Assembly: GCA_951406725.2 (NCBI GenBank)
Contig: OX597819.1
Location: 23,746,001 to 23,810,000, forward strand
Direction of reading: 5' to 3'
Length of the DNA stretch: 64,000 bases
Source: Octopus vulgaris
Taxonomy: Eukaryota
Part shown: positions 1 to 64,000 of the stretch, in pieces
Numbering within the stretch: position 1 is the first letter of the stretch
Layout of the letters: each line of letters opens with the position of its first letter
Translations under genes and position numbers: made by a program
Notes under the pieces: generated by a model
The model's input: the letters and a program-made list of their open reading frames with translations, nothing else
What the model was told of the DNA's origin: nothing
Database searches by the model: none

Positions 1-365
<365 letters not shown>

Positions 366-1602
366 TGTGTGTGTGTGTGTGTATGTGTAGGCATGTATGA
401 TTATATATATTTTTTGTAATTATTTGTATATACATATATATATATGTGCGTGCGGATGTGTGTATATATGGGTATGTGTGAGTATATAGAAAGAAAGGGA
501 GTGAGTGAGTGAGAGAGAGTGAATTACTCAGTACTGGAGATAGAGTATAGATAATCTAATTTGGTCAGTCAGGATTTTAACTGTTTGTTAAAGCAACTCA
601 ATGACCAAGTGCTGAACAGGACAATAATTAACTCTAACTCTTTCGAACCTCGGGATTGAGAAGTGAACTTCTTAATTACTAGTCTAAGCAAGGAAACTTT
701 CAGACATCCCTCAGGGTACAAACAGGGCTATGTGAATTTGTTCTGTTAATTACTTCAACCAATCGTTCTTCGAATATGCTAATTATTTCAGTCAATCATT
801 CTTGACGAAGAAGCAAAGTGTTTCATGTGAAACTAGATGACTTCAATAAGCTTATTCAAATGCACTCTCTTCATCCTTGACTCTTAAGCTTATATTGTAT
901 GATTACTGTTCGTCAGTCTCTTTATTCGCTATAATTCACTGTTGATGTGTTTTTCCACACTTCGTATACATTAACGACTAGTCACCGAGTTACAGAAATG
1001 TTTACGACTGAATTGTGTAACCTACTAAACACAAACCATGTGTACATAATGCACTATTTGTAAACTCTTAACATAGATAATCACACAACTGCGTAACAGC
1101 GGGGCACACTTTTCGTGTGAACTTCTTATTTTCACACCTCTCAGGCATCTCTTTAAACAAGGTAAATCAACTGTGGCCATTTTAAATCATTAAATAAACC
1201 CATTAACTATTGTTGTCTGTCGGTTATTCATATATGTCAATTAACCTTCATTTTGTAAGTCAACCATATCATAGTTTAACCGAGATAACAGTCTGTTACG
1301 TAAGAAGATCTCTGATCTCAAAGAATATAGTATTTAAGATCGATGAAGCCGGGAACTAACTGGTTACGAGTAGCTATCCCCTGTCTGATAAAGTGGATCC
1401 ATATTGCACGTATAAACTGATATCTTTTGCTGAACAAATCACATTCGCCTACCGTAAAAGCGACAGTTATACATGCCTAAAAATATTTCACACCGTGGAT
1501 ATAAAACGGAAGTTTAGAAATGTTGGTGAGGGGATTTAGGAACTTCGCTGTGGTCAAATGATTTGCAAGAATGAAAATAGATAAAACTAGAACATAGTTA
1601 TG

Positions 1603-1672
1603 TTCTTTCTTCCTTTCCTTCGTTCTTTCTTTCTTTCTTTCCTTATTCCTTCCTTCCTTCCTTCCTTCCTTC

Positions 1673-1711
<39 letters not shown>

Positions 1712-1976
1712 TTTTTCTTTTTTTCTTTCTTTCTTTCTTTCTTTCTTTTTTTCTTTCTTTCTTTCCTTCTTTCCTTCTTTTTTCCTTCTTCCTTCCTTCC
1801 TTCCGTCCTTCCTTCCTTTCTTTCTTTCCTTTTTCCTTCCTTCTTCTTTTCTTTCCTTCTTCCTTTCTTTTCTTCTTCCTTCTTCCTTCCTTCCTTTCTT
1901 TCTTTCTTTCTTTCTTTCCTTTTTCCTTCCTTCTTCCTTTCTTCCCTTCTTTCTTTCTTTCCTTCTTTCCTTCTTC

Positions 1977-2015
<39 letters not shown>

Positions 2016-2016
2016 T
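1603..2016. repeat. Polypyrimidine (CTTT)n/(CTTC)n microsatellite
   Basis: Visible array; source of the spurious K/E/R-rich and F/L/S-rich ORFs. Confidence 0.95.
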
Positions 2017-2040
2017 GATGCATACATACAAATATGCATA

Positions 2041-2338
2041 TAACAAATAATGAGGATGAAGTTATTGATATCACATTTATTATTCGGTTAGGATCGTTTG
2101 CAATAATAAGTGGCGATAGAGAAATCATTCAACGTGTTGGAACAAATATTAATACGATCGTTTGAAGATCTTGATAAAATGATGGACTGGGTTTCATTTA
2201 ATATTTCACGAAACAGCATAACCATTGTTAGTATTTGTTCCAGCATGTTGAATGATTTATTTACTTCCACCTATTTTTGCGACGACAGTAATCGAATAAT
2301 ATATATAATACCAATTCATATTCACTCATTTGTTTTAC
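2041..2338. repeat. Degenerate long inverted repeat (old fold-back/MITE-like)
   Basis: aaatcattcaacgtgttggaacaaatattaa (~2122-2152) pairs with ttagtatttgttccagcatgttgaatgattt (~2228-2258); weaker similarity extends outward. Confidence 0.7.
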
Positions 2339-2535
2339 GTTATACTCTGAGACTGATAAAATTTTCGGATTTTCAGTTTGTGAGGAATACTTTCGATTTA
2401 CGGGATTGTTTTTCCTTTCTGTACAACTTGCCAGCCGGGAGCTTGCATCGATGCTGATGCTGACTGTAACACTTGCCTGGATTCCACCAATCTCCACCCC
2501 AACATGTCTGTATATATATTGAAGTATATATATTA

Positions 2536-2764
2536 GGCGGCGCGCTGGCAGAAACGTTAGCACGCCGGGCGAAATACTTAGCGGTATTTCGTCTGTGTTA
2601 CGTTGTGAGTTCAAATTCCGCCGAGGTCGACTTTGCCTTTCATCCTTTCGGGGTCGATAAATTACGGACCAGTTACGCACTGGGGTCGATGTAATCGATT
2701 AATACCTATGTCTGTCCTTGTTTGTCCCCTCTGTGTTTAGCCCCTTGTGGGTAATAAAGAAATA
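2536..2764 (+). mobile_element. tRNA-derived SINE family A, long-tail form
   Basis: A-box-like tggcagaaacg, B-box gagttcaaattcc, core gtcgactttgcctttcatcctttcggggtcgataaa; many copies in the window. Confidence 0.9.
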
Positions 2765-2902
2765 TGTATATATATTGAAGTGCATATTAAAGAAATTGGA
2801 TGGGTAAGGCCGGACGAATGCAAGAAAATACAGAATAAATTACAAAAAAAAACCCAAACAAACAAAAAACAATCAAAGTTGGAATATTATCTTATATATT
2901 TC

Positions 2903-3128
2903 TATATTTCGGGGCTACAACCTCTTCTTGCAGCAAGAGGTTTTGTCAGCCAACAGGTCGCGGTCTCAAAGCGACGAAAATATTTTGACATATTAAATTT
3001 AAATGTTGATGTGAATCTAACGGTTTTTGTGTGTTTCTTAAATGTCTTATAAACACCTTCCACACTGCAATTGTTTTCGTTCCAGTACACGGATCTCAGA
3101 TCAAGTCACTCGCTATGCAAGTACAAAT

Positions 3129-3131
<3 letters not shown>
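2903..3131 (+). mobile_element. Short non-coding repeat family E with a variant hammerhead, abutting (TA)n
   Basis: About 200 bp homologous to the reverse complement of 49341-49563. Confidence 0.8.
2944..2990 (+). ncRNA. Minimal type-I hammerhead-like motif, G3-C8 core variant (this copy also mutated at core positions 4-5)
   Basis: tgtca GCCAACA g gtcgc-ggtctcaaa-gcgac GAAA atat TT tgaca: stem I, stem II, GAAA and a palindromic stem III (AATATT). Confidence 0.55.
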
Positions 3132-3199
<68 letters not shown>

Positions 3200-3231
3200 A
3201 AACGACGCGAGCGATCAATCATATAATAACA

Positions 3232-3482
3232 ATTTAATAAATAAAACTTATGCATACATACATATATGTACATACCTACATCTATATGTATATATACATG
3301 CATATATCAGTAAAGAACACCGCAAATAAACGTAGAACACAACGAGAAACGAAAACATAAAATCAAACAAGGAAACGGACTTTTTTTAACAACGAAAAAA
3401 CAGAGTACAAGACAAATAATACAAGGAATATTCCCCTTCTTCAGCTGCTCCTATTTCGACTCAATGCGTGTTTCGCAGGTAA
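3232..3482 (-). mobile_element. Non-coding repeat family F (truncated), next to (TA)n
   Basis: Reverse complement of about 50832-51087; contains CTGAAGA and GAAAC motifs. Confidence 0.8.
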
Positions 3483-3989
3483 CAGCTGGATGCCCTTCCT
3501 AACGCCAACCACCCTGAGAGTGTAGTGGGTGCTGTTTTTACGTGCCACCGGCACAGGGGCCAATTTCCTGCCTAGTACTCATTTCAGATCCCCAGTTTAT
3601 CTTTTCACTTTTCATTCTTTTCTTTCCTTCTAACTTCCTTCCCTCTACTCCATCTCTCTATCCTTCTCCCGAGCCTTCTCATTGTACCTTTGGAACACAA
3701 GCACCACTATTTTTTTCCTTTTTTTTTGCTAGTTTTTGTCATGTAGTGTCCCACATTTTGTAATACTTGCAATTTGTATTTTTACTGCTTATTTTAGCTC
3801 TGCTTGATACATTTCCAAAATTGAACATTTTAATATGCAAAATATACTTCACATTATTATATATACTATGCATTAATGCAAAACATATTGTGTTTATTGG
3901 TTATCATCAAAATGATCAAACCATGAATAGAAAATTTCAATACCAACTTCCTAAGGCAGTTATGAAAGGCTATAAAGACCAAACACCCA

Positions 3990-4380
3990 GAAAAACTGAT
4001 GAATGGGGTCTTGTTTCATTAGGACAATGCTTCAGCACACAAGTCCTTGGTTTCAATGGCTACTGTATCTGACTGGCTTTGAACTGGTTGATCATCCTCC
4101 CTATGTTAGTGATTTGGTTCCTTCTGGTTATCATCTGTTTCCCAACATAGAAAAACACTCAGCTGAGCACCAGTATCACTATGATGAGAACATCTTATCT
4201 GTTGTTGATGACCATTTTGATCAACAGAAAAGCTTCTTTACCAGTGCGACCCAAGCACTGCAACTGCTAATGGAAGCGTGTGGACAGCAAGAGGAACTAT
4301 GTTAGAAAATGAACTTCATTTGGTCACATTCCATTGAGAGTGTCTTGCTCGGATTATGAACATTTCAGCAGACCCTCATA
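3990..4380 (+). pseudogene. Mariner transposase 3' remnant with right TIR
   Basis: Translates to (Q)DNASAH..GFELVDHPPYVSDLVPSGYHLFP (mariner HPPYSPDLAPSD motif); frameshifted; ends tttcagcagaccctcata. Confidence 0.88.
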
Positions 4381-4813
4381 ATAATAAAGATTATTATTAT
4401 ACTTGCATTGTTAACATTGGAAAAATCCACATTTTTCATTTAAAAAATTAGAACCTGAGTTTGCACCCCCTTAGCAAATTTTGTTGCTGGGCCACTGGGG
4501 AGGTGGCATATAAAATTTTGTTAAAATTTATATGCAATAAATTGATTATCCTTCTTACGATATAGAAAATATTTTAATTGTTTTTGTTATACAATTCCTA
4601 CTAATATTTAATTATGATAATGTAATAGGATTTTAAAAAAATAATGGAATGGTTACGAGGACCCATCGAGTAAAATAGAAATCAAAGGGGCCCAATTGTG
4701 AAAAAATGTTTGCGAGAAAGACTGCTGCGAACAATCTCTATCTATGTATCGGGGATAATACAAGGAAACCCAACAAATATTTCGGCGCCTTCAATAAAGA
4801 AGAGAAAATGCAA

Positions 4814-4815
<2 letters not shown>

Positions 4816-4889
<74 letters not shown>

Positions 4890-5303
4890 TTCATCTCTCT
4901 CTCTCACACACACACACATGTAAATGTATAATTATGTGCGTGTGTATGTGTGTATATGCATGTATGTTTGTATGTGTGTGTGTGTGTGTGTGTATTTAGT
5001 ACATATACAAGGTGTATATAAATAACTTTATATATTTAGCCAATAATTTGAGACTTCGAAGTCAGTGTCAAGAAAGTGATTAATATACAGTCTGTACGTA
5101 TATACATATATAATGTATATGTATATATACACATATTTATGTATATATAATGTGTATACAGATATATGTATGTATTTATGTATATGTGTATGTATGTATG
5201 TTTATATGTATATGTGTATGTATGTATGTTTATATGTATATGTACATATATATTTATATATATAAGTACATATATACATATATGTATATATATATGTATG
5301 TAT

Positions 5304-5360
<57 letters not shown>

Positions 5361-5445
5361 ATATATAATGTAATAGTGTGTGAACATGTTTGTGTGCATG
5401 TATATATATGTGTGTGTGTATATGTATATATATATATATATATAT

Positions 5446-5516
<71 letters not shown>

Positions 5517-5605
5517 TATATATGCACACAAGTGTCTTCTACTATAGCCTTGGGCCGACCAAAGCCTTGTGCGTGGATTTGGTAGACGGAAACTGAAAGC
5601 CTGTC

Positions 5606-5664
<59 letters not shown>

Positions 5665-5760
5665 CATGTGTGTGTATATGTTCGTGTGTTTGTATTGAAA
5701 ATCTCCGACCGAATGCTTTGTGATTCATTGACGGCAGACTATATATATATATATATATAA
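4816..5760. repeat. (CA)n/(TA)n/(TATG)n microsatellite field with a SINE B fragment at ~5524-5607
   Basis: Visible arrays; caagtgtcttctactatagcc..ggtagacggaaactgaaag is family B sequence. Confidence 0.9.
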
Positions 5761-6069
5761 TACACCTCCCCACACCTCACCACACTCACTTCCTAATCTC
5801 TTTCGCAATGAAGACTTTTCAGTTAATATCTGCCACATCCTCGCCATTCTTTAACACATCTGTTTGGAAACGTGCCTAGAGAAGAAGTTGATAATAGGTA
5901 GGATTAAATGTTGTATGTGTCCTACCGTTGTCCATATAATAGAACTGTTGTGAAACGTTCCCGGACAATTTTCTAAGAACAAAATTGTGTCATTTGTCGG
6001 CCAGTCCTTCCTCCCCACATACATTTATCTTTTTTCCCTCTCCCTTTGCCTTCCTCCTCCAGTTTACCA

Positions 6070-6071
6070 TT

Positions 6072-6110
<39 letters not shown>

Positions 6111-6183
6111 GCTTAGTGTTATATTAATCGTTGTCTTCCTCGTCGGCTTTGCTACGCTTTTTCCTTCAGATTTCTCCCCCCCT

Positions 6184-6227
<44 letters not shown>

Positions 6228-6255
6228 TTATTTTCTTTGTTTCCTTCCTTCTTCC

Positions 6256-6291
<36 letters not shown>

Positions 6292-6427
6292 TCCTACCTT
6301 CCTTCTTTCTTTCTTTCCTACCTTCCTTCTTTCTTTCTTTCCTACCTTCCTTCTTTCTTTCTTTCTTTCCTTCTTTCTTGCCTGCTTTGTTTCTTTCCTT
6401 CTTTCCTTCTTTCTTTCCTTCTTTCCT

Positions 6428-6486
<59 letters not shown>

Positions 6487-6599
6487 GTTATACGCATCCT
6501 TCTACATCATTATTATCATCATAATCGTCGTCATGTCGAAGTTGCCGTCGTCCCCATTGTCATCTTCCTGCTACTACTACTACTACTACTACTACAACA

Positions 6600-6673
<74 letters not shown>

Positions 6674-6775
6674 CACCACCACCACCACCACCACCACCAC
6701 CACCACCACCACTACCACTACAACCACTACGCTTGTTGTTGTTGTTGTTGTTCTTTTTCTTCTTTTCTTCTTTCT
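6070..6775. repeat. (TTG)n, (CTTT)n, (CTA)n, (CCA)n microsatellites
   Basis: Visible arrays. Confidence 0.95.
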
Positions 6776-6874
6776 AACAAAAGCCGATGTATTATGAAGC
6801 GATTTATGGAATTAATGAATTACAATAAAATGAGAAAAACTTGAAAGACCAAACGTGCAGACGCACGCACGCAC

Positions 6875-6911
<37 letters not shown>

Positions 6912-7185
6912 TAGATAGATAGATAGATAAAAAGATAGAGAATTAGCTAGACAGATACAGAGGAAAGCAACGGGAACACCAATGTTATTGTCATTTATTA
7001 TTTCCTTCATTCTGATTTTCCATTCTCCCTTCTTTTACTCATTTTCCTTATTCTACGCATTTCTTCCTTCAATTCCCTATTTTCTCCCAATATTTTTTTA
7101 TTATTTCCTTCCTTTCCCTCTCCTTTCACTTTCAATGTTATTTTTTTGTTCTATTCAATCTTTGAGTTTTTGTCTTTCCCTACCT

Positions 7186-7551
7186 GGAAGCACTCCGTCG
7201 GTTACGACTACGAGGGTTCCGGTTGATCCGATCAACGGAACAGCCTGCTCGTGAAATTAACGTGTAAGTGGCTGAGCACTCCACAGACACGTGCACCCTT
7301 AACGTAGTTCTCGGGGATATTCAGAGTGACACAGAGTGACAAGGCCGGCCCTTTGAAATACAGGTACAACAGAGACAGGAAGTAAGAGTGAGAGAAAGTT
7401 GTGGTGAAAGAGTACAGCAAGGATCACCACCATCCCCTGCCGGAGGCTCGTGGAGCTTTTTAGGTGTTTTCGCTCAATAAACACTCACAACGCCCGGTCT
7501 GGGAATCGAAACCGCGATCCTACGACCGCGAGTCCGCTGCCCTAACCACTG
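7186..7551 (-). mobile_element. tRNA-derived SINE family C (head H1 + body X)
   Basis: Minus-strand head cagtggttagggcagcggactcgcggtcgtaggatcgcggtttcgattccc; homologous to 45530-45880 and 61828-62153. Confidence 0.9.
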
Positions 7552-8190
<639 letters not shown>

Positions 8191-8606
8191 CGCCCTTTTA
8201 AAATTGTTTCTTCATTGCTTTCTCCATTTTAATCATTCTCTTACATTTTCTGTGTGTGTGTGTGTGTATGCGCATGTCTATAGGTATATACACGTACGTA
8301 ATATGTGTATGTATGCGTGTGTGTGTACGCGTGCATGTATGTATGTATGTGTACGTGTGCGTTATTTTCCCTCCTTTCATTTCCCCTCCTTTCATTTCCC
8401 CTCCTTTCATTTCTGCTTTTACTCTTCTTAATTCCTTAAACCGCGTCAAATTTTATCAGCCTTTATCAGGCCGGATCATAATTAAGCTGACAAAATCTAT
8501 CGGCAAACTACTGGCTGTCAAACGGAGCCGTTTCGTGCACGATAATAAAGCGAAACGACACGGACAAAACATTCCTTGACCGTGGTATTGTTGTACTTGA
8601 AATAGT

Positions 8607-8799
8607 ATAACAACAACAACAACAGCAGCAGCAGTAGCAGCAACAGCAGCAGCATCAAGGACGACAGCAAACTGTATGAACGCCAACTACAATAGAAACA
8701 ACACTAAGACCAACAACAACAACAAGAGCAATGACAACAACAACAACAACAACAAAAACAACAATAACAATAGCAACAAGGTTAATAATAATAATAATA

Positions 8800-8837
<38 letters not shown>

Positions 8838-8844
8838 AATTATG

Positions 8845-8896
<52 letters not shown>

Positions 8897-8946
8897 TAGT
8901 AATAGTAACAATAATAATAATAATAATAATGATAATAATAATAGTA

Positions 8947-8977
<31 letters not shown>

Positions 8978-8979
8978 TG

Positions 8980-9036
<57 letters not shown>
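8607..9036. repeat. (AAC)n/(CAG)n/(GAT)n/(AAT)n trinucleotide arrays
   Basis: Visible arrays. Confidence 0.95.
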
Positions 9037-9037
<1 letters not shown>

Positions 9038-9431
9038 AGTTGAGCATGTCCCTTAGTGGCTGACGATACGTGCATCTCTGATCACGAGCAGAAGTAGTGG
9101 GGGAGCATCATAGCCATGTGTTGAGAGGGATTCTTTGGGGTTTGAATAGGTTACCTCTGGAAACATGGGTGGTTCTTTCAACATCCTTAAACAACCCTTA
9201 TTCAGGGACCGTTTGAGCGGGATGGGCTACTCAACCTGAAGAAAATTCTAACTGGGCCCCACCTGCAAGGTCATGTGCTGTTTATCTTGATATGAGATCA
9301 CCATGTCGCGCACATATGGTTGTGATGCATGTGCCTGGTGTACCTTTATCAGATGGGTAGTCATGATGGGTATATTGGGCTTCGTATATTTTACCCCAGT
9401 GTCACTTTGATGTCATGAACTGCTCTCTCAC
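9037..9431 (+). mobile_element. Family D non-coding element, 5'-truncated, embedded in (AAT)n
   Basis: Highly similar to 18711-19241 and 29795-30331; ends ctgctctctcac followed by (AAT)n. Confidence 0.88.
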
Positions 9432-9494
<63 letters not shown>

Positions 9495-9533
9495 GTAATA
9501 ATAATGATAGTAATAATAATAATAGTAATAATG

Positions 9534-9602
<69 letters not shown>

Positions 9603-9810
9603 TTTTCAAATTTTGGCACAAGGCTAGTAATTTTGGGTGTCGGGCCTAAATAGATTACATCGATCCTAGTGTTTCACTGGTACTTAATTTATCGACCTCG
9701 AAATGATGACAGGCAAAGTCGACCTCTACGGAATTCGAATTCAGAATGTAAAGACGGACGAAATGCCGCTAAGCATGTCGTCCAGTGTGCTAACGATTCT
9801 TTCAGCTCGC
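9603..9810 (-). mobile_element. SINE family A
   Basis: Reverse complement of family A head, core and short tail. Confidence 0.85.
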
Positions 9811-9817
9811 AATCTTG

Positions 9818-9889
<72 letters not shown>

Positions 9890-9997
9890 GAAAGGTTGCG
9901 GAAGGAAAAGCTGAAGGACAAAAGACGAACTTCTGATAGAGAGGAAAATATAGTAAACACCAGATAACAATCACACCGATTATGACGAATCTTATTA

Positions 9998-10193
9998 AGA
10001 CGGTGGTGAGCTGGCAGAATCGTTAGCACCCCAGGTAAAATGCTTAGTGGTTTTTCGTCTGTCGCTACGCTCTGAGTTCAAATTCTACAGAGATCAACTT
10101 TGCCTTTCATCCTTTCAGGGTCGATACATTAAGTACCAGTGAAACACTGGGGTTGATGTAATCGACTAGACCCCTCCCTAAACTTTCAGGCCT
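9998..10193 (+). mobile_element. SINE family A, short-tail form
   Basis: gagctggcagaatcgttagcac..gagttcaaattc..gcctttcatcctttc. Confidence 0.85.
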
Positions 10194-10406
10194 AACCAAC
10201 TTTATTTATGCCATTTTAAGAAAATTACTGTGCAGGCATCTTCTTGTTTGGCGTAACAGCCAGGATCATCCTGCCATTTTTTTGTTTTTAATTTACAGTC
10301 ATTAGTTAGAAATACAATGGCCGATGTATCATTCTTTTAAAACAGTTGGATGTGATTGAGGGGAGATTTCGGTGCTATTTCCAGCAGCTCTTTTGACCGT
10401 GTAGAA

Positions 10407-10721
10407 CAGGGCTGGCCAACCAGAGGCCCGCGGGCTGCATGCTGCTCGCAGACTTTTATCTTGCGGCCCGCTTGATACTTTCTTGAAATGGGTTTATTTA
10501 AACAAACATTAAAATAATTTTATTAAAAATTAAAGATTGTAATGAAAAGTAAAAAAAGAATAAGGATAATATTTCATGTTGAACCAACGATCATTCCTTT
10601 ATTATTGTAATAACAGCACGAGAAAGTAAAATGCTTTCAATTTTGGCAGTATACAAGCGGCCCTCAAAAAACTTTCTGTGATTAAAGAGGCCCGCAATGT
10701 AATTCGAGTTGGCTAGGCCTG
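10407..10721. mobile_element. Non-autonomous hAT-superfamily MITE
   Basis: TIRs cagggctggccaac / gttggctaggcctg; 8-bp TSD gtgtagaa (10399-10406) / gtgcagaa (10722-10729); subterminal gcggccc motifs. Confidence 0.88.
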
Positions 10722-10788
10722 GTGCAGAATATCTCTAGTGGTCTCGACTGACTTTTAGTTTTAATAATGACTAGAGAGGGTGAGATAT

Positions 10789-10820
<32 letters not shown>

Positions 10821-11013
10821 ATTTGGCTCAAAAGCAAATAGCAAGGCCATGTAGGGGGACATGGAGTTAAGTACAGGGTGGTGTTCATGTAAAGAGTTCT
10901 GGCCACTTGAGGTCAAGGGAGGCTTTGAACAAAGCGGTCGTCGGCATCTTCACCATCTCGTCTGGCAGCTTGTTCCACGGATCCGCAACCCGGACGGAGA
11001 AAGCGCCTCTCCT
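10789..11013 (-). mobile_element. CR1/L2-type LINE 3' end with (TAAC)n tail
   Basis: Minus strand reads RRGAFSVRVADPWNKLPDEMVKMPTTALFKASLDLKWPELFT*, the FSxRVxxxWNxLP..FK..LD ORF2 C-terminus; short UTR and tandem tail. Confidence 0.85.
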
Positions 11014-11192
11014 TATGTCTTTCCCTGACATGAATTTTTGAATGTGTGTTTGTCTCCTTGAAAGAGACTGACGAAACTCCTTCTATTGCAAGTATCTCAA
11101 TGTGAAAACTAAGCTATCCATGATCTGCACCTTCCACTTAGTTTAAAAGCTTAGCTGTAGTTATTATAAGCTAATATCATTGAAGGATGAAA

Positions 11193-11390
11193 AGCGGCGA
11201 GCTGGCAGATAGCTCAGTGGCATTTCGTCCGTCCCTTATGTTCTGAGTTCAAATTCCGTCGAAATCGACTTTGCGTTTCATCTCTTTCGGTGTCGATAAA
11301 ATATGTACCAGATGAGTACCGGGATCAAGGTAATTGACTTATCCTTGTCCCCGAACTTGCTGGCCTTGTTCCAAAATTTGAAACCAATAC
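11193..11390 (+). mobile_element. SINE family A
   Basis: Family A head and core. Confidence 0.8.
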
Positions 11391-12080
11391 CACTGGAGGA
11401 TGAAATGAACATCATAGCTTCATTTGCATACGTTGAAAGTGTGAGGCGAGAGAGAAAGAGAGAGAGGGGGGGCAGACAGAGAACTAGAAAGAAAAATAAG
11501 TGAAAACCAATGAAGTGAAACACACTTCAATAAAATCATATCAAGATATCAAGATTTTAGGAGAGGTTTAAATGGGATGTTGTGACATTCACACTTTGCT
11601 ATATACGTTAGGGCGTCCTGGCATAATTGATAACGCAGTCACTCAGCAGGTGACATGTATATAGTCCGGTTCTCAAGTGACATAGCGAAACTGATGTGCT
11701 AGAATAAATACTGAAAGACTATTGGAACCTTATACTTCATATTCTTCTGTTTCGACATCGCATTTCTCAGCCTTTTAGCTTACATAAATAGCTTCTGGAA
11801 GGATGATGGTTCTGAGGCGACGTTCTCTCTCACTCCGTTTCTCTCTTTCTCTCCACTTTTCCCTTTTCGTATAACATCTGCTCTGGTGTCAATAAGTATC
11901 TTGTCAAGTGCATTCACTTATTCAGCCTAAACTGATTTTAACACTTAAACAAGATAGGCGCTAGGAATTTCATGTCAACTGAAAAGTTATCCTTTCGGTA
12001 AACACCTTTAGTACAGTTAACCTTTAACAGAAAACAGTAGCAAACAATTTTTAAAGAAAAACATTAAAAGAACGTTCTTT

Positions 12081-12172
<92 letters not shown>

Positions 12173-12184
12173 CATATATATGCT

Positions 12185-12243
<59 letters not shown>

Positions 12244-12245
12244 AT

Positions 12246-12347
<102 letters not shown>

Positions 12348-15262
12348 GCACACACACACACATATACACACACATGTGCGTAGTGAAGATTCCGATTGGC
12401 TGTATGGTATGGGGAGTAAAATTTTGTATCTAAATCTAGTATAGCATCCAAAAAGTCAGCCCTTTACAACACCTTTTGAAAGATAAAGAGGGACAGAATT
12501 TCACGAAGAAAGCATGGAGAGGTTTTCTCAGTCTTTCCAATTACGGAAGTGGGTAAGAGAGTGTTATCCCTATAAAGTCCATATACCCCACCTCAGTTTC
12601 TAGAAGTTTTTTAGTTTGTAAAGTATATAAAAAAAAAAACCAAATCTGCAACCTTGACTGAGTTCGTAGACCCCATAACTACACTCGGCGTTCTGAAGAA
12701 TTCGTCGTAGCTATGGGATTTTCGGACTCCTGAAATGTTCACAAAGATTGTCATATCATCCTACACGCGTGCAAATATACTTCAGGTAGTTACTTACGTC
12801 AAATACCCTTGCCTAGAACTATGTTTCCATCAAGTATATGCAAGTATGGCTCGAATCTTGAAGCCGATTTATTTTACACACCTTACTAAAGATTAGAACT
12901 TGTCGTAATCGCATAGTATATAAAAGACGGAGTTGTGTTCATTGTATTTAGTCTCACTGCGAATCAATCGTTCGAGGACTTCTTCAGTATTCCGGCAAAA
13001 GACCTGTGTCCAAAGCGTCAGATTTGCTCAGCCTTTACGATAACCATACTCTTTTAGATTTTCTTACAATTTATATGTTTTCTTAGATTCCAGGTTTTAT
13101 TTTCTTCGATATCTTGGAGTAAATATCGAATCGGATGGTTTCGTTGTGATGTAACTACTCATTCACCTCTTCTTCTCAAGATGCCAAGGCAACATAGCGA
13201 AATGCTATTTATTAAAACGTATGCAAGAGTTGCACAATTTTTGCTTACATGTGCACATTGGTACGAAGGTGACGTTTCTACTACAATTGTTTGATTACTA
13301 ATAAAGCGTTGATCACAGATTGGTAAATATACGGTTTCATTTTCACACCAAGGGTATAATTTCGCAGTGGGATTAAATACACATTAATATGAATCCGTTT
13401 ATTCATTCATAATCCACGCTGTATTCGTATTTTGGTAGTAGTCATATTAGAACATCTCCCTCGTTTATAAATCTGAATCGTGTACCTAATGAAATCGATT
13501 ATTGTAGGAAATAATTATAAGGAGTATTGTGGAGTAAAGAGGATGGCAGACTTAACTTCTCAGTTTAACGCCACCAACTGGTGTCCTTGGGTACTTTTGG
13601 CAGGGTTCACTCTGTTGCAGACATTCGGGTAAGGTCCTCGATATTAGGACAACTCGCTTCCTCTAACTGGTGTCGCAGGCATTGAGAAGCCTGATGGATA
13701 CTGTCCTTCGTCTTCTAACTAAGACAAACATCATCACCTCGGGACGAACATCATCACTCAGCTTGTTTTCGATTCTTATTCACTTGCTGGATCTACTTTC
13801 AGTTTTAACACCCGGCATTCGGTTATTCAAACAACCAAACAACCTATTCATTTAATGAATGTATAAATATGTGGGTGTTTCACTTATGTACTTAGTACAA
13901 GCCCTTAACAGCATCGGCGTGACTCAGTGTACAACAAACCCAACACTTTGAATACAGCTACAGTCTATCCAACGAGCCTCTACACAATTTTCGTCTTCCT
14001 TATTTCACTCACAAGACCTGGGTCACCCCAAGGCAATAGTGAAAGAGACATGCATCAAGGTGCTTCTGAGAGAGATCGATCCCAGGGGCCACGATTGGAA
14101 AGCGAATTTATTAAACAAATGGCCATGTCTTTGTCCCTGTCCCCTTTCCCTGCTCTTCCTACTGTGGGACTAGAATCACATCTTTGCACGTTGCCAATTA
14201 CACCAAAGATGATCTATCGTCTATAACAAAGTATGCATACCATAACATCTCATTTTATACTTCCAATTAAATACAGCGCCTTTAAATGTAATCCGAAGAA
14301 GCCGATATTACCATTAAAAAAGAATTGTGGTGGAGATTTTTTAGAATCTGTGGTTTGTCGGACTAAGGCCTTTAGTCTTTGGTCTCCTCAACTTCGTGAA
14401 AAATTCACAAAGGCTTACGGAACAACTATTTACATACTACTTGTGGGAAATTCGATAACTGTTACATTTTCCCTGCAAGGAAACCAAGTTCCCTAAAATC
14501 ATACCCTACCGTCTTAAAAATACATAATGTAATTCTAGATTTACAAATCTAATTATATCACGTGTAGAACGTCTTTACTCCCAAGCCTGCTCAATTAAGG
14601 ATTATATTGTGCCAAACAACATCAGTGAGTTTGTGTGAATGTAAGAAATCTTTATTGGAATGATAACTAATAATTTGCTTCTATCAGAAAGGCATCATCT
14701 TCACAACTTCTTGGTTAATTTCTGGTAACCATTTCAGTTAACAGATGTATGCTGTTTTTTTTTTTAGCTCCAGGTCAACTTTGTCCTAACAGATCTATGA
14801 TCAAAGGCAATCCAGCTTTGACTACCCCATCTGTAAGAGATGGTCATGACCGGACAAAATATTTAAAAACTACATTATCTTGCGTGTCCCTTTTTTTAAG
14901 ATAGTGGAGTTCTAGTTTGATGGTGATTTGGCTTTTATCTCTGGCTGGAAGTCCGGCCATGAAACAACATCTCTTTGGTTCATTTACCCGTATTAGAAAT
15001 AGCAGTTAAAAACTGAATGTTTTTGATGCTCTGGTGTTTACTTCGCTACCTCGCAGTTTTGAGTTGAAATTCAATCGATTCAAATTTTGTTGCTGGGCCG
15101 GATTATATATATCATTTTTAGTCATAGTGAAAATTTATCATTATAACACCAATATATGCACACCAACAAATACACTCATAGACATACAGATTCAATGATA
15201 CCCATGCGCGAACAGATTCCCCTTTTCTCTCCACATGCGCTCATATGCACACACATACTCAC

Positions 15263-15308
<46 letters not shown>

Positions 15309-16006
15309 TACATAAATATATACATACATACAGGCAGACAGACACTGACTCACATACACACACGTGCAAGCGCTTACATATTCACGTCGCCTTTGTTATA
15401 TTTACCCGAATTCATACACGTACATTTAAATAAGGAATTGAATAAAAAAAATTTTAAAAATCACGCTGAATTCACTGTTGAGAATAGAGATATATGTGCT
15501 TGAACTATGCATAAATCAATTGAAGCAGACGTACATACATGCACGTACATACACATTTACATGCTTACACATGTATTTCGTATCATGCATTAACTAAAAA
15601 AAATCACATATTCAAAATCATATATTCATACAAAACAATGCGAACACAGACGCATACGCACACAATTACGCAAATACGTAAAGATATTCCCTATTTTATC
15701 TTCTGTCTTAAGCCATAAAGTAACAGACTAACGCAGGAAACATGCCATTGCATTGTTTCCTCATTGTTTCCTCAGATTCTTTAGTACAAAGCAGCAAAGA
15801 ACTGTAAAGAAAGCACAGGTGTTTTAGTGATTTGTGTAGCAATAAAAAGTCTTAAAGTGAATTCAAAATAACACGAAAGAACCATCAGGTACAAACATTT
15901 GATTGAAATATAACGGAGAATATGCCACGAATAACTGTCAAACAAGGCAGCCGTGATCAAGATGTTTCTTCCTATATTACTGTTGCGCCTTTGCTGCTGT
16001 TCCTTT

Positions 16007-16007
16007 T

Positions 16008-16043
<36 letters not shown>

Positions 16044-16044
16044 C

Positions 16045-16087
<43 letters not shown>

Positions 16088-16088
16088 T

Positions 16089-16156
<68 letters not shown>

Positions 16157-16204
16157 TTGCTGCTGTTACTACTACTACTACTACTACTACTATTACTACT
16201 GCTG

Positions 16205-16266
<62 letters not shown>

Positions 16267-16350
16267 GCTACTGCTACTGCTGTTGCTGCTGTTGCTGCTG
16301 TTTCTGCTGCAGTTGCTGTTATTCTTGTTGTTGTTGCTGTTGCTGTTGTT
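16007..16350. repeat. (CTA)n/(CCA)n/(CTG)n/(TTG)n arrays
   Basis: Visible arrays. Confidence 0.95.
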
Positions 16351-16605
16351 GAATAATTTTCATTTTGACATATTTCCATTTATCTGTAGTTGTCGTTTCA
16401 TCACTTTTACATAAACAGATATAATAAAATGAATATTGATTTTCTCACTTAAATACAAGGACAGAATTTTGCTGAGGAAGAATGTGGTTTTTCCACATTA
16501 ATTTTCATTTGTTCTTACCTTTAATATCCTTAGTAACTGCACTTCTTCCTCTGAATATAATCTTTTCAGGGCCTCCACTGATTGGCGGAGGCAGGAAGGA
16601 AGGAA

Positions 16606-16651
<46 letters not shown>

Positions 16652-17014
16652 AGGAAAGAAGTAAGGAGGTAAGGGTGTAAAGGAAGAAATTATTTTCAGA
16701 CAAGAATTCCGGCCCGACTGGACTCTGCAAAAGCACTGAAGTGTCCAAAGTAAATTTGGTTCTTCAGATGGCTGGTTCCGAACGGTTTCCGTTTATAAAA
16801 TCTATTCACACAGATTTGGTCGACCCGGGGCTATGGTTAGAAGACACTTTCTTAAGGTGTCACACTGAAAGATCGAATCCGAAGCGACGACGGAGTTGAG
16901 AATCGACCTTGTTCATTACACAATAATCACCCGCTCCACTTGATATTTATTTAATGTTTATGCTTATGGAACTCGGAGAGTGTTGAAATGTAGAGTTAAT
17001 ATCGGAGATTATGA

Positions 17015-17140
17015 ACGTGGCCTAGCGGTTGATTGTTCAACTTAGGATCATAACAGCATGGGTTCAATTCCGGGACCGAGCAGCGCATTGTTTCCTTGGA
17101 CATGGCACTTCATTTCACATTACTCCAGTCTACTTAGCCT
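17015..17140 (+). mobile_element. Degenerate tRNA-derived SINE head (H2 type)
   Basis: A-box tggcctagcgg, B-box gggttcaattcc, then cacttcatttcac as in the copies at 49.9 kb and 55.1 kb. Confidence 0.6.
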
Positions 17141-18019
17141 ATCATGGGTACCAACCTTCGTGCTCGTGCAGCTCTCTATCCCTCCTGCTTACCCATCTTC
17201 GATATATTCTAGGTCAAGGCTGAAGGGGCCGAGAGTATATTTGTGTCTGTTCGCAACTACATAAGCACCCGAAACGATTAGCAAAAAACATGACAGAAGT
17301 TACCATGTCTTACTTGCGGGCGAGTAAAGATTAACTGTTTTTTGTATTATGAATTGAGACATTCGATCAATAAAGCTAAATATTTATTCTTAACTTACCA
17401 CAGCCATAAAGCCACACATTTGAATATGGGCGATTATATCAGTGCTAGTGTTTGGCTGGTACTTAATGTATCGATCGCAGAAGGATTAGAAACAAAAGCT
17501 GACCTCAGTGAAATTTGAACACAGAATATCAAGAGATGTAACTAAACATGACAAGGTGCTTTATCCAATTGGCCATCATTTCTGACAACTCAACGTTCTA
17601 GAAACAGCTTTACTGTACTAGAAACAACATCCTAGAAATAGCTCGAGATTCTTGAGATTTTGTAAAGAAAATGTTTGTATATTGTGTACGGTGTAGATAT
17701 TATAGTATTGAATAAACATATTGTATGAGGTAGAGAGATATTGTACTGACAGTGTATAGAGGTATAGTATAGAGATATTGTACGTGGATTGCATCGAAAA
17801 TCATGCAAAACGGGCAAAACTTTTCTATTAAGTGACATAGGTCGTTCAAATTGCATATTTTGATTGAGTAACTCTTCCTCTGTCTTATCTTATATCTTTT
17901 ATTTTTTGCTTGTTTCAGTTATTGGACTACGGCCATGCTGGGGCACAGTCTTGAAGGGTTTAATCGAACAAATCGACCCTAATATTTACACACGCTGCTC
18001 ACAAGTACAAACGCACACA

Positions 18020-18682
18020 CAAAATTGATAATACTACCGATAGCGACAAATGGAGAATGTGCGGTGAGAGGGGTGAAACGGTATGGCACATCATTAACGA
18101 ATGCTCGAAATTGGCACAACGCGAATACAAACGGCGCCATGACAATGTGGCAAAAATGATCCATTGGGAGTTCTGTGGGAATCACAGCCCACAAAGAGCA
18201 AAGACGTGGTATGAGAAAACCCCGGAAGGAGTCACCGAAAATAAAATCCCGTGGGATGTAATGATCCAGACCAAACATAGGAAACTTGACATTGTTGTGG
18301 TGAATAAAAAAGAATATGTGATTATCGACATAGCATGCCCCGATGACAACAGGACCAATGTGAAAGAAGAAAAAATAAACAACTACGACGATTTAAAGTG
18401 GGAAATACGAAGGTTGTGGTTAATGAAGAGAGTAGACGTGATACCAATAGTAATTGGTGCATTTGGAAGTATCAGCACTCAACTACCAGCATGGCTGAAA
18501 AAGATGAGTGCAAGTGGGAAGGTATAACTTCTACAAAAATCAGCATTGCTTAGAACTGCAAGAATTCTTCGCAGAGTTTTGAAGTATGACCAGTAAACAA
18601 GTGTCACCTTATTCTGCTGGCTGTGGACAGCTGATACTTTCCATCATACCCAGCAAAATGAACTGTGAGTTTTCATACAACT
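18020..18682 (+). mobile_element. R4/Dong-like RLE non-LTR retrotransposon, 3' fragment
   Basis: Zinc-knuckle remnant RMCGERGETVWHIINECSKLA, YKRRHD, (P)DIVV..IIDIA..EKxxxY, IPIVIGAFG; 3' UTR followed by (AAT)n. Confidence 0.9.
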
Positions 18683-18710
18683 ATAATAATAATGATAATA
18701 ATAATAACAA

Positions 18711-19241
18711 TACCTTGATGCAGTACCAGGCAGTGGCTCTCAAGGCTTCTGATCTTAACTGATAGCAAGTGTTATCATGTACATTGTCATGTATTGGTAT
18801 AAAAGATGGGCTACAACAAATATTCTGCTCAATACCACAGATTTGCTTGTCGGTTGTTTGACCTTAACCAGTTGAGCATGTCCCTTAGTGGCTGGCGATA
18901 TGTGTATCTCTGATCACGAACAAAAGTAGTGGGGGAGCATCATAGTCATGTGTTGAGAGGAATTCTCTGGCAACATGGGTGTTTCGTTCAAAACTTTAAA
19001 CGACCCTTATTCAGGGAGCTTTTGAGCGGGATGGGCTACTCGACCTGAAGGAAATTCTAAATGGGCCCCACCTGCAAGGTCATGTGTTGTTTATCTTGAT
19101 ATGAGATTACCGTGTCGCGCACATATGGTTGTGATGTATGTGCCTGGTGTACCCTTATCAGACGGGTAGTCATAATGGGTATACTGGGCTTCGCATATTT
19201 TACCTAGTGTCACTTTGATAGCATGCACTGCTCTCTCACTC
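18711..19241 (+). mobile_element. Family D non-coding element (full length), flanked by (AAT)n
   Basis: Same start (aat-rccytgatgcagtaccaggcagtggctctca) and end (ctctctcactc-aat) as 29795-30331. Confidence 0.9.
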
Positions 19242-19314
19242 AATAATAATAATAATAACAACAACAACAACAATAATAATAATGATAATAATGATAATAA
19301 TAATAATAATGATG

Positions 19315-19390
<76 letters not shown>

Positions 19391-19403
19391 TGACTTAATC
19401 CCT

Positions 19404-19700
19404 TGAATTTTGAAATTGCAAGAATTTGGAATATGAAAATTGTAAACGTTGTGCCTGTAATAACTGGTGCTTTGGAAACTGGAGGTAAAGATATAGAAAA
19501 ATGGTTGAAGGAGATTGGAAAAGAATGTCTAGTAGATCTTCTACAGAAAGTATGCTTTTTAGGGACAGGAAAGATTATCAGGAAGATTTTATGTATTTGA
19601 AAGGTTTTTGAAAGCTTGTGAATACCTAAGGTTACCCGCTAACCACATAAATTCTACCAGGAATAAGAACGAACCTGAGTCAGATCAACAATAATAATAA
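19404..19700 (+). mobile_element. R4/Dong-like LINE extreme 3' fragment
   Basis: FEIARIWNMKIVNVVPVITGAL..LQKVCFLGTGKIIRKIL; (AAT)n on both sides. Confidence 0.8.
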
Positions 19701-19704
19701 TACT

Positions 19705-20231
19705 CCTTTCTACTAAAGGTACAAGGCCTGAGAATTGGGGTGAGAGGACTAGTTGATTACATCGACCCCAAAAGGATGAAAGGCGAAGTCCACCTCGGTG
19801 GAATTTGAACTCAGAACGTAGCGACGGACGAAATACCTATTTCTTTACTACTCACAAGGGGCTAAACATAGAGGGGACAAACAAGGACAGACAAACGGAT
19901 TAAGTCGATTACATCGACCCAGTGCGTAACCGGTACTTAATTTATCGACCCCAAAAGGATGAAAGGCAAAGTTGACCTCGGCGGAATCTGAATTCAGAAC
20001 GTAACGGCAGACAAAATACCTATTTCTTTATTGCTCACAAGGGACTAGATACAGAGGGGACAAACAAGGACAGACAAGCGGATTAAGTCGATTACATCGA
20101 TCCAGTGCATAACTGGTACTTAATTTATCGACCCCGAAAGAATGAAAGGCAAAGTCGACCTCGGCGGAATTTGAACTCAGAACGTAGCGGCAGACGATAT
20201 AATACTGGTAAGCATTTCGCCCGGCGTGCTA
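19705..20231 (-). mobile_element. SINE family A head-to-tail trimer
   Basis: Three cores; identical junctions aaatacc|tatttcttta at 19837/19838 and 20020/20021 (183-bp period). Confidence 0.9.
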
Positions 20232-21196
20232 ACGTTTCTGCCAGCTCGCCGTTTTACCAATAATGATGATGATGATGATGATTATGATATATATGACAAA
20301 TGACACCTGTGGAGAATCACCAACAATATATTTAGACAATTAAGGAAGTTGTCCACATTTCAGCCATACTAACAGTCTCTAATTTCATTTGTAAATGTTA
20401 GACACCAGACTATATTTACTCATTTGTTGAGAAGATACTATTCTTTCATTCTGGTTATTAATTTACTGTGCAATGTTCATGTGACTTCTTTTACGTCACA
20501 AATATTTTCAAATACAAAATGTAGATCAACAAGATATCAACGTCGTGTTTGATACAGAACAGTCATTCAAGTGCTCTCGTGACTCACCTCAAATTTCTAT
20601 TCAGAATTGATAGAATGTAACAAAGCGTTAATGGCAACAGTATTCTCGAAATGTATTCAATACTATTCACTCGGAAAATAGTTTATTATTATAGCGATAA
20701 ATTCAACATAAATGAAACGTTTCACTTATTATCATTTTAAAGCATTCAGGTTATATAACTCATTGAAAAAGGAGCTTAATTCTGGTAAAAAAAAAATGAA
20801 ACCTCAATATATACTGACGTGAATACACAAATACACATCAACTCAGCGTGTATGTATTTGTAAAGAGATGCAAATATATACACATACATACATATATGCA
20901 CATAAAACATATGTATGCACACATGTATGTGTGTATATATGTATGTAAAAATACATATGTTTATAAATATTTATATATATATAAGTATTATATATATGAG
21001 TGTGTATGTGTGTGCGTGTGTGTGCATGCGTGTATATATATATATTTATATATATATACATATATATTTACAAATTGAGATAGGGGTTGTAAATGCAACC
21101 CTCCATGGGATAACATATATCCAATATACTGCTAGTGAAGTACCCAACAGAGTTAATACATAAATGTTAAGAATTGCGATGCAATTAATTCATTTA

Positions 21197-21236
<40 letters not shown>

Positions 21237-21239
<3 letters not shown>

Positions 21240-21413
21240 GGTCCCGGGTTGAGTCGGGGTTAACCACAGTAAATAAGGTACTCAATACATAGCAGAGTAA
21301 ATTAATTTATTTTATAGAAGGAGTTCTACAGGACTAGAACTGTTTCATTCAAAAGAAAACATTCCTGATGATTTCTGTTGAATGAAACAGTTCTAGTCCT
21401 GTAGAAGCTCCTT

Positions 21414-21419
<6 letters not shown>
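21237..21419. mobile_element. (TA)n-flanked element with ~47-bp inverted arms and a partial hammerhead-like core
   Basis: 21312-21358 pairs with 21372-21419; CTGATGA (21365), GAAAC (21384), GTC (21396). Confidence 0.65.
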
Positions 21420-21481
<62 letters not shown>

Positions 21482-22473
21482 TATACACACACACACCCAT
21501 AAAAGTAATGTTTGTAGCCACTTGAACATGGCTGTCCGTTCGAACGGACTTTACTGCAATGTTTTAACCCAAAGAGGACATATCCTCTAGCTGAATGACG
21601 ATACACAGCTGCACCTGAAATATTGCGAGCAGGGGAGCGAGCCCCTATCACCTTCTAGTGACGGGACCAGTAGACCAGCCTCGTTTCGGGCTATTTCTGC
21701 TTCTTTTCAGTACTGGGCACCTCGTCGGATAGAGATGCACGCAATATATATTAATTTCAAGCGACACACAGTCGCTGATTTTGCAACAAGAAAAACTGCT
21801 ACTTCTAAAATTTAGAGGAGATGTTTAAATATTCATTGCCAAGAGGTGTAAATATTCGTTGCTAAGATGTGTAAATATTCGTTGCCAAGCTTTACGTTTA
21901 CTGCAGAGTAGGTTTTAACATTTTATAAACAATATTAATATATTGTGGCGAAATTTTTCGTTTTCATTTGCAACACTCTCTCACTATCACTCTCCCGCCT
22001 CCAATTGTTTTCATAAATAATAATTTGCTTGATATATATTCATTGCAATTTTTTCAATTCAGGTTTTATTTCGTTGACTTAAATTCGCTATGTAAATGCC
22101 CTCAGTTTATTATTTGTACATAGTAGAAAAAAAATTATATTGGACAACTTATTAAAACTTACTGAAGCTTCGAACTCATGTGATTTATTTCCTTTCCACT
22201 GTTATCTAAGAATTATCAAGTGAATTTGTTGCTATGGTTAGTTGTTATGCTATAGGTATTAAAATATCTCTGTGATCGCTGCTATGTTTTTGCACACTTA
22301 ACGTAGTTGGACTACCTTGATGTTTGTTTAGAAAAGTGAGATTATGACTGTGATAAATTAATGAAAGCAATATTTACTAAGCAAGTGAGTACTATTATAC
22401 AAAGAAATAATTAGACGTAATTTAAAAATTATTAGAATTGGGATTCAAATGTGACACTATTATCAAATGGCTT

Positions 22474-22508
22474 GCAGAAAACCGCCCGGATGGCGGTCTT
22501 TCTGCTAG
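22474..22508 (+). mobile_element. Helitron-like 3' terminus
   Basis: GC-rich hairpin gcagaaaaccgcc/ggcggtctttctgc ending CTAG followed by T; 5' end not located. Confidence 0.6.
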
Positions 22509-22627
<119 letters not shown>

Positions 22628-22756
22628 GTGTGTGAGTGTGTGTGTGTATGCATGTATGTAGGCACGTATATATGTATCTATCTATATACATATGTACATA
22701 TATCTAGATATCATGTATACATGAATTTCTGAGTGTGTATAGATATATGTATAGGC

Positions 22757-23138
22757 AGGGGAGTGGCTGTGTGGTAAGTAGCTTGTTTACCAACACATGT
22801 TTCCGAGTTTAGTCCCACTGTGTGGTACCTTGGGCAAATGTTTTCTACTATAGCCTCGGGCCGATCAAAGCATTGTGAGTGGATTTGATTGATGGAAACT
22901 GAAAGAAGCCTGTCATATATATATATATATCTATATGTATGTATGCATATGCTTGTATGTGTTTGTCCCCCTACCATCGCTTGACAACCGATGTTGGTGT
23001 GTTTACGTTCCCATAACTTAACGGTTTAGCAAAAGAAATCGATAACATATGTACTAGGTTTATAAAGAATAAGTCTCCGGGTCTATTTGTTCGACTAAAG
23101 GCATGGCCGCTGTCAAATGACAGAAACAAATAAAAGAA
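22757..23138 (+). mobile_element. tRNA-derived SINE family B with internal microsatellite
   Basis: A-box tggctgtgtgg, B-box-like gagtttagtcc, ccttgggcaa core, internal (TA)n, tail like 53776-54170. Confidence 0.88.
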
Positions 23139-23184
23139 TATGTATGTATGCATGTACGTATGTATGTGTGTATATATATATATA

Positions 23185-23400
23185 TCTTATATAATAAAGC
23201 AGAGTTTTTATGTGTATGTGTGTGTCTGTGTGTGTGTGTGTGTGTGTGCGTGTGCGTGCGCGTATGTTCCTTATGAATTCGAAAACTGAGTTGCCGATTT
23301 TGACTTATGAGGTATCAATAGATTCAGTAATCGTTCGGCTACGAAACGTGGTCGGGTCGCATAATTTTGAGGTCTTTAGCTAATGGAGGCAACTTTGCCA
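23185..23400 (+). mobile_element. Possible Helitron-like 5' fragment
   Basis: A|TCTTATATAATAAAG followed by tgtgtgtctg tract, resembling the start of 47002-47399; 3' extent uncertain. Confidence 0.45.
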
Positions 23401-23689
23401 GAACAAGTTTTATATCAATGATAGAGCATAATGAGAAAATGTTTAAATTGCAAAGGAGTTTTACCAGGGAATGAAACTTCGAAGACACACCGTCAACTTT
23501 ATTAATATTATTTCGAAGATAATCTTTTAATGTTGGTCTGTGTTTTGTTTAGCCCAGAGTTGCCTCTGATGTCGCAATTTTTTTCTTCCTGAAATACTGT
23601 AAATCTGTGTCTTTCTTTTGACGAAAGGGTGTGTTTTAAGAGAGATTTAGCTGCCATTTGTAGTAGCTCAAGTTACCACAGAGACACCT

Positions 23690-23745
<56 letters not shown>

Positions 23746-24171
23746 GTATGTGTTTTGTTGTGGTGAAAAAGTACTTTTTCTCAGAATGTTTTGCACAATA
23801 ATTTTTAAAGAAATTTGGACATCTTTTTTAGTGCTCACCATTCAACTTCAAATTACAATTGTTAATTGTTGGAAGTTAAGTAGACTGAGATATACATATA
23901 GTATTATCGTATGAAGTGGAAGTTTTTAACCCATTACCTTGTGGTTAGTAATCCATTACCTTAAATTTGAAGCCAGTGAATCTTTAAACATTATTTAACT
24001 GGATTTAGTCTTTCGCATGTCGTCATGATGGGGTATCACCTCTAAAAATTAAATTGACCATACTGACCTCAGTACGTATTTCAATGTGGCATTTATTTTA
24101 TCGATCTCCGCTTGATGAACTGCTAACTTCGAGACATTGTAGGACACACTGCACGATTTAACAACAAATGT

Positions 24172-24231
<60 letters not shown>

Positions 24232-24514
24232 ACACTTATTAGGTGCATGAATGACTGTGTGGTTGAGAAGTTTACTTTCCAACCCTATAGTTCCTCTTTC
24301 AGTCCCTCTGCGTGGTGCCTTGCTCAAGTGTTTTCATTGCCCAACGCCAACCACAGACTTGTGACTGAATTTGGTAGACGGAAACTGCAGCGTTGTTCAT
24401 CAGAAAATGACCGAAAAACATGCCTATTCTACCCATAAGAAACGTGGCTGTAGTTCATAACATCCGGGCAACGCTGGGGTGCAATGGTAGCGTGTACATA
24501 TATATATATATATG

Positions 24515-24546
<32 letters not shown>

Positions 24547-26180
24547 TGTATGTATGTATGTATGTATGTATGTATGTATGTATGTATGTATGTATGTGTG
24601 TATGTATGTATGTATGTATGTATGTACACACACATGCATAATGCATACAATTATATGTATATATAGATGTAAATATACGTGTGCATATATATTTACACAC
24701 ACGCACACATACATATATGTATAGTTATGTATACTTACATTGATACACAGACACACATACAAGCTATAATGCTCTTAGTTACCTACCAGGTAGTTAGTGC
24801 AACCGTCAATTTTTTTTTATCCTATCCTTATCAGAAAATAAACTTATAACAACAAGATATGAATGGAACTGGTTGACACTGTTAAAGACAAATCCAATAC
24901 AAAATGATAAAATAAGGGCGCACAAATTGCTAACTGTAGGGAAGGAATCTGTCATTACAGACTATGCACAAGCTGTCTTGCTGTCTGACCCTTTTCTTGT
25001 CAAGATACTTTGACGCTGAAAAATGTGGACATCGATGAAAGAGGATACTTGTTTCGTTTCTTTTCTTTACTTTTGTTCGGAGCAATTTCTGTTAAACAAA
25101 ACTATATTGCCGAATGTGAAGTCATGCTGAAGGTTGGTGGTAACAGTTTGAATGGAAAAGCAAATAAACAAAAAAGCAAAAAAACACAAGAATCAAAGAG
25201 AAGGAAAAAAAACCCCGTAAAAACACAAAAAAAAAAAAATAGCTGAATATTTAATTTGCTGGATGGATGTATTGTTAGATGTGGTAGAGGTGGAGGTGGT
25301 GGTGGATCTCCGTAGTTCAGCTACGAGGACCGGGGTAGTTATTCGATCAAATTGACGTGTAAAATGGGTTAACATTTCACTGACATGCGTATCCTTAACA
25401 TAATTTTCAGACAGAATTAGTGTGTCATAGCGTGTGACATAGTTGTATGTACCTTTTGGAATTATTAGCAAAATCTTCCCGTCGGACATTTATGCAGATT
25501 CCATCTTTCCAATTTCATCCACAAGACATGAGTTGACTGTAGGCTGTACAAAATGATATTTGCCCAAGATACCATACTCTTCGATCGAACTCGGGGTTCA
25601 TGATTGCGAAGCGAGGTTATTAACCGTTTGGTCATACTGTACTTACTGGATGTGTTATATTTTATACATTGAAAAAAAAAAAAAAGAAATAAAGAAAACA
25701 GAGAAGAAAGTGTTCAAATTTGCGAGCAAGGCTGTGATTAAAAGTTTCGACTCATAACCCCGTAGTTCCTGCGTTCGGTCTGAGCGACAAATTTTATATA
25801 TTTGTCGCCAATGATTGACCATTACGTTGTGAATAGAATTTGAGGGTAGAAATTGGTGCGAGCTTGTCGTTAATATAAATGCCTCGTCTGAGCTGGTTGC
25901 GAGTACACACCACTGACAGCGCTCAACAAGTTAGAAATGCACCAGGTGTTCTCGCTAGATATTGCCGAGACGATTTTCACAAAACGTTCACTAGGAGGTT
26001 ATCTCCAGGCGAATACCGCAATAAATTCGTTTGTCTTTCAGCGATGTATTAACATTAAGTATGATATGTAGAGAGCTAAATATACATACATACATACATA
26101 CATACATACATACATACATACATACATACATACATACATACATACATACATACATACATACATACATACGTACGTACGTA

Positions 26181-26918
26181 CAAATATCACCCACATCATA
26201 AACAGTTATCCAAACATTTTATCACGGTATTATCTACTGATGAGACATGATGTTGTAGCTAGGACACTATAATAAAATCTGTCAGAAGGATAACACCGAG
26301 GACAAAGAAACAAGAACCTATAGTATGGTCGAAGCTATAGCCACTCATAATGAAAAGGAATACTGGTGGAATGTCCCAGTAGAAACCTCAATAAAATGTA
26401 AGGACAACAAACCTGATATAATGGGATAGATAAGAGAAACTGTGTACAGTTATGGAAATTAGCTGCTCAGCGGATGTTAACATAAAGCTGAGGATAAGTG
26501 AGAAAGAGAATGCCTACACTGAACTATTGAGAAATCTGAAGTTATTCTATCCAGATTACAAGTTCAGGTTTATACCTGTAATTATTGGGGCACTGGGATA
26601 TGTAACACACTGCTTAAATACCAATCTTGAGAAATCAGGCTTCTCAAAACCAGAAAGGAGAAAGCTAATTCGAAGACTACAGATCCAATCCATCACACTG
26701 GAACTGTAAAACTCTGTAAAACTTACAAGAAGTTTATCATTTAAACGAGCCTGTCTAGATATGCAACTATATCCATGAGAATACATACATGAAGCAAAAC
26801 ATAGAGATCTTTACAGATACATACATACAAACAAAAATAACCTGTTGTTGATGTTGAAATAGGTTAGAAACAAACTTTCTCAATTGGCAAGCAATCTTGA
26901 AATAAAACTGAATAATGA
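26181..26918 (+). mobile_element. RLE non-LTR retrotransposon 3' fragment (second family), embedded in (CATA)n
   Basis: ITHII..YYLLMRHDVVAR..YWWN..NKPDI..EISC..EKENAY..FIPVIIGALG; frameshifted; (CATA)n on both sides. Confidence 0.85.
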
Positions 26919-27743
26919 CATACGTACGTACATACATACATACATACATACATACATACATACATACATACATACATACATACATACATGTGTGTGTGTG
27001 GATATATACATATATTCATATTCATATTCACATACATACACACACATACACATACTCACACACACATACACACACACGCATACACACACATACGCATACA
27101 CACACACGCATACACACACACACACACACACACTCATCCAACAAAATACGTACTCCATTTAGCGAGATATAAATATCATTTAACATACACAGAGTTTAAA
27201 TGTGAACTACAATAAGTTTCACGCTCTGATAGCGCAATGTCTGGCGAGATTTTATAGCGTGCTATGTACTAACCTCTAATCTTTCAGGCTCAAAAAAAAG
27301 CATGGCTGTTTTCTGAGAAAAGGCGAAAGAGAACGAAAAAGAATAGAAGCAAGAAGTAAGTTAAAAAGGAAAACAAAAACAAGGAAAACATGGAGACAAA
27401 ATAAAGTCCAAGAGAAAAGGAAGACGGAGGAAAAAAATCGCCAACAATCCACATGTAGCTACATTTTGAAATGTATATGTGTATATATATATATGTGTGT
27501 CTGTGTATGCATATATAAGTGTGTGTGGACGTATGTGTACGTTTGTGTGCGCGCGTGTGTGTGTACACACATTCTTGTATCGAACTGTGAGAATGAATGC
27601 TCAACACGCTATTGGTGGATAAATAATCTTTATTTATGGATTAACAAAGCAACCAATGTCTTCATGCAGAGGAAATCTTGATAATTGTTACTCGTCTCAT
27701 CCAAAATGGACTACACCGAACTATATCATATATATATATATAT

Positions 27744-27830
<87 letters not shown>

Positions 27831-27831
<1 letters not shown>

Positions 27832-28201
27832 CATAAGGGGGATCAGCCATCTGAATGTGGCTAGGGTCAGGGCGGGGCGGTGGGGGTGTTACTGATGCAT
27901 TTAGCCCCAGGCGAACATCAACGTCACCAGAAGAGCTGACACCATCTCGGTGTCCTTGCCAGCTTGCAAAGGGAGATCAGCCTCCCCGAAGATACGGATA
28001 CTACACACGGACCGGTTTCGATGTTATTGCCTCTTGTCAACGTATGGTAAGCACCGCTCTTCGTTGAGGGACTCTCTCTACAGGCTGGATATATAGATTT
28101 TCACAGTAACCACTGATCCCCCTGGGGCTAAATGCATCAGTAACACCCCCACCACCCCGCCCTGACCCTAGCCACATTCAGATGGCTGATCCCCCTTATG
28201 T
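27831..28201. mobile_element. 371-bp element with 81-bp inverted terminal repeats in TA context, carrying an internal hammerhead
   Basis: 27831-27911 versus 28121-28201 inverted with 1 mismatch; tata on both sides. Confidence 0.9.
28004..28046 (-). ncRNA. Minimal type-I hammerhead ribozyme, U3-A8 core variant
   Basis: Minus strand: catacg TTGACAA gagg-caataa-catc GAAA ccgg TC cgtgtg; 6-bp stem I, palindromic ACCGGT stem III, GUC cleavage triplet; stem II has one mismatch. Confidence 0.7.
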
Positions 28202-28241
28202 TATAGAACAGTTACTGTTTATATCTCGCTCAGAGATTTGT

Positions 28242-28285
<44 letters not shown>

Positions 28286-28329
28286 CTTATATACCTTCAT
28301 TCATGCATACATATCTATCTATTATCTAC

Positions 28330-28865
<536 letters not shown>

Positions 28866-29494
28866 GTAGACATGTATCCAGTTGAAGATACTACTATTTA
28901 ATTATACAAACGCCAGCGCGTAAACGAACTCAGGCATACACAAAATAAAGGTAGGCGCATATACTCACATAGACTGACATACACAAAAGTTATGGAGATC
29001 AAAGAACTTACTGTTTAACGATCAGCAGTTCCAGAAATTAACTTTCGATCTTACTTAGACTAATAAGGAAGCCAAACATTAAGTCATCAACCACCTCCAA
29101 ACTTACCCCCCCCCTACACACAGTGGTGAATACGCATTCCAATATATATACTCATCTAAGCTTATATGCACATTCACGTACATCCACACTCATGTTTCTA
29201 CATAATGGCGCCACAGAGCTTTGGTGCATTAATGAATACATCCTTTATTATATCTTCTGTTCACTTCTTTGTTTTAATTAACGGCGTTTCTAATCAACTC
29301 GAAGCCGGCTATAAAATTATAGATTGCTTCATTAAAATAGTCAGCGGCATGTGTGTGAGTGCATATATATATATGCAAACATTAACAAATGAATTCATGT
29401 ACTTCTGTGTGTGTGTATATATATATATTATGATATATATATATATATCACATATATACATGCATATGATAATAATCGCAATAGCAATGATGGG

Positions 29495-30490
<996 letters not shown>

Positions 30491-30515
30491 GAAGAAGAAG
30501 AAGAAGAAGAAGAAG

Positions 30516-31118
30516 GAATATATTCACAGACATGACAGAGTTGGAACTTACATACATTGGAAGCTATGCCAACATTATGGAATAACAACAGAAAAAAGAT
30601 GGTATAGGCACACACCAGAAAAGGTCACAGAAAACGAGAAAGCAACCATACTCTGGGATATGCCGATACACACAGATAGAGAAATTAAGGCCAACAGACC
30701 AGATATAGTTGTCAGAGACCATGAAGAAAAAAAATGCTTTCTAATTGATGTATCAGTACCGGCAGATGACAACGTGTCTCTAAAAGAAATGGAGAAACTC
30801 TCAAAATACAAAGACCTGGAAATAGAGGTAACCAGAATGTGGAATCTGAAAACAGAAACAATTCCTATCATAGTAGGTGCATTAGGCATGATAAAAAAAT
30901 ATTCAGACAAATACATAACAAAAACACCAGGACTTACAAACACATATAACATACAGAAAATTGCACTACTAGGCACTGCACACATCCTACGCAGAGCACT
31001 TTCCATACAATAACCATCAGAGCATCACAACAAATCACAGCACATACCCAAGGCACACAGAGCTGCGCTCGGTAGTGAAGTGAAAGCACGCTATAAAAAT
31101 AAAAATAAAACTACTGAA
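30516..31118 (+). mobile_element. R4/Dong-like RLE retrotransposon 3' fragment, uninterrupted frame
   Basis: EYIHRHDRVG..ILWDMPIHTDREIKANRPDIVV..LIDVSVP..EKLSKY..IPIIVGALG..stop at 31013; UTR then (AAT)n. Confidence 0.93.
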
Positions 31119-31567
31119 TAATAATAATAACAACAACAATAATAATAATAACAACAACAACAATAATAATCAGCTCTGTGCTGTATAAGGATTCAGGTCC
31201 GCACTGAATAACAACAGGGACATGCTACACCGGACTCTCCATACAGAACAAATCTAATCTAATAACATCGGTGGAATGGGAAAAAGGAACCTGATGAAGA
31301 CTTGAAGGAAGCGGCCTTCTAACAAAATAATCGCAAAATCCGAAATTTTACTGACATACAAAGCACAATTTCGGATCTTTACCTTTTGACCGACAGAATT
31401 AAAAAATAATTTTTTGTAACTAAACACTTTCAAACTTCGTATACTGGTAGAATGTTTCACATAAAACATCTTTTACTCTTGGCGTTGTTGAGAAAATTCT
31501 GTATTTTGGAAGTAATTTTTTGTTAAAGTTGTCGTATTTCGGTAATTTCACCCAATCAATGACGTGT

Positions 31568-32695
31568 AACCATACTCACTTTGAACAGTGATAATGAATC
31601 TCTCAATGCTGGAGATGTAAGAATTTCATGTAGCATTTTCCAGGGTAACTATCTATTACCGCTCTTCTTCTGTCTAGCCTTAAAAGCTTTCTTGAAATTG
31701 ATCGATGATGTACAATTTGGCTATAAAATGTTTCATAGAAATATAAATCATCTCTTTTACATGGATGATTTAAAGCTCCTTGTAAAAAAATGACCAACAA
31801 CTAGCAATCGTTAAAGAATTCAGTAATGACATCAGGATGGAATTTGGCCTCGATAAATGTGCAAAAGCTACCTTTATCAGAGGAAAAATGATAGAAACAT
31901 GCAACGTTAATTTTGACCAACAGAATGCTATAAAGGAGTTATAACCAGTGGAGAACTACAAATACCTAGGGGTACTTGATGGTGATAGAATCAAACATTC
32001 AATGACGAGGGAAAAGATCAGAAAAGAATATCGCAGTGTAAGGGCAAGACAGAGCAGAATGCAAGAAACAGGATAGAAGCGATCAGTACTTTAGCCATAC
32101 CGGTTGTGACTTAGTCTCAATATTATTAACTGGTCAATCACTGAAATATGTAATCTTGACAGAAAAATACGAAAATTGTTGACAGTGCAAGGAATGCACT
32201 ACCCTAAGGCAAATATAGAACAACTTTACCTGCCAAGAAAAGAAGGTGTCCGTGGAATTTTACAACTGGAATTAACCATGAAGATTGCCACAATTGACCT
32301 AAATATCTACTTGAAAATCTCTGATGACTGGATGTTAAAACTTGTCTTAAGACATGAAAACAAGAAAACACCATACTCATAAACAAAACAGGCAAAGAAT
32401 TATCTGAGTGAATTCCAAATACAACGTGTCACACAATTATATGTTCAGGACACAAGCACAGAAAAAAGCTAAGCATATGAAAATCCGCGCTAAAACAGTT
32501 GCCATAGATTTTCTTACTGATAAATGGCAAGAAAAACCTCTCAATGGCAAATACCCAAAGAAGGCTAATAACGACTTTACCTGCCAAGAAAAGAGGGTGT
32601 CTGTGGATTTTTACAACTGGAATTAACAATAAAGATTGTCACAATTGGACTAAACACCTACCTGAAAAACTCTGATGACCGGATGTTAAAACTGG
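31568..32695 (+). pseudogene. Decayed R4/Dong-like reverse transcriptase fragment
   Basis: IFQG..PLFFCLAL, INHLFYMDDLKL, MEFGLDKC, YKYLG, LYLPRKEG.RG motifs with frameshifts; ~32223-32345 duplicated at ~32572-32692. Confidence 0.92.
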
Positions 32696-34183
32696 TATTT
32701 ATTTCATCGACCGCGAAAAGATGAAAAGCAAAGTTGACCTCGGCCGATTTTGAACTCAGAACATAAAGGCGAATGAAATGCCGCGAAGTATTTTGTCCGG
32801 TGTGCTAACGATTCTGAAATAATTGATCTTGTCCCCAACGTCTCAGAACATTGAGTACATACAGGGACGAAATACAAACACACATAAGTGTCGTTTGCAT
32901 CGAGCCATTACGTTTCATAATAGATTCTAGTATACGCTTGTTACAGAACACTTTAGTATTTGTTCATAAAAAAAAATCACGTTACAAAAAGTAAAATAAA
33001 CAAGAATAAATTTGATAACAGGTATGGAAATTTCCCCAACCGGGAGAAAAGACAATCAAGGATAATTCGGAGGAAACTTCACACAAAGACTCAGATTACT
33101 CTGTCATATCTATGGCGTCAAGTGGGCCCTCTCTCGGAATCTTCATTCCTACTTAGAAAATCCTCTTTAGAATCGCCATTCAACCCCACCAGTGTTGCTG
33201 TTCCTAGCCGTATTTCGTTAAGTAGAAGGCAGAATCTCCTTGTCTTTCCTCATCTTTCTCTTCAATTTGATGTGAGCTGGGCAACAGCCTTATTTACTTC
33301 TATCTTCAAAGTCTATCGTCAAACATTTTAGACGAGTCCACTATACTATTCCTCTTGTCATAGGCACTCGGCAGAGAAGAACTAGTTGCTCTTTCCTACA
33401 AGAGAAAGTGGCGCACCGATCTTCACTATAAAATCATCTTATAGTTAACTGCATGCTACATGCGGCAACAGTTATTCGACACAAACCCAAAAGTCGGCAA
33501 TGATTGAGCACGAAAGGCATCAAACAACATGAAGATCAACCCGAGTCGGTTCAGCTGTTGGTACTACCCTCCTTGCAGAGCTTGTCTCGAACAGTTAAAC
33601 CCTCCTCCTTATAACACTAATGTAAAGGATGTTTGGAAGATGTCCATAGCCCCTGAGTAGAAAATCGCTTAAAAGAGACTGCTGAGACTGTTCTTAACGC
33701 CCACAGTCGGTCCCAGACCATCGTTGTTCATACCCTCCATTAATCTGCTAAATCTGCTACAGAATAAGATGATTGTTTTCCCACTGACAGCGTTGTGCAG
33801 TTGAATCAAAGCCGCAAGTGCATGGCAACATTCTAGATACCAGACGTGCAATCTCTCACCACGCTTGACATAGTATTGCCCCTCGGTCGAGACGAGCAGC
33901 AGAGAGACGTGTATTAGGATAGTAAATCTGATGGGAGGGCTTCTCGGTTATATCGACTCCAGTACATAACTGGCACTTAATTTTATTGTCCCCGGTGGGC
34001 TGAAAGGCAAAGTCGACTGCAAACACTGCGAACGGACATTCGTGCTATTCCTTGACCAATACACATATTAGAATTACAAGTTGGTGCACAGACATCAAAA
34101 CGCTATTCACATCGCACACACTTTCAACCTACGAACACCACCTCACACCACATCTCAAATACATGTATTTACACACACAGACT

Positions 34184-34235
<52 letters not shown>

Positions 34236-34580
34236 GCATTGACACTACCTACTAAAACACACACGTTCATTCACCCTCACACTCGCACTAATGCCTCCTA
34301 GTTTGCATGCGCACACACAACCATAAGTACATACACCCCCCTCAAAATCCACACGCTAACGCATCTCGCGACGTTACTTCTTCAAGGTACACACACTCAT
34401 TCTGACATATGCACCTCCCGTCATTTTCTGATTCAACCTCAAAGAATATCATTCCCCAAGGCTTATAACCATTCATCCTCTTTTGCTTTTTCCTCTTAAT
34501 TATTTTGAAATTTTTTTCTCGTTGCTTTATTCCAAACCTTACACCTAGCGCCTCTCCTCATGTTTCCACTTCATGTCTTT

Positions 34581-34618
34581 TCTTTCAGAAGAAGGAGTAG
34601 CTTCCAAAACGTCAAAGA
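34581..34618 (+). ncRNA. Decayed minimal hammerhead motif
   Basis: tcttt CAGAAGA a ggag-tag-cttcc AAAA cg TC aaaga: stem I intact, core positions U4 and G12 mutated. Confidence 0.5.
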
Positions 34619-34779
34619 CACGTCATTCGCTTTAAACACATACACATACACATATATATATAAAACAACTACTTAAAATGCAAATGATTTTACATCCCCG
34701 TTTCGCGCTACCGCTTTCCGATATGAGTTGTGCTAAAATTCCTGTAGTACTTACTCGTTAGTGCATTATACAATGAGTT

Positions 34780-34975
34780 GCGATGTCCTTGGTGCCAAAC
34801 TGTTTCCGCCTTTGCCTTTCCTTCCTATACCATCGGAGGCGTGGAGAGAGGAGACTGGTATGCACAGGCGACAACTGGTCTTCCATACACAATCTTGCTC
34901 GGATTTGTGCCTCATAACTTTCTAGGTGCAACCCCCTGACCATTCATGACCGAATGGAGTCTTTACTCCTTACCT
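34780..34975. mobile_element. Interspersed repeat, RTE-like terminal sequence
   Basis: Inverted homologue of 261-365, longer copy. Confidence 0.55.
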
Positions 34976-35201
34976 GTAGTATGTAGGTTCGGTCCTTTAT
35001 GTAAAAATCTTGCAGAGATCCACTTCATTTTTTTTATCTTTCTGGAGTCAAAGGCTTAATCGATATAATCAACTGATACCCCCTGCCCCCAGTACTAATA
35101 TCTCTGGCCTGATGCCCATTGATGGAATCATTATCATTACATTATATTGTATATTGAGTACTTTTTAATTATGTCTGTATGGATACATACTCGAATATTT
35201 A

Positions 35202-35405
35202 CGAGGGGGTGATGGAAAGCTCATGGTTCTAAGGGTGTCGCGAAAGGCCTGGCTGGAGGCTCACACTTCGGAGTTCTTTTACAGGGCTTACAAAAACTGA
35301 AGGATCGCTATGAATCTCAGGAGGATATGTTGAATAAAATAATAATTAGCTGATCATCCTGCATTTTCTTTTACCCAAATCCAGGAACTTTTCAACACGC
35401 TCTCG
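35202..35405 (+). mobile_element. Mariner-derived MITE
   Basis: TA|cgagggggtgatggaaag ... cttttcaacacgctctcg|TA TIRs; internal ggatatgttgaataa (GxYVE* transposase end). Confidence 0.78.
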
Positions 35406-35411
35406 TATATC

Positions 35412-35529
<118 letters not shown>

Positions 35530-35593
35530 TATCTTTTATATATATATATGTATATGTATATATGTGTGTGTGTGTGTGTGTCTGTCTGTCTGG

Positions 35594-35695
<102 letters not shown>

Positions 35696-36663
35696 GTATA
35701 ATAGTTGAAGGGATAAGTATAATTCAGGCGATGACCTCGTCAGTACTTCATGCAGGAACCTGTGCTAGCATAGGGTTCGAATAACCGAAGGTAGATTGGT
35801 TATACTTCACTCAGTTATAATAGGAGCACTTCGCCAATTCAAAGTATGTACATCCAGCAGGCATCTTGCAGTATAATCTTCACAGAGTGAATAATAATTG
35901 TTTTAACTGAGGATAAGAGGAGTCAAATCATTTCCAGTTTTTAAGAGAAGTATGATATAAAGTAGGCTAGGAAACTTGGCTGCTATTTCTAGTATCTCGA
36001 AAGACCCAGTATAGCGACCCTCACTGAGTCAAAAGAAAGTATATCTGTATGTGTGGATGCGTTTTGTGGTGGCGGGAATTCGTCCTTCAAACCTAAATCT
36101 TATGTTTCATAATAACTTCCATTATCCGTATGTCACAGAACACTTCAGTAAGTATTTGTTAATTAAGATTGCAGTCAAGTCTGTATGCAGCTAGCTTTAC
36201 GAAACCTTAAGTAGGGAGGTGATTTAGGTCCTAGTTCACCACTACAGTTATTCACAAACATATGATACTGGTACATACACATACATAAACACTTAGATAC
36301 ACATTCTGCTTTTTATGCTTAGAGAAAGTGTGTCAAGTTATTTCGTATTTAGCTTGTATATGAAACATATATAATATGCGTATATGTATATTTGTGCATA
36401 CACACACACCATACACGCGTGCGCGCACACACAGATATATTCACACACGTATTGGTTTCTGTATAGTTCAGTGTTTTAACTGTCAGTCTTCATACCGCGG
36501 GATTGTTACTCTATTTAACTTAAAAGAATGAAAAACAAAGTAGATCGAGACGGAATTTGAACTCAGAAAACATTGAGTTAGAAAAATACTGCAAGGCGTT
36601 CTCTCAGACACTCTTATAGCTGTGAATTCGACCATACACATCCGCTCATCCATGCATACATAA

Positions 36664-36702
<39 letters not shown>

Positions 36703-37189
36703 TGTGCATATATGTGTATACGTATGTAGTAGTAGGCAAGTTGGCATCCGTCGATCTCGAGAGACCATGGATCTACGCCCGAAGAAATAGTGTCAAATAC
36801 TGACACACACACACTCATACATACATACATACATACACACACTCATACATACATACATAATACATACTGGCATATACTGACAGGGGAGGTAACCACCCTG
36901 TGACCCTGTCAAGGATAACAAAACAGGCCTACTTTCGCCGTAGGCAACGTCAGTAGTAACTACTCCGACGGCTGATGGTCGGCTAATTCCGTCCGCCATA
37001 TATATATTTGTGCTCTTCTTACAACATTAAGAATATTTTAACTCTTATTTCTAGCAATGTAGGTACTTCAGCACCTTTAGTGACATTTAGTGACAATGAC
37101 ATTTTTTCTTTATGGTATCACATTGCGCCTAGCTGTTTATATCAGTATATGTATCTACCCCCAGTCGAAAGACACCTGTTGTTATGTCC

Positions 37190-37238
<49 letters not shown>

Positions 37239-38076
37239 GTATTTTGTATTTATATTTGTGTAACATCGTCTGTTTTTCCATCCTTGTTTTTGTATACATT
37301 CGCTGCTTTCTTCCAAGGAATCTAATGCTCTTAGCTTAGTTTTTCCTTGGGGCTGGCCAGATTGGAGCAATCTCGAGTATAGCCAGCCGAAATTGCGAGG
37401 ATTATCCGGTTCTTAACCGAGGATAGAAAGCTTCGAATGACCCGTCCTTGTTTGTTTTGTTTTTGTATATCTACCCGGCTGTTTTGTTGTCCCTTTTTGT
37501 ATCACCTATTTGTCCGGATGTTTTGCATTCTTGTCCCATTTTGTATCATATATATATATATATATATATATATTTAATGAAATGGATAAATGAATTATCT
37601 TGTTACGGATTATTCAAAATTTAACCGATACCTGTGTAGCAAAAATCACACCAGAAAAGACACGGTGCCATTTTTACCATGGGCTCCTAGGGAGCGTTTT
37701 GTTCGAAAAGCTTGCTGCGCATTTGTTTTGAGATTTTAAATTCCTGGATTTTCCTGAAGAGAAAGCTGCAGAATGGTCTCCTTATTCAATCAGAATTTGG
37801 GAATTTGCAGCCTTTGAAACATGTGTAGAAAATAATAAAAAGGAATTTTGTAGAATCTTCGTTCGGCTCCATTTCTTCCCTTCACTAAATATATATATAT
37901 ATATATATAATACAAAACAGTTTTTCAAGGTCAACCTGTACCACGTGGCTTTATTCTCAATGATTTAGCTTCGTTACTATGGCAAGAGTTCTGCTGCTTA
38001 TTGATCAGATCACGTATAACATTTTCTCCCTATATCTGTAACACTTTCTAGCTCTGCGCGTGTGCTTGTGAATACA

Positions 38077-38215
<139 letters not shown>

Positions 38216-39576
38216 TCTTTTATTCTTTTATTTGTTTCAGTCAAATATTTATATTAGTAGGATAAGGTCCTTGATGTTACGATCTATGGAAATTGTTCAT
38301 CACTTCTTTATGTAGGATCCAAAACCATTAGAATCTGGGGGCAGAAGGTAAGGAATGCTGTTCCTTTTTTTGTTTCTAGGACTATGTTATTTAATGTGTC
38401 TCTTTTTAAAATGCTAATGTGCGGTGTTTAAGGAAATATGATTGCTATTTTCAGTCGGCTGAATGACCATGTAGATGTTCTTAGTAGATGGCGGATGAAG
38501 AGATGATTTGATAAACAGCAAATAGAAGTTGCAATATTATTTGCAAGAAATTTTGGAAGATTTGGTACAAGTCGAGAGAAAAAAGAAGGAATTTATGGCT
38601 TTTGGAATCGAATATTGAATGACATTTTGCTGTATTTCTTGAAAGTGCACTTAACCATTTATAGGCCAATGTAAATAATCGTAAATAATTGTAAGCAGCG
38701 GGGTAATATATAACTTACAAGTGTTTGTTTAGCTTATCCATCTATGAAGTTAGTGAGGGTGCCCTAGATAGTGAAGCACCTGCAAAGGCTGCATTCTTGG
38801 AAATTATTATTATTAGTATTTTTGTCTGTCTACAATCTGTGATGAAATCTCTACAGGGTTGTCTTGAGATTCGTGGTCAATTGATTCGGGAAATGTCTAT
38901 TCAATTAGCTCTACCGCTCTGTTAAAAGATATGTGGCTTAGCACTTCGTGAGACATTATTTATATGAATACACTATATGGTTCGTTTTTGTAAGCATGAA
39001 AAATACTTAGGATTTCTGTTGTTGCTGCTGGAAGATTTTTGACTTATCAAAACGCACCTCCCCAACAACATCATTATAAAATACTGCCAAGAGCATTTCC
39101 AACGAAAGAAGCAGCTGGAAGTCAGGTGTCGTCTAGGCTTAGAGAAGATGAAACCTAAAACAACTAAGCATTTTCTCATGTGAGTATGAATTCCATTCGT
39201 TACATGGTCGGACTCTTTTACTATTTCACGGTATTAATGTTGATATAAACATCACCCTCGTATTATATTTCATTTGTAAATGGTTGAAGTATTTGGTCGA
39301 GACGGTAAAGTGATGAATCGAAGGCGATTACTATATCTAAATTTTCTCTCTTTATTTTCGGGTTTAATTTACTTCTGGATCGGTTTTGCGTTTTTACCCG
39401 TTTTCTATCCCATTAAAATAACTACTAGGGCAGTCATGAGCAAACTGTACTCGCTGGATTTTCTGAATGACATGCCAAGGAAAAAATTACCTCGAAATTT
39501 TTTTAGTAATGCGGCCCGTTTCTTGAAAAACTGACTGAGACAGTAAAGTTTCGAACTAAATGTTTTTTTTCTTTTA

Positions 39577-39670
39577 CAGTGAGACCTCAGTCTACGAATT
39601 TAATTCGTTCCTGAAATCCCTTCGTCACCCGAAATGTTCGTAAGCCGAAACTATTTTTCCCAATGGAAAT
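39577..39670 (+). mobile_element. Pogo/Tigger-like terminal fragment
   Basis: TA|cagtgagacctcagtctacgaatttaattcgttcc resembles Tigger-type TIRs; other end not found. Confidence 0.5.
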
Positions 39671-39984
39671 TCAATCGATGTCGGTGTGCTTAACTCCAGG
39701 TAACTTAGTGTTTCGGCAAAAGGAATCGATTGAATGAGTACCAGGCTTAAAAAGAAAAATTCGTCCGACTCAAATTTTTCGAGGCGGTGCCCCAGCATGA
39801 CCGCAGTCTAATGACTGAAACAAATAAAAGGTACCACTAATCGATTGTATTCTGGAAGATGTGAATCATTTTCCTTTGTTCTTTCTTGAGGAACCCTTCT
39901 AATTCTAGCCGTTAAAGCGAAGCCGATGTGAAGTACATTCAAGCAGCTGCGATAGTCTCTATCTTTTATCTAGCGAACTATCGT

Positions 39985-40133
39985 CATGCTGGGGGCACCG
40001 CCTTGAAGTGTTGTTAGTACTTACTTTTTTCTAAGCCTGATACTTATTCTGTCGTTCCTTTTGGCGAACCATTAAGTTACAGAAACGTAAACAAACCAGC
40101 ACCGTTGGTCAAGTGGTGGTAGGAGACAAGCAG

Positions 40134-40173
<40 letters not shown>

Positions 40174-40336
40174 TTATATACGACAGTCTTTTTTCAGTTT
40201 CCGCCTCACCCACAAGAATTTGGTCAGCTCGGAGTTAACGCAGAAAACACATGCCCAAGGTGCAACGCATTGTAATTGAACCCGGAACCATGTGGTTGGG
40301 AAGCAAACTTCTTACCACACAGCCACGTCCGCGCCT
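39985..40336 (-). mobile_element. SINE family B
   Basis: Reverse complement of family B with internal (CA)n(TA)n. Confidence 0.85.
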
Positions 40337-40819
40337 TAAAGGTACAAATAAAAAGTTAAAACCTGGATATAAAAACTAAGTTTCTCATTAGCGCACCATA
40401 AATGTTTTCCATTACTCCCAGTTTTGGACGAGGCACTCCTATTCGCAAGCAACGGATTTCCATAGCTGTAAAACCGGCATTCCTTATATTTAAAAGCATG
40501 ATACATTCTGGTTTTGGCGTGCCTTTTGTGTAGCTAACAGGATAATCCTTCCTGTAGACAGTATTGCAAATTGTTTCAGCGACACGGTCAAGTTCCATGG
40601 GAGGGGATTATTTTTGGACAGCTGAGAACGATTTGGGCGATAACTTCCGTAATGCTTTGACGCAATCGATATTTTCTGTCACAAAGTGAAGGTTTAGGGG
40701 CATCGTTATCACTCTTGTTCATAGAGATATTTAGTAACTATATCTTGTTCATGGATAGTAAAAGGATAGCCCCTTATTTGTCATGTAATGTTATGCATGT
40801 ACATACGTATATATGTATA

Positions 40820-41020
40820 AGGCGGCAAACTGGCAGAAACGTTAGCACGCCGGGTGAAATGCTTAGTAGTATTTCTTGTCTTTACGTTCTGTCTTTACGT
40901 TCGACTTTGCTATTCATCCTTTCGGTGTCGATAAATTAAGGACCAGCTGCGTACTGGGGTCGATTTAATCGACTGGCCCCCTACCCCAAAATTTCGGGCC
41001 TTGTGCCTGGAGTAGAAAAG
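40820..41020 (+). mobile_element. SINE family A, short-tail form
   Basis: Family A head, core and gccttgtgcc..gtagaaa tail. Confidence 0.82.
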
Positions 41021-41175
41021 TATATACGTATATATGTATATACATGAATGTACGTACATATACACACACATATGGATATATATACATACGTATATATGTT
41101 TATATATATATATATATATTTACATGCATGCAAACTTACGCATGCACATCTATGCATCCATCCATCCATCCATCC

Positions 41176-41261
<86 letters not shown>

Positions 41262-41440
41262 AGGCATGCATGTGTGAATGCATGCATGCTTTTATATATG
41301 CGTCTATGTATAATTGCATTACATAAGTGTATGAGTGTGTGTGCTTTTCATATGAATATGAATACTTTTAAAATTGTTTGTACATTCTTGTGCGTATCTA
41401 TACATGTATATGTGAAGTTACGTATTGTTGCGTGTCTGCA

Positions 41441-42011
41441 TTGGGTTGTCCGGAAAGTTCGTGCCAATTTATAGTAGCTTATCTTTCGACTTATTTTAGA
41501 ACATGGTTGAGTCCATAAAATAGGATTTGACTACACCTCCATTTAGAGCACAGTTTAAGCGATCTTTTCGTGGAAGAAGGTATATGTTCTTATAATCTGT
41601 TTTAATTCAGTAACCCTTTAAAATAGAAGATAAGAAAGTTCATTTTTTCGGCACTTGATGCTTTGGGAACCAGATAAAAATTGCTGCAGCTCGGCTGGGA
41701 TGTGTTAAACCCACCCTCCATATTCACCAGATATTGCTCCTTCGGATTTCCACCTCTTCAGGTCTCTGCAGAATAGTCTTAATGATAAAAATTTCTATTC
41801 CTTGGATGACGTAAAAAAAGATACCTTGATGAATTCTTTGCCATGAAACCCCTTCGATTCTGGGAAGAGGGTATTTTCAAGTTAAAGGAAAGATGGAGAC
41901 GCATTGTGCAACAAAATGGTTCATATTTGGTTGATTAAAAATGTAATGGCAAGTATTTATTGACCTTTTTCTTTCCTTTAAAAATCGGCACGAACTTTCC
42001 GGATAGCCCAA
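41441..42011 (+). mobile_element. Internally deleted mariner element with both TIRs
   Basis: TIRs ttgggttgtccggaaagttcgtgcc / ggcacgaactttccggatagcccaa|TA; short N-terminal remnant joined to HPPYSPDIAPSDFHLFRSLQNSL..WRRIVQQNGSYLVD*. Confidence 0.93.
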
Positions 42012-42351
42012 TAGTTATGTGCATGGATATATGTAGGTGTGTGAGTTTGCGCATGTATGTGTACTTATGTATCAGTTTGTATATGTGTATGTAGTCGTGT
42101 GTGGGTGTTTGTGAATGTTTATGCGTGTATAGCCTATGTATGGAATTGTGTGTAGTTGTGTGAATATGTGTGTAGTTATGTAATTAGTATGCGTGCGTGT
42201 GTGTGTATTTATGCGTGCTGGAGATTTTGTGTGTGTATATACGGGTTTAGTTATGAGGTGATTTGTGTTTGCGTACATGTGATTGTAATTATGCATGGGT
42301 TTGTATACTTATACACACAAACATACATGCACACACACACATACATACACA

Positions 42352-42424
<73 letters not shown>

Positions 42425-42489
42425 GCGTTGGACTGTGTGTAGGTGTATGAAGTTTGTGTATGCACATCTAGGTATACATGGATTTGTGT

Positions 42490-43300
42490 GTGTATGTATG
42501 TATGTATACGTGCGTATGTATGTATGTATGTATGTATGTATGTATGTATGTATGTATGTATGTATGTGTGTGCGTATGTATGTATGTACGTGTGTGTGTG
42601 TATGTATGTATGTATGTATGTGTGTATGTATGTGTGTGTATGTATGTATTTATGTATGTATGTATGTTTGTATGTATGTACTATGTAAGTATGTTTGTAT
42701 GTATGTGTGTGTATGTATATGTGTATGTATGTATGTATGTGTGTATGTATGTATGTATGTATGTGTGTGTGTATGTATATGTATGTATATATGTATGTAT
42801 ATATGTATGCATGTATGTATGTGTGTGTATGTATGTATGTATGTATGTTTGTATGTATGTATGCATGTATGTGTGTGTATGTATATGTGTATGTATGTAT
42901 GTATGTATGTATGTATGTATGTATTTGTGTACGTATGTGTGTATGTATATCATTATTCAGTTTGTTTCAAAATTTCTTGCCAATTGAGAAAGAACCGATT
43001 TCTAACCTAAATCCAAGGCTCCTGCATTGGAATTTCAACATCAACAACAGGGTATTTTTATTTGTCTGTCTATCTGTCTGTATGCATGAATGTATGTATG
43101 TACGAATGTATGTTTGTGTGTATGTATGTACGTAGGTACGTACGTACGTATGTATGTATGTATGTATGTATGCATGCATGCATGTATGTATGTATGTATG
43201 TATGCATGCATGCATGCATGCATGCATGTATGTATGTATGTATGTATGTATGTATGTATGTATGTATGTATGTATGTATGTATGTATGTACGTATGTGTT

Positions 43301-43353
<53 letters not shown>

Positions 43354-43592
43354 GTATGTGTGTGTACGTGTGTGTATGTATGTCCGTGTTTGTGCATGCG
43401 TGTGTCTGTGCGTGTGTATGTGTGTGCGTGTGTGTGCGTGCGTGTGTGTGTGTGTGCGTGCGTGTGCGTGTGTGTGTGTGTATGTACTTCAGTCAAAAGT
43501 CATGTCAACAATAGCGGAAAGACATATTGAAATGACAGCAGTGAACCGACACAATATTTACAGAATGCTGAAAGAAAAGAAACGTGTAACAA

Positions 43593-43678
<86 letters not shown>

Positions 43679-44374
43679 AAGCACACACAAACTATGAATG
43701 GGTATATATATATGTGTGTGTGTATGTACGTGTTCAGGTCTGTGCGCACTTATATCCTGTGTGCGTTTGCGTGCCTTTGTACATATTTCCCTGTGAGAGT
43801 ATGTGCGTATATATGCATGTGTGTGTGAGTGTCTGTGTGTGTGTGTTTCTGGGTGTCTGCGTACATATTCCCCTGTGTAAGTGTGGATGGGTGTACACAT
43901 ACTACGGTGTGTATGTACGTGTATAAATATTTGTCTGTGTATGTGAGTGTGTGGCTTTGTGTACATATATCCTTTTGTATGTGCATGTCTATTATGTATG
44001 TATGTATGCATGTATGTATACATATATGTGTGTATGTATAAATGTATGTATGAATGTATGTATGTATGTATGTATGTATGTATGTATGCATGCATGTATG
44101 TATACATATATGTGTGTATGTATGTATGTATGCATGTATGTATGTATGAATGTATGTATGTATGTATGCATGCATGCATGTATGTATACATATATGTGTG
44201 TATGTGTGTATGTATGTATGTATGTATGTGTGTGGGTGTATGTATGTATGTATGTATGTATGTATGTATGTATGTATGTATGTATGTATGTATGTGTGTA
44301 TGTATGTACGTATGTATGTATGTATGCATGTATGTATGTGTGTGTATGTATGTTTGTATATATGTATGTATGTA

Positions 44375-44410
<36 letters not shown>

Positions 44411-44462
44411 TATATGTATGTATGTATGTATGTATGAATGCATGTATGTATGTATGTATGTA

Positions 44463-44495
<33 letters not shown>

Positions 44496-44540
44496 ATATG
44501 TATGTATGTATGTATGTATGAATGCATGTATGTATGTATC
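42490..44540. repeat. Long degenerate (TATG)n/(TG)n field
   Basis: Visible arrays; source of the MYVC-type ORFs. Confidence 0.93.
42949..43065 (-). mobile_element. 3' UTR fragment of the (CATA)n-associated RLE LINE
   Basis: Reverse complement matches ~26828-26918 (cctgttgttgatgttgaaat..ctcaattggcaag..aaactgaataatga); lies inside (TATG)n. Confidence 0.8.
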
Positions 44541-44641
44541 TGTGGCTCATATCACTTTATGTGTGTGTGAGTGTGTGTATGAGTGCGTGGTTATGTCAAT
44601 GTGTACACATACCCATGTGTTTTTCTAATTGTACGTTTATC

Positions 44642-44680
<39 letters not shown>

Positions 44681-45107
44681 CTGTGCGTATTCATATATTT
44701 CCATGTGTGTGTGTATGTGTCCATATATCGCTGTGTGTTGTGCGTGTGTGTTTGTGTGGACGTTCATGTCTGAATGTGTATGTATCTGTCCCACTCTGTA
44801 TTTTCGCATGGGTGGATATGTTTCCATTGGTCTGTGTGCGTGAGTGAGTCCCAGCTGTATGTGTGTAAGGGTGAGTGTGTGGGTATTTGCGTGAGTGTCT
44901 CTGCGAACATGTGCACATGCGTGTGCGAGAATATGTGTGAATGAGTGCATATGTATGCATGTGTCTAGGTGTGTGTGTTTGTATGTATGTGTGTGTGTGT
45001 GTGTGCTCTCGTGTGAGTTCGCATGCTGGCTTGCTTGTGTATCTGCAAGCGTTCATTTGTACGTGTGTGAATTTGTGCGAGTGTATGTTTATGTATGTGT
45101 ATATATC

Positions 45108-45145
<38 letters not shown>

Positions 45146-45529
45146 CGTGTGTGTGTGTGCGTGCGAGTGCGAGTGTGTGTACGCGCGAGTGTGTGTGTAT
45201 GTGTGTGTGCATGTCTGTGCGCGCAACATGTGTGTGCGTGTATCTAGTCAGGAATCCATTTGAGCTGTTCCGAAGTGACTAAAGTACATTCCGTAACACT
45301 CCACTGCCTTATAACACTGTTCTATATATGTTGCAATGCACTTATATAACACCCATGTACTATACCACTATCGTACTATACCTTGTGTCTCTCCTGTTCG
45401 TGCCTCACAACACTTGGTGATCTGTGCTCTTGTCCGTTTAACCAATCTGGTGGTTTTCTCCGCAAATCCGTCGGGCCCAGTCTTCGTATACATAGGCAGA
45501 GAAGCCCTAGCAGTTTAAAAAAAAAGAGG

Positions 45530-45880
45530 CGACGACGAGGGTTCCAGTTGATCCGATCAGCGGAACAGCTTGCTCGTGAAATTAACGTGCAAGTGGCCGA
45601 GCAATCCACAGACACGTGTACCCTTAACGTAGTTCTCGAAGAAATTCAGCGTGACAAGGCTGGTCCCTTGAAATACAAGTACAACAGAAATAGGAAGAAA
45701 GAGTGAGAGAAAGTTGTGGTGAAAGAATACAGCAGGATTCGCCAGCACCCCCTGCCGGAGACTAGTGGAGCTTTAGGTGTTTTCGCTCAATAAACACTCA
45801 CAACGCCCGGTCTGGGAATCGAAACCGCGATCCTACGACCGCGAGTAGCTGCCCTAACCACTGGGCTATTGCGTCTCCAC
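45530..45880 (-). mobile_element. SINE family C with complete tRNA-like head H1
   Basis: Minus strand starts gtggagacgcaatagcccagtggttagggc (A-box) .. gtttcgattcc (B-box). Confidence 0.9.
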
Positions 45881-46124
45881 TTTAATAAATAGAACATACG
45901 AAATAGTACATACGAAAATATGTTCCAGACTTTTGGCCACGACTGTAACAGACGTTTCCCAAGTTCAACGGCGCATATTTAAGAATAACGTTTTTAGTGC
46001 ATTATAGCCTATAATATAGATCCAATTTCACGTATAGGACCTGGTGTCAATTTGCTTAAACATTTTTTTGGAAAAATATGTGCGTCTTTTATGTTGTCAA
46101 ATGCGATATATATATTCCTTTCTG

Positions 46125-46616
46125 CTATAGTCATAATGCCTGAAATTTTGTGGAGGGGTGGGGGAGCTACTCGATTAGATCGACTCCGACTGTGTAACTG
46201 TTCTTATTTTATCGACCTCGAAAATAATGAAAGGTAAAGTCGACATCGGTGGAATTTGAATTCAGAACGTAAGGACGGACGAAATGCCGCTAAGCATTTT
46301 GACCGGCGTACAAGCGAATCTTTTCTACTCTAGGCACATAGCCCGAAATTTTTTAGGAAGGGGCCCAGTCAATTAGATCGACCCTAGTACGCAACTGGTA
46401 CTTAATTTATCGACCCCGAAAGGATGAAGGACAAAGTCGACCTCGGCAGATTTTGAACTCAGAACGTAGCGGCAGACGAAATACCTATTTCTTTACTACC
46501 CACAAGGAGCTAAACACAGAGAGGACAAACAAGGACAGACAAACGGATTAAGTCGAATACATTGACCCCAGTACGTAACTGGTACTTATATATATGCATA
46601 TATATATATATATATA

Positions 46617-46708
<92 letters not shown>

Positions 46709-46920
46709 TTTCAAATTTCGGCACAATGCCAGCAGCTTTAGGTGAGCGAGTAAGTCAATTACATCGACCCCAGTGTTCAACTGGTTCTGATTTTATCACC
46801 CCCGAAAAGATAAAAGGCAAAGTCGACTGTAGCCGAATTTGAACTCAGAACATAAAAACAGACGAAATGTCATTAAGCATTTTGTACGGCGTACTAATAA
46901 TCCTGCCAACTTGCCACCTT
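46125..46920 (-). mobile_element. Cluster of SINE family A copies including a multimer junction
   Basis: Three to four cores; junction gaaatacc|tatttcttta at 46485/46486. Confidence 0.87.
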
Positions 46921-47001
46921 AATTACCACACACACACACACACACGCACACACGCACACACGCACACACATTTCTTTCAAAATTGACTCCGCGTATTCAA
47001 A

Positions 47002-47399
47002 TCTTTATATATAAAAGTGACGTTGTGTGTCTGTCTCCTACGATTTAGATTCCTAACTACTCCTACATTTTGCCGTGCAGTGTAACCAAAAGTGGGTATC
47101 TTATAGTCGTGATTCATATCGAGCCCTTCTGGGTATTAGCGCGCGTCTACGATGAGTCTACGATTTAAAAAATAATTTACCACCATTTCTTTCCATTTTA
47201 ATGCATTTTTTCGCTATTATATAAGGGAAGTAACTCTCTAAAAATGTCTACGATGAGTCAACGATTTAAAAAAAAAATTACCATAATTTTTTTTCCATTT
47301 TTAATGCATTTTTTGCTATTTTTTTGGCTATAACTCTCTAAAAATGCTTATATAGTTATTTTCCTTACAAACCCGAGCAACGCCGGGCGATACTGCTAG
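47002..47399 (+). mobile_element. Non-autonomous Helitron-like element
   Basis: A|TCTTTATATATAAAAG 5' end; 3' cccg-agcaacgc-cggg hairpin then CTAG|T; no TSD; internal ~100-bp tandem duplication. Confidence 0.82.
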
Positions 47400-48582
47400 T
47401 AAGAAATAAAAAAGAAATCTATACGTGGACAGCGAGATGTAACGAACCTGAGTTTAGATTTCATTATGAAATAGCTGAACAAAAAAAAGAAGAAAAAAAA
47501 ATGGTTGTCAGAACCATGGAAAGTATGGTATTATCCTCAAAAGACATAACTGTAAGAACTGTAATGCTTTAAGATCGTGAGGAAACAGAAAAGAAACGAA
47601 AACCAAACAAAGCGAGCCCCCCCCCCCAAAAAAAATATACCAACAATCATCGTAATTTTGTATTTATTGTTGTTGTTGTTGTTGTAGCGTTGCTGTGTTT
47701 TTTTGTTGTAGTTGTCGTTTAAATCTCCTTGTAACATTTTTCGGGTACCTTATTACCTCAGAAATAATAATTTCTACGAGTACGAATCCTTTAAGTCAGA
47801 ATAATCATTGACACGTAAGAATGGGAAAACAAAGCGAAAAAGACAAAAAAAAAAAAAAGCGAAGGAATAAAAAATAAAAAAATTGAACAAGAACAAAACA
47901 AAACAAATTAAGATAAAAAAAATACCCAGCAAAAATAAAAAAAGAGCCCGTTAAGAATATTATGTAATATCATCATCACCACCACCAACACCATCATCAT
48001 CATCGACGTCGCCGTCATCATCATCGACGCCATCATCACCACCTTCATCATCGTCGTCGTCGTTGCCGTGAGCTTTGTTGGTCACAATTATCATTGTTAT
48101 TGTTGCTCTCCTCCTCCTCCTCCTCCTCCTCCTTCTTCTTCTTCTTCTTCTTCTTCTTCTTCTTCTTCATCAGCATCATCATCACCATTACCTCCTCCCC
48201 TCCTCCTTTTTCTCCTTCTTTTTCTTCTTCTTTTTCTTCTTCTTCTTCTTTTCTTCTTCCATCTCCTCTTCTACTTCCTCTTCTTCATCATCATCATCTT
48301 CTCCTCCTTTTTCTTCTTTACTTCTTCCACCTCCTCTTCTTCCTCCTCCTCTTCTTCATCATCATCATCACCATCTCATCCTCCTTCCTCCTTCTTCTTC
48401 TTCTTCTTCTTCTTCTTCTTCTTCTTCTTCTTCTCATTATTATTATCTTCATCATCATCATCATCATTATCATCATCATCATCATCATTATTATTATTAT
48501 TATTATTATTACCCTTCTGCTTCATCTAACGGAATTAACAACAGAGGAGTGAGAAATCCCTAAGCCAGGGATTTCAGCTCAC

Positions 48583-48687
48583 CTCGGTGCACGTGTGGAA
48601 TTGTGGAATTCCTTCACCGAAATGGAGCGGGCTGTTGAATTCTAATGCAAAGCTTAGCAGACTGTAAGCTTCCTTTGGCTGTCTTGT
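48583..48687 (-). CDS. Candidate 105-bp internal coding exon of an unidentified host gene
   Basis: Acceptor catttcctccag|, donor gag|gtgagc, open phase-0 frame TRQPKEAYSLLSFALEFNSPLHFGEGIPQFHTCTE; unique sequence between microsatellites; protein not recognised. Confidence 0.45.
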
Positions 48688-48947
48688 CTGGAGGAAATGT
48701 CTTAGAGTTACGCTACACGCGCACGCACGCACGCACATACACATAGACACGCACACACACGCTGGCGTACAAAAGTACAAATACGTGCATGCACATGCGC
48801 ACTTACATATGCATTCATACACATACACTCACTGACACGCTGACACACAAACGTGCAGATATGCGCATACATACACGCAGACACACAAACACACACATAT
48901 ATATATATATAAGCACATATACAAACACTCATACATATATACACAGT

Positions 48948-49310
48948 TACTTGTTTCAGTCATTTGACTGTGGCCATGCTGGAGCACGGCCTTTTAGTCG
49001 AACAAATCGACCCCAGGACTTATTCTTTGTAAGCTTGATACTTATTCTATCGGTTTCTTTTGCCGAACCACTATGTTGCGGGGACATAAGCACACAGACA
49101 TCGGTCGTCAAGCGTCGGTGGGAGGACAAACACAAAGACACACACACATAAATATATATATTTCAGTTTCCGTCTATCAAATCCACTCACAAGGCTTTAG
49201 TCGACCCGAGGCTGTAGTAGAAGATACTTGAAACAAAGTGCCATGCGGTGGGACCGAACTCGGAACCATGTCGGGAAGCAAGATTCTTACTACCACACAG
49301 CCACGTCTGC
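48948..49310 (-). mobile_element. SINE family B
   Basis: Reverse complement of family B. Confidence 0.87.
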
Positions 49311-49340
49311 GACTTAATAGTTAGTATTTAATTATATATA

Positions 49341-49563
49341 TATATATATATATATGTATTACGGAGATGTACTTGCATAGCAAGTGATTTGATCTGAGAT
49401 CGTGTGCTGAAACGAAAACAATTGCAGCGTGGAAGCTGTTTGTAAGCCATTTAAGAAACACACAAAAGCCACTCGATTCACTTGAACATTTAAGTTTAAT
49501 TTGTCAAAAAATGTTCGTCGCTTTAAGACTGCGACCTGTTCACTGACAAAAATTCGTGCTGCA
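49341..49563 (-). mobile_element. Family E repeat, (TA)n-flanked
   Basis: Inverted homologue of 2903-3131. Confidence 0.8.
49500..49550 (-). ncRNA. Minimal type-I hammerhead-like motif, G3-C8 core variant
   Basis: Minus strand: tttgtca GTGAACA g gtcgc-agtcttaaa-gcgac GAAC attt TT tgacaaa; 7-bp stem I, 5-bp stem II; GAAA and stem III mutated here but intact in the 2944-2990 copy. Confidence 0.6.
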
Positions 49564-49592
49564 TATATGTATGTATATATATATATATACAT

Positions 49593-49695
<103 letters not shown>

Positions 49696-49696
49696 A

Positions 49697-50019
49697 GGGA
49701 CCACTTCGTCGGTTACGACGACGAGGGTCCCAGCTGATACAATCAACGGAACAGCTTCCTCGTGAAATTAACGTGCAAATAACTGAGCAATCCACAGACA
49801 CGTGTACCCCTAATATAGTTCTCAGGGAGATCCAGAGTGACACAGAGTGTGACAAGGCTGGCCCTTTGAAATACAGGTACACCTCATTTGTGTCAGCTGA
49901 GTGGGCTGGAGCAACGTGAAATAAAGTGTCTTGCTAAAGGACACAACGCGTCGCCGGGAATTGAACTCACGACCTGACTATCGTGAGTCGAATGCTCTAA
50001 CGACTAAGCCACACACCTT

Positions 50020-50023
<4 letters not shown>
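49697..50023 (-). mobile_element. SINE family C variant (head H2 + body X)
   Basis: Matches family C up to gaaatacaggtaca (~49881), then a different tRNA-like head (tggcttagtcg / gagttcaattcc). Confidence 0.85.
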
Positions 50024-50052
<29 letters not shown>

Positions 50053-50187
50053 TCACACACACATGCACACACATTTTAAATTAAATATTCAACCGAAATA
50101 GCCTCATGTAGTTTCATGCTGTTATGATACTTGAACATCCATTTTAATAAAATACACCATGTATCTTAGAGCAATTGCCTAAGTTCT

Positions 50188-50676
<489 letters not shown>

Positions 50677-50679
<3 letters not shown>

Positions 50680-51095
50680 GTTTTTATTCTTTATTTGTAC
50701 TGTTTTTTTTTCTTCATTTGTATTGCTTTACGTCCTGTTATTGTCACTTTTCTTTCTTTACCCCTCTGCAAAGGAATTTTACTTAATTCATTTTGCAGGA
50801 AGGACTTCTTCGGCCGGATTGTGTCCTGCCCTTACCTTCGAAACACGCATTGAGTCGAAACAGGGGCAGCTGATGAAGGGGATTATTCCTTGTATTGTTT
50901 GTCTTGTACTCTGTTTTTTCGTTGTTAAAAATAGTCCGTTTCCTTGTTTGATTTTGTGTTTTCGTTTCTCGTTGTGTTCTACGTTTATTTGTGGTGTCCT
51001 TTACTCATATATGCATGTATATATACATATAGATGTAGGTATGTACATATATGTATGTACGTATGCATATGTTTTATTTATTAAATTGTTATTAT
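50677..51095 (+). mobile_element. Family F repeat, longer copy, abutting (TA)n
   Basis: Homologous to 3232-3482 (minus); contains GTC, GAAAC and CTGATGA motifs. Confidence 0.8.
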
Positions 51096-51576
51096 ACATA
51101 TATATATTTATGGACACACACATTTATATACACGTACATTTATATGCATAGGCAGACGCAAGCTGAATTATGAACTCTTGTTATAAGAAGTTAAAATATA
51201 CGTAAAAAGATATACAAAGGGCTACATTTAAGTCAGGACTGACGAGAAAACCCGCCCCAAATATGGCCGTGTTGAAACCGACCAAGATAATCAAGTAGTT
51301 TCGTGTACACTTACATTGTTTCAGGCCCAAACCTCTGCTTTGCTGACAGAGCAACTGTTTTCGTTTCAAAGTCACAGTAACCCTTCACTGACTGACGTAG
51401 ACTATGTAACCGAGTTTTATATATTATGTTTGTATATATCAATCACTGATGTTTCGAGGGTTAGGTCTGTTATCGTCCTTCGTTTTATCTTGTTGAAACG
51501 CAAGAATAATAGTTATGTGTGTTTTATTTCCGTGTCTGTCTCCTGTACCGGCCTTTGCCTGTGCTCCTCTGTGTGT

Positions 51577-51629
<53 letters not shown>

Positions 51630-51993
51630 TGTGTGCATGTGCCTCTGTGCGTGCCTGTATGTATGTGAATTGTCATGAAGCAATATTTACATATAAGTAT
51701 TTGTAAAATGGATGTCTTTTCGTACGTATACGTTTGTATGAACATAATGGGAAGGAGACTTGTTACATGTCAAATGTACACACGCACACATACACTCATA
51801 CGCACACGATTTTAGTGGCAAGAATATTTATGAACCACAGAAACACGCACATGAAGACACACTTGCAGACATACACTGACACGCACATACGCAAATACAC
51901 AAACATACGCACAAACCCGCGCACAGACATAGGCAAGCACACACAAGCGCTATTAATCACTACGTCATATGCCCAGGTTCGAAATTTCCCCAA

Positions 51994-52039
51994 GACACCT
52001 GATGAAGGCTGGAGGGTATACAAGCCGAAACATTGTGTC
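51994..52039 (+). ncRNA. Minimal type-I hammerhead ribozyme, tandem copy 1
   Basis: gacac CTGATGA a ggct..agcc GAAA ca TT gtgtc. Confidence 0.75.
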
Positions 52040-52185
52040 AACAACAAACAAGATGAGGACAAATATCCGTCAAATGTAAATGATGTACGTAGGCAGTCTA
52101 GAAGTTTCGGAACAAACCTCTACTGACACACTCACTTTAATGCATTTATTGCAGCGCTCTAGCCACTTCGGGAAGGCCCCCCGAA

Positions 52186-52231
52186 GACACCTGATGAAGG
52201 CTGGAGGGTATATCAGCCGAAACGTTGTGTT
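52186..52231 (+). ncRNA. Minimal type-I hammerhead ribozyme, tandem copy 2
   Basis: gacac CTGATGA a ggctg-gagggtatat-cagcc GAAA cg TT gtgtt; palindromic AACGTT stem III; GUU triplet. Confidence 0.8.
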
Positions 52232-52321
52232 AACAATAAACAAGATGAGGACAAATATCCGTCAAATGTAAATAATGTACATAATTCCTCATCCCTTAAA
52301 TATAGAACTGTATTGTATATT

Positions 52322-52550
52322 CTTTTCTACTCTAGGCACAAGTCCCGAAATTTTTGGGGAAGTGGTGGGGGGGGGGGCAGTCGATTAGGTCGGCCCCAGT
52401 ACGCAACTGGTACTTAATTTATCGACCCCTGAAAGGATAAAAAGCAATGCCAACCTCGGCGGAATTTGAAATCAGAGCGTAAAGACAGACGAAATAGCGC
52501 TAAGTATTTCACCCGGCGTGCTAACGCTTCTGCCAGCTGCTCGCCGCCTT
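52322..52550 (-). mobile_element. SINE family A
   Basis: Reverse complement of family A with full head. Confidence 0.87.
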
Positions 52551-52620
52551 GCAAGTATTGTATATTGTATGGTATTTGATATACGTGTATTTGTCTTTCT
52601 CTCTCTCATCATCATCATCG

Positions 52621-52692
<72 letters not shown>

Positions 52693-53034
52693 CTTATAAA
52701 TAAGGGCTAAAGAAAATTATTTCTATGCCAATATGTTGATAGCAGACTTTTAAATCGTCAATTTCCACACATTATTTACTCGCTACAGAAAAACACTCGA
52801 AGAGCTGAAATCGAGGAAAGCCGGCCGATAGAACTTTTTAAAAAAGTTCGTTATTTCTATATTGAATCAATTTCGGAATTAAACTCAAAATAGATTTTTT
52901 TCCTCTTCAGTAGAAGATACGAAAGGATATAAATAAGATACTTACATGCGCCCATTCCGAAATTGAGTACCGCATTTAGTCGAACAAATCGACATCAGGA
53001 CTTATTCTTTGTAAGCCTAGTACTTTTGCCGAAC

Positions 53035-53400
53035 TGGCGGTGGTGGTGGCGGCGGCGGCGACGGTTGTGGCAGTGGTCTGGCGGTGGTGGTGGTGGTGGT
53101 GGCGGCGGCAGCGGTGGCGGTGGTCTGGTGGTTGTGGTGGTGGTAGTGTTGGTGGTGGTGTGGCGGTGGTGGCGTTGGTGGCGGTGGTGGTGGCGGTGAC
53201 GGTGACGAGGACGACGATGACGACAATTACACTAGTGGCGATGACGATGATGATGATGATGACGATGGTGAAGACGATGGCGGCGGCGGCGGCGGCAGTG
53301 ATGGATGTAGTGATGATGATGATGATGATGATGATGAGCAGGAGGAGGATGAGGAGGAGAATGGAAATGACATCAAACAATACGACAACGACGATGACGA
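53035..53400. repeat. (GGT)n/(GGC)n/(GAT)n trinucleotide arrays
   Basis: Visible arrays. Confidence 0.9.
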
Positions 53401-53629
53401 TTTTAACTACGATGACCTTATCCATAACAAACAGTCACAACAGCATAGACTACAGTAACAACAACAGCAACAACCTTGACCTGGAGATGTCGTCAAAAAT
53501 CAAAACATTCTGTCAGACGTTCAAACTTAAGACTATCAACTTGCACTGAAAAAAAACAAAAAAAAGGGAACTCATTTTCGAGTTTGTTTAAAATGATAAC
53601 AAACAAGTTCACTAAAACAGTAACTCATG

Positions 53630-53688
<59 letters not shown>

Positions 53689-53775
53689 ACTCAAATACAC
53701 GACGCATACAGATACATACACCAATGGTTACACACGCAAATTAATTTTCCTTAACAGAAATTATACATATAGATC

Positions 53776-54170
53776 AGGAGTGGCTGTGTGGTAAGTAGCT
53801 TGCTTACGAACCACATGGTTCCGGGTTCAATCCCACTGCATGACGCCTTGGGTAAGTGTCTTCTACTATAGCCTCGAGCCGACCAAAGCCTTGTGAGTGG
53901 ATTTGCTAAACGGAAACTGAAAGAAGCCCGTCGTATATATGTATATATATACATGTATGTGTGTGTGTGTGAGTGTTTGTTACCCCAACATCGCTTGACA
54001 ACCGATGCTGGTGTGTTTGCATCCCCGTAACTTGGCGGTTTGGCAAAAGAGACCGACAGAATAAGTACTAGGCTTACAAAGAATAAGTCCTGGGGTCGAT
54101 TTCTTCGACTAAAGGCGGTGCTCCAGCATGGCCGTAGTCAAATGCCTGAAACAATTAAAATAGTAAAAGA
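53776..54170 (+). mobile_element. SINE family B, full length
   Basis: A-box tggctgtgtgg, B-box gggttcaatcc, internal (TA)/(TG) tract, tail ..gcggtgctccagcatggccg..tgaaaca. Confidence 0.9.
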
Positions 54171-54959
54171 GAGATATATGCACACACACACACAACACTC
54201 GCACCACAATACATACACTTACACGCGTACATACTCTTATACTCGTTCTAGGTTCGATTCCAAAGAGGCGTACCTGAAATAAAGTAGAACCACAGCCGAA
54301 GCTTTGTGAATATAATAGGATCTTTATCTTTTATTTTGCATTTTTCTTTTTTCAGGTATTGTACTGCGGCCATGCTGGGGTACCACCTTGAAGGATTTGT
54401 GGATCAAATCGTTTGGTAATTATTCTATCGATCTTTATTGCCGAGCCACTAAGTTACGAGGAAGTGAACAATCCAATAGAGTTGTCAAGCGTTGGTGGGG
54501 AAAAAACATGCACACACACACACACACATATATACACACACACATGCATTCATACATAATACACATACATGCATACATACATACGCACATACATTAATAT
54601 ATATATATACATATATATACATTCATACATGCATAAATATATACATATACATATATATACATACATATATATGTGTGTGTGTGTGTGTTTGTGTGTTTTT
54701 CGTGTGTGTGCGTATGGGTGTGTGTGTTGGTCTTCCATCACCGCTTGACATCCGGTATTGGTGTGTTTACGTCCCCGTAACTTAGCGGTTCAACAAAAGA
54801 GACACCGATAGAATAAGTACTAGGCTTAAAAAATAATTCATGGGGTCGATTTGTTCGGTTAAAACTCTTCGAGGCGGTGCTCCATCCAGCATGCCCATAG
54901 CCCAATGATTGAATCAAGTACTAGAATAAAAGAATACAAATGCGACGGGATTCCATAGG

Positions 54960-55187
54960 TTAAAGTAAAGGGTTATCTTCTCGAGCCATACTGATTCCTA
55001 AGGGCCGGTTTCCCATATATCCTCCCCTTCTGATCGGGAGGCCGCTCCATCGCAGGGTTACCCGTCTTTGCCACGTGAAATGAAGTGTTTTGCTCAAGAA
55101 CACAACACGTCACTCGGTCCAGGAATCGAAACCACAATCTTACGATCATGAGTTCAACACCCTTACCACTAAGCCACGATCCTTCAC
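54960..55187 (-). mobile_element. SINE with head H2 and a different body Y, ctttacttta tail
   Basis: Head like 49890-50023, followed by accctgcgatgga.. instead of body X. Confidence 0.7.
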
Positions 55188-55743
55188 AACGGGATTTCAT
55201 CCGATTTCCGTCAACCAAATTCACTTTCAAGTGGTCAGTTCAGGGTTGTAATAGAAGGCATTTGACTAAGGTGCCGAGATGGAAAACTGAACTCGAAACA
55301 GCTTGATTACAAATCCATTCCTGAAATTGTGCAGAAGCTCGGATGTTAGAATCTACTTATGTTTCAGGGGTTGACTTAATCTATCACTCTGCATAGCTCT
55401 ACTGCTTAAGCGTTCTTTGACTTTAATGGAGACAATTCTGCTGAAGGCCGCTTGAGACTACGTCCCTGGATTAGAGGCGACGCAATCTTTAATTGCTCTG
55501 ATTATTACTGCAGTACTTCCTTGACTTAGGGCTTGCTTCCTTTCATTCCACATCAACCTCAGGGGTCATGTTAACAGGTCATGAGGGCGTGTTTTTCATC
55601 TTCAAGTTCCTCTGGCTATGGTCAGTGAAAATGTGCACAGTGATGCACACAAATATATAACACATCAGATACACACATTAATATATTCATACACATGCGC
55701 ACACACTAAAGCGAAAGACAACAGATTAGAAGTATACACACAC

Positions 55744-55825
<82 letters not shown>

Positions 55826-55847
55826 CATATATATATATATATCCTTC

Positions 55848-56338
<491 letters not shown>

Positions 56339-56545
56339 TTTGTAGATAGATAGATAGATATATAGATAGATAGATTGATAAATAGATAGATAGATAGATA
56401 AATAGATAAATATTCCTATATGTGTGGTGCGCGCGCGTGAGTGCGTGTGTGTGTGTACATATAGACATAAAATGTGTGTGTGTGTGTATGTGTGTAGAAA
56501 GAGATGGCTAGACAGACAGACAGACAGATAGGAAGATAGAATGGT

Positions 56546-56582
<37 letters not shown>

Positions 56583-57107
56583 CAGACACACACTCGCACA
56601 AAACATCTCATATACTTACTTATACACGAGTTCATGCAACGAAACCCAATCTACAGTCCACCATTAATACAAAGGTGTAATTGATATATCACAAAACACA
56701 GGCCTCTTCCTTATCTCATAATGGATCTATCCTCTCGTTATTTTTCCATCAACTCATTTTCGCTATCCACCCACGATGTCCACATTCACAGGTGGCGGAG
56801 CGTTCTTACTGGGTGGGAACGATGGAAAGAGGGAATTTGTGTGTGGTTATATTTTTAATCGTATTTTTTATACGTTTTCCGAAACACGCATAAACACACT
56901 ACATACGTACATACATACATACATACATACATACAACATACATACATACGTACAAATATATGTGTCTGTATGTGTGTGTGTGTGTGTATGTATGTATATG
57001 TGTGCATGTGTTTGTGCGTGTGTGTGTGTGCATGTATTTGCACGTGTGTATGTGTGTGTGTGCATCCATATCTGTGTGCCTGTGTGCCTGTGTTTGGCCC
57101 CCAAGCG

Positions 57108-57609
57108 GAGGCAAAGTCGACCTCGGCGGAATTTGAACTCAGAACGTAGCGGCAGACGAAATACCACTAAGCATATCGCCCGGCGTGCTAACGTTTCTGC
57201 CAGCTCGCCGCCTTAACAGCATTTCTTTCTTCCAGCTCTTACGTTCTGAGTTCAAATTCTGCCGAGGTCGATTTTACCTTCCATCTTTTAGGGCTCCATA
57301 AAATAAGCACCAGTTGAGCACTGGGGTCGATGTAATCGATTTACACTTTCCCCCACCCAAATTGCTGACCTTGTGTCTATAATAGGAAGAGTTGTTATTA
57401 TTGTTGTTGTTGTTATCGTCGTCGTTGTTGTTAGCATGCTTAGAGGTATATCACCTGTCGCTTCGTTCTCAGTTCAAATTCCGCCGAGGTCGACTTTGCC
57501 TTTCATCCTTTCGGGGTCGATAAATTAAGTACCAGTAAAACACTGATGTCGATATAATCGGCTTAACCCCTCCCCTCAAAATGTCTGCCCTTGTGGCAAA
57601 AATTGAAAC

Positions 57610-57654
<45 letters not shown>

Positions 57655-58310
57655 CATTATTATTATTATTGTAGTTGTTGTTAAGGCGGCCAACTGGCAG
57701 AAGCGTTAGCACGCCGGGCGAAATGCTTTGCAGTATTTCGTCTGCCGTTACGTTCTGAGTTCAAATTCCGCCGAGGTCGACTTTGCCTTTCATCCTTTCG
57801 GAGTCGATAAATTAAGCACCAGTTACGCACTGGGGTCGATGTAATCGACTTAATACATATGTCTGTCCTTGTTTGTCCCCTCTATGTTTAGCCCCTTGTT
57901 GGTAATAAAGAAATAGGTATTTCACCAGTCGCTATGTTCCCAGATCAAATTTAAAAGAGGTGGACTTGCCTTTCATTCTTTCGGGATCCTTAAATTAAGT
58001 ACCAGTTGAGTACTGGGGTTGCTGTAAACGACTAGCCCCTTCCTTCAAAATTTCAGGCCTTATGGCATTATTATTATTATTATTGTAGTTGCTGTGGATG
58101 TTAGGGTGGCGAACTGGCAGAATCGTTAGCACGCTGGACGAAATGCTTACCCGTATTTCACCAGTCGCTACGTTCTCGTTTCAAATTCCGCCAAGGTCAA
58201 CTTTGCCTTTTATCATTTCGGGTTCTATAAAACTGATTACGGGGTGTCGATGTAATCGACTATCCTCTTACCCCAAATTTCAGGCCTTATACCTTTAGTA
58301 GAAAGGATTA
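57108..58310. mobile_element. Cluster of six SINE family A units (first on minus, others on plus; dimer junction at 57915/57916)
   Basis: Repeated ttcaaattccgccgaggtcgactttgcc cores. Confidence 0.9.
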
Positions 58311-59342
58311 CTATTATTTTGTTATCATTCCTCTACATTCTTTTATTGTTGTCTTCATTTCTCACCGAACTCAAACAGCCACCTAGAACAGTTGTCCGAT
58401 CACCTCCCGGTTTGAATTACTGATATCTAACTGAACCCACTGCTCTCTGACGTCATAACTTTTATGGTGCCTACAGTTCTTCTTGCTTTTCGTACTTCCC
58501 ATACAAAGACGGCTTAAACAAGGTCGTATCATTTGCTATTTTGGACGATCTGCACCAGTTAGTCTACCAGTAAATGAATAACGTAACACCAACTCCCTGA
58601 ACACTCTTTACCTTTTTCTTACCTCTAAAACTAGCCTTCATCTTTATCTCTGCTTCATTTGATAGTCTGATCGCTACCTAATAATCAGATCCACCCTTTT
58701 ACATCCTTCTACCGTGACCATTCCATCTTTTTTTCTCTCTAGCTCTCAAACCCCCTGGAACTTTCAAGCCATTTAAATGATTAGAGTTTCGCTAATTTAT
58801 ACTGTTTATTCTTGGCATAAGATGTGATTCACCTCTAGTTTCATCTTCCTAGGTATGTATCTCCACATGCTTCTCGCAGCCAAAGCCCTCAATACCAGCA
58901 GACTTTTCTTTGATGTAGCTTCAATGCGTTGACCATCTGCTTGTGTGGAATTACGCTGCTTATAGAAACATCTTCATATATGGTTTTTATTTTCTGTAAA
59001 TATGTTTTTCAAAATGTTTGGACTAAAATTCTTGTCTGTAGACAATATCAAGAAAACTCGAAATAAAGAAAAAAAAAAACATTGTAGTCAAAGTAAAAAA
59101 GAAAAACTGTAAATGAAACTGAGATAATTAAACTAAAGGCAAAGAAAGAGGTGGAGGGAAAGTGTGGTACTAGTAAATCGAAAGGACAGATATAAACATT
59201 GGAACATCATTATGAAGCCGGTAGCCTAAAGTCTTAACCAGAAATCGCCAACTTTAGACAACTCCCGTCCTCTTTCTCCGTCCCTACCCTTATCCTTTCT
59301 CTCTCTCCCACCCCCGCCCCTTTCTCTCACTAGATGTTCATA

Positions 59343-59376
<34 letters not shown>

Positions 59377-59388
59377 CAGACATATGCA

Positions 59389-59461
59389 ATCACGCACTTA
59401 TATACTCGCACGTATGTATACTTATATGCGTACGTACATACGTATAGATATGCGTACGTCC

Positions 59462-59501
<40 letters not shown>

Positions 59502-59572
59502 GGACGTACGCATATTTACACGTATGTACGTACGCATATAAGTATACATACGTGCGAGTGTATAAGTGCGTG

Positions 59573-59574
<2 letters not shown>
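59389..59574. repeat. 186-bp near-perfect palindrome centred on (TA)n
   Basis: Arms of ~75 bp with 3 mismatches. Confidence 0.9.
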
Positions 59575-59644
<70 letters not shown>

Positions 59645-61827
59645 AAGGTGATATCTGGAAAAGAATGATTATAGTTTAAGACTGGTGTGGTGTGTGTTTG
59701 TGACGGTGTTGGTTGATTAGGACGCAAAGGAAGCTCAGCCGCTGTGATTCTATTGTATTCTTGCATCTCCTGTAGTGTCGTCTGTATTGTTTTTGTATTA
59801 GGATATGGTGAATGCATTGAAGGCTCACCACCTAATGATAACGACTGGAAATTGATTAAGGAGACATGGCGGGGATATGTAGTAAGACAGGGCAGTTGGT
59901 AAGATTACTGGTGCTTTGTATGGATATGTTGATAATGTAAATCGCTTATGCTATTGCTTATTTTTGAATCCTGAATATTTTTAATGACTTAGAAGAGGAT
60001 ACGCCGCAGTGTTCGTGACCTTTTGTCGGAGCCTTTACGATTGGCGGACGGATCGGAGGAAGTTATCTTCAGCATGTAGATCAGGTTCGAATACTTTCAA
60101 CGGAGTAGACTTAGGTAGTTGTGCTAAACCTGGTGACGGATTAAACTACCACTCTAGAATAGGAATAATTCCGGCAAATGTCGTATACAGTTTTCGTCTC
60201 TCAAACTTCATCTACAAAACTTTGGTTGTATGGTACAAGACACTTATCCAAAATAAGCACAATAACATCGAACCTAAAATCACGTAGTTGTGAATTTTTT
60301 TTTTAACCACACAGCTGTATTTCTTCTGTCTGTTGCCATTATATTATTCGGATCTCACTTCTTGTATCTATACCCTTGTTGAAAACAATTATATAGATTA
60401 TAAAGCTTCCACCATGTTTTGGTTTGGTTTGCTTTAAGGAAACTTATTCTGGAATCTACTGCTTATGCCGTATTTTTGTTTCTCGAACCATGGCTATGTA
60501 AATTACGTGGGAAGAAGTGATGAAAGTTTTCACTTCCCTCAAAATGCACTTCAAGTTGTTTGCGTGGTGCTGTATCTTCTTTAATTATTGCTATTGCTAT
60601 TGTTATTGCTCATCTCCATATCATTCTTGTGCAGACTTGTGGTCAAAGGCGTTCAAGCCATTAGCATCCTGTCTGATTTTCAGGCACAGTTTATCGAAGA
60701 TTATGCTGTCTAATATGTCTTTCTCGATTTAAGAGTTCCTATGTTGTAGCCTGTTGCTCAACTTCAGATAAGCTCAGATCAATTAAATCTATGATCAAAA
60801 GTGTGTAGAAAATAAATGCATAGATGTACAAATATAGCCACAAGTTCAGTGATTGTATTTTTATATGTTCTAGAGTTTATGTTTACTTTTTCTATATGTA
60901 GTGTAGAAACCTTTTCAATCTAAGCAGTGGAACAATTAGTTGTGAAATTAAAGTAGGCAGCAGTTCAGAGAAATATAAACAACAGTTTATATTTCAGCTC
61001 GAAAGGGCAAGATACATACAATATGTTCGTAGAAATGAGCTAAAAATGTTGGTCTATCAATGCTCATTAAGAGATTCATGTGTAGAAGATGTATTATATC
61101 GGACGTTTATGAACTATAGTTCCTGATTTGAAGTGGCACGAAAAAAAGGAGAGAAATAGACCTACTTTTAAGAAAACTGGAAGAAAAAAAAATTGCTACT
61201 TTAGGTATTTGTTCAGTTAAGCATGTGTTTAGTACTGGAACGAGCTGAGGGGGCAGCTCCTTTGGTAGGGATATTTTATTGCTGCAATGACTGAAGAAGT
61301 ATGTGTAAGCGTAAGCTGCAATTGCTTGTTGCTTGCAACAGCTGTTTAAGCTGCAATGGATTGCAACAATAGTTTAAAATGCATTAGCCTGACATAATAA
61401 ACTGTGCATCCATTTATATTATAAATATTCATGCAAATTGTCGAAGCTGCGTTGTCTGTGCAAAGAAATAAAAATGCGTAGGATGTAAAATTTGAATCAA
61501 ACTATAGTTAGTTGTTGTCTGGTGTTATGATCGTGATGCGAAACGAACATAGTCATAAAAATAATTACCGATAATGTTTTGCAGTGCTGTTGGTTAGTAT
61601 GACATTGAGAACTGGTGATAATAATGCCCGAATGAAAGATACTTTTCTCTACCAATCATGTGATTGTTAGTTGCCAATCTGTAGAGTGGTTAAAGAGTAA
61701 TTTGTTACTTTCTTTTATTGTATTCTTTACCGAGGACAATCCAGTGCCTGAGAAACAACTGAAGAAAGCGATTAAGAAGATAGTCATGGCAACTGAAGCA
61801 AGTTGAAGTTGAGTATGGTTGACAAGA

Positions 61828-62153
61828 TCGATTCCCAGACCGGGCGTTGTGAGTGTTAATTGAGCGGAAACACCTAAAAGCTCCACGAGGCTCCGGCAGG
61901 GGATGGTGGTGATCCCTGCTGTACTCTTTCACCACAACTTTCTCTCACTCTTACTTCCTGTTTCTGTTGTACCTGTATTTCAAAAGGGTCAGGCCTTGTC
62001 ACTCTCTGTGTCACGCTGAATATCCCCGAGAACTACGTTAAGGGTGCACGTGTCTGTAGAGTGCTCAGCCACTTACACGTTAATTTCACGAGCAGGCTGT
62101 TCCGTTGATTCGGATCAACCGGAACCCTCATCGTCGTAACCGACGGAGTGCTT
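61828..62153 (+). mobile_element. SINE family C, 5'-truncated, with TSD
   Basis: ggttgacaaga at 61817-61827 and 62158-62168 (11-bp target-site duplication). Confidence 0.92.
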
Positions 62154-62662
62154 AAGAGGTTGACAAGAAAATGCAAATAGAAGCGAAACACAGGACAAGG
62201 CTAATTCAGTTCTTGCTGTCCCACTTAGACGAAGTGTAGAGGCTGAGGGGCAAAACGCTTGGGACCCTGAGATACCCGCTGATGATAAAGGACTTTCGAC
62301 ATTGCGATGGATCCAAAAGATGCGCTTGCAATACCTCTGAGTAGCTCCTGCAGATTTTCTGTGAAGGGCAAAGCATCTCTGATGTTTATTTCACCTATAC
62401 TTAGAAGAGTCCATAGTCTGTGTAGGTCGATTTCTTATTTAATCATGACTTTCGTGGTGGTAAGGAAATGTTCAATATAATGACGGCAATGGACGGTTTG
62501 AAAGAGAGAAGTAACATTTTGATTTTGAGAGCATGTCGAAAAGAATCCTTCAGTGTCTCTCGCAAGAAGAGTAGCAATTGTCACTGCAGCAGCATTAGTA
62601 AAACCAGTTGAGGCAGTAGTAAAAGCGATGGTAGTTGTAGTTTCTGTAAGAATAGAAATAAT

Positions 62663-62904
62663 ATTCTTTTATTCTTTTATTTGTTTCAGTCATTTGACTG
62701 CGGCCATGCTGGAGCACCGTCTGTAGTCGAACATATCGGCCCCAGGTCTTATTCCTTGTAAGCCTAGTACTTATTCTATTGGTCACTTTTGCCGAACCGC
62801 TAAGTTACGGGGACGTAAACTCACCAACATCAGTTGTCAAGCAATGGTGTGTGTGTGTGTGTGTGGGGGGGGGGAACACAAGCACACAAACATATACATA
62901 TACA

Positions 62905-62974
<70 letters not shown>

Positions 62975-62975
62975 C

Positions 62976-63013
<38 letters not shown>

Positions 63014-63168
63014 GACGGGCTTTCAGTCTCCGTCTACCAAGTCCACTCACAAGGTTTTGGTCGGTCCGATGCTATAGTAGGAGATACATGTCCAAAGTAC
63101 CACAAAATTGGATTGAACCCGGAACCATGCGGTTGGTAAGCAAACTACTTACCACACAGCCACTCCTA
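62663..63168 (-). mobile_element. SINE family B with internal (TCTA)n(CA)n
   Basis: Reverse complement of full-length family B. Confidence 0.88.
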
Positions 63169-63382
63169 CACTAGTACACTTATGAAAGATTTATTCGCAC
63201 AGAAGTACGTATAACGAATATTAGATCGACGCACTGCGTCTATTCATACAGTGTAGCAGTAGTACTCTTACGAAAAGGTTTTATGAACATATAACAACAA
63301 CAACAACAACAGCCGTAGTAGAACCAACATTAATAACAATAACAATAATAATATCAGCACCAATATTAATATTAGCAATAAC

Positions 63383-63464
<82 letters not shown>

Positions 63465-63942
63465 TGAATAATATTAAACAAAAGAATAACAATAGTATGA
63501 AGACAAATAAAAAAAAATCCACTCCTTTCGTTCCCATCCCTTCAGTAAGAACAAAACCAAAAGAGGAACTGAAGGATACAATAGCGAATTACATTGGAAA
63601 TGAAGAAGTGGCGTTCCAGTGGGGACTGAATAAATATACCCAGAAGGGTAGTTAAGCTCACTAGTTCAAGATGGGGCTTGAACTGAAGAATAGTTTTAAT
63701 ATATCCGTTTCACAACGTAACAGAAGAAATAATGGAGGTGGGGGGATGAGAAAGGGGAGGAGGAGGAGGAGGTGAAGAAGAGAAGGGGGTGTACAATAAT
63801 GCAATGGTATCAATGACATAAAGAATGCGTTTTCTTTATTAATAGGTTTAGTTCCCTTCTTCCGTCTTCTTTCCCTTTTCTCACCCTCTGTCACTCTCAC
63901 AAATATACATTCAGATCCATATGTGTATGAGTGAATGAATAT

Positions 63943-64000
63943 TGGCTGCGTGGTAAGTAGCTTGCTTATGAACCACATGGTTCCGGGTTCAGTTCGTGGA
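63943..64000 (+). mobile_element. SINE family B head (runs off the window)
   Basis: tggctgcgtggtaagtagcttgcttatgaaccacatggttccgggttcag. Confidence 0.8.

Follow-up and report, generated by a model that had tools for sequence, protein, structure and literature searches.

Layout of the Insertion

A repeat insertion occupies positions 27831-28245 of the window (the whole 64-kb stretch of DNA that was analysed, which is animal DNA, microsatellite-rich and about 36% in GC, with repeats that look cephalopod) and sits between two (TA)n runs. The main copy is read on the minus strand and carries a hammerhead ribozyme motif, and to its right lies a second, inverted copy of its own 3' end. The features are given below.

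27769..27830, no strand: (TA)n microsatellite, the left target remnant
27831..27911, minus strand: 3' end of the main copy (the left 'TIR'), which runs into (TA)n without a tail
27912..28113, minus strand (the sense strand): body of the main copy, its 5' side cut near 28113; it has depth in four of four runs
27996..28056, minus strand: type I hammerhead motif, by Rfam HH9, whose extended stem I comprises 6 bp, then the UUAC/UA internal loop, then 5 bp
28010..28019, minus strand: GAAA box, palindromic helix III and C17, by sequence
28020..28033, minus strand: stem II (4 bp) and 6-nt loop II, with a mismatch at 28022 that is private to the locus copy
28034..28040, minus strand: core box, with U3 (28040) and A8 (28035) replacing C3 and G8, by sequence and as the majority states in four of four runs
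28114..28120, no strand: inversion junction, which contigs crossing 28113 do not have
28121..28205, plus strand: second copy of the unit's 3' end, inverted and 5'-truncated (the right 'TIR' and TATA)
28206..28245, plus strand: optional family 'tail' of 40 nt with two small hairpins, at the right end only
28245..28280, no strand: (TA)n microsatellite, the right target remnant

The locus holds a single unit, not a tandem array. Open frames of at least 100 aa at the locus are only run-offs into the microsatellite, so that the unit is non-coding, and the ORF listing has no RT or GIY-YIG frame there; an open frame of about 63 codons, read off two ORFs, extends from 27976 across the arm and the tail. 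BLAST within the 64-kb window found no second copy of the element. The stability of the tail hairpins was not above that of shuffled sequences (z -0.96). At the inversion junction, 28113-28123 matches the arm's own 3' part (28186-28196) over 11 nt, and a motif of 11-14 nt recurs at 27838-27851, 27969-27982, 28113-28123 and 28184-28197, that is, in the 3' part of the arm, inverted in the body and at the junction. This recurring motif may have guided a template switch.

The 81-bp inverted ends with one mismatch that an earlier note on this DNA had described were recovered as arms at 27831-27911 and 28121-28201, with the mismatch at 27878/28154, and the inverted repeat reaches 85 nt when the common TATA is included. 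The same note had placed the arms in a TA context. The right-hand TA, however, is not flank, since family sequence runs on to 28245, so the 81-bp arms are not enclosed by a TA target-site duplication. The insertion had also been called probably young; youth is plausible, but the single arm mismatch cannot date it, as the mismatched site is polymorphic in the family (18-26% of depth). Both arms have the same minority letter at 28165/27867, where the family letter makes up 85-97% of depth, pointing to the copying of both arms from one source.

The Hammerhead Motif of This Copy

The hammerhead was located on the minus strand as the earlier note wrote it, with its core boxes, stem II, GAAA and palindrome. 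The core box from U3 to A9 is read from 28040 to 28034, GAAA from 28019 to 28016, the palindromic ACCGGU from 28016 to 28011 and C17 at 28010, and the cut is predicted from the sequence between 28010 and 28009. The core letters other than 3 and 8 are canonical, and the Watson-Crick 3-8 pair is present as U3-A8. A generic descriptor, in which any Watson-Crick 3-8 pair was combined with a 6-bp stem I and a 2-bp stem II, gave one match in the window and none in 20 of 20 shuffled windows or 3000 of 3000 element shuffles. The match of a looser descriptor at 52910 is probably due to chance. Rfam at its gathering threshold gave no match in the window, and Hammerhead_HH9 (RF02275) matched 27987-28059 under that threshold (E=0.0025; 22.9 bits, the gathering score being 52). 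The alignment spans the whole model including the UUAC/UA loop and loop II, whereas the motif differs from RF02275 in this low score, in its U3/A8 core and in not being a single conserved intronic ribozyme.

More of the motif is present than had been seen at first, with a distal stem I past the UUAC/UA loop and a loop II of CAAUAA, both of which align to HH9; together, distal stem I and the 6-nt loop II make up the peripheral domain that canonical type I hammerheads of metazoans have. The minimal hammerhead of Penelope-like elements (PLEs) is described as having a helix II of 7-8 bp, a bulge between 9 and 10.1 and a short helix I without a tertiary loop (PMC4209133). The label of a minimal Penelope-type hammerhead, which the motif had been given, does not hold, as there is no bulge after A9, stem II has 4 bp and stem I is extended. 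Stem I pairs with probabilities of 0.79-1.0, and stem II of the locus copy, which carries a G-A mismatch at 28031/28022, with low probabilities of 0.05-0.16. Helix III consists of one pair and a palindromic loop and is stable only as a dimer; its 6-mer is self-complementary, with a duplex energy of -8.3 kcal/mol. With a single ribozyme and a broken stem II, the locus copy is probably a dead end.

The U3-A8 Core in the Family

Evidence on the family was drawn from contigs of public runs placed on the locus. Part of the stretch occurs in 20 runs (three organism labels, ten studies), none of them recorded as RNA and eight guessed to be so. Four of 24 listed runs were used for the family: X1, X2 and X3, which are DNA-like and of which X1 may be the source sample, and X9, one of the eight guessed to be RNA. 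Only contigs at least 80% like the locus copy were counted (1085 in X1, 1033 in X2, 866 in X3 and 103 in X9), and the shares below are therefore biased toward the letters of that copy; contig depth is not copy number, and no single contig covers the whole stretch. The ribozyme pattern had no match in metagenome contigs, and viral contigs gave no matches. One metagenome contig (834 kb, 28% GC) matched a 20-nt arm motif and was set aside as chance, the common stretch being only 21 nt.

U3 accounts for 72-90% of depth and A8 for 54-99%, and both are in the majority in four of four runs. The C3 share is 10% in each of X1, X2 and X3 and 28% in X9, and the G8 share is 46% in X1, 0.8% in X2, 17% in X3 and 35% in X9. 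C3 and G8 appear together in long contigs (X1 record 3, X3 record 20 and X9 record 27), as read from depth sums and end distances and not from direct phasing, and a C3-G8 subfamily coexists with U3-A8 in the same repeat. The C3 and G8 shares disagree within runs, which may reflect intermediate haplotypes with an unpaired U3-G8 or C3-A8 combination, or else an effect of short contigs.

Variation in the rest of the motif follows the structure. All six stem I and stem II variants seen in at least two runs keep or restore pairing, and one stem I variant (27999), from a single X9 contig, breaks a pair. Loop II varies freely, with variants at 28024-28028, and neither the other core positions nor 28010-28019 have a variant among the rows listed for the four runs. 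At 28022, the pairing letter makes up 99.9-100% of depth in four of four runs, so that the letter of the locus copy is private. From the U3/A8 majority, the accompanying C3-G8 subfamily and the pairing-keeping stem variants, it follows that the swap is a family trait and not decay of this locus. The proposal that U3-A8 is a compensated state was thus borne out, and a comparison across copies, suggested in order to see whether the consensus is CUGANGA with independent decay at positions 3 and 8, returned U3 and A8 as the majority instead. Decay of the locus copy was dropped for positions 3 and 8 and retained for 28022. The segment 27912-28120 is predicted to fold into a long rod (z -2.5 on the minus strand, -1.7 on the plus strand), and its reading as a viroid-like structure was dropped, five of seven paired-site variants outside the ribozyme breaking pairs.

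The novelty that had been implied for U3-A8 was not upheld. Perreault et al. 2011 described natural U3-A8 hammerheads, with U3-A8 covariants reported as active in vitro (PMC3088659), and U3-A8 is present in about 1,300 PLE motifs of Schistosoma, with minimal U3-A8 hammerheads in the Cercyon PLEs of Schistosoma mansoni (PMC4209133). These hammerheads have the same compensated pair in a PLE-linked, multi-copy setting. Unlike the present motif, they are minimal, with a 7-8-bp helix II, a bulge after A9 and a poorly defined loop 1, whereas here a canonical peripheral domain and a C3-G8 subfamily are found in the same repeat.

Ends, Breakpoints and Unit of the Family

Beyond the right arm, 28206-28245 is family sequence at a depth of 264k-377k in the three DNA-like runs, and the family has two 3' end points 40 nt apart. 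At the first, 28205, contigs go on into (TA)n (21 in X1, 13 in X3). At the second, 28245, the loose ends are mixed (32 contigs in X1, 24 in X2), with an agreement of 0.5-0.56. The left interior-to-arm junction is general in the family, the loose ends before 28121 resembling the end of the interior (17 contigs in X2), and the right junction of arm and body is private to the locus. Contigs crossing 28113 lead into other sequence (three in X1, four in X3), and the depth minimum lies at 28104-28115.

The breakpoints vary among copies. Five of the six joints listed link the body to the arm or the tail, at 27941/28147, 27941/28172, 27959/28205, 27968/28158 and 27975/28134. Each comes from one contig with a depth of 18-46 and a shorter side of 26-29 letters, and sides under 30 letters are weak. 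Individually weak as they are, all five have the same geometry as the locus and are its inversion at other breakpoints. The sixth joint runs tail to head, from 28113 to 28245 on opposite strands; it is listed in X9 alone, in three contigs with a depth of 202 against 275-408 at that end, and no contig showed an array as a whole. When the X1 loose ends after 28245 were compared by eye with the reverse complement of those after 28113, a T-run and a 6-nt motif were seen at matching offset, which implies a linker of about 31 nt and a unit of about 358 nt.

The depth of the arm is 5-12 times that of the 3' half of the body and 6-32 times that of the ribozyme core, as would fit 5' truncation. Indels of 1-2 nt are present in the family. 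A second repeat family has 28209-28245 under other upstream sequence (loose ends before 28209 in 23 X1 and 19 X3 contigs) and is a candidate for an autonomous partner or a sister parasite.

Likeness to Retrozymes and Penelope-Like Elements

Retrozymes are described as tandem units of 150-450 bp with type I hammerheads, which are expressed as circles and for which the use of PLEs was proposed (PMC7229834). Cervera and de la Pena 2020 gave unit sizes of 350-390 nt in mussel and 330/350 nt in axolotl, and the axolotl HHR_Amex1 type works as a dimer (PMC7229834). The metazoan non-LTR retrozymes share with the present family a non-coding unit of about 360 nt, self-paired RNA and, going by the joint in three X9 contigs, probably a head-to-tail junction. 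The closest ribozyme type is HHR_Amex1, likewise a type I hammerhead in which helix I has 6 bp and helix II 4 bp, with loop-loop elements and a palindromic tetraloop closing a helix III of one pair. The family differs from published retrozymes in its U3-A8 majority core and in that short 3' fragments seem to make up most of its copies. Its copies also have the inversion of PLEs, an optional tail and (TA)n targeting; for the published retrozymes, tandem arrays and longer TSDs are described. The link between retrozymes and PLEs is backed by co-occurrence and pLTR similarity in the preprint of Li, Clavereau and Pollet 2026 (10.64898/2026.07.22.740005), where one of nine Xenopus retrozyme dimers was cleaved and eight were not. 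The retrozyme papers leave the mechanism of mobilisation open (PMC7229834; 10.64898/2026.07.22.740005).

For PLE insertions, Craig et al. 2021 described flanking inverted repeats that arise from a 5'-truncated copy in inverted orientation, together with a tail of 30-40 bp often at one end only and a bias to microsatellites (PMC8557442). Frangieh et al. 2024 found the tail to be bounded by two RT start sites and the protein to cut AT-rich DNA, and insertion in vitro did not need ribozyme cleavage (PMC11167929). The marks of PLE insertion were found here: an inverted 5'-truncated copy at the locus and in the five joints, a tail at one end, and (TA)n on both sides. The locus is like the EN+ clades of PLEs in its 5' truncation, its adjacent inverted 5'-truncated copy with flanking inverted repeats, its one-end tail of 30-40 bp, its microsatellite target and a hammerhead upstream of the tail. 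It is unlike them in that no RT/GIY-YIG ORF is present at the locus, that the unit seems to join back to its own start at about 360 nt, and that the ribozyme is of the full type.

The U3-A8 core, the retrozymes and their proposed PLE partner are each known and are not usually combined. A search of mainly open-access literature found no report of the family or of a full-type retrozyme hammerhead whose core is U3-A8. The repeat annotation of Octopus vulgaris lists Penelope and MITE families, and ribozymes are absent from its main text (PMC13282606).

Interpretation of the Insertion

The earlier note had offered two readings, a non-autonomous Penelope- or retrozyme-like element that resembles a MITE, and a MITE that captured a ribozyme. 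Under the second, the locus would be a DNA transposon of MITE type that has 81-bp TIRs, is flanked by a TA duplication and has captured a retrozyme fragment. Like MITEs, the locus is short and non-coding, with near-perfect 81-bp inverted ends and, at this locus only, TA on either side; MITEs that target TA microsatellites are reported from plants, and an arm far commoner than the interior would be expected of a TIR common to several MITE families. Among copies of this family, unlike MITEs, the ends and the length of the inverted repeat vary, and the sequence passes the right end. A MITE that ends at the outer TIR ends with a fixed TSD was rejected on the high-depth family sequence at 28206-28245, which takes the family 40 nt beyond the right arm, and on its two 3' end points. 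A MITE with fixed TIRs was rejected on the private right junction, the general left junction and the five further pairs of breakpoints, for each of which a single contig has 26-29 letters on its shorter side, and the tail-to-head junction likewise speaks against capture by a MITE. The locus is not a MITE, and the capture reading is largely refuted, with hardly any probability left to it. The first reading fared better, since contigs reveal a PLE footprint on a retrozyme-sized unit. The locus is probably best explained as the insertion into (TA)n of a multi-copy, non-coding U3-A8 repeat, likely a retrozyme with a unit of about 360 nt for which a Penelope-like element would do the copying in trans. 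In the window and the contigs, no autonomous partner was found. A mechanism can be proposed in which transcription of tandem arrays yields multimers. Pairing of two ribozymes via the palindrome of helix III would let them cut after C17, and the resulting monomers would circularise. A PLE protein with RT and GIY-YIG would then bind the 3' end and nick TA-rich DNA, reverse transcription would start at one of the two sites that bound the tail, and a second, inverted priming event would produce the 81-bp inverted repeat.

The same insertion mechanism would serve if the locus were instead a 3' pseudo-LTR fragment of an autonomous PLE, in which case ribozyme, arm and tail would belong to a coding element with its ORF beyond the tail. 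All footprint evidence from the contigs fits this, and the geometry is like that of the anole PLE, in which the ribozyme sits at the start of the ORF and the tail follows a short way downstream (PMC11167929). The open frame that begins at 27976 and crosses arm and tail for about 63 codons also speaks for it, the mixed loose ends after 28245 (agreement 0.5-0.56) could hide an ORF-bearing continuation, and the second family with 28209-28245 under other upstream sequence (23 X1 and 19 X3 contigs) is compatible with it. Yet the tail-to-head junction comes after about 31 nt, 63 open codons are within chance while the family has 1-2-nt indels, and the ribozyme is built like those of retrozymes, with full stem I and loop II; the minimal form that is typical of metazoan PLEs is present in the window at 51999 and 52191. 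A pseudo-LTR fragment is accordingly judged unlikely, though of some weight. Lower still stands an origin of the same element with a dead ribozyme, in which two transitions became fixed in a master copy that PLE machinery, with no need of cleavage, then amplified. A8 lies in a former CpG (C7-G8), and CpG is a mutation hot spot; the C3 and G8 shares differ inside runs, and PLE insertion in vitro did without cleavage (PMC11167929). This account is made improbable by the rest of the core, which has no variant among the rows listed, by stem variants that keep pairing across several subfamilies and two organisms, and by the U3-A8 covariants that are natural and, in the reported assays, active in vitro (PMC3088659). 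Within the preferred explanation, a copied retrozyme, a further step is put forward tentatively: an active retrozyme lineage that bears the full Penelope footprint may be amplifying in several related species and, at the same time, switching its core from C3-G8 to U3-A8, perhaps via a U3-G8 wobble, with the two cores still found side by side.

Implications

The partnership of retrozymes and PLEs has so far been argued from co-occurrence and pLTR similarity. Copies with the inversion, the optional tail and (TA)n targeting make it testable. Insertions of this kind can be filed as MITEs, and searches based on CUGANGA overlook the majority subfamily with U3-A8. If the core-switching lineage were true, it would give direct structural evidence of PLE proteins mobilising retrozymes with canonical hammerheads, the arm and the 40-nt tail would be the cis signal, and the two cores would form a natural pair for testing whether the swap tunes the cleavage rate.

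Other Features of the Window

Two minimal PLE-type hammerheads with ordinary C3-G8 cores lie at 51990-52260 on the plus strand. Their core boxes, at 51999 and 52191, are 192 nt apart in direct orientation, and they belong to a family separate from the studied element. The open frames 30444-31013 and 17964-18527, both on the plus strand, look by eye like restriction-like endonuclease C-termini of non-LTR retrotransposons, and the frame 4003-4305 (plus strand) resembles a C-terminal fragment of a mariner transposase; Pfam gave no significant match for these three ORFs. The frame 30444-31013 adjoins an (ATA)n run. Another SINE-like repeat occurs in several copies with similar translated stretches, at about 5650-5740, 48750-49150, 53750-54140 and 62700-63140.

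What the first reader, a model, noticed from the sequence alone, without database searches (positions are those of the whole stretch)
49341..49563. Repeat family with an inverted G3-C8 hammerhead core (GUGAACA)
Seen: stem I (7 bp), GUGAACA, stem II (5 bp), GAA[A], AUAU and UU then stem I', combining this copy with 2944-2990. The core differs from CUGAAGA only at positions 3 and 8. Established: the C3G/G8C double change preserves the 3-8 pair and is the classic rescue mutant. Inference: a natural, multicopy G3-C8 hammerhead with a UUU cleavage triplet. Together with the U3-A8 and C3-G8 elements, the window shows three of the four Watson-Crick versions, which points to a hidden pool of ribozyme-bearing, mostly (TA)n-associated retroelements missed by CUGANGA searches. 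This is my best candidate for the undescribed system.
Basis: partly seen in the sequence, partly recalled or inferred. Interest (0 to 1): 0.85.

Follow-up and report, generated by a model that had tools for sequence, protein, structure and literature searches.

The report
Penelope retroelement hammerhead with swapped pair
This 200-base repeat is the end-piece of a Penelope-like jumping gene with thousands of copies in an octopus genome; it carries a small hammerhead RNA motif whose core C-G pair is naturally flipped to G-C, which likely still lets the RNA cut itself weakly (untested) and hides the motif from standard searches.

Summary
Largely confirmed at family level; both window copies are broken. 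Window 49358-49564(-) is the pseudo-LTR plus tail of a Penelope-like element (RT + C-terminal GIY-YIG, Neptune/Nematis-type linker). The G3-C8 core 20-mer occurs 6,323 times, 92% of 6,905 matches with positions 3 and 8 left free, and sits intact 1 kb behind the stop codon in 8 of 8 young ORF-linked loci. Across 12 ORF-linked homologous motifs the 3-8 pair is always Watson-Crick (7 C-G, 4 U-A, 1 G-C). The sister family has C3-G8, so G3-C8 is a derived compensatory swap. Against strong activity: 5' ends of copies pile up about 60 nt upstream of the cut site with a cap-like extra G (1 of 99 at the cut site), so insertions likely come from uncut RNA, and an unpaired G3-G8 sub-lineage (220 copies) also spread. 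No U3-A8 element was found in the window. Natural U3-A8 and the engineered C3G/G8C rescue are in print; natural G3-C8 was not found in my searches. New variant of a known kind; cleavage untested.

The parts
49358..49564 (-). Solo pseudo-LTR plus tail of a Penelope-like element ('family A'), 5'-truncated to about the transcription start
   Evidence: same sequence ends ORF-bearing copies; coordinates
49555..49564 (-). 5' end of the copy, at the family's shared 5' boundary (likely capped transcription start, inferred)
   Evidence: 45 of 99 copies start 57-64 nt before the cut site; extra G in 16 of 21
49544..49550 (-). Hammerhead stem I, 5' arm (7 nt)
49537..49543 (-). Core G3 U4 G5 A6 A7 C8 A9 (G3-C8 swap)
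49536..49536 (-). Extra unpaired G between A9 and stem II
   Evidence: G in 12 of 12 homologous motifs
49517..49535 (-). Stem II (5 bp, G10.1-C11.1) and 9-nt loop II
49507..49516 (-). G12 A13 A14, palindromic stem III region and H17 (broken in this copy: A15.1 is C); predicted cut between 49507 and 49506
49500..49506 (-). Stem I, 3' arm
49358..49450 (-). First 31 codons of the element's ORF (start codon 49450), homologous by eye to the N-terminus of the sister family's ORF
49358..49418 (-). About 60-nt 'tail' extension, present in 19 of 40 sampled copies
49333..49357 (.). (TA)n target flank
   Evidence: 28 of 40 sampled copies have (TA)4+ at the 3' end
2930..3131 (+). Second, more decayed copy of the same pLTR plus tail; core GCCAACA at 2949-2955; followed by (TA)n 3132-3196

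Best explanation
The repeat is the pseudo-LTR and tail of a Penelope-like retrotransposon, and the motif in it is that element's minimal type I hammerhead with the C3-G8 core pair replaced by G3-C8, which likely keeps a weak, dimer- or protein-assisted self-cleavage 56 nt ahead of the start codon. Shown: the link to an RT plus GIY-YIG ORF, inverted and tandem copies, tail, (TA)n flanks, the ORF start inside the repeat, and a homologous motif at the same place in sister and more distant elements with the 3-8 pair always Watson-Crick. Inferred mechanism: transcription starts about 60 nt upstream of the cut site (capped); the element's protein primes reverse transcription at one of two internal sites in the first codons of the ORF (the two 3' ends) and copies back to the cap, giving about 150-210-nt solo pLTRs such as this one, or starts in a downstream pLTR and gives ORF-bearing copies. 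Two motifs would pair through the palindrome AAUAUU to build stem III and cut after U17 in a minority of transcripts. Most insertions come from uncut RNA. The swap was probably fixed because the 3-8 pair is needed, but the need is weak enough that an unpaired sub-lineage spread for a while.
For: ORF link: (GIY-YIG PF01541, E 2.4e-6, above cut-off). Intact G3-C8 motif in 8 of 8 young ORF-linked loci fetched and 25 of 40 position-ordered copies. Counts with 3 and 8 free: G/C 6,323; G/G 220; G/W 159; H/C 185; both changed 18. Covariation: 12 of 12 ORF-linked motifs Watson-Crick at 3-8, three pair types; 64 of 200,000 permutations reach this, relatedness ignored. All 11 descriptor hits printed for 76 metagenome loci were on the sense strand. 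Tree: family A sister to C3-G8 family B (SH-aLRT 100) inside C3-G8/U3-A8 relatives (quick tree). Between subfamilies loop II varies at 6 of 9 columns, the 3' half of the motif at 1 of 22, and that one keeps stem I as a G-U pair. No other letter at 5% or more at the core in four runs from four coded organisms. In a PLE hammerhead, C3G/G8C partly rescues cleavage and cleavage needs the element's protein (PMC11167929, main text read). H17 is U, avoiding a G3-C17 pair (PMC3884650 passage reports G3-C8 fares worse with C17).
Against: No cleavage data. Only 1 of 99 copy 5' ends is at the cut site, and that one is a fold-back through stem I; 4 of 99 lie within 6 nt. An unpaired G3-G8 form has 220 exact copies, about ten times the roughly 18 G-to-C changes seen at position 3, mostly (19 of 24) in the older subfamily: an inactive-looking core was mobilised. 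The sister family's latest wave carries A9C (92 of first 100), so cores in this lineage tolerate change. The AU-only palindrome is weak (-0.2 kcal/mol duplex) and the predicted fold pairs G3 with U17 as a wobble. The rest of the pLTR varies at only 10 of 82 columns, so the low variation in the motif is not by itself significant. G3-C8 is one evolutionary event among the 12 motifs.
Confidence: 0.65

Rival explanations
1. The motif is a hammerhead descendant that no longer cuts; stems I and II are kept as a binding or regulatory structure in the 5' UTR (protein loading, translation, RT processivity) and the G3-C8 state is frozen history.
For: Insertions come from uncut RNA; G3-G8 sub-lineage spread; sister family fixed A9C; HHR mutants do not affect insertion in vitro and no RNA-seq ends at the cut site in the anole element (PMC11167929); weak palindrome.
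Against: Two transversions that restore exactly the 3-8 pair, with the other core positions unchanged, are unlikely under a dead core; the younger wave is back to about 1% G8 (3 of 24 sampled G8 copies are young while half of C8 copies are); 12 of 12 homologues keep the pair.
Confidence: 0.27
2. The short copies are an independent non-autonomous retrozyme (tandem circular RNA element) rather than truncated PLE copies.
For: A head-to-tail array of 166-nt units exists (L005); non-LTR retrozymes are proposed to derive from pLTRs (bioRxiv 10.64898/2026.07.22.740005, abstract to methods read).
Against: Copies are colinear with ORF-bearing elements and share their subfamily variants; partners are mostly inverted (21 of 40); 5' ends map to a capped-looking start, not to the cut site.
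Confidence: 0.05
3. The resemblance is chance or a by-product of coding: a 68-codon frame can be read through the motif in some copies.
For: An open frame crosses the motif in copies with TTA CAA.
Against: That frame is closed by a common variant that is silent in the true ORF frame; homologous motifs sit at the same place in elements 33-52% identical in protein with different stem sequences; 1 hit in 60 simulated windows.
Confidence: 0.03

Closest known systems
Minimal type I hammerheads (min-HHR) of metazoan Penelope-like elements (Cervera and de la Pena 2014, PMC4209133; parts 1-2 of 4 of the text and supplement passages read)
   Same: Location in the pLTR, extra nucleotide between 9 and 10.1, G10.1-C11.1, palindromic stem III region implying a dimer, mostly solo truncated copies genome-wide.
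   Different: G3-C8 instead of C3-G8 (they report only U3-A8 as a natural swap, about 1,300 hits in Schistosoma); extra nucleotide is G where their consensus gives H; 7-bp stem I and 6-nt palindrome.
Natural U3-A8 hammerheads (Perreault et al. 2011, PMC3088659, passages read)
   Same: Compensatory change of the same core pair.
   Different: Transition pair U-A there, double transversion G-C here; their final filter disqualified core changes.
Engineered C3G/G8C rescue in the Poseidon-clade PAc element of Anolis (PMC11167929, main text read)
   Same: Same swap in a PLE hammerhead partly restores cutting; ORF starts in or near the motif; two internal RT start sites explain the tail; uncut RNA is the main insertion substrate.
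   Different: Engineered, not natural; PAc lacks the CX2-5CxxC linker seen here; the ORF here starts 56 nt after the cut site.
Neptune / Nematis clades of C-terminal EN+ PLEs (Craig et al. 2021, PMC8557442, passages and supplement search)
   Same: RT then GIY-YIG with CCHH, CX3CxxC linker, (TA)n targets, inverted 5'-truncated partner, tail.
   Different: Tail about 60 nt rather than 30-40; 1-kb microsatellite-rich 3' UTR; the only Octopus rows seen in their supplement are Naiads, and the motif strings were not found in it.

Membership tests
Penelope-like elements, C-terminal EN+ | Single ORF with RT followed by GIY-YIG endonuclease | tested here: met
   P0004, 967 aa open (5'-truncated), GIY-YIG PF01541 E 2.4e-6; RT motifs by eye, RVT_1 only weak in homologues; sister ORF complete at 1,309 aa
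Penelope-like elements, C-terminal EN+ | pLTRs in tandem or inverted arrangement | tested here: met
   L061, L095, L097-L099, L112; inverted partner in 21 of 40
Penelope-like elements, C-terminal EN+ | Optional tail extension at one end | tested here: met
   two 3' ends about 60 nt apart; tail in 19 of 40
Penelope-like elements, C-terminal EN+ | CCHH motif in the endonuclease | tested here: met
   two Cys between the GIY-like and YIG strands and two downstream His in P0004, read by eye
Penelope-like elements, C-terminal EN+ | Retained spliceosomal intron (some families) | tested here: inconclusive
   acceptor-like text 5' of the motif is better read as the transcription start; no splice joint in contigs
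Neptune clade | CX2-5CxxC linker before a C-terminal GIY-YIG (shared with Nematis) and (TA)n bias | tested here: met
   CX3CxxC in P0004; 28 of 40 copies end in (TA)n
Neptune clade | RT phylogeny with named Neptune and Nematis references | not tested
   no named reference sequences were available; the tree holds unnamed relatives only
PLE minimal hammerhead (min-HHR) | Literal CUGANGA core | tested here: not met
   GUGAACA in 6,323 copies, CUGAAGA in 0 of 18 double-changed copies
PLE minimal hammerhead (min-HHR) | Watson-Crick pair between positions 3 and 8; U4, G5, A6, A9, G12, A13, A14, A15.1-U16.1, H17 | tested here: met
   family majority and young copies; not met in the two window copies
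PLE minimal hammerhead (min-HHR) | Extra nucleotide 9/10.1, G10.1-C11.1, palindromic 15.2-16.2 and loop 3 | tested here: met
   extra base is G, palindrome AAUAUU
PLE minimal hammerhead (min-HHR) | Position in the pLTR, sense strand, conserved across related elements | tested here: met
Hammerhead ribozyme (catalytic) | Site-specific self-cleavage | not testable with these tools
   only assembled contigs were available; genomic 5' ends show no pile-up at the site
Non-LTR retrozyme | Head-to-tail monomer arrays without ORF | tested here: not met
   one array (L005) among 30 best loci; family is ORF-linked

The most novel reading that the evidence does not exclude
G3-C8 is an active natural hammerhead core, the third Watson-Crick version found in nature, fixed by a double transversion whose unpaired G3-G8 intermediate may still be lying in the genome. 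Both large related PLE families of this octopus (about 6,900 and 3,600 exact core matches) carry cores that CUGANGA descriptors miss (G3-C8 and A9C), so PLE clades now called hammerhead-less may hide variant cores, and these high-copy families give a ready test of what the PLE hammerhead is for.
Probability: 0.45. Interest if true: 0.65.

Novelty: new variant of a known kind. Interest (0 to 1): 0.5.

Why it matters
The 3-8 pair was shown by engineered swaps, and only the U3-A8 swap has been reported in nature in the papers I could read. A G3-C8 core carried by thousands of young copies, with a C3-G8 sister family and U3-A8 cousins, is phylogenetic evidence that selection acts on the active-site pair in PLE hammerheads, whose role is disputed (cleavage is not needed for insertion in vitro). 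It also shows that fixed-core descriptors undercount these motifs by thousands in one genome. The cap-like 5' boundary gives a genomic read-out that uncut RNA is the insertion template, matching the in vitro result. It is a refinement for ribozyme and transposon specialists, not a new system.

Tried and rejected
Rfam: no hammerhead family matched a young G3-C8 copy, but none matched the canonical C3-G8 minimal motifs of the window either, so the miss says nothing about the swap; the whole-window scan listed only microsatellite-driven matches in its top 150 of 269. Splice-acceptor reading of the 5' boundary: dropped after the 5'-end histogram and extra-G count and no joint in contigs. 5' ends at the cut site as a trace of cleavage: not found. 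RNA evidence: no RNA holder listed on record; runs are contigs only. U3-A8 element in the window: not found. C3-G8 subfamily inside family A: 0 of 18 double-changed copies. Whether G3-G8 is a retained intermediate or a reversal: equal parsimony on the tree and equal age, 4.1% versus 4.2%; unresolved; inverted partners of G8 copies were G8 in 3 and C8 in 3 cases. Pfam found nothing in two ORF fragments or in the sister ORF, and PDB search found nothing. The MAFFT alignment of motifs had a wrong coordinate for one row and was replaced by a structure-anchored table. No motif was found downstream of L183, L184, L191, L194, L202, L206, L212, L226 (one implausible long-loop hit in L226) and only a decayed one in L209; these rows are not in the 12. 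Literature: searches found no natural G3-C8 hammerhead; Lunse et al. 2017 (small PLE hammerhead variants) and Przybilski and Hammann 2007 are not held, and one supplement file of PMC4209133 was not searchable, so a prior report there cannot be excluded. The careful tree did not finish; the quick tree is cited.

Full report
Observation. On the minus strand, 49550-49500 reads stem I (7 nt), GUGAACA, one extra G, a 5-bp stem II with 9-nt loop, GAA, six bases, U17 and the complement of stem I. This copy has C at 15.1; the second window copy (2930-3131, +, 86% identical) has GCCAACA. The window is from a 2.8-Gb genome; a protein that its source names Octopus vulgaris matches it at 100%.

What the repeat is. 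Copies extend 5' through about 1 kb of microsatellite-rich sequence into the end of an ORF. That ORF has RT motifs, a CX3CxxC linker and a GIY-YIG domain with CCHH (PF01541 E 2.4e-6), and many copies 92-95% identical in protein. Copies show inverted 5'-truncated partners (21 of 40), two 3' ends about 60 nt apart (tail in 19 of 40) and (TA)n flanks (28 of 40) (the 40 come from the first 43 position-ordered matches, one region per inverted pair). The repeat holds the first 31 codons of the ORF, similar by eye to the N-termini of the sister family and of L176. These are the features given for C-terminal EN+ Penelope-like elements in PMC8557442 (passages). Neptune is the likeliest clade, but the linker is shared with Nematis and no reference tree was run.

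Is G3-C8 the working state? It is intact in 8 of 8 young ORF-linked loci fetched. With positions 3 and 8 left free in a 20-mer the genome holds G/C 6,323, G/G 220, G/W 159, H/C 185 and 18 with both changed, none C3-G8. The whole motif is intact in 25 of 40 sampled G3-C8 copies. It persisted through an older (4.2% diverged) and a younger (1.9%) wave, while loop II changed at 6 of 9 columns and the 3' half of the motif at 1 of 22, a change that keeps a G-U pair; the rest of the pLTR varies at 10 of 82. Contigs of four runs from four coded organisms show no other letter at 5% or more in the core.

Covariation. The sister family (52% protein identity, complete 1,309-aa ORFs) has a motif at the same place with C3-G8 and compensated stems; its latest wave has A9C (92 of the first 100 of 3,643 matches), older copies the canonical core (3 of 100). 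Of 76 metagenome loci, the descriptor printed 11 hits, all on the sense strand. Among 23 loci examined downstream of the ORF, ten distinct close relatives gave a motif, three of them spotted by eye; eight gave none, one was decayed, three were near-duplicates of L197 and one was the outgroup. In the 12 motifs, 3-8 is C-G 7, U-A 4, G-C 1; 64 of 200,000 permutations do as well, ignoring relatedness. All 12 have the extra G and G10.1-C11.1; 11 have a full palindrome. Stem pairing was required by the scan and is not independent evidence. A quick tree of 23 proteins puts family A sister to the C3-G8 family (SH-aLRT 100) among C3-G8 and U3-A8 relatives, so G3-C8 is a single derived event.

How it likely works. 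5' ends of 99 copies sampled by a pattern downstream of the cut site cluster 57-64 nt upstream of it (45 of 99); 7 read further upstream; 1 is at the site and 4 within 6 nt. At the cluster a G replaces the template C in 16 of 21 and 15 of 19 non-C junctions (some may be microhomology with the inverted partner). An extra G marks reverse transcription of the cap in full-length LINE-1 insertions (PMC11702581, passage). So short copies are likely cDNAs from a capped start in the pLTR to an internal priming site, made from uncut RNA, as shown in vitro for the anole element, where the hammerhead needs the protein, C3G/G8C partly rescues it, and cutting is dispensable for insertion (PMC11167929). The motif would cut as a dimer through AAUAUU, as proposed for minimal hammerheads (PMC4209133), in a minority of transcripts; this could release unit-length RNA or remove the cap 56 nt before the start codon. 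Hammerhead cutting in viral 5' UTRs can drive cap-independent translation (PMC13725137, passages), a possible but untested role here.

Against. No cleavage evidence. The unpaired G3-G8 form is about ten times commoner than the matching transversion at position 3 (10 of the first 100 of 185), mostly in the older subfamily (19 of 24) and of equal age, so a likely inactive core was mobilised; whether it is an intermediate or a reversal is open. The palindrome duplex is weak and G3 can wobble-pair with U17; U17 at least avoids the G3-C17 pair that a passage in PMC3884650 suggests is worse.

Prior art. Natural U3-A8 is reported (PMC3088659 passages; PMC4209133). The published descriptor is '^cuganga' with consensus CUGANGAH and misses both octopus families. 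Searches found no natural G3-C8; two key papers are not held. Also consulted by passages: PMC6155905, PMC6765202, PMC10085705, PMC7229834; the first fifth of bioRxiv 10.64898/2026.07.22.740005. Earlier unchecked notes of this scan describe G3-C8-like motifs in protist PLEs; they are leads only.

Verdict. A real, high-copy, natural G3-C8 version of the known PLE minimal hammerhead, with good comparative support for the structure (about 0.9) and moderate odds of real cleavage (about 0.6). New variant of a known kind; interest 0.5.

Noticed in passing
L100:6886-6932 (G000:C15, sister family; 3,643 pattern matches): Very young sister PLE family (99% identical copies, intact 1,309-aa ORFs) whose hammerhead has A9C and a non-palindromic AGAACU; older copies have the canonical core and C17. 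A9C recurs with U3-A8 in metagenome locus L177.
   Followed up: partly
L133-L162 and L108: G3-G8 (unpaired) sub-lineage of family A, 220 exact copies, mostly in the older subfamily; intermediate or reversal unresolved.
   Followed up: partly
window 49555-49564 and family-wide: Sharp shared 5' boundary with an extra G, consistent with reverse transcription to the cap of a pLTR transcription start; may be a general way to map PLE start sites from genomes.
   Followed up: partly
L309, L311, L349, L351, L352, L356, L374: Seven of 99 sampled copies share one identical fold-back junction 34 nt before the cut site: a hairpin derivative amplified as a unit.
   Followed up: no
window 51994-52044 and 52186-52236 (+): Two canonical C3-G8 minimal hammerheads 192 nt apart in partial tandem, another likely pLTR family; Rfam misses them.
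   Followed up: partly
window about 52855-52915 (-); similar text in L056 upstream: CUGAAGA-core hammerhead-like motif with a longer stem III in another repeat family.
   Followed up: no
L175:4966-5023: Relative with U15.1-A16.1 inversion inside a UAGCUA palindrome.
   Followed up: no
L061:4940-5992 (-): Tc1/mariner-like transposase fragments next to a PLE insertion (named from recalled motifs, not searched).
   Followed up: no
L005:735-1695: Head-to-tail array of about five 166-nt pLTR units separated by (TA)n, a retrozyme-like arrangement that could form dimers in cis.
   Followed up: no
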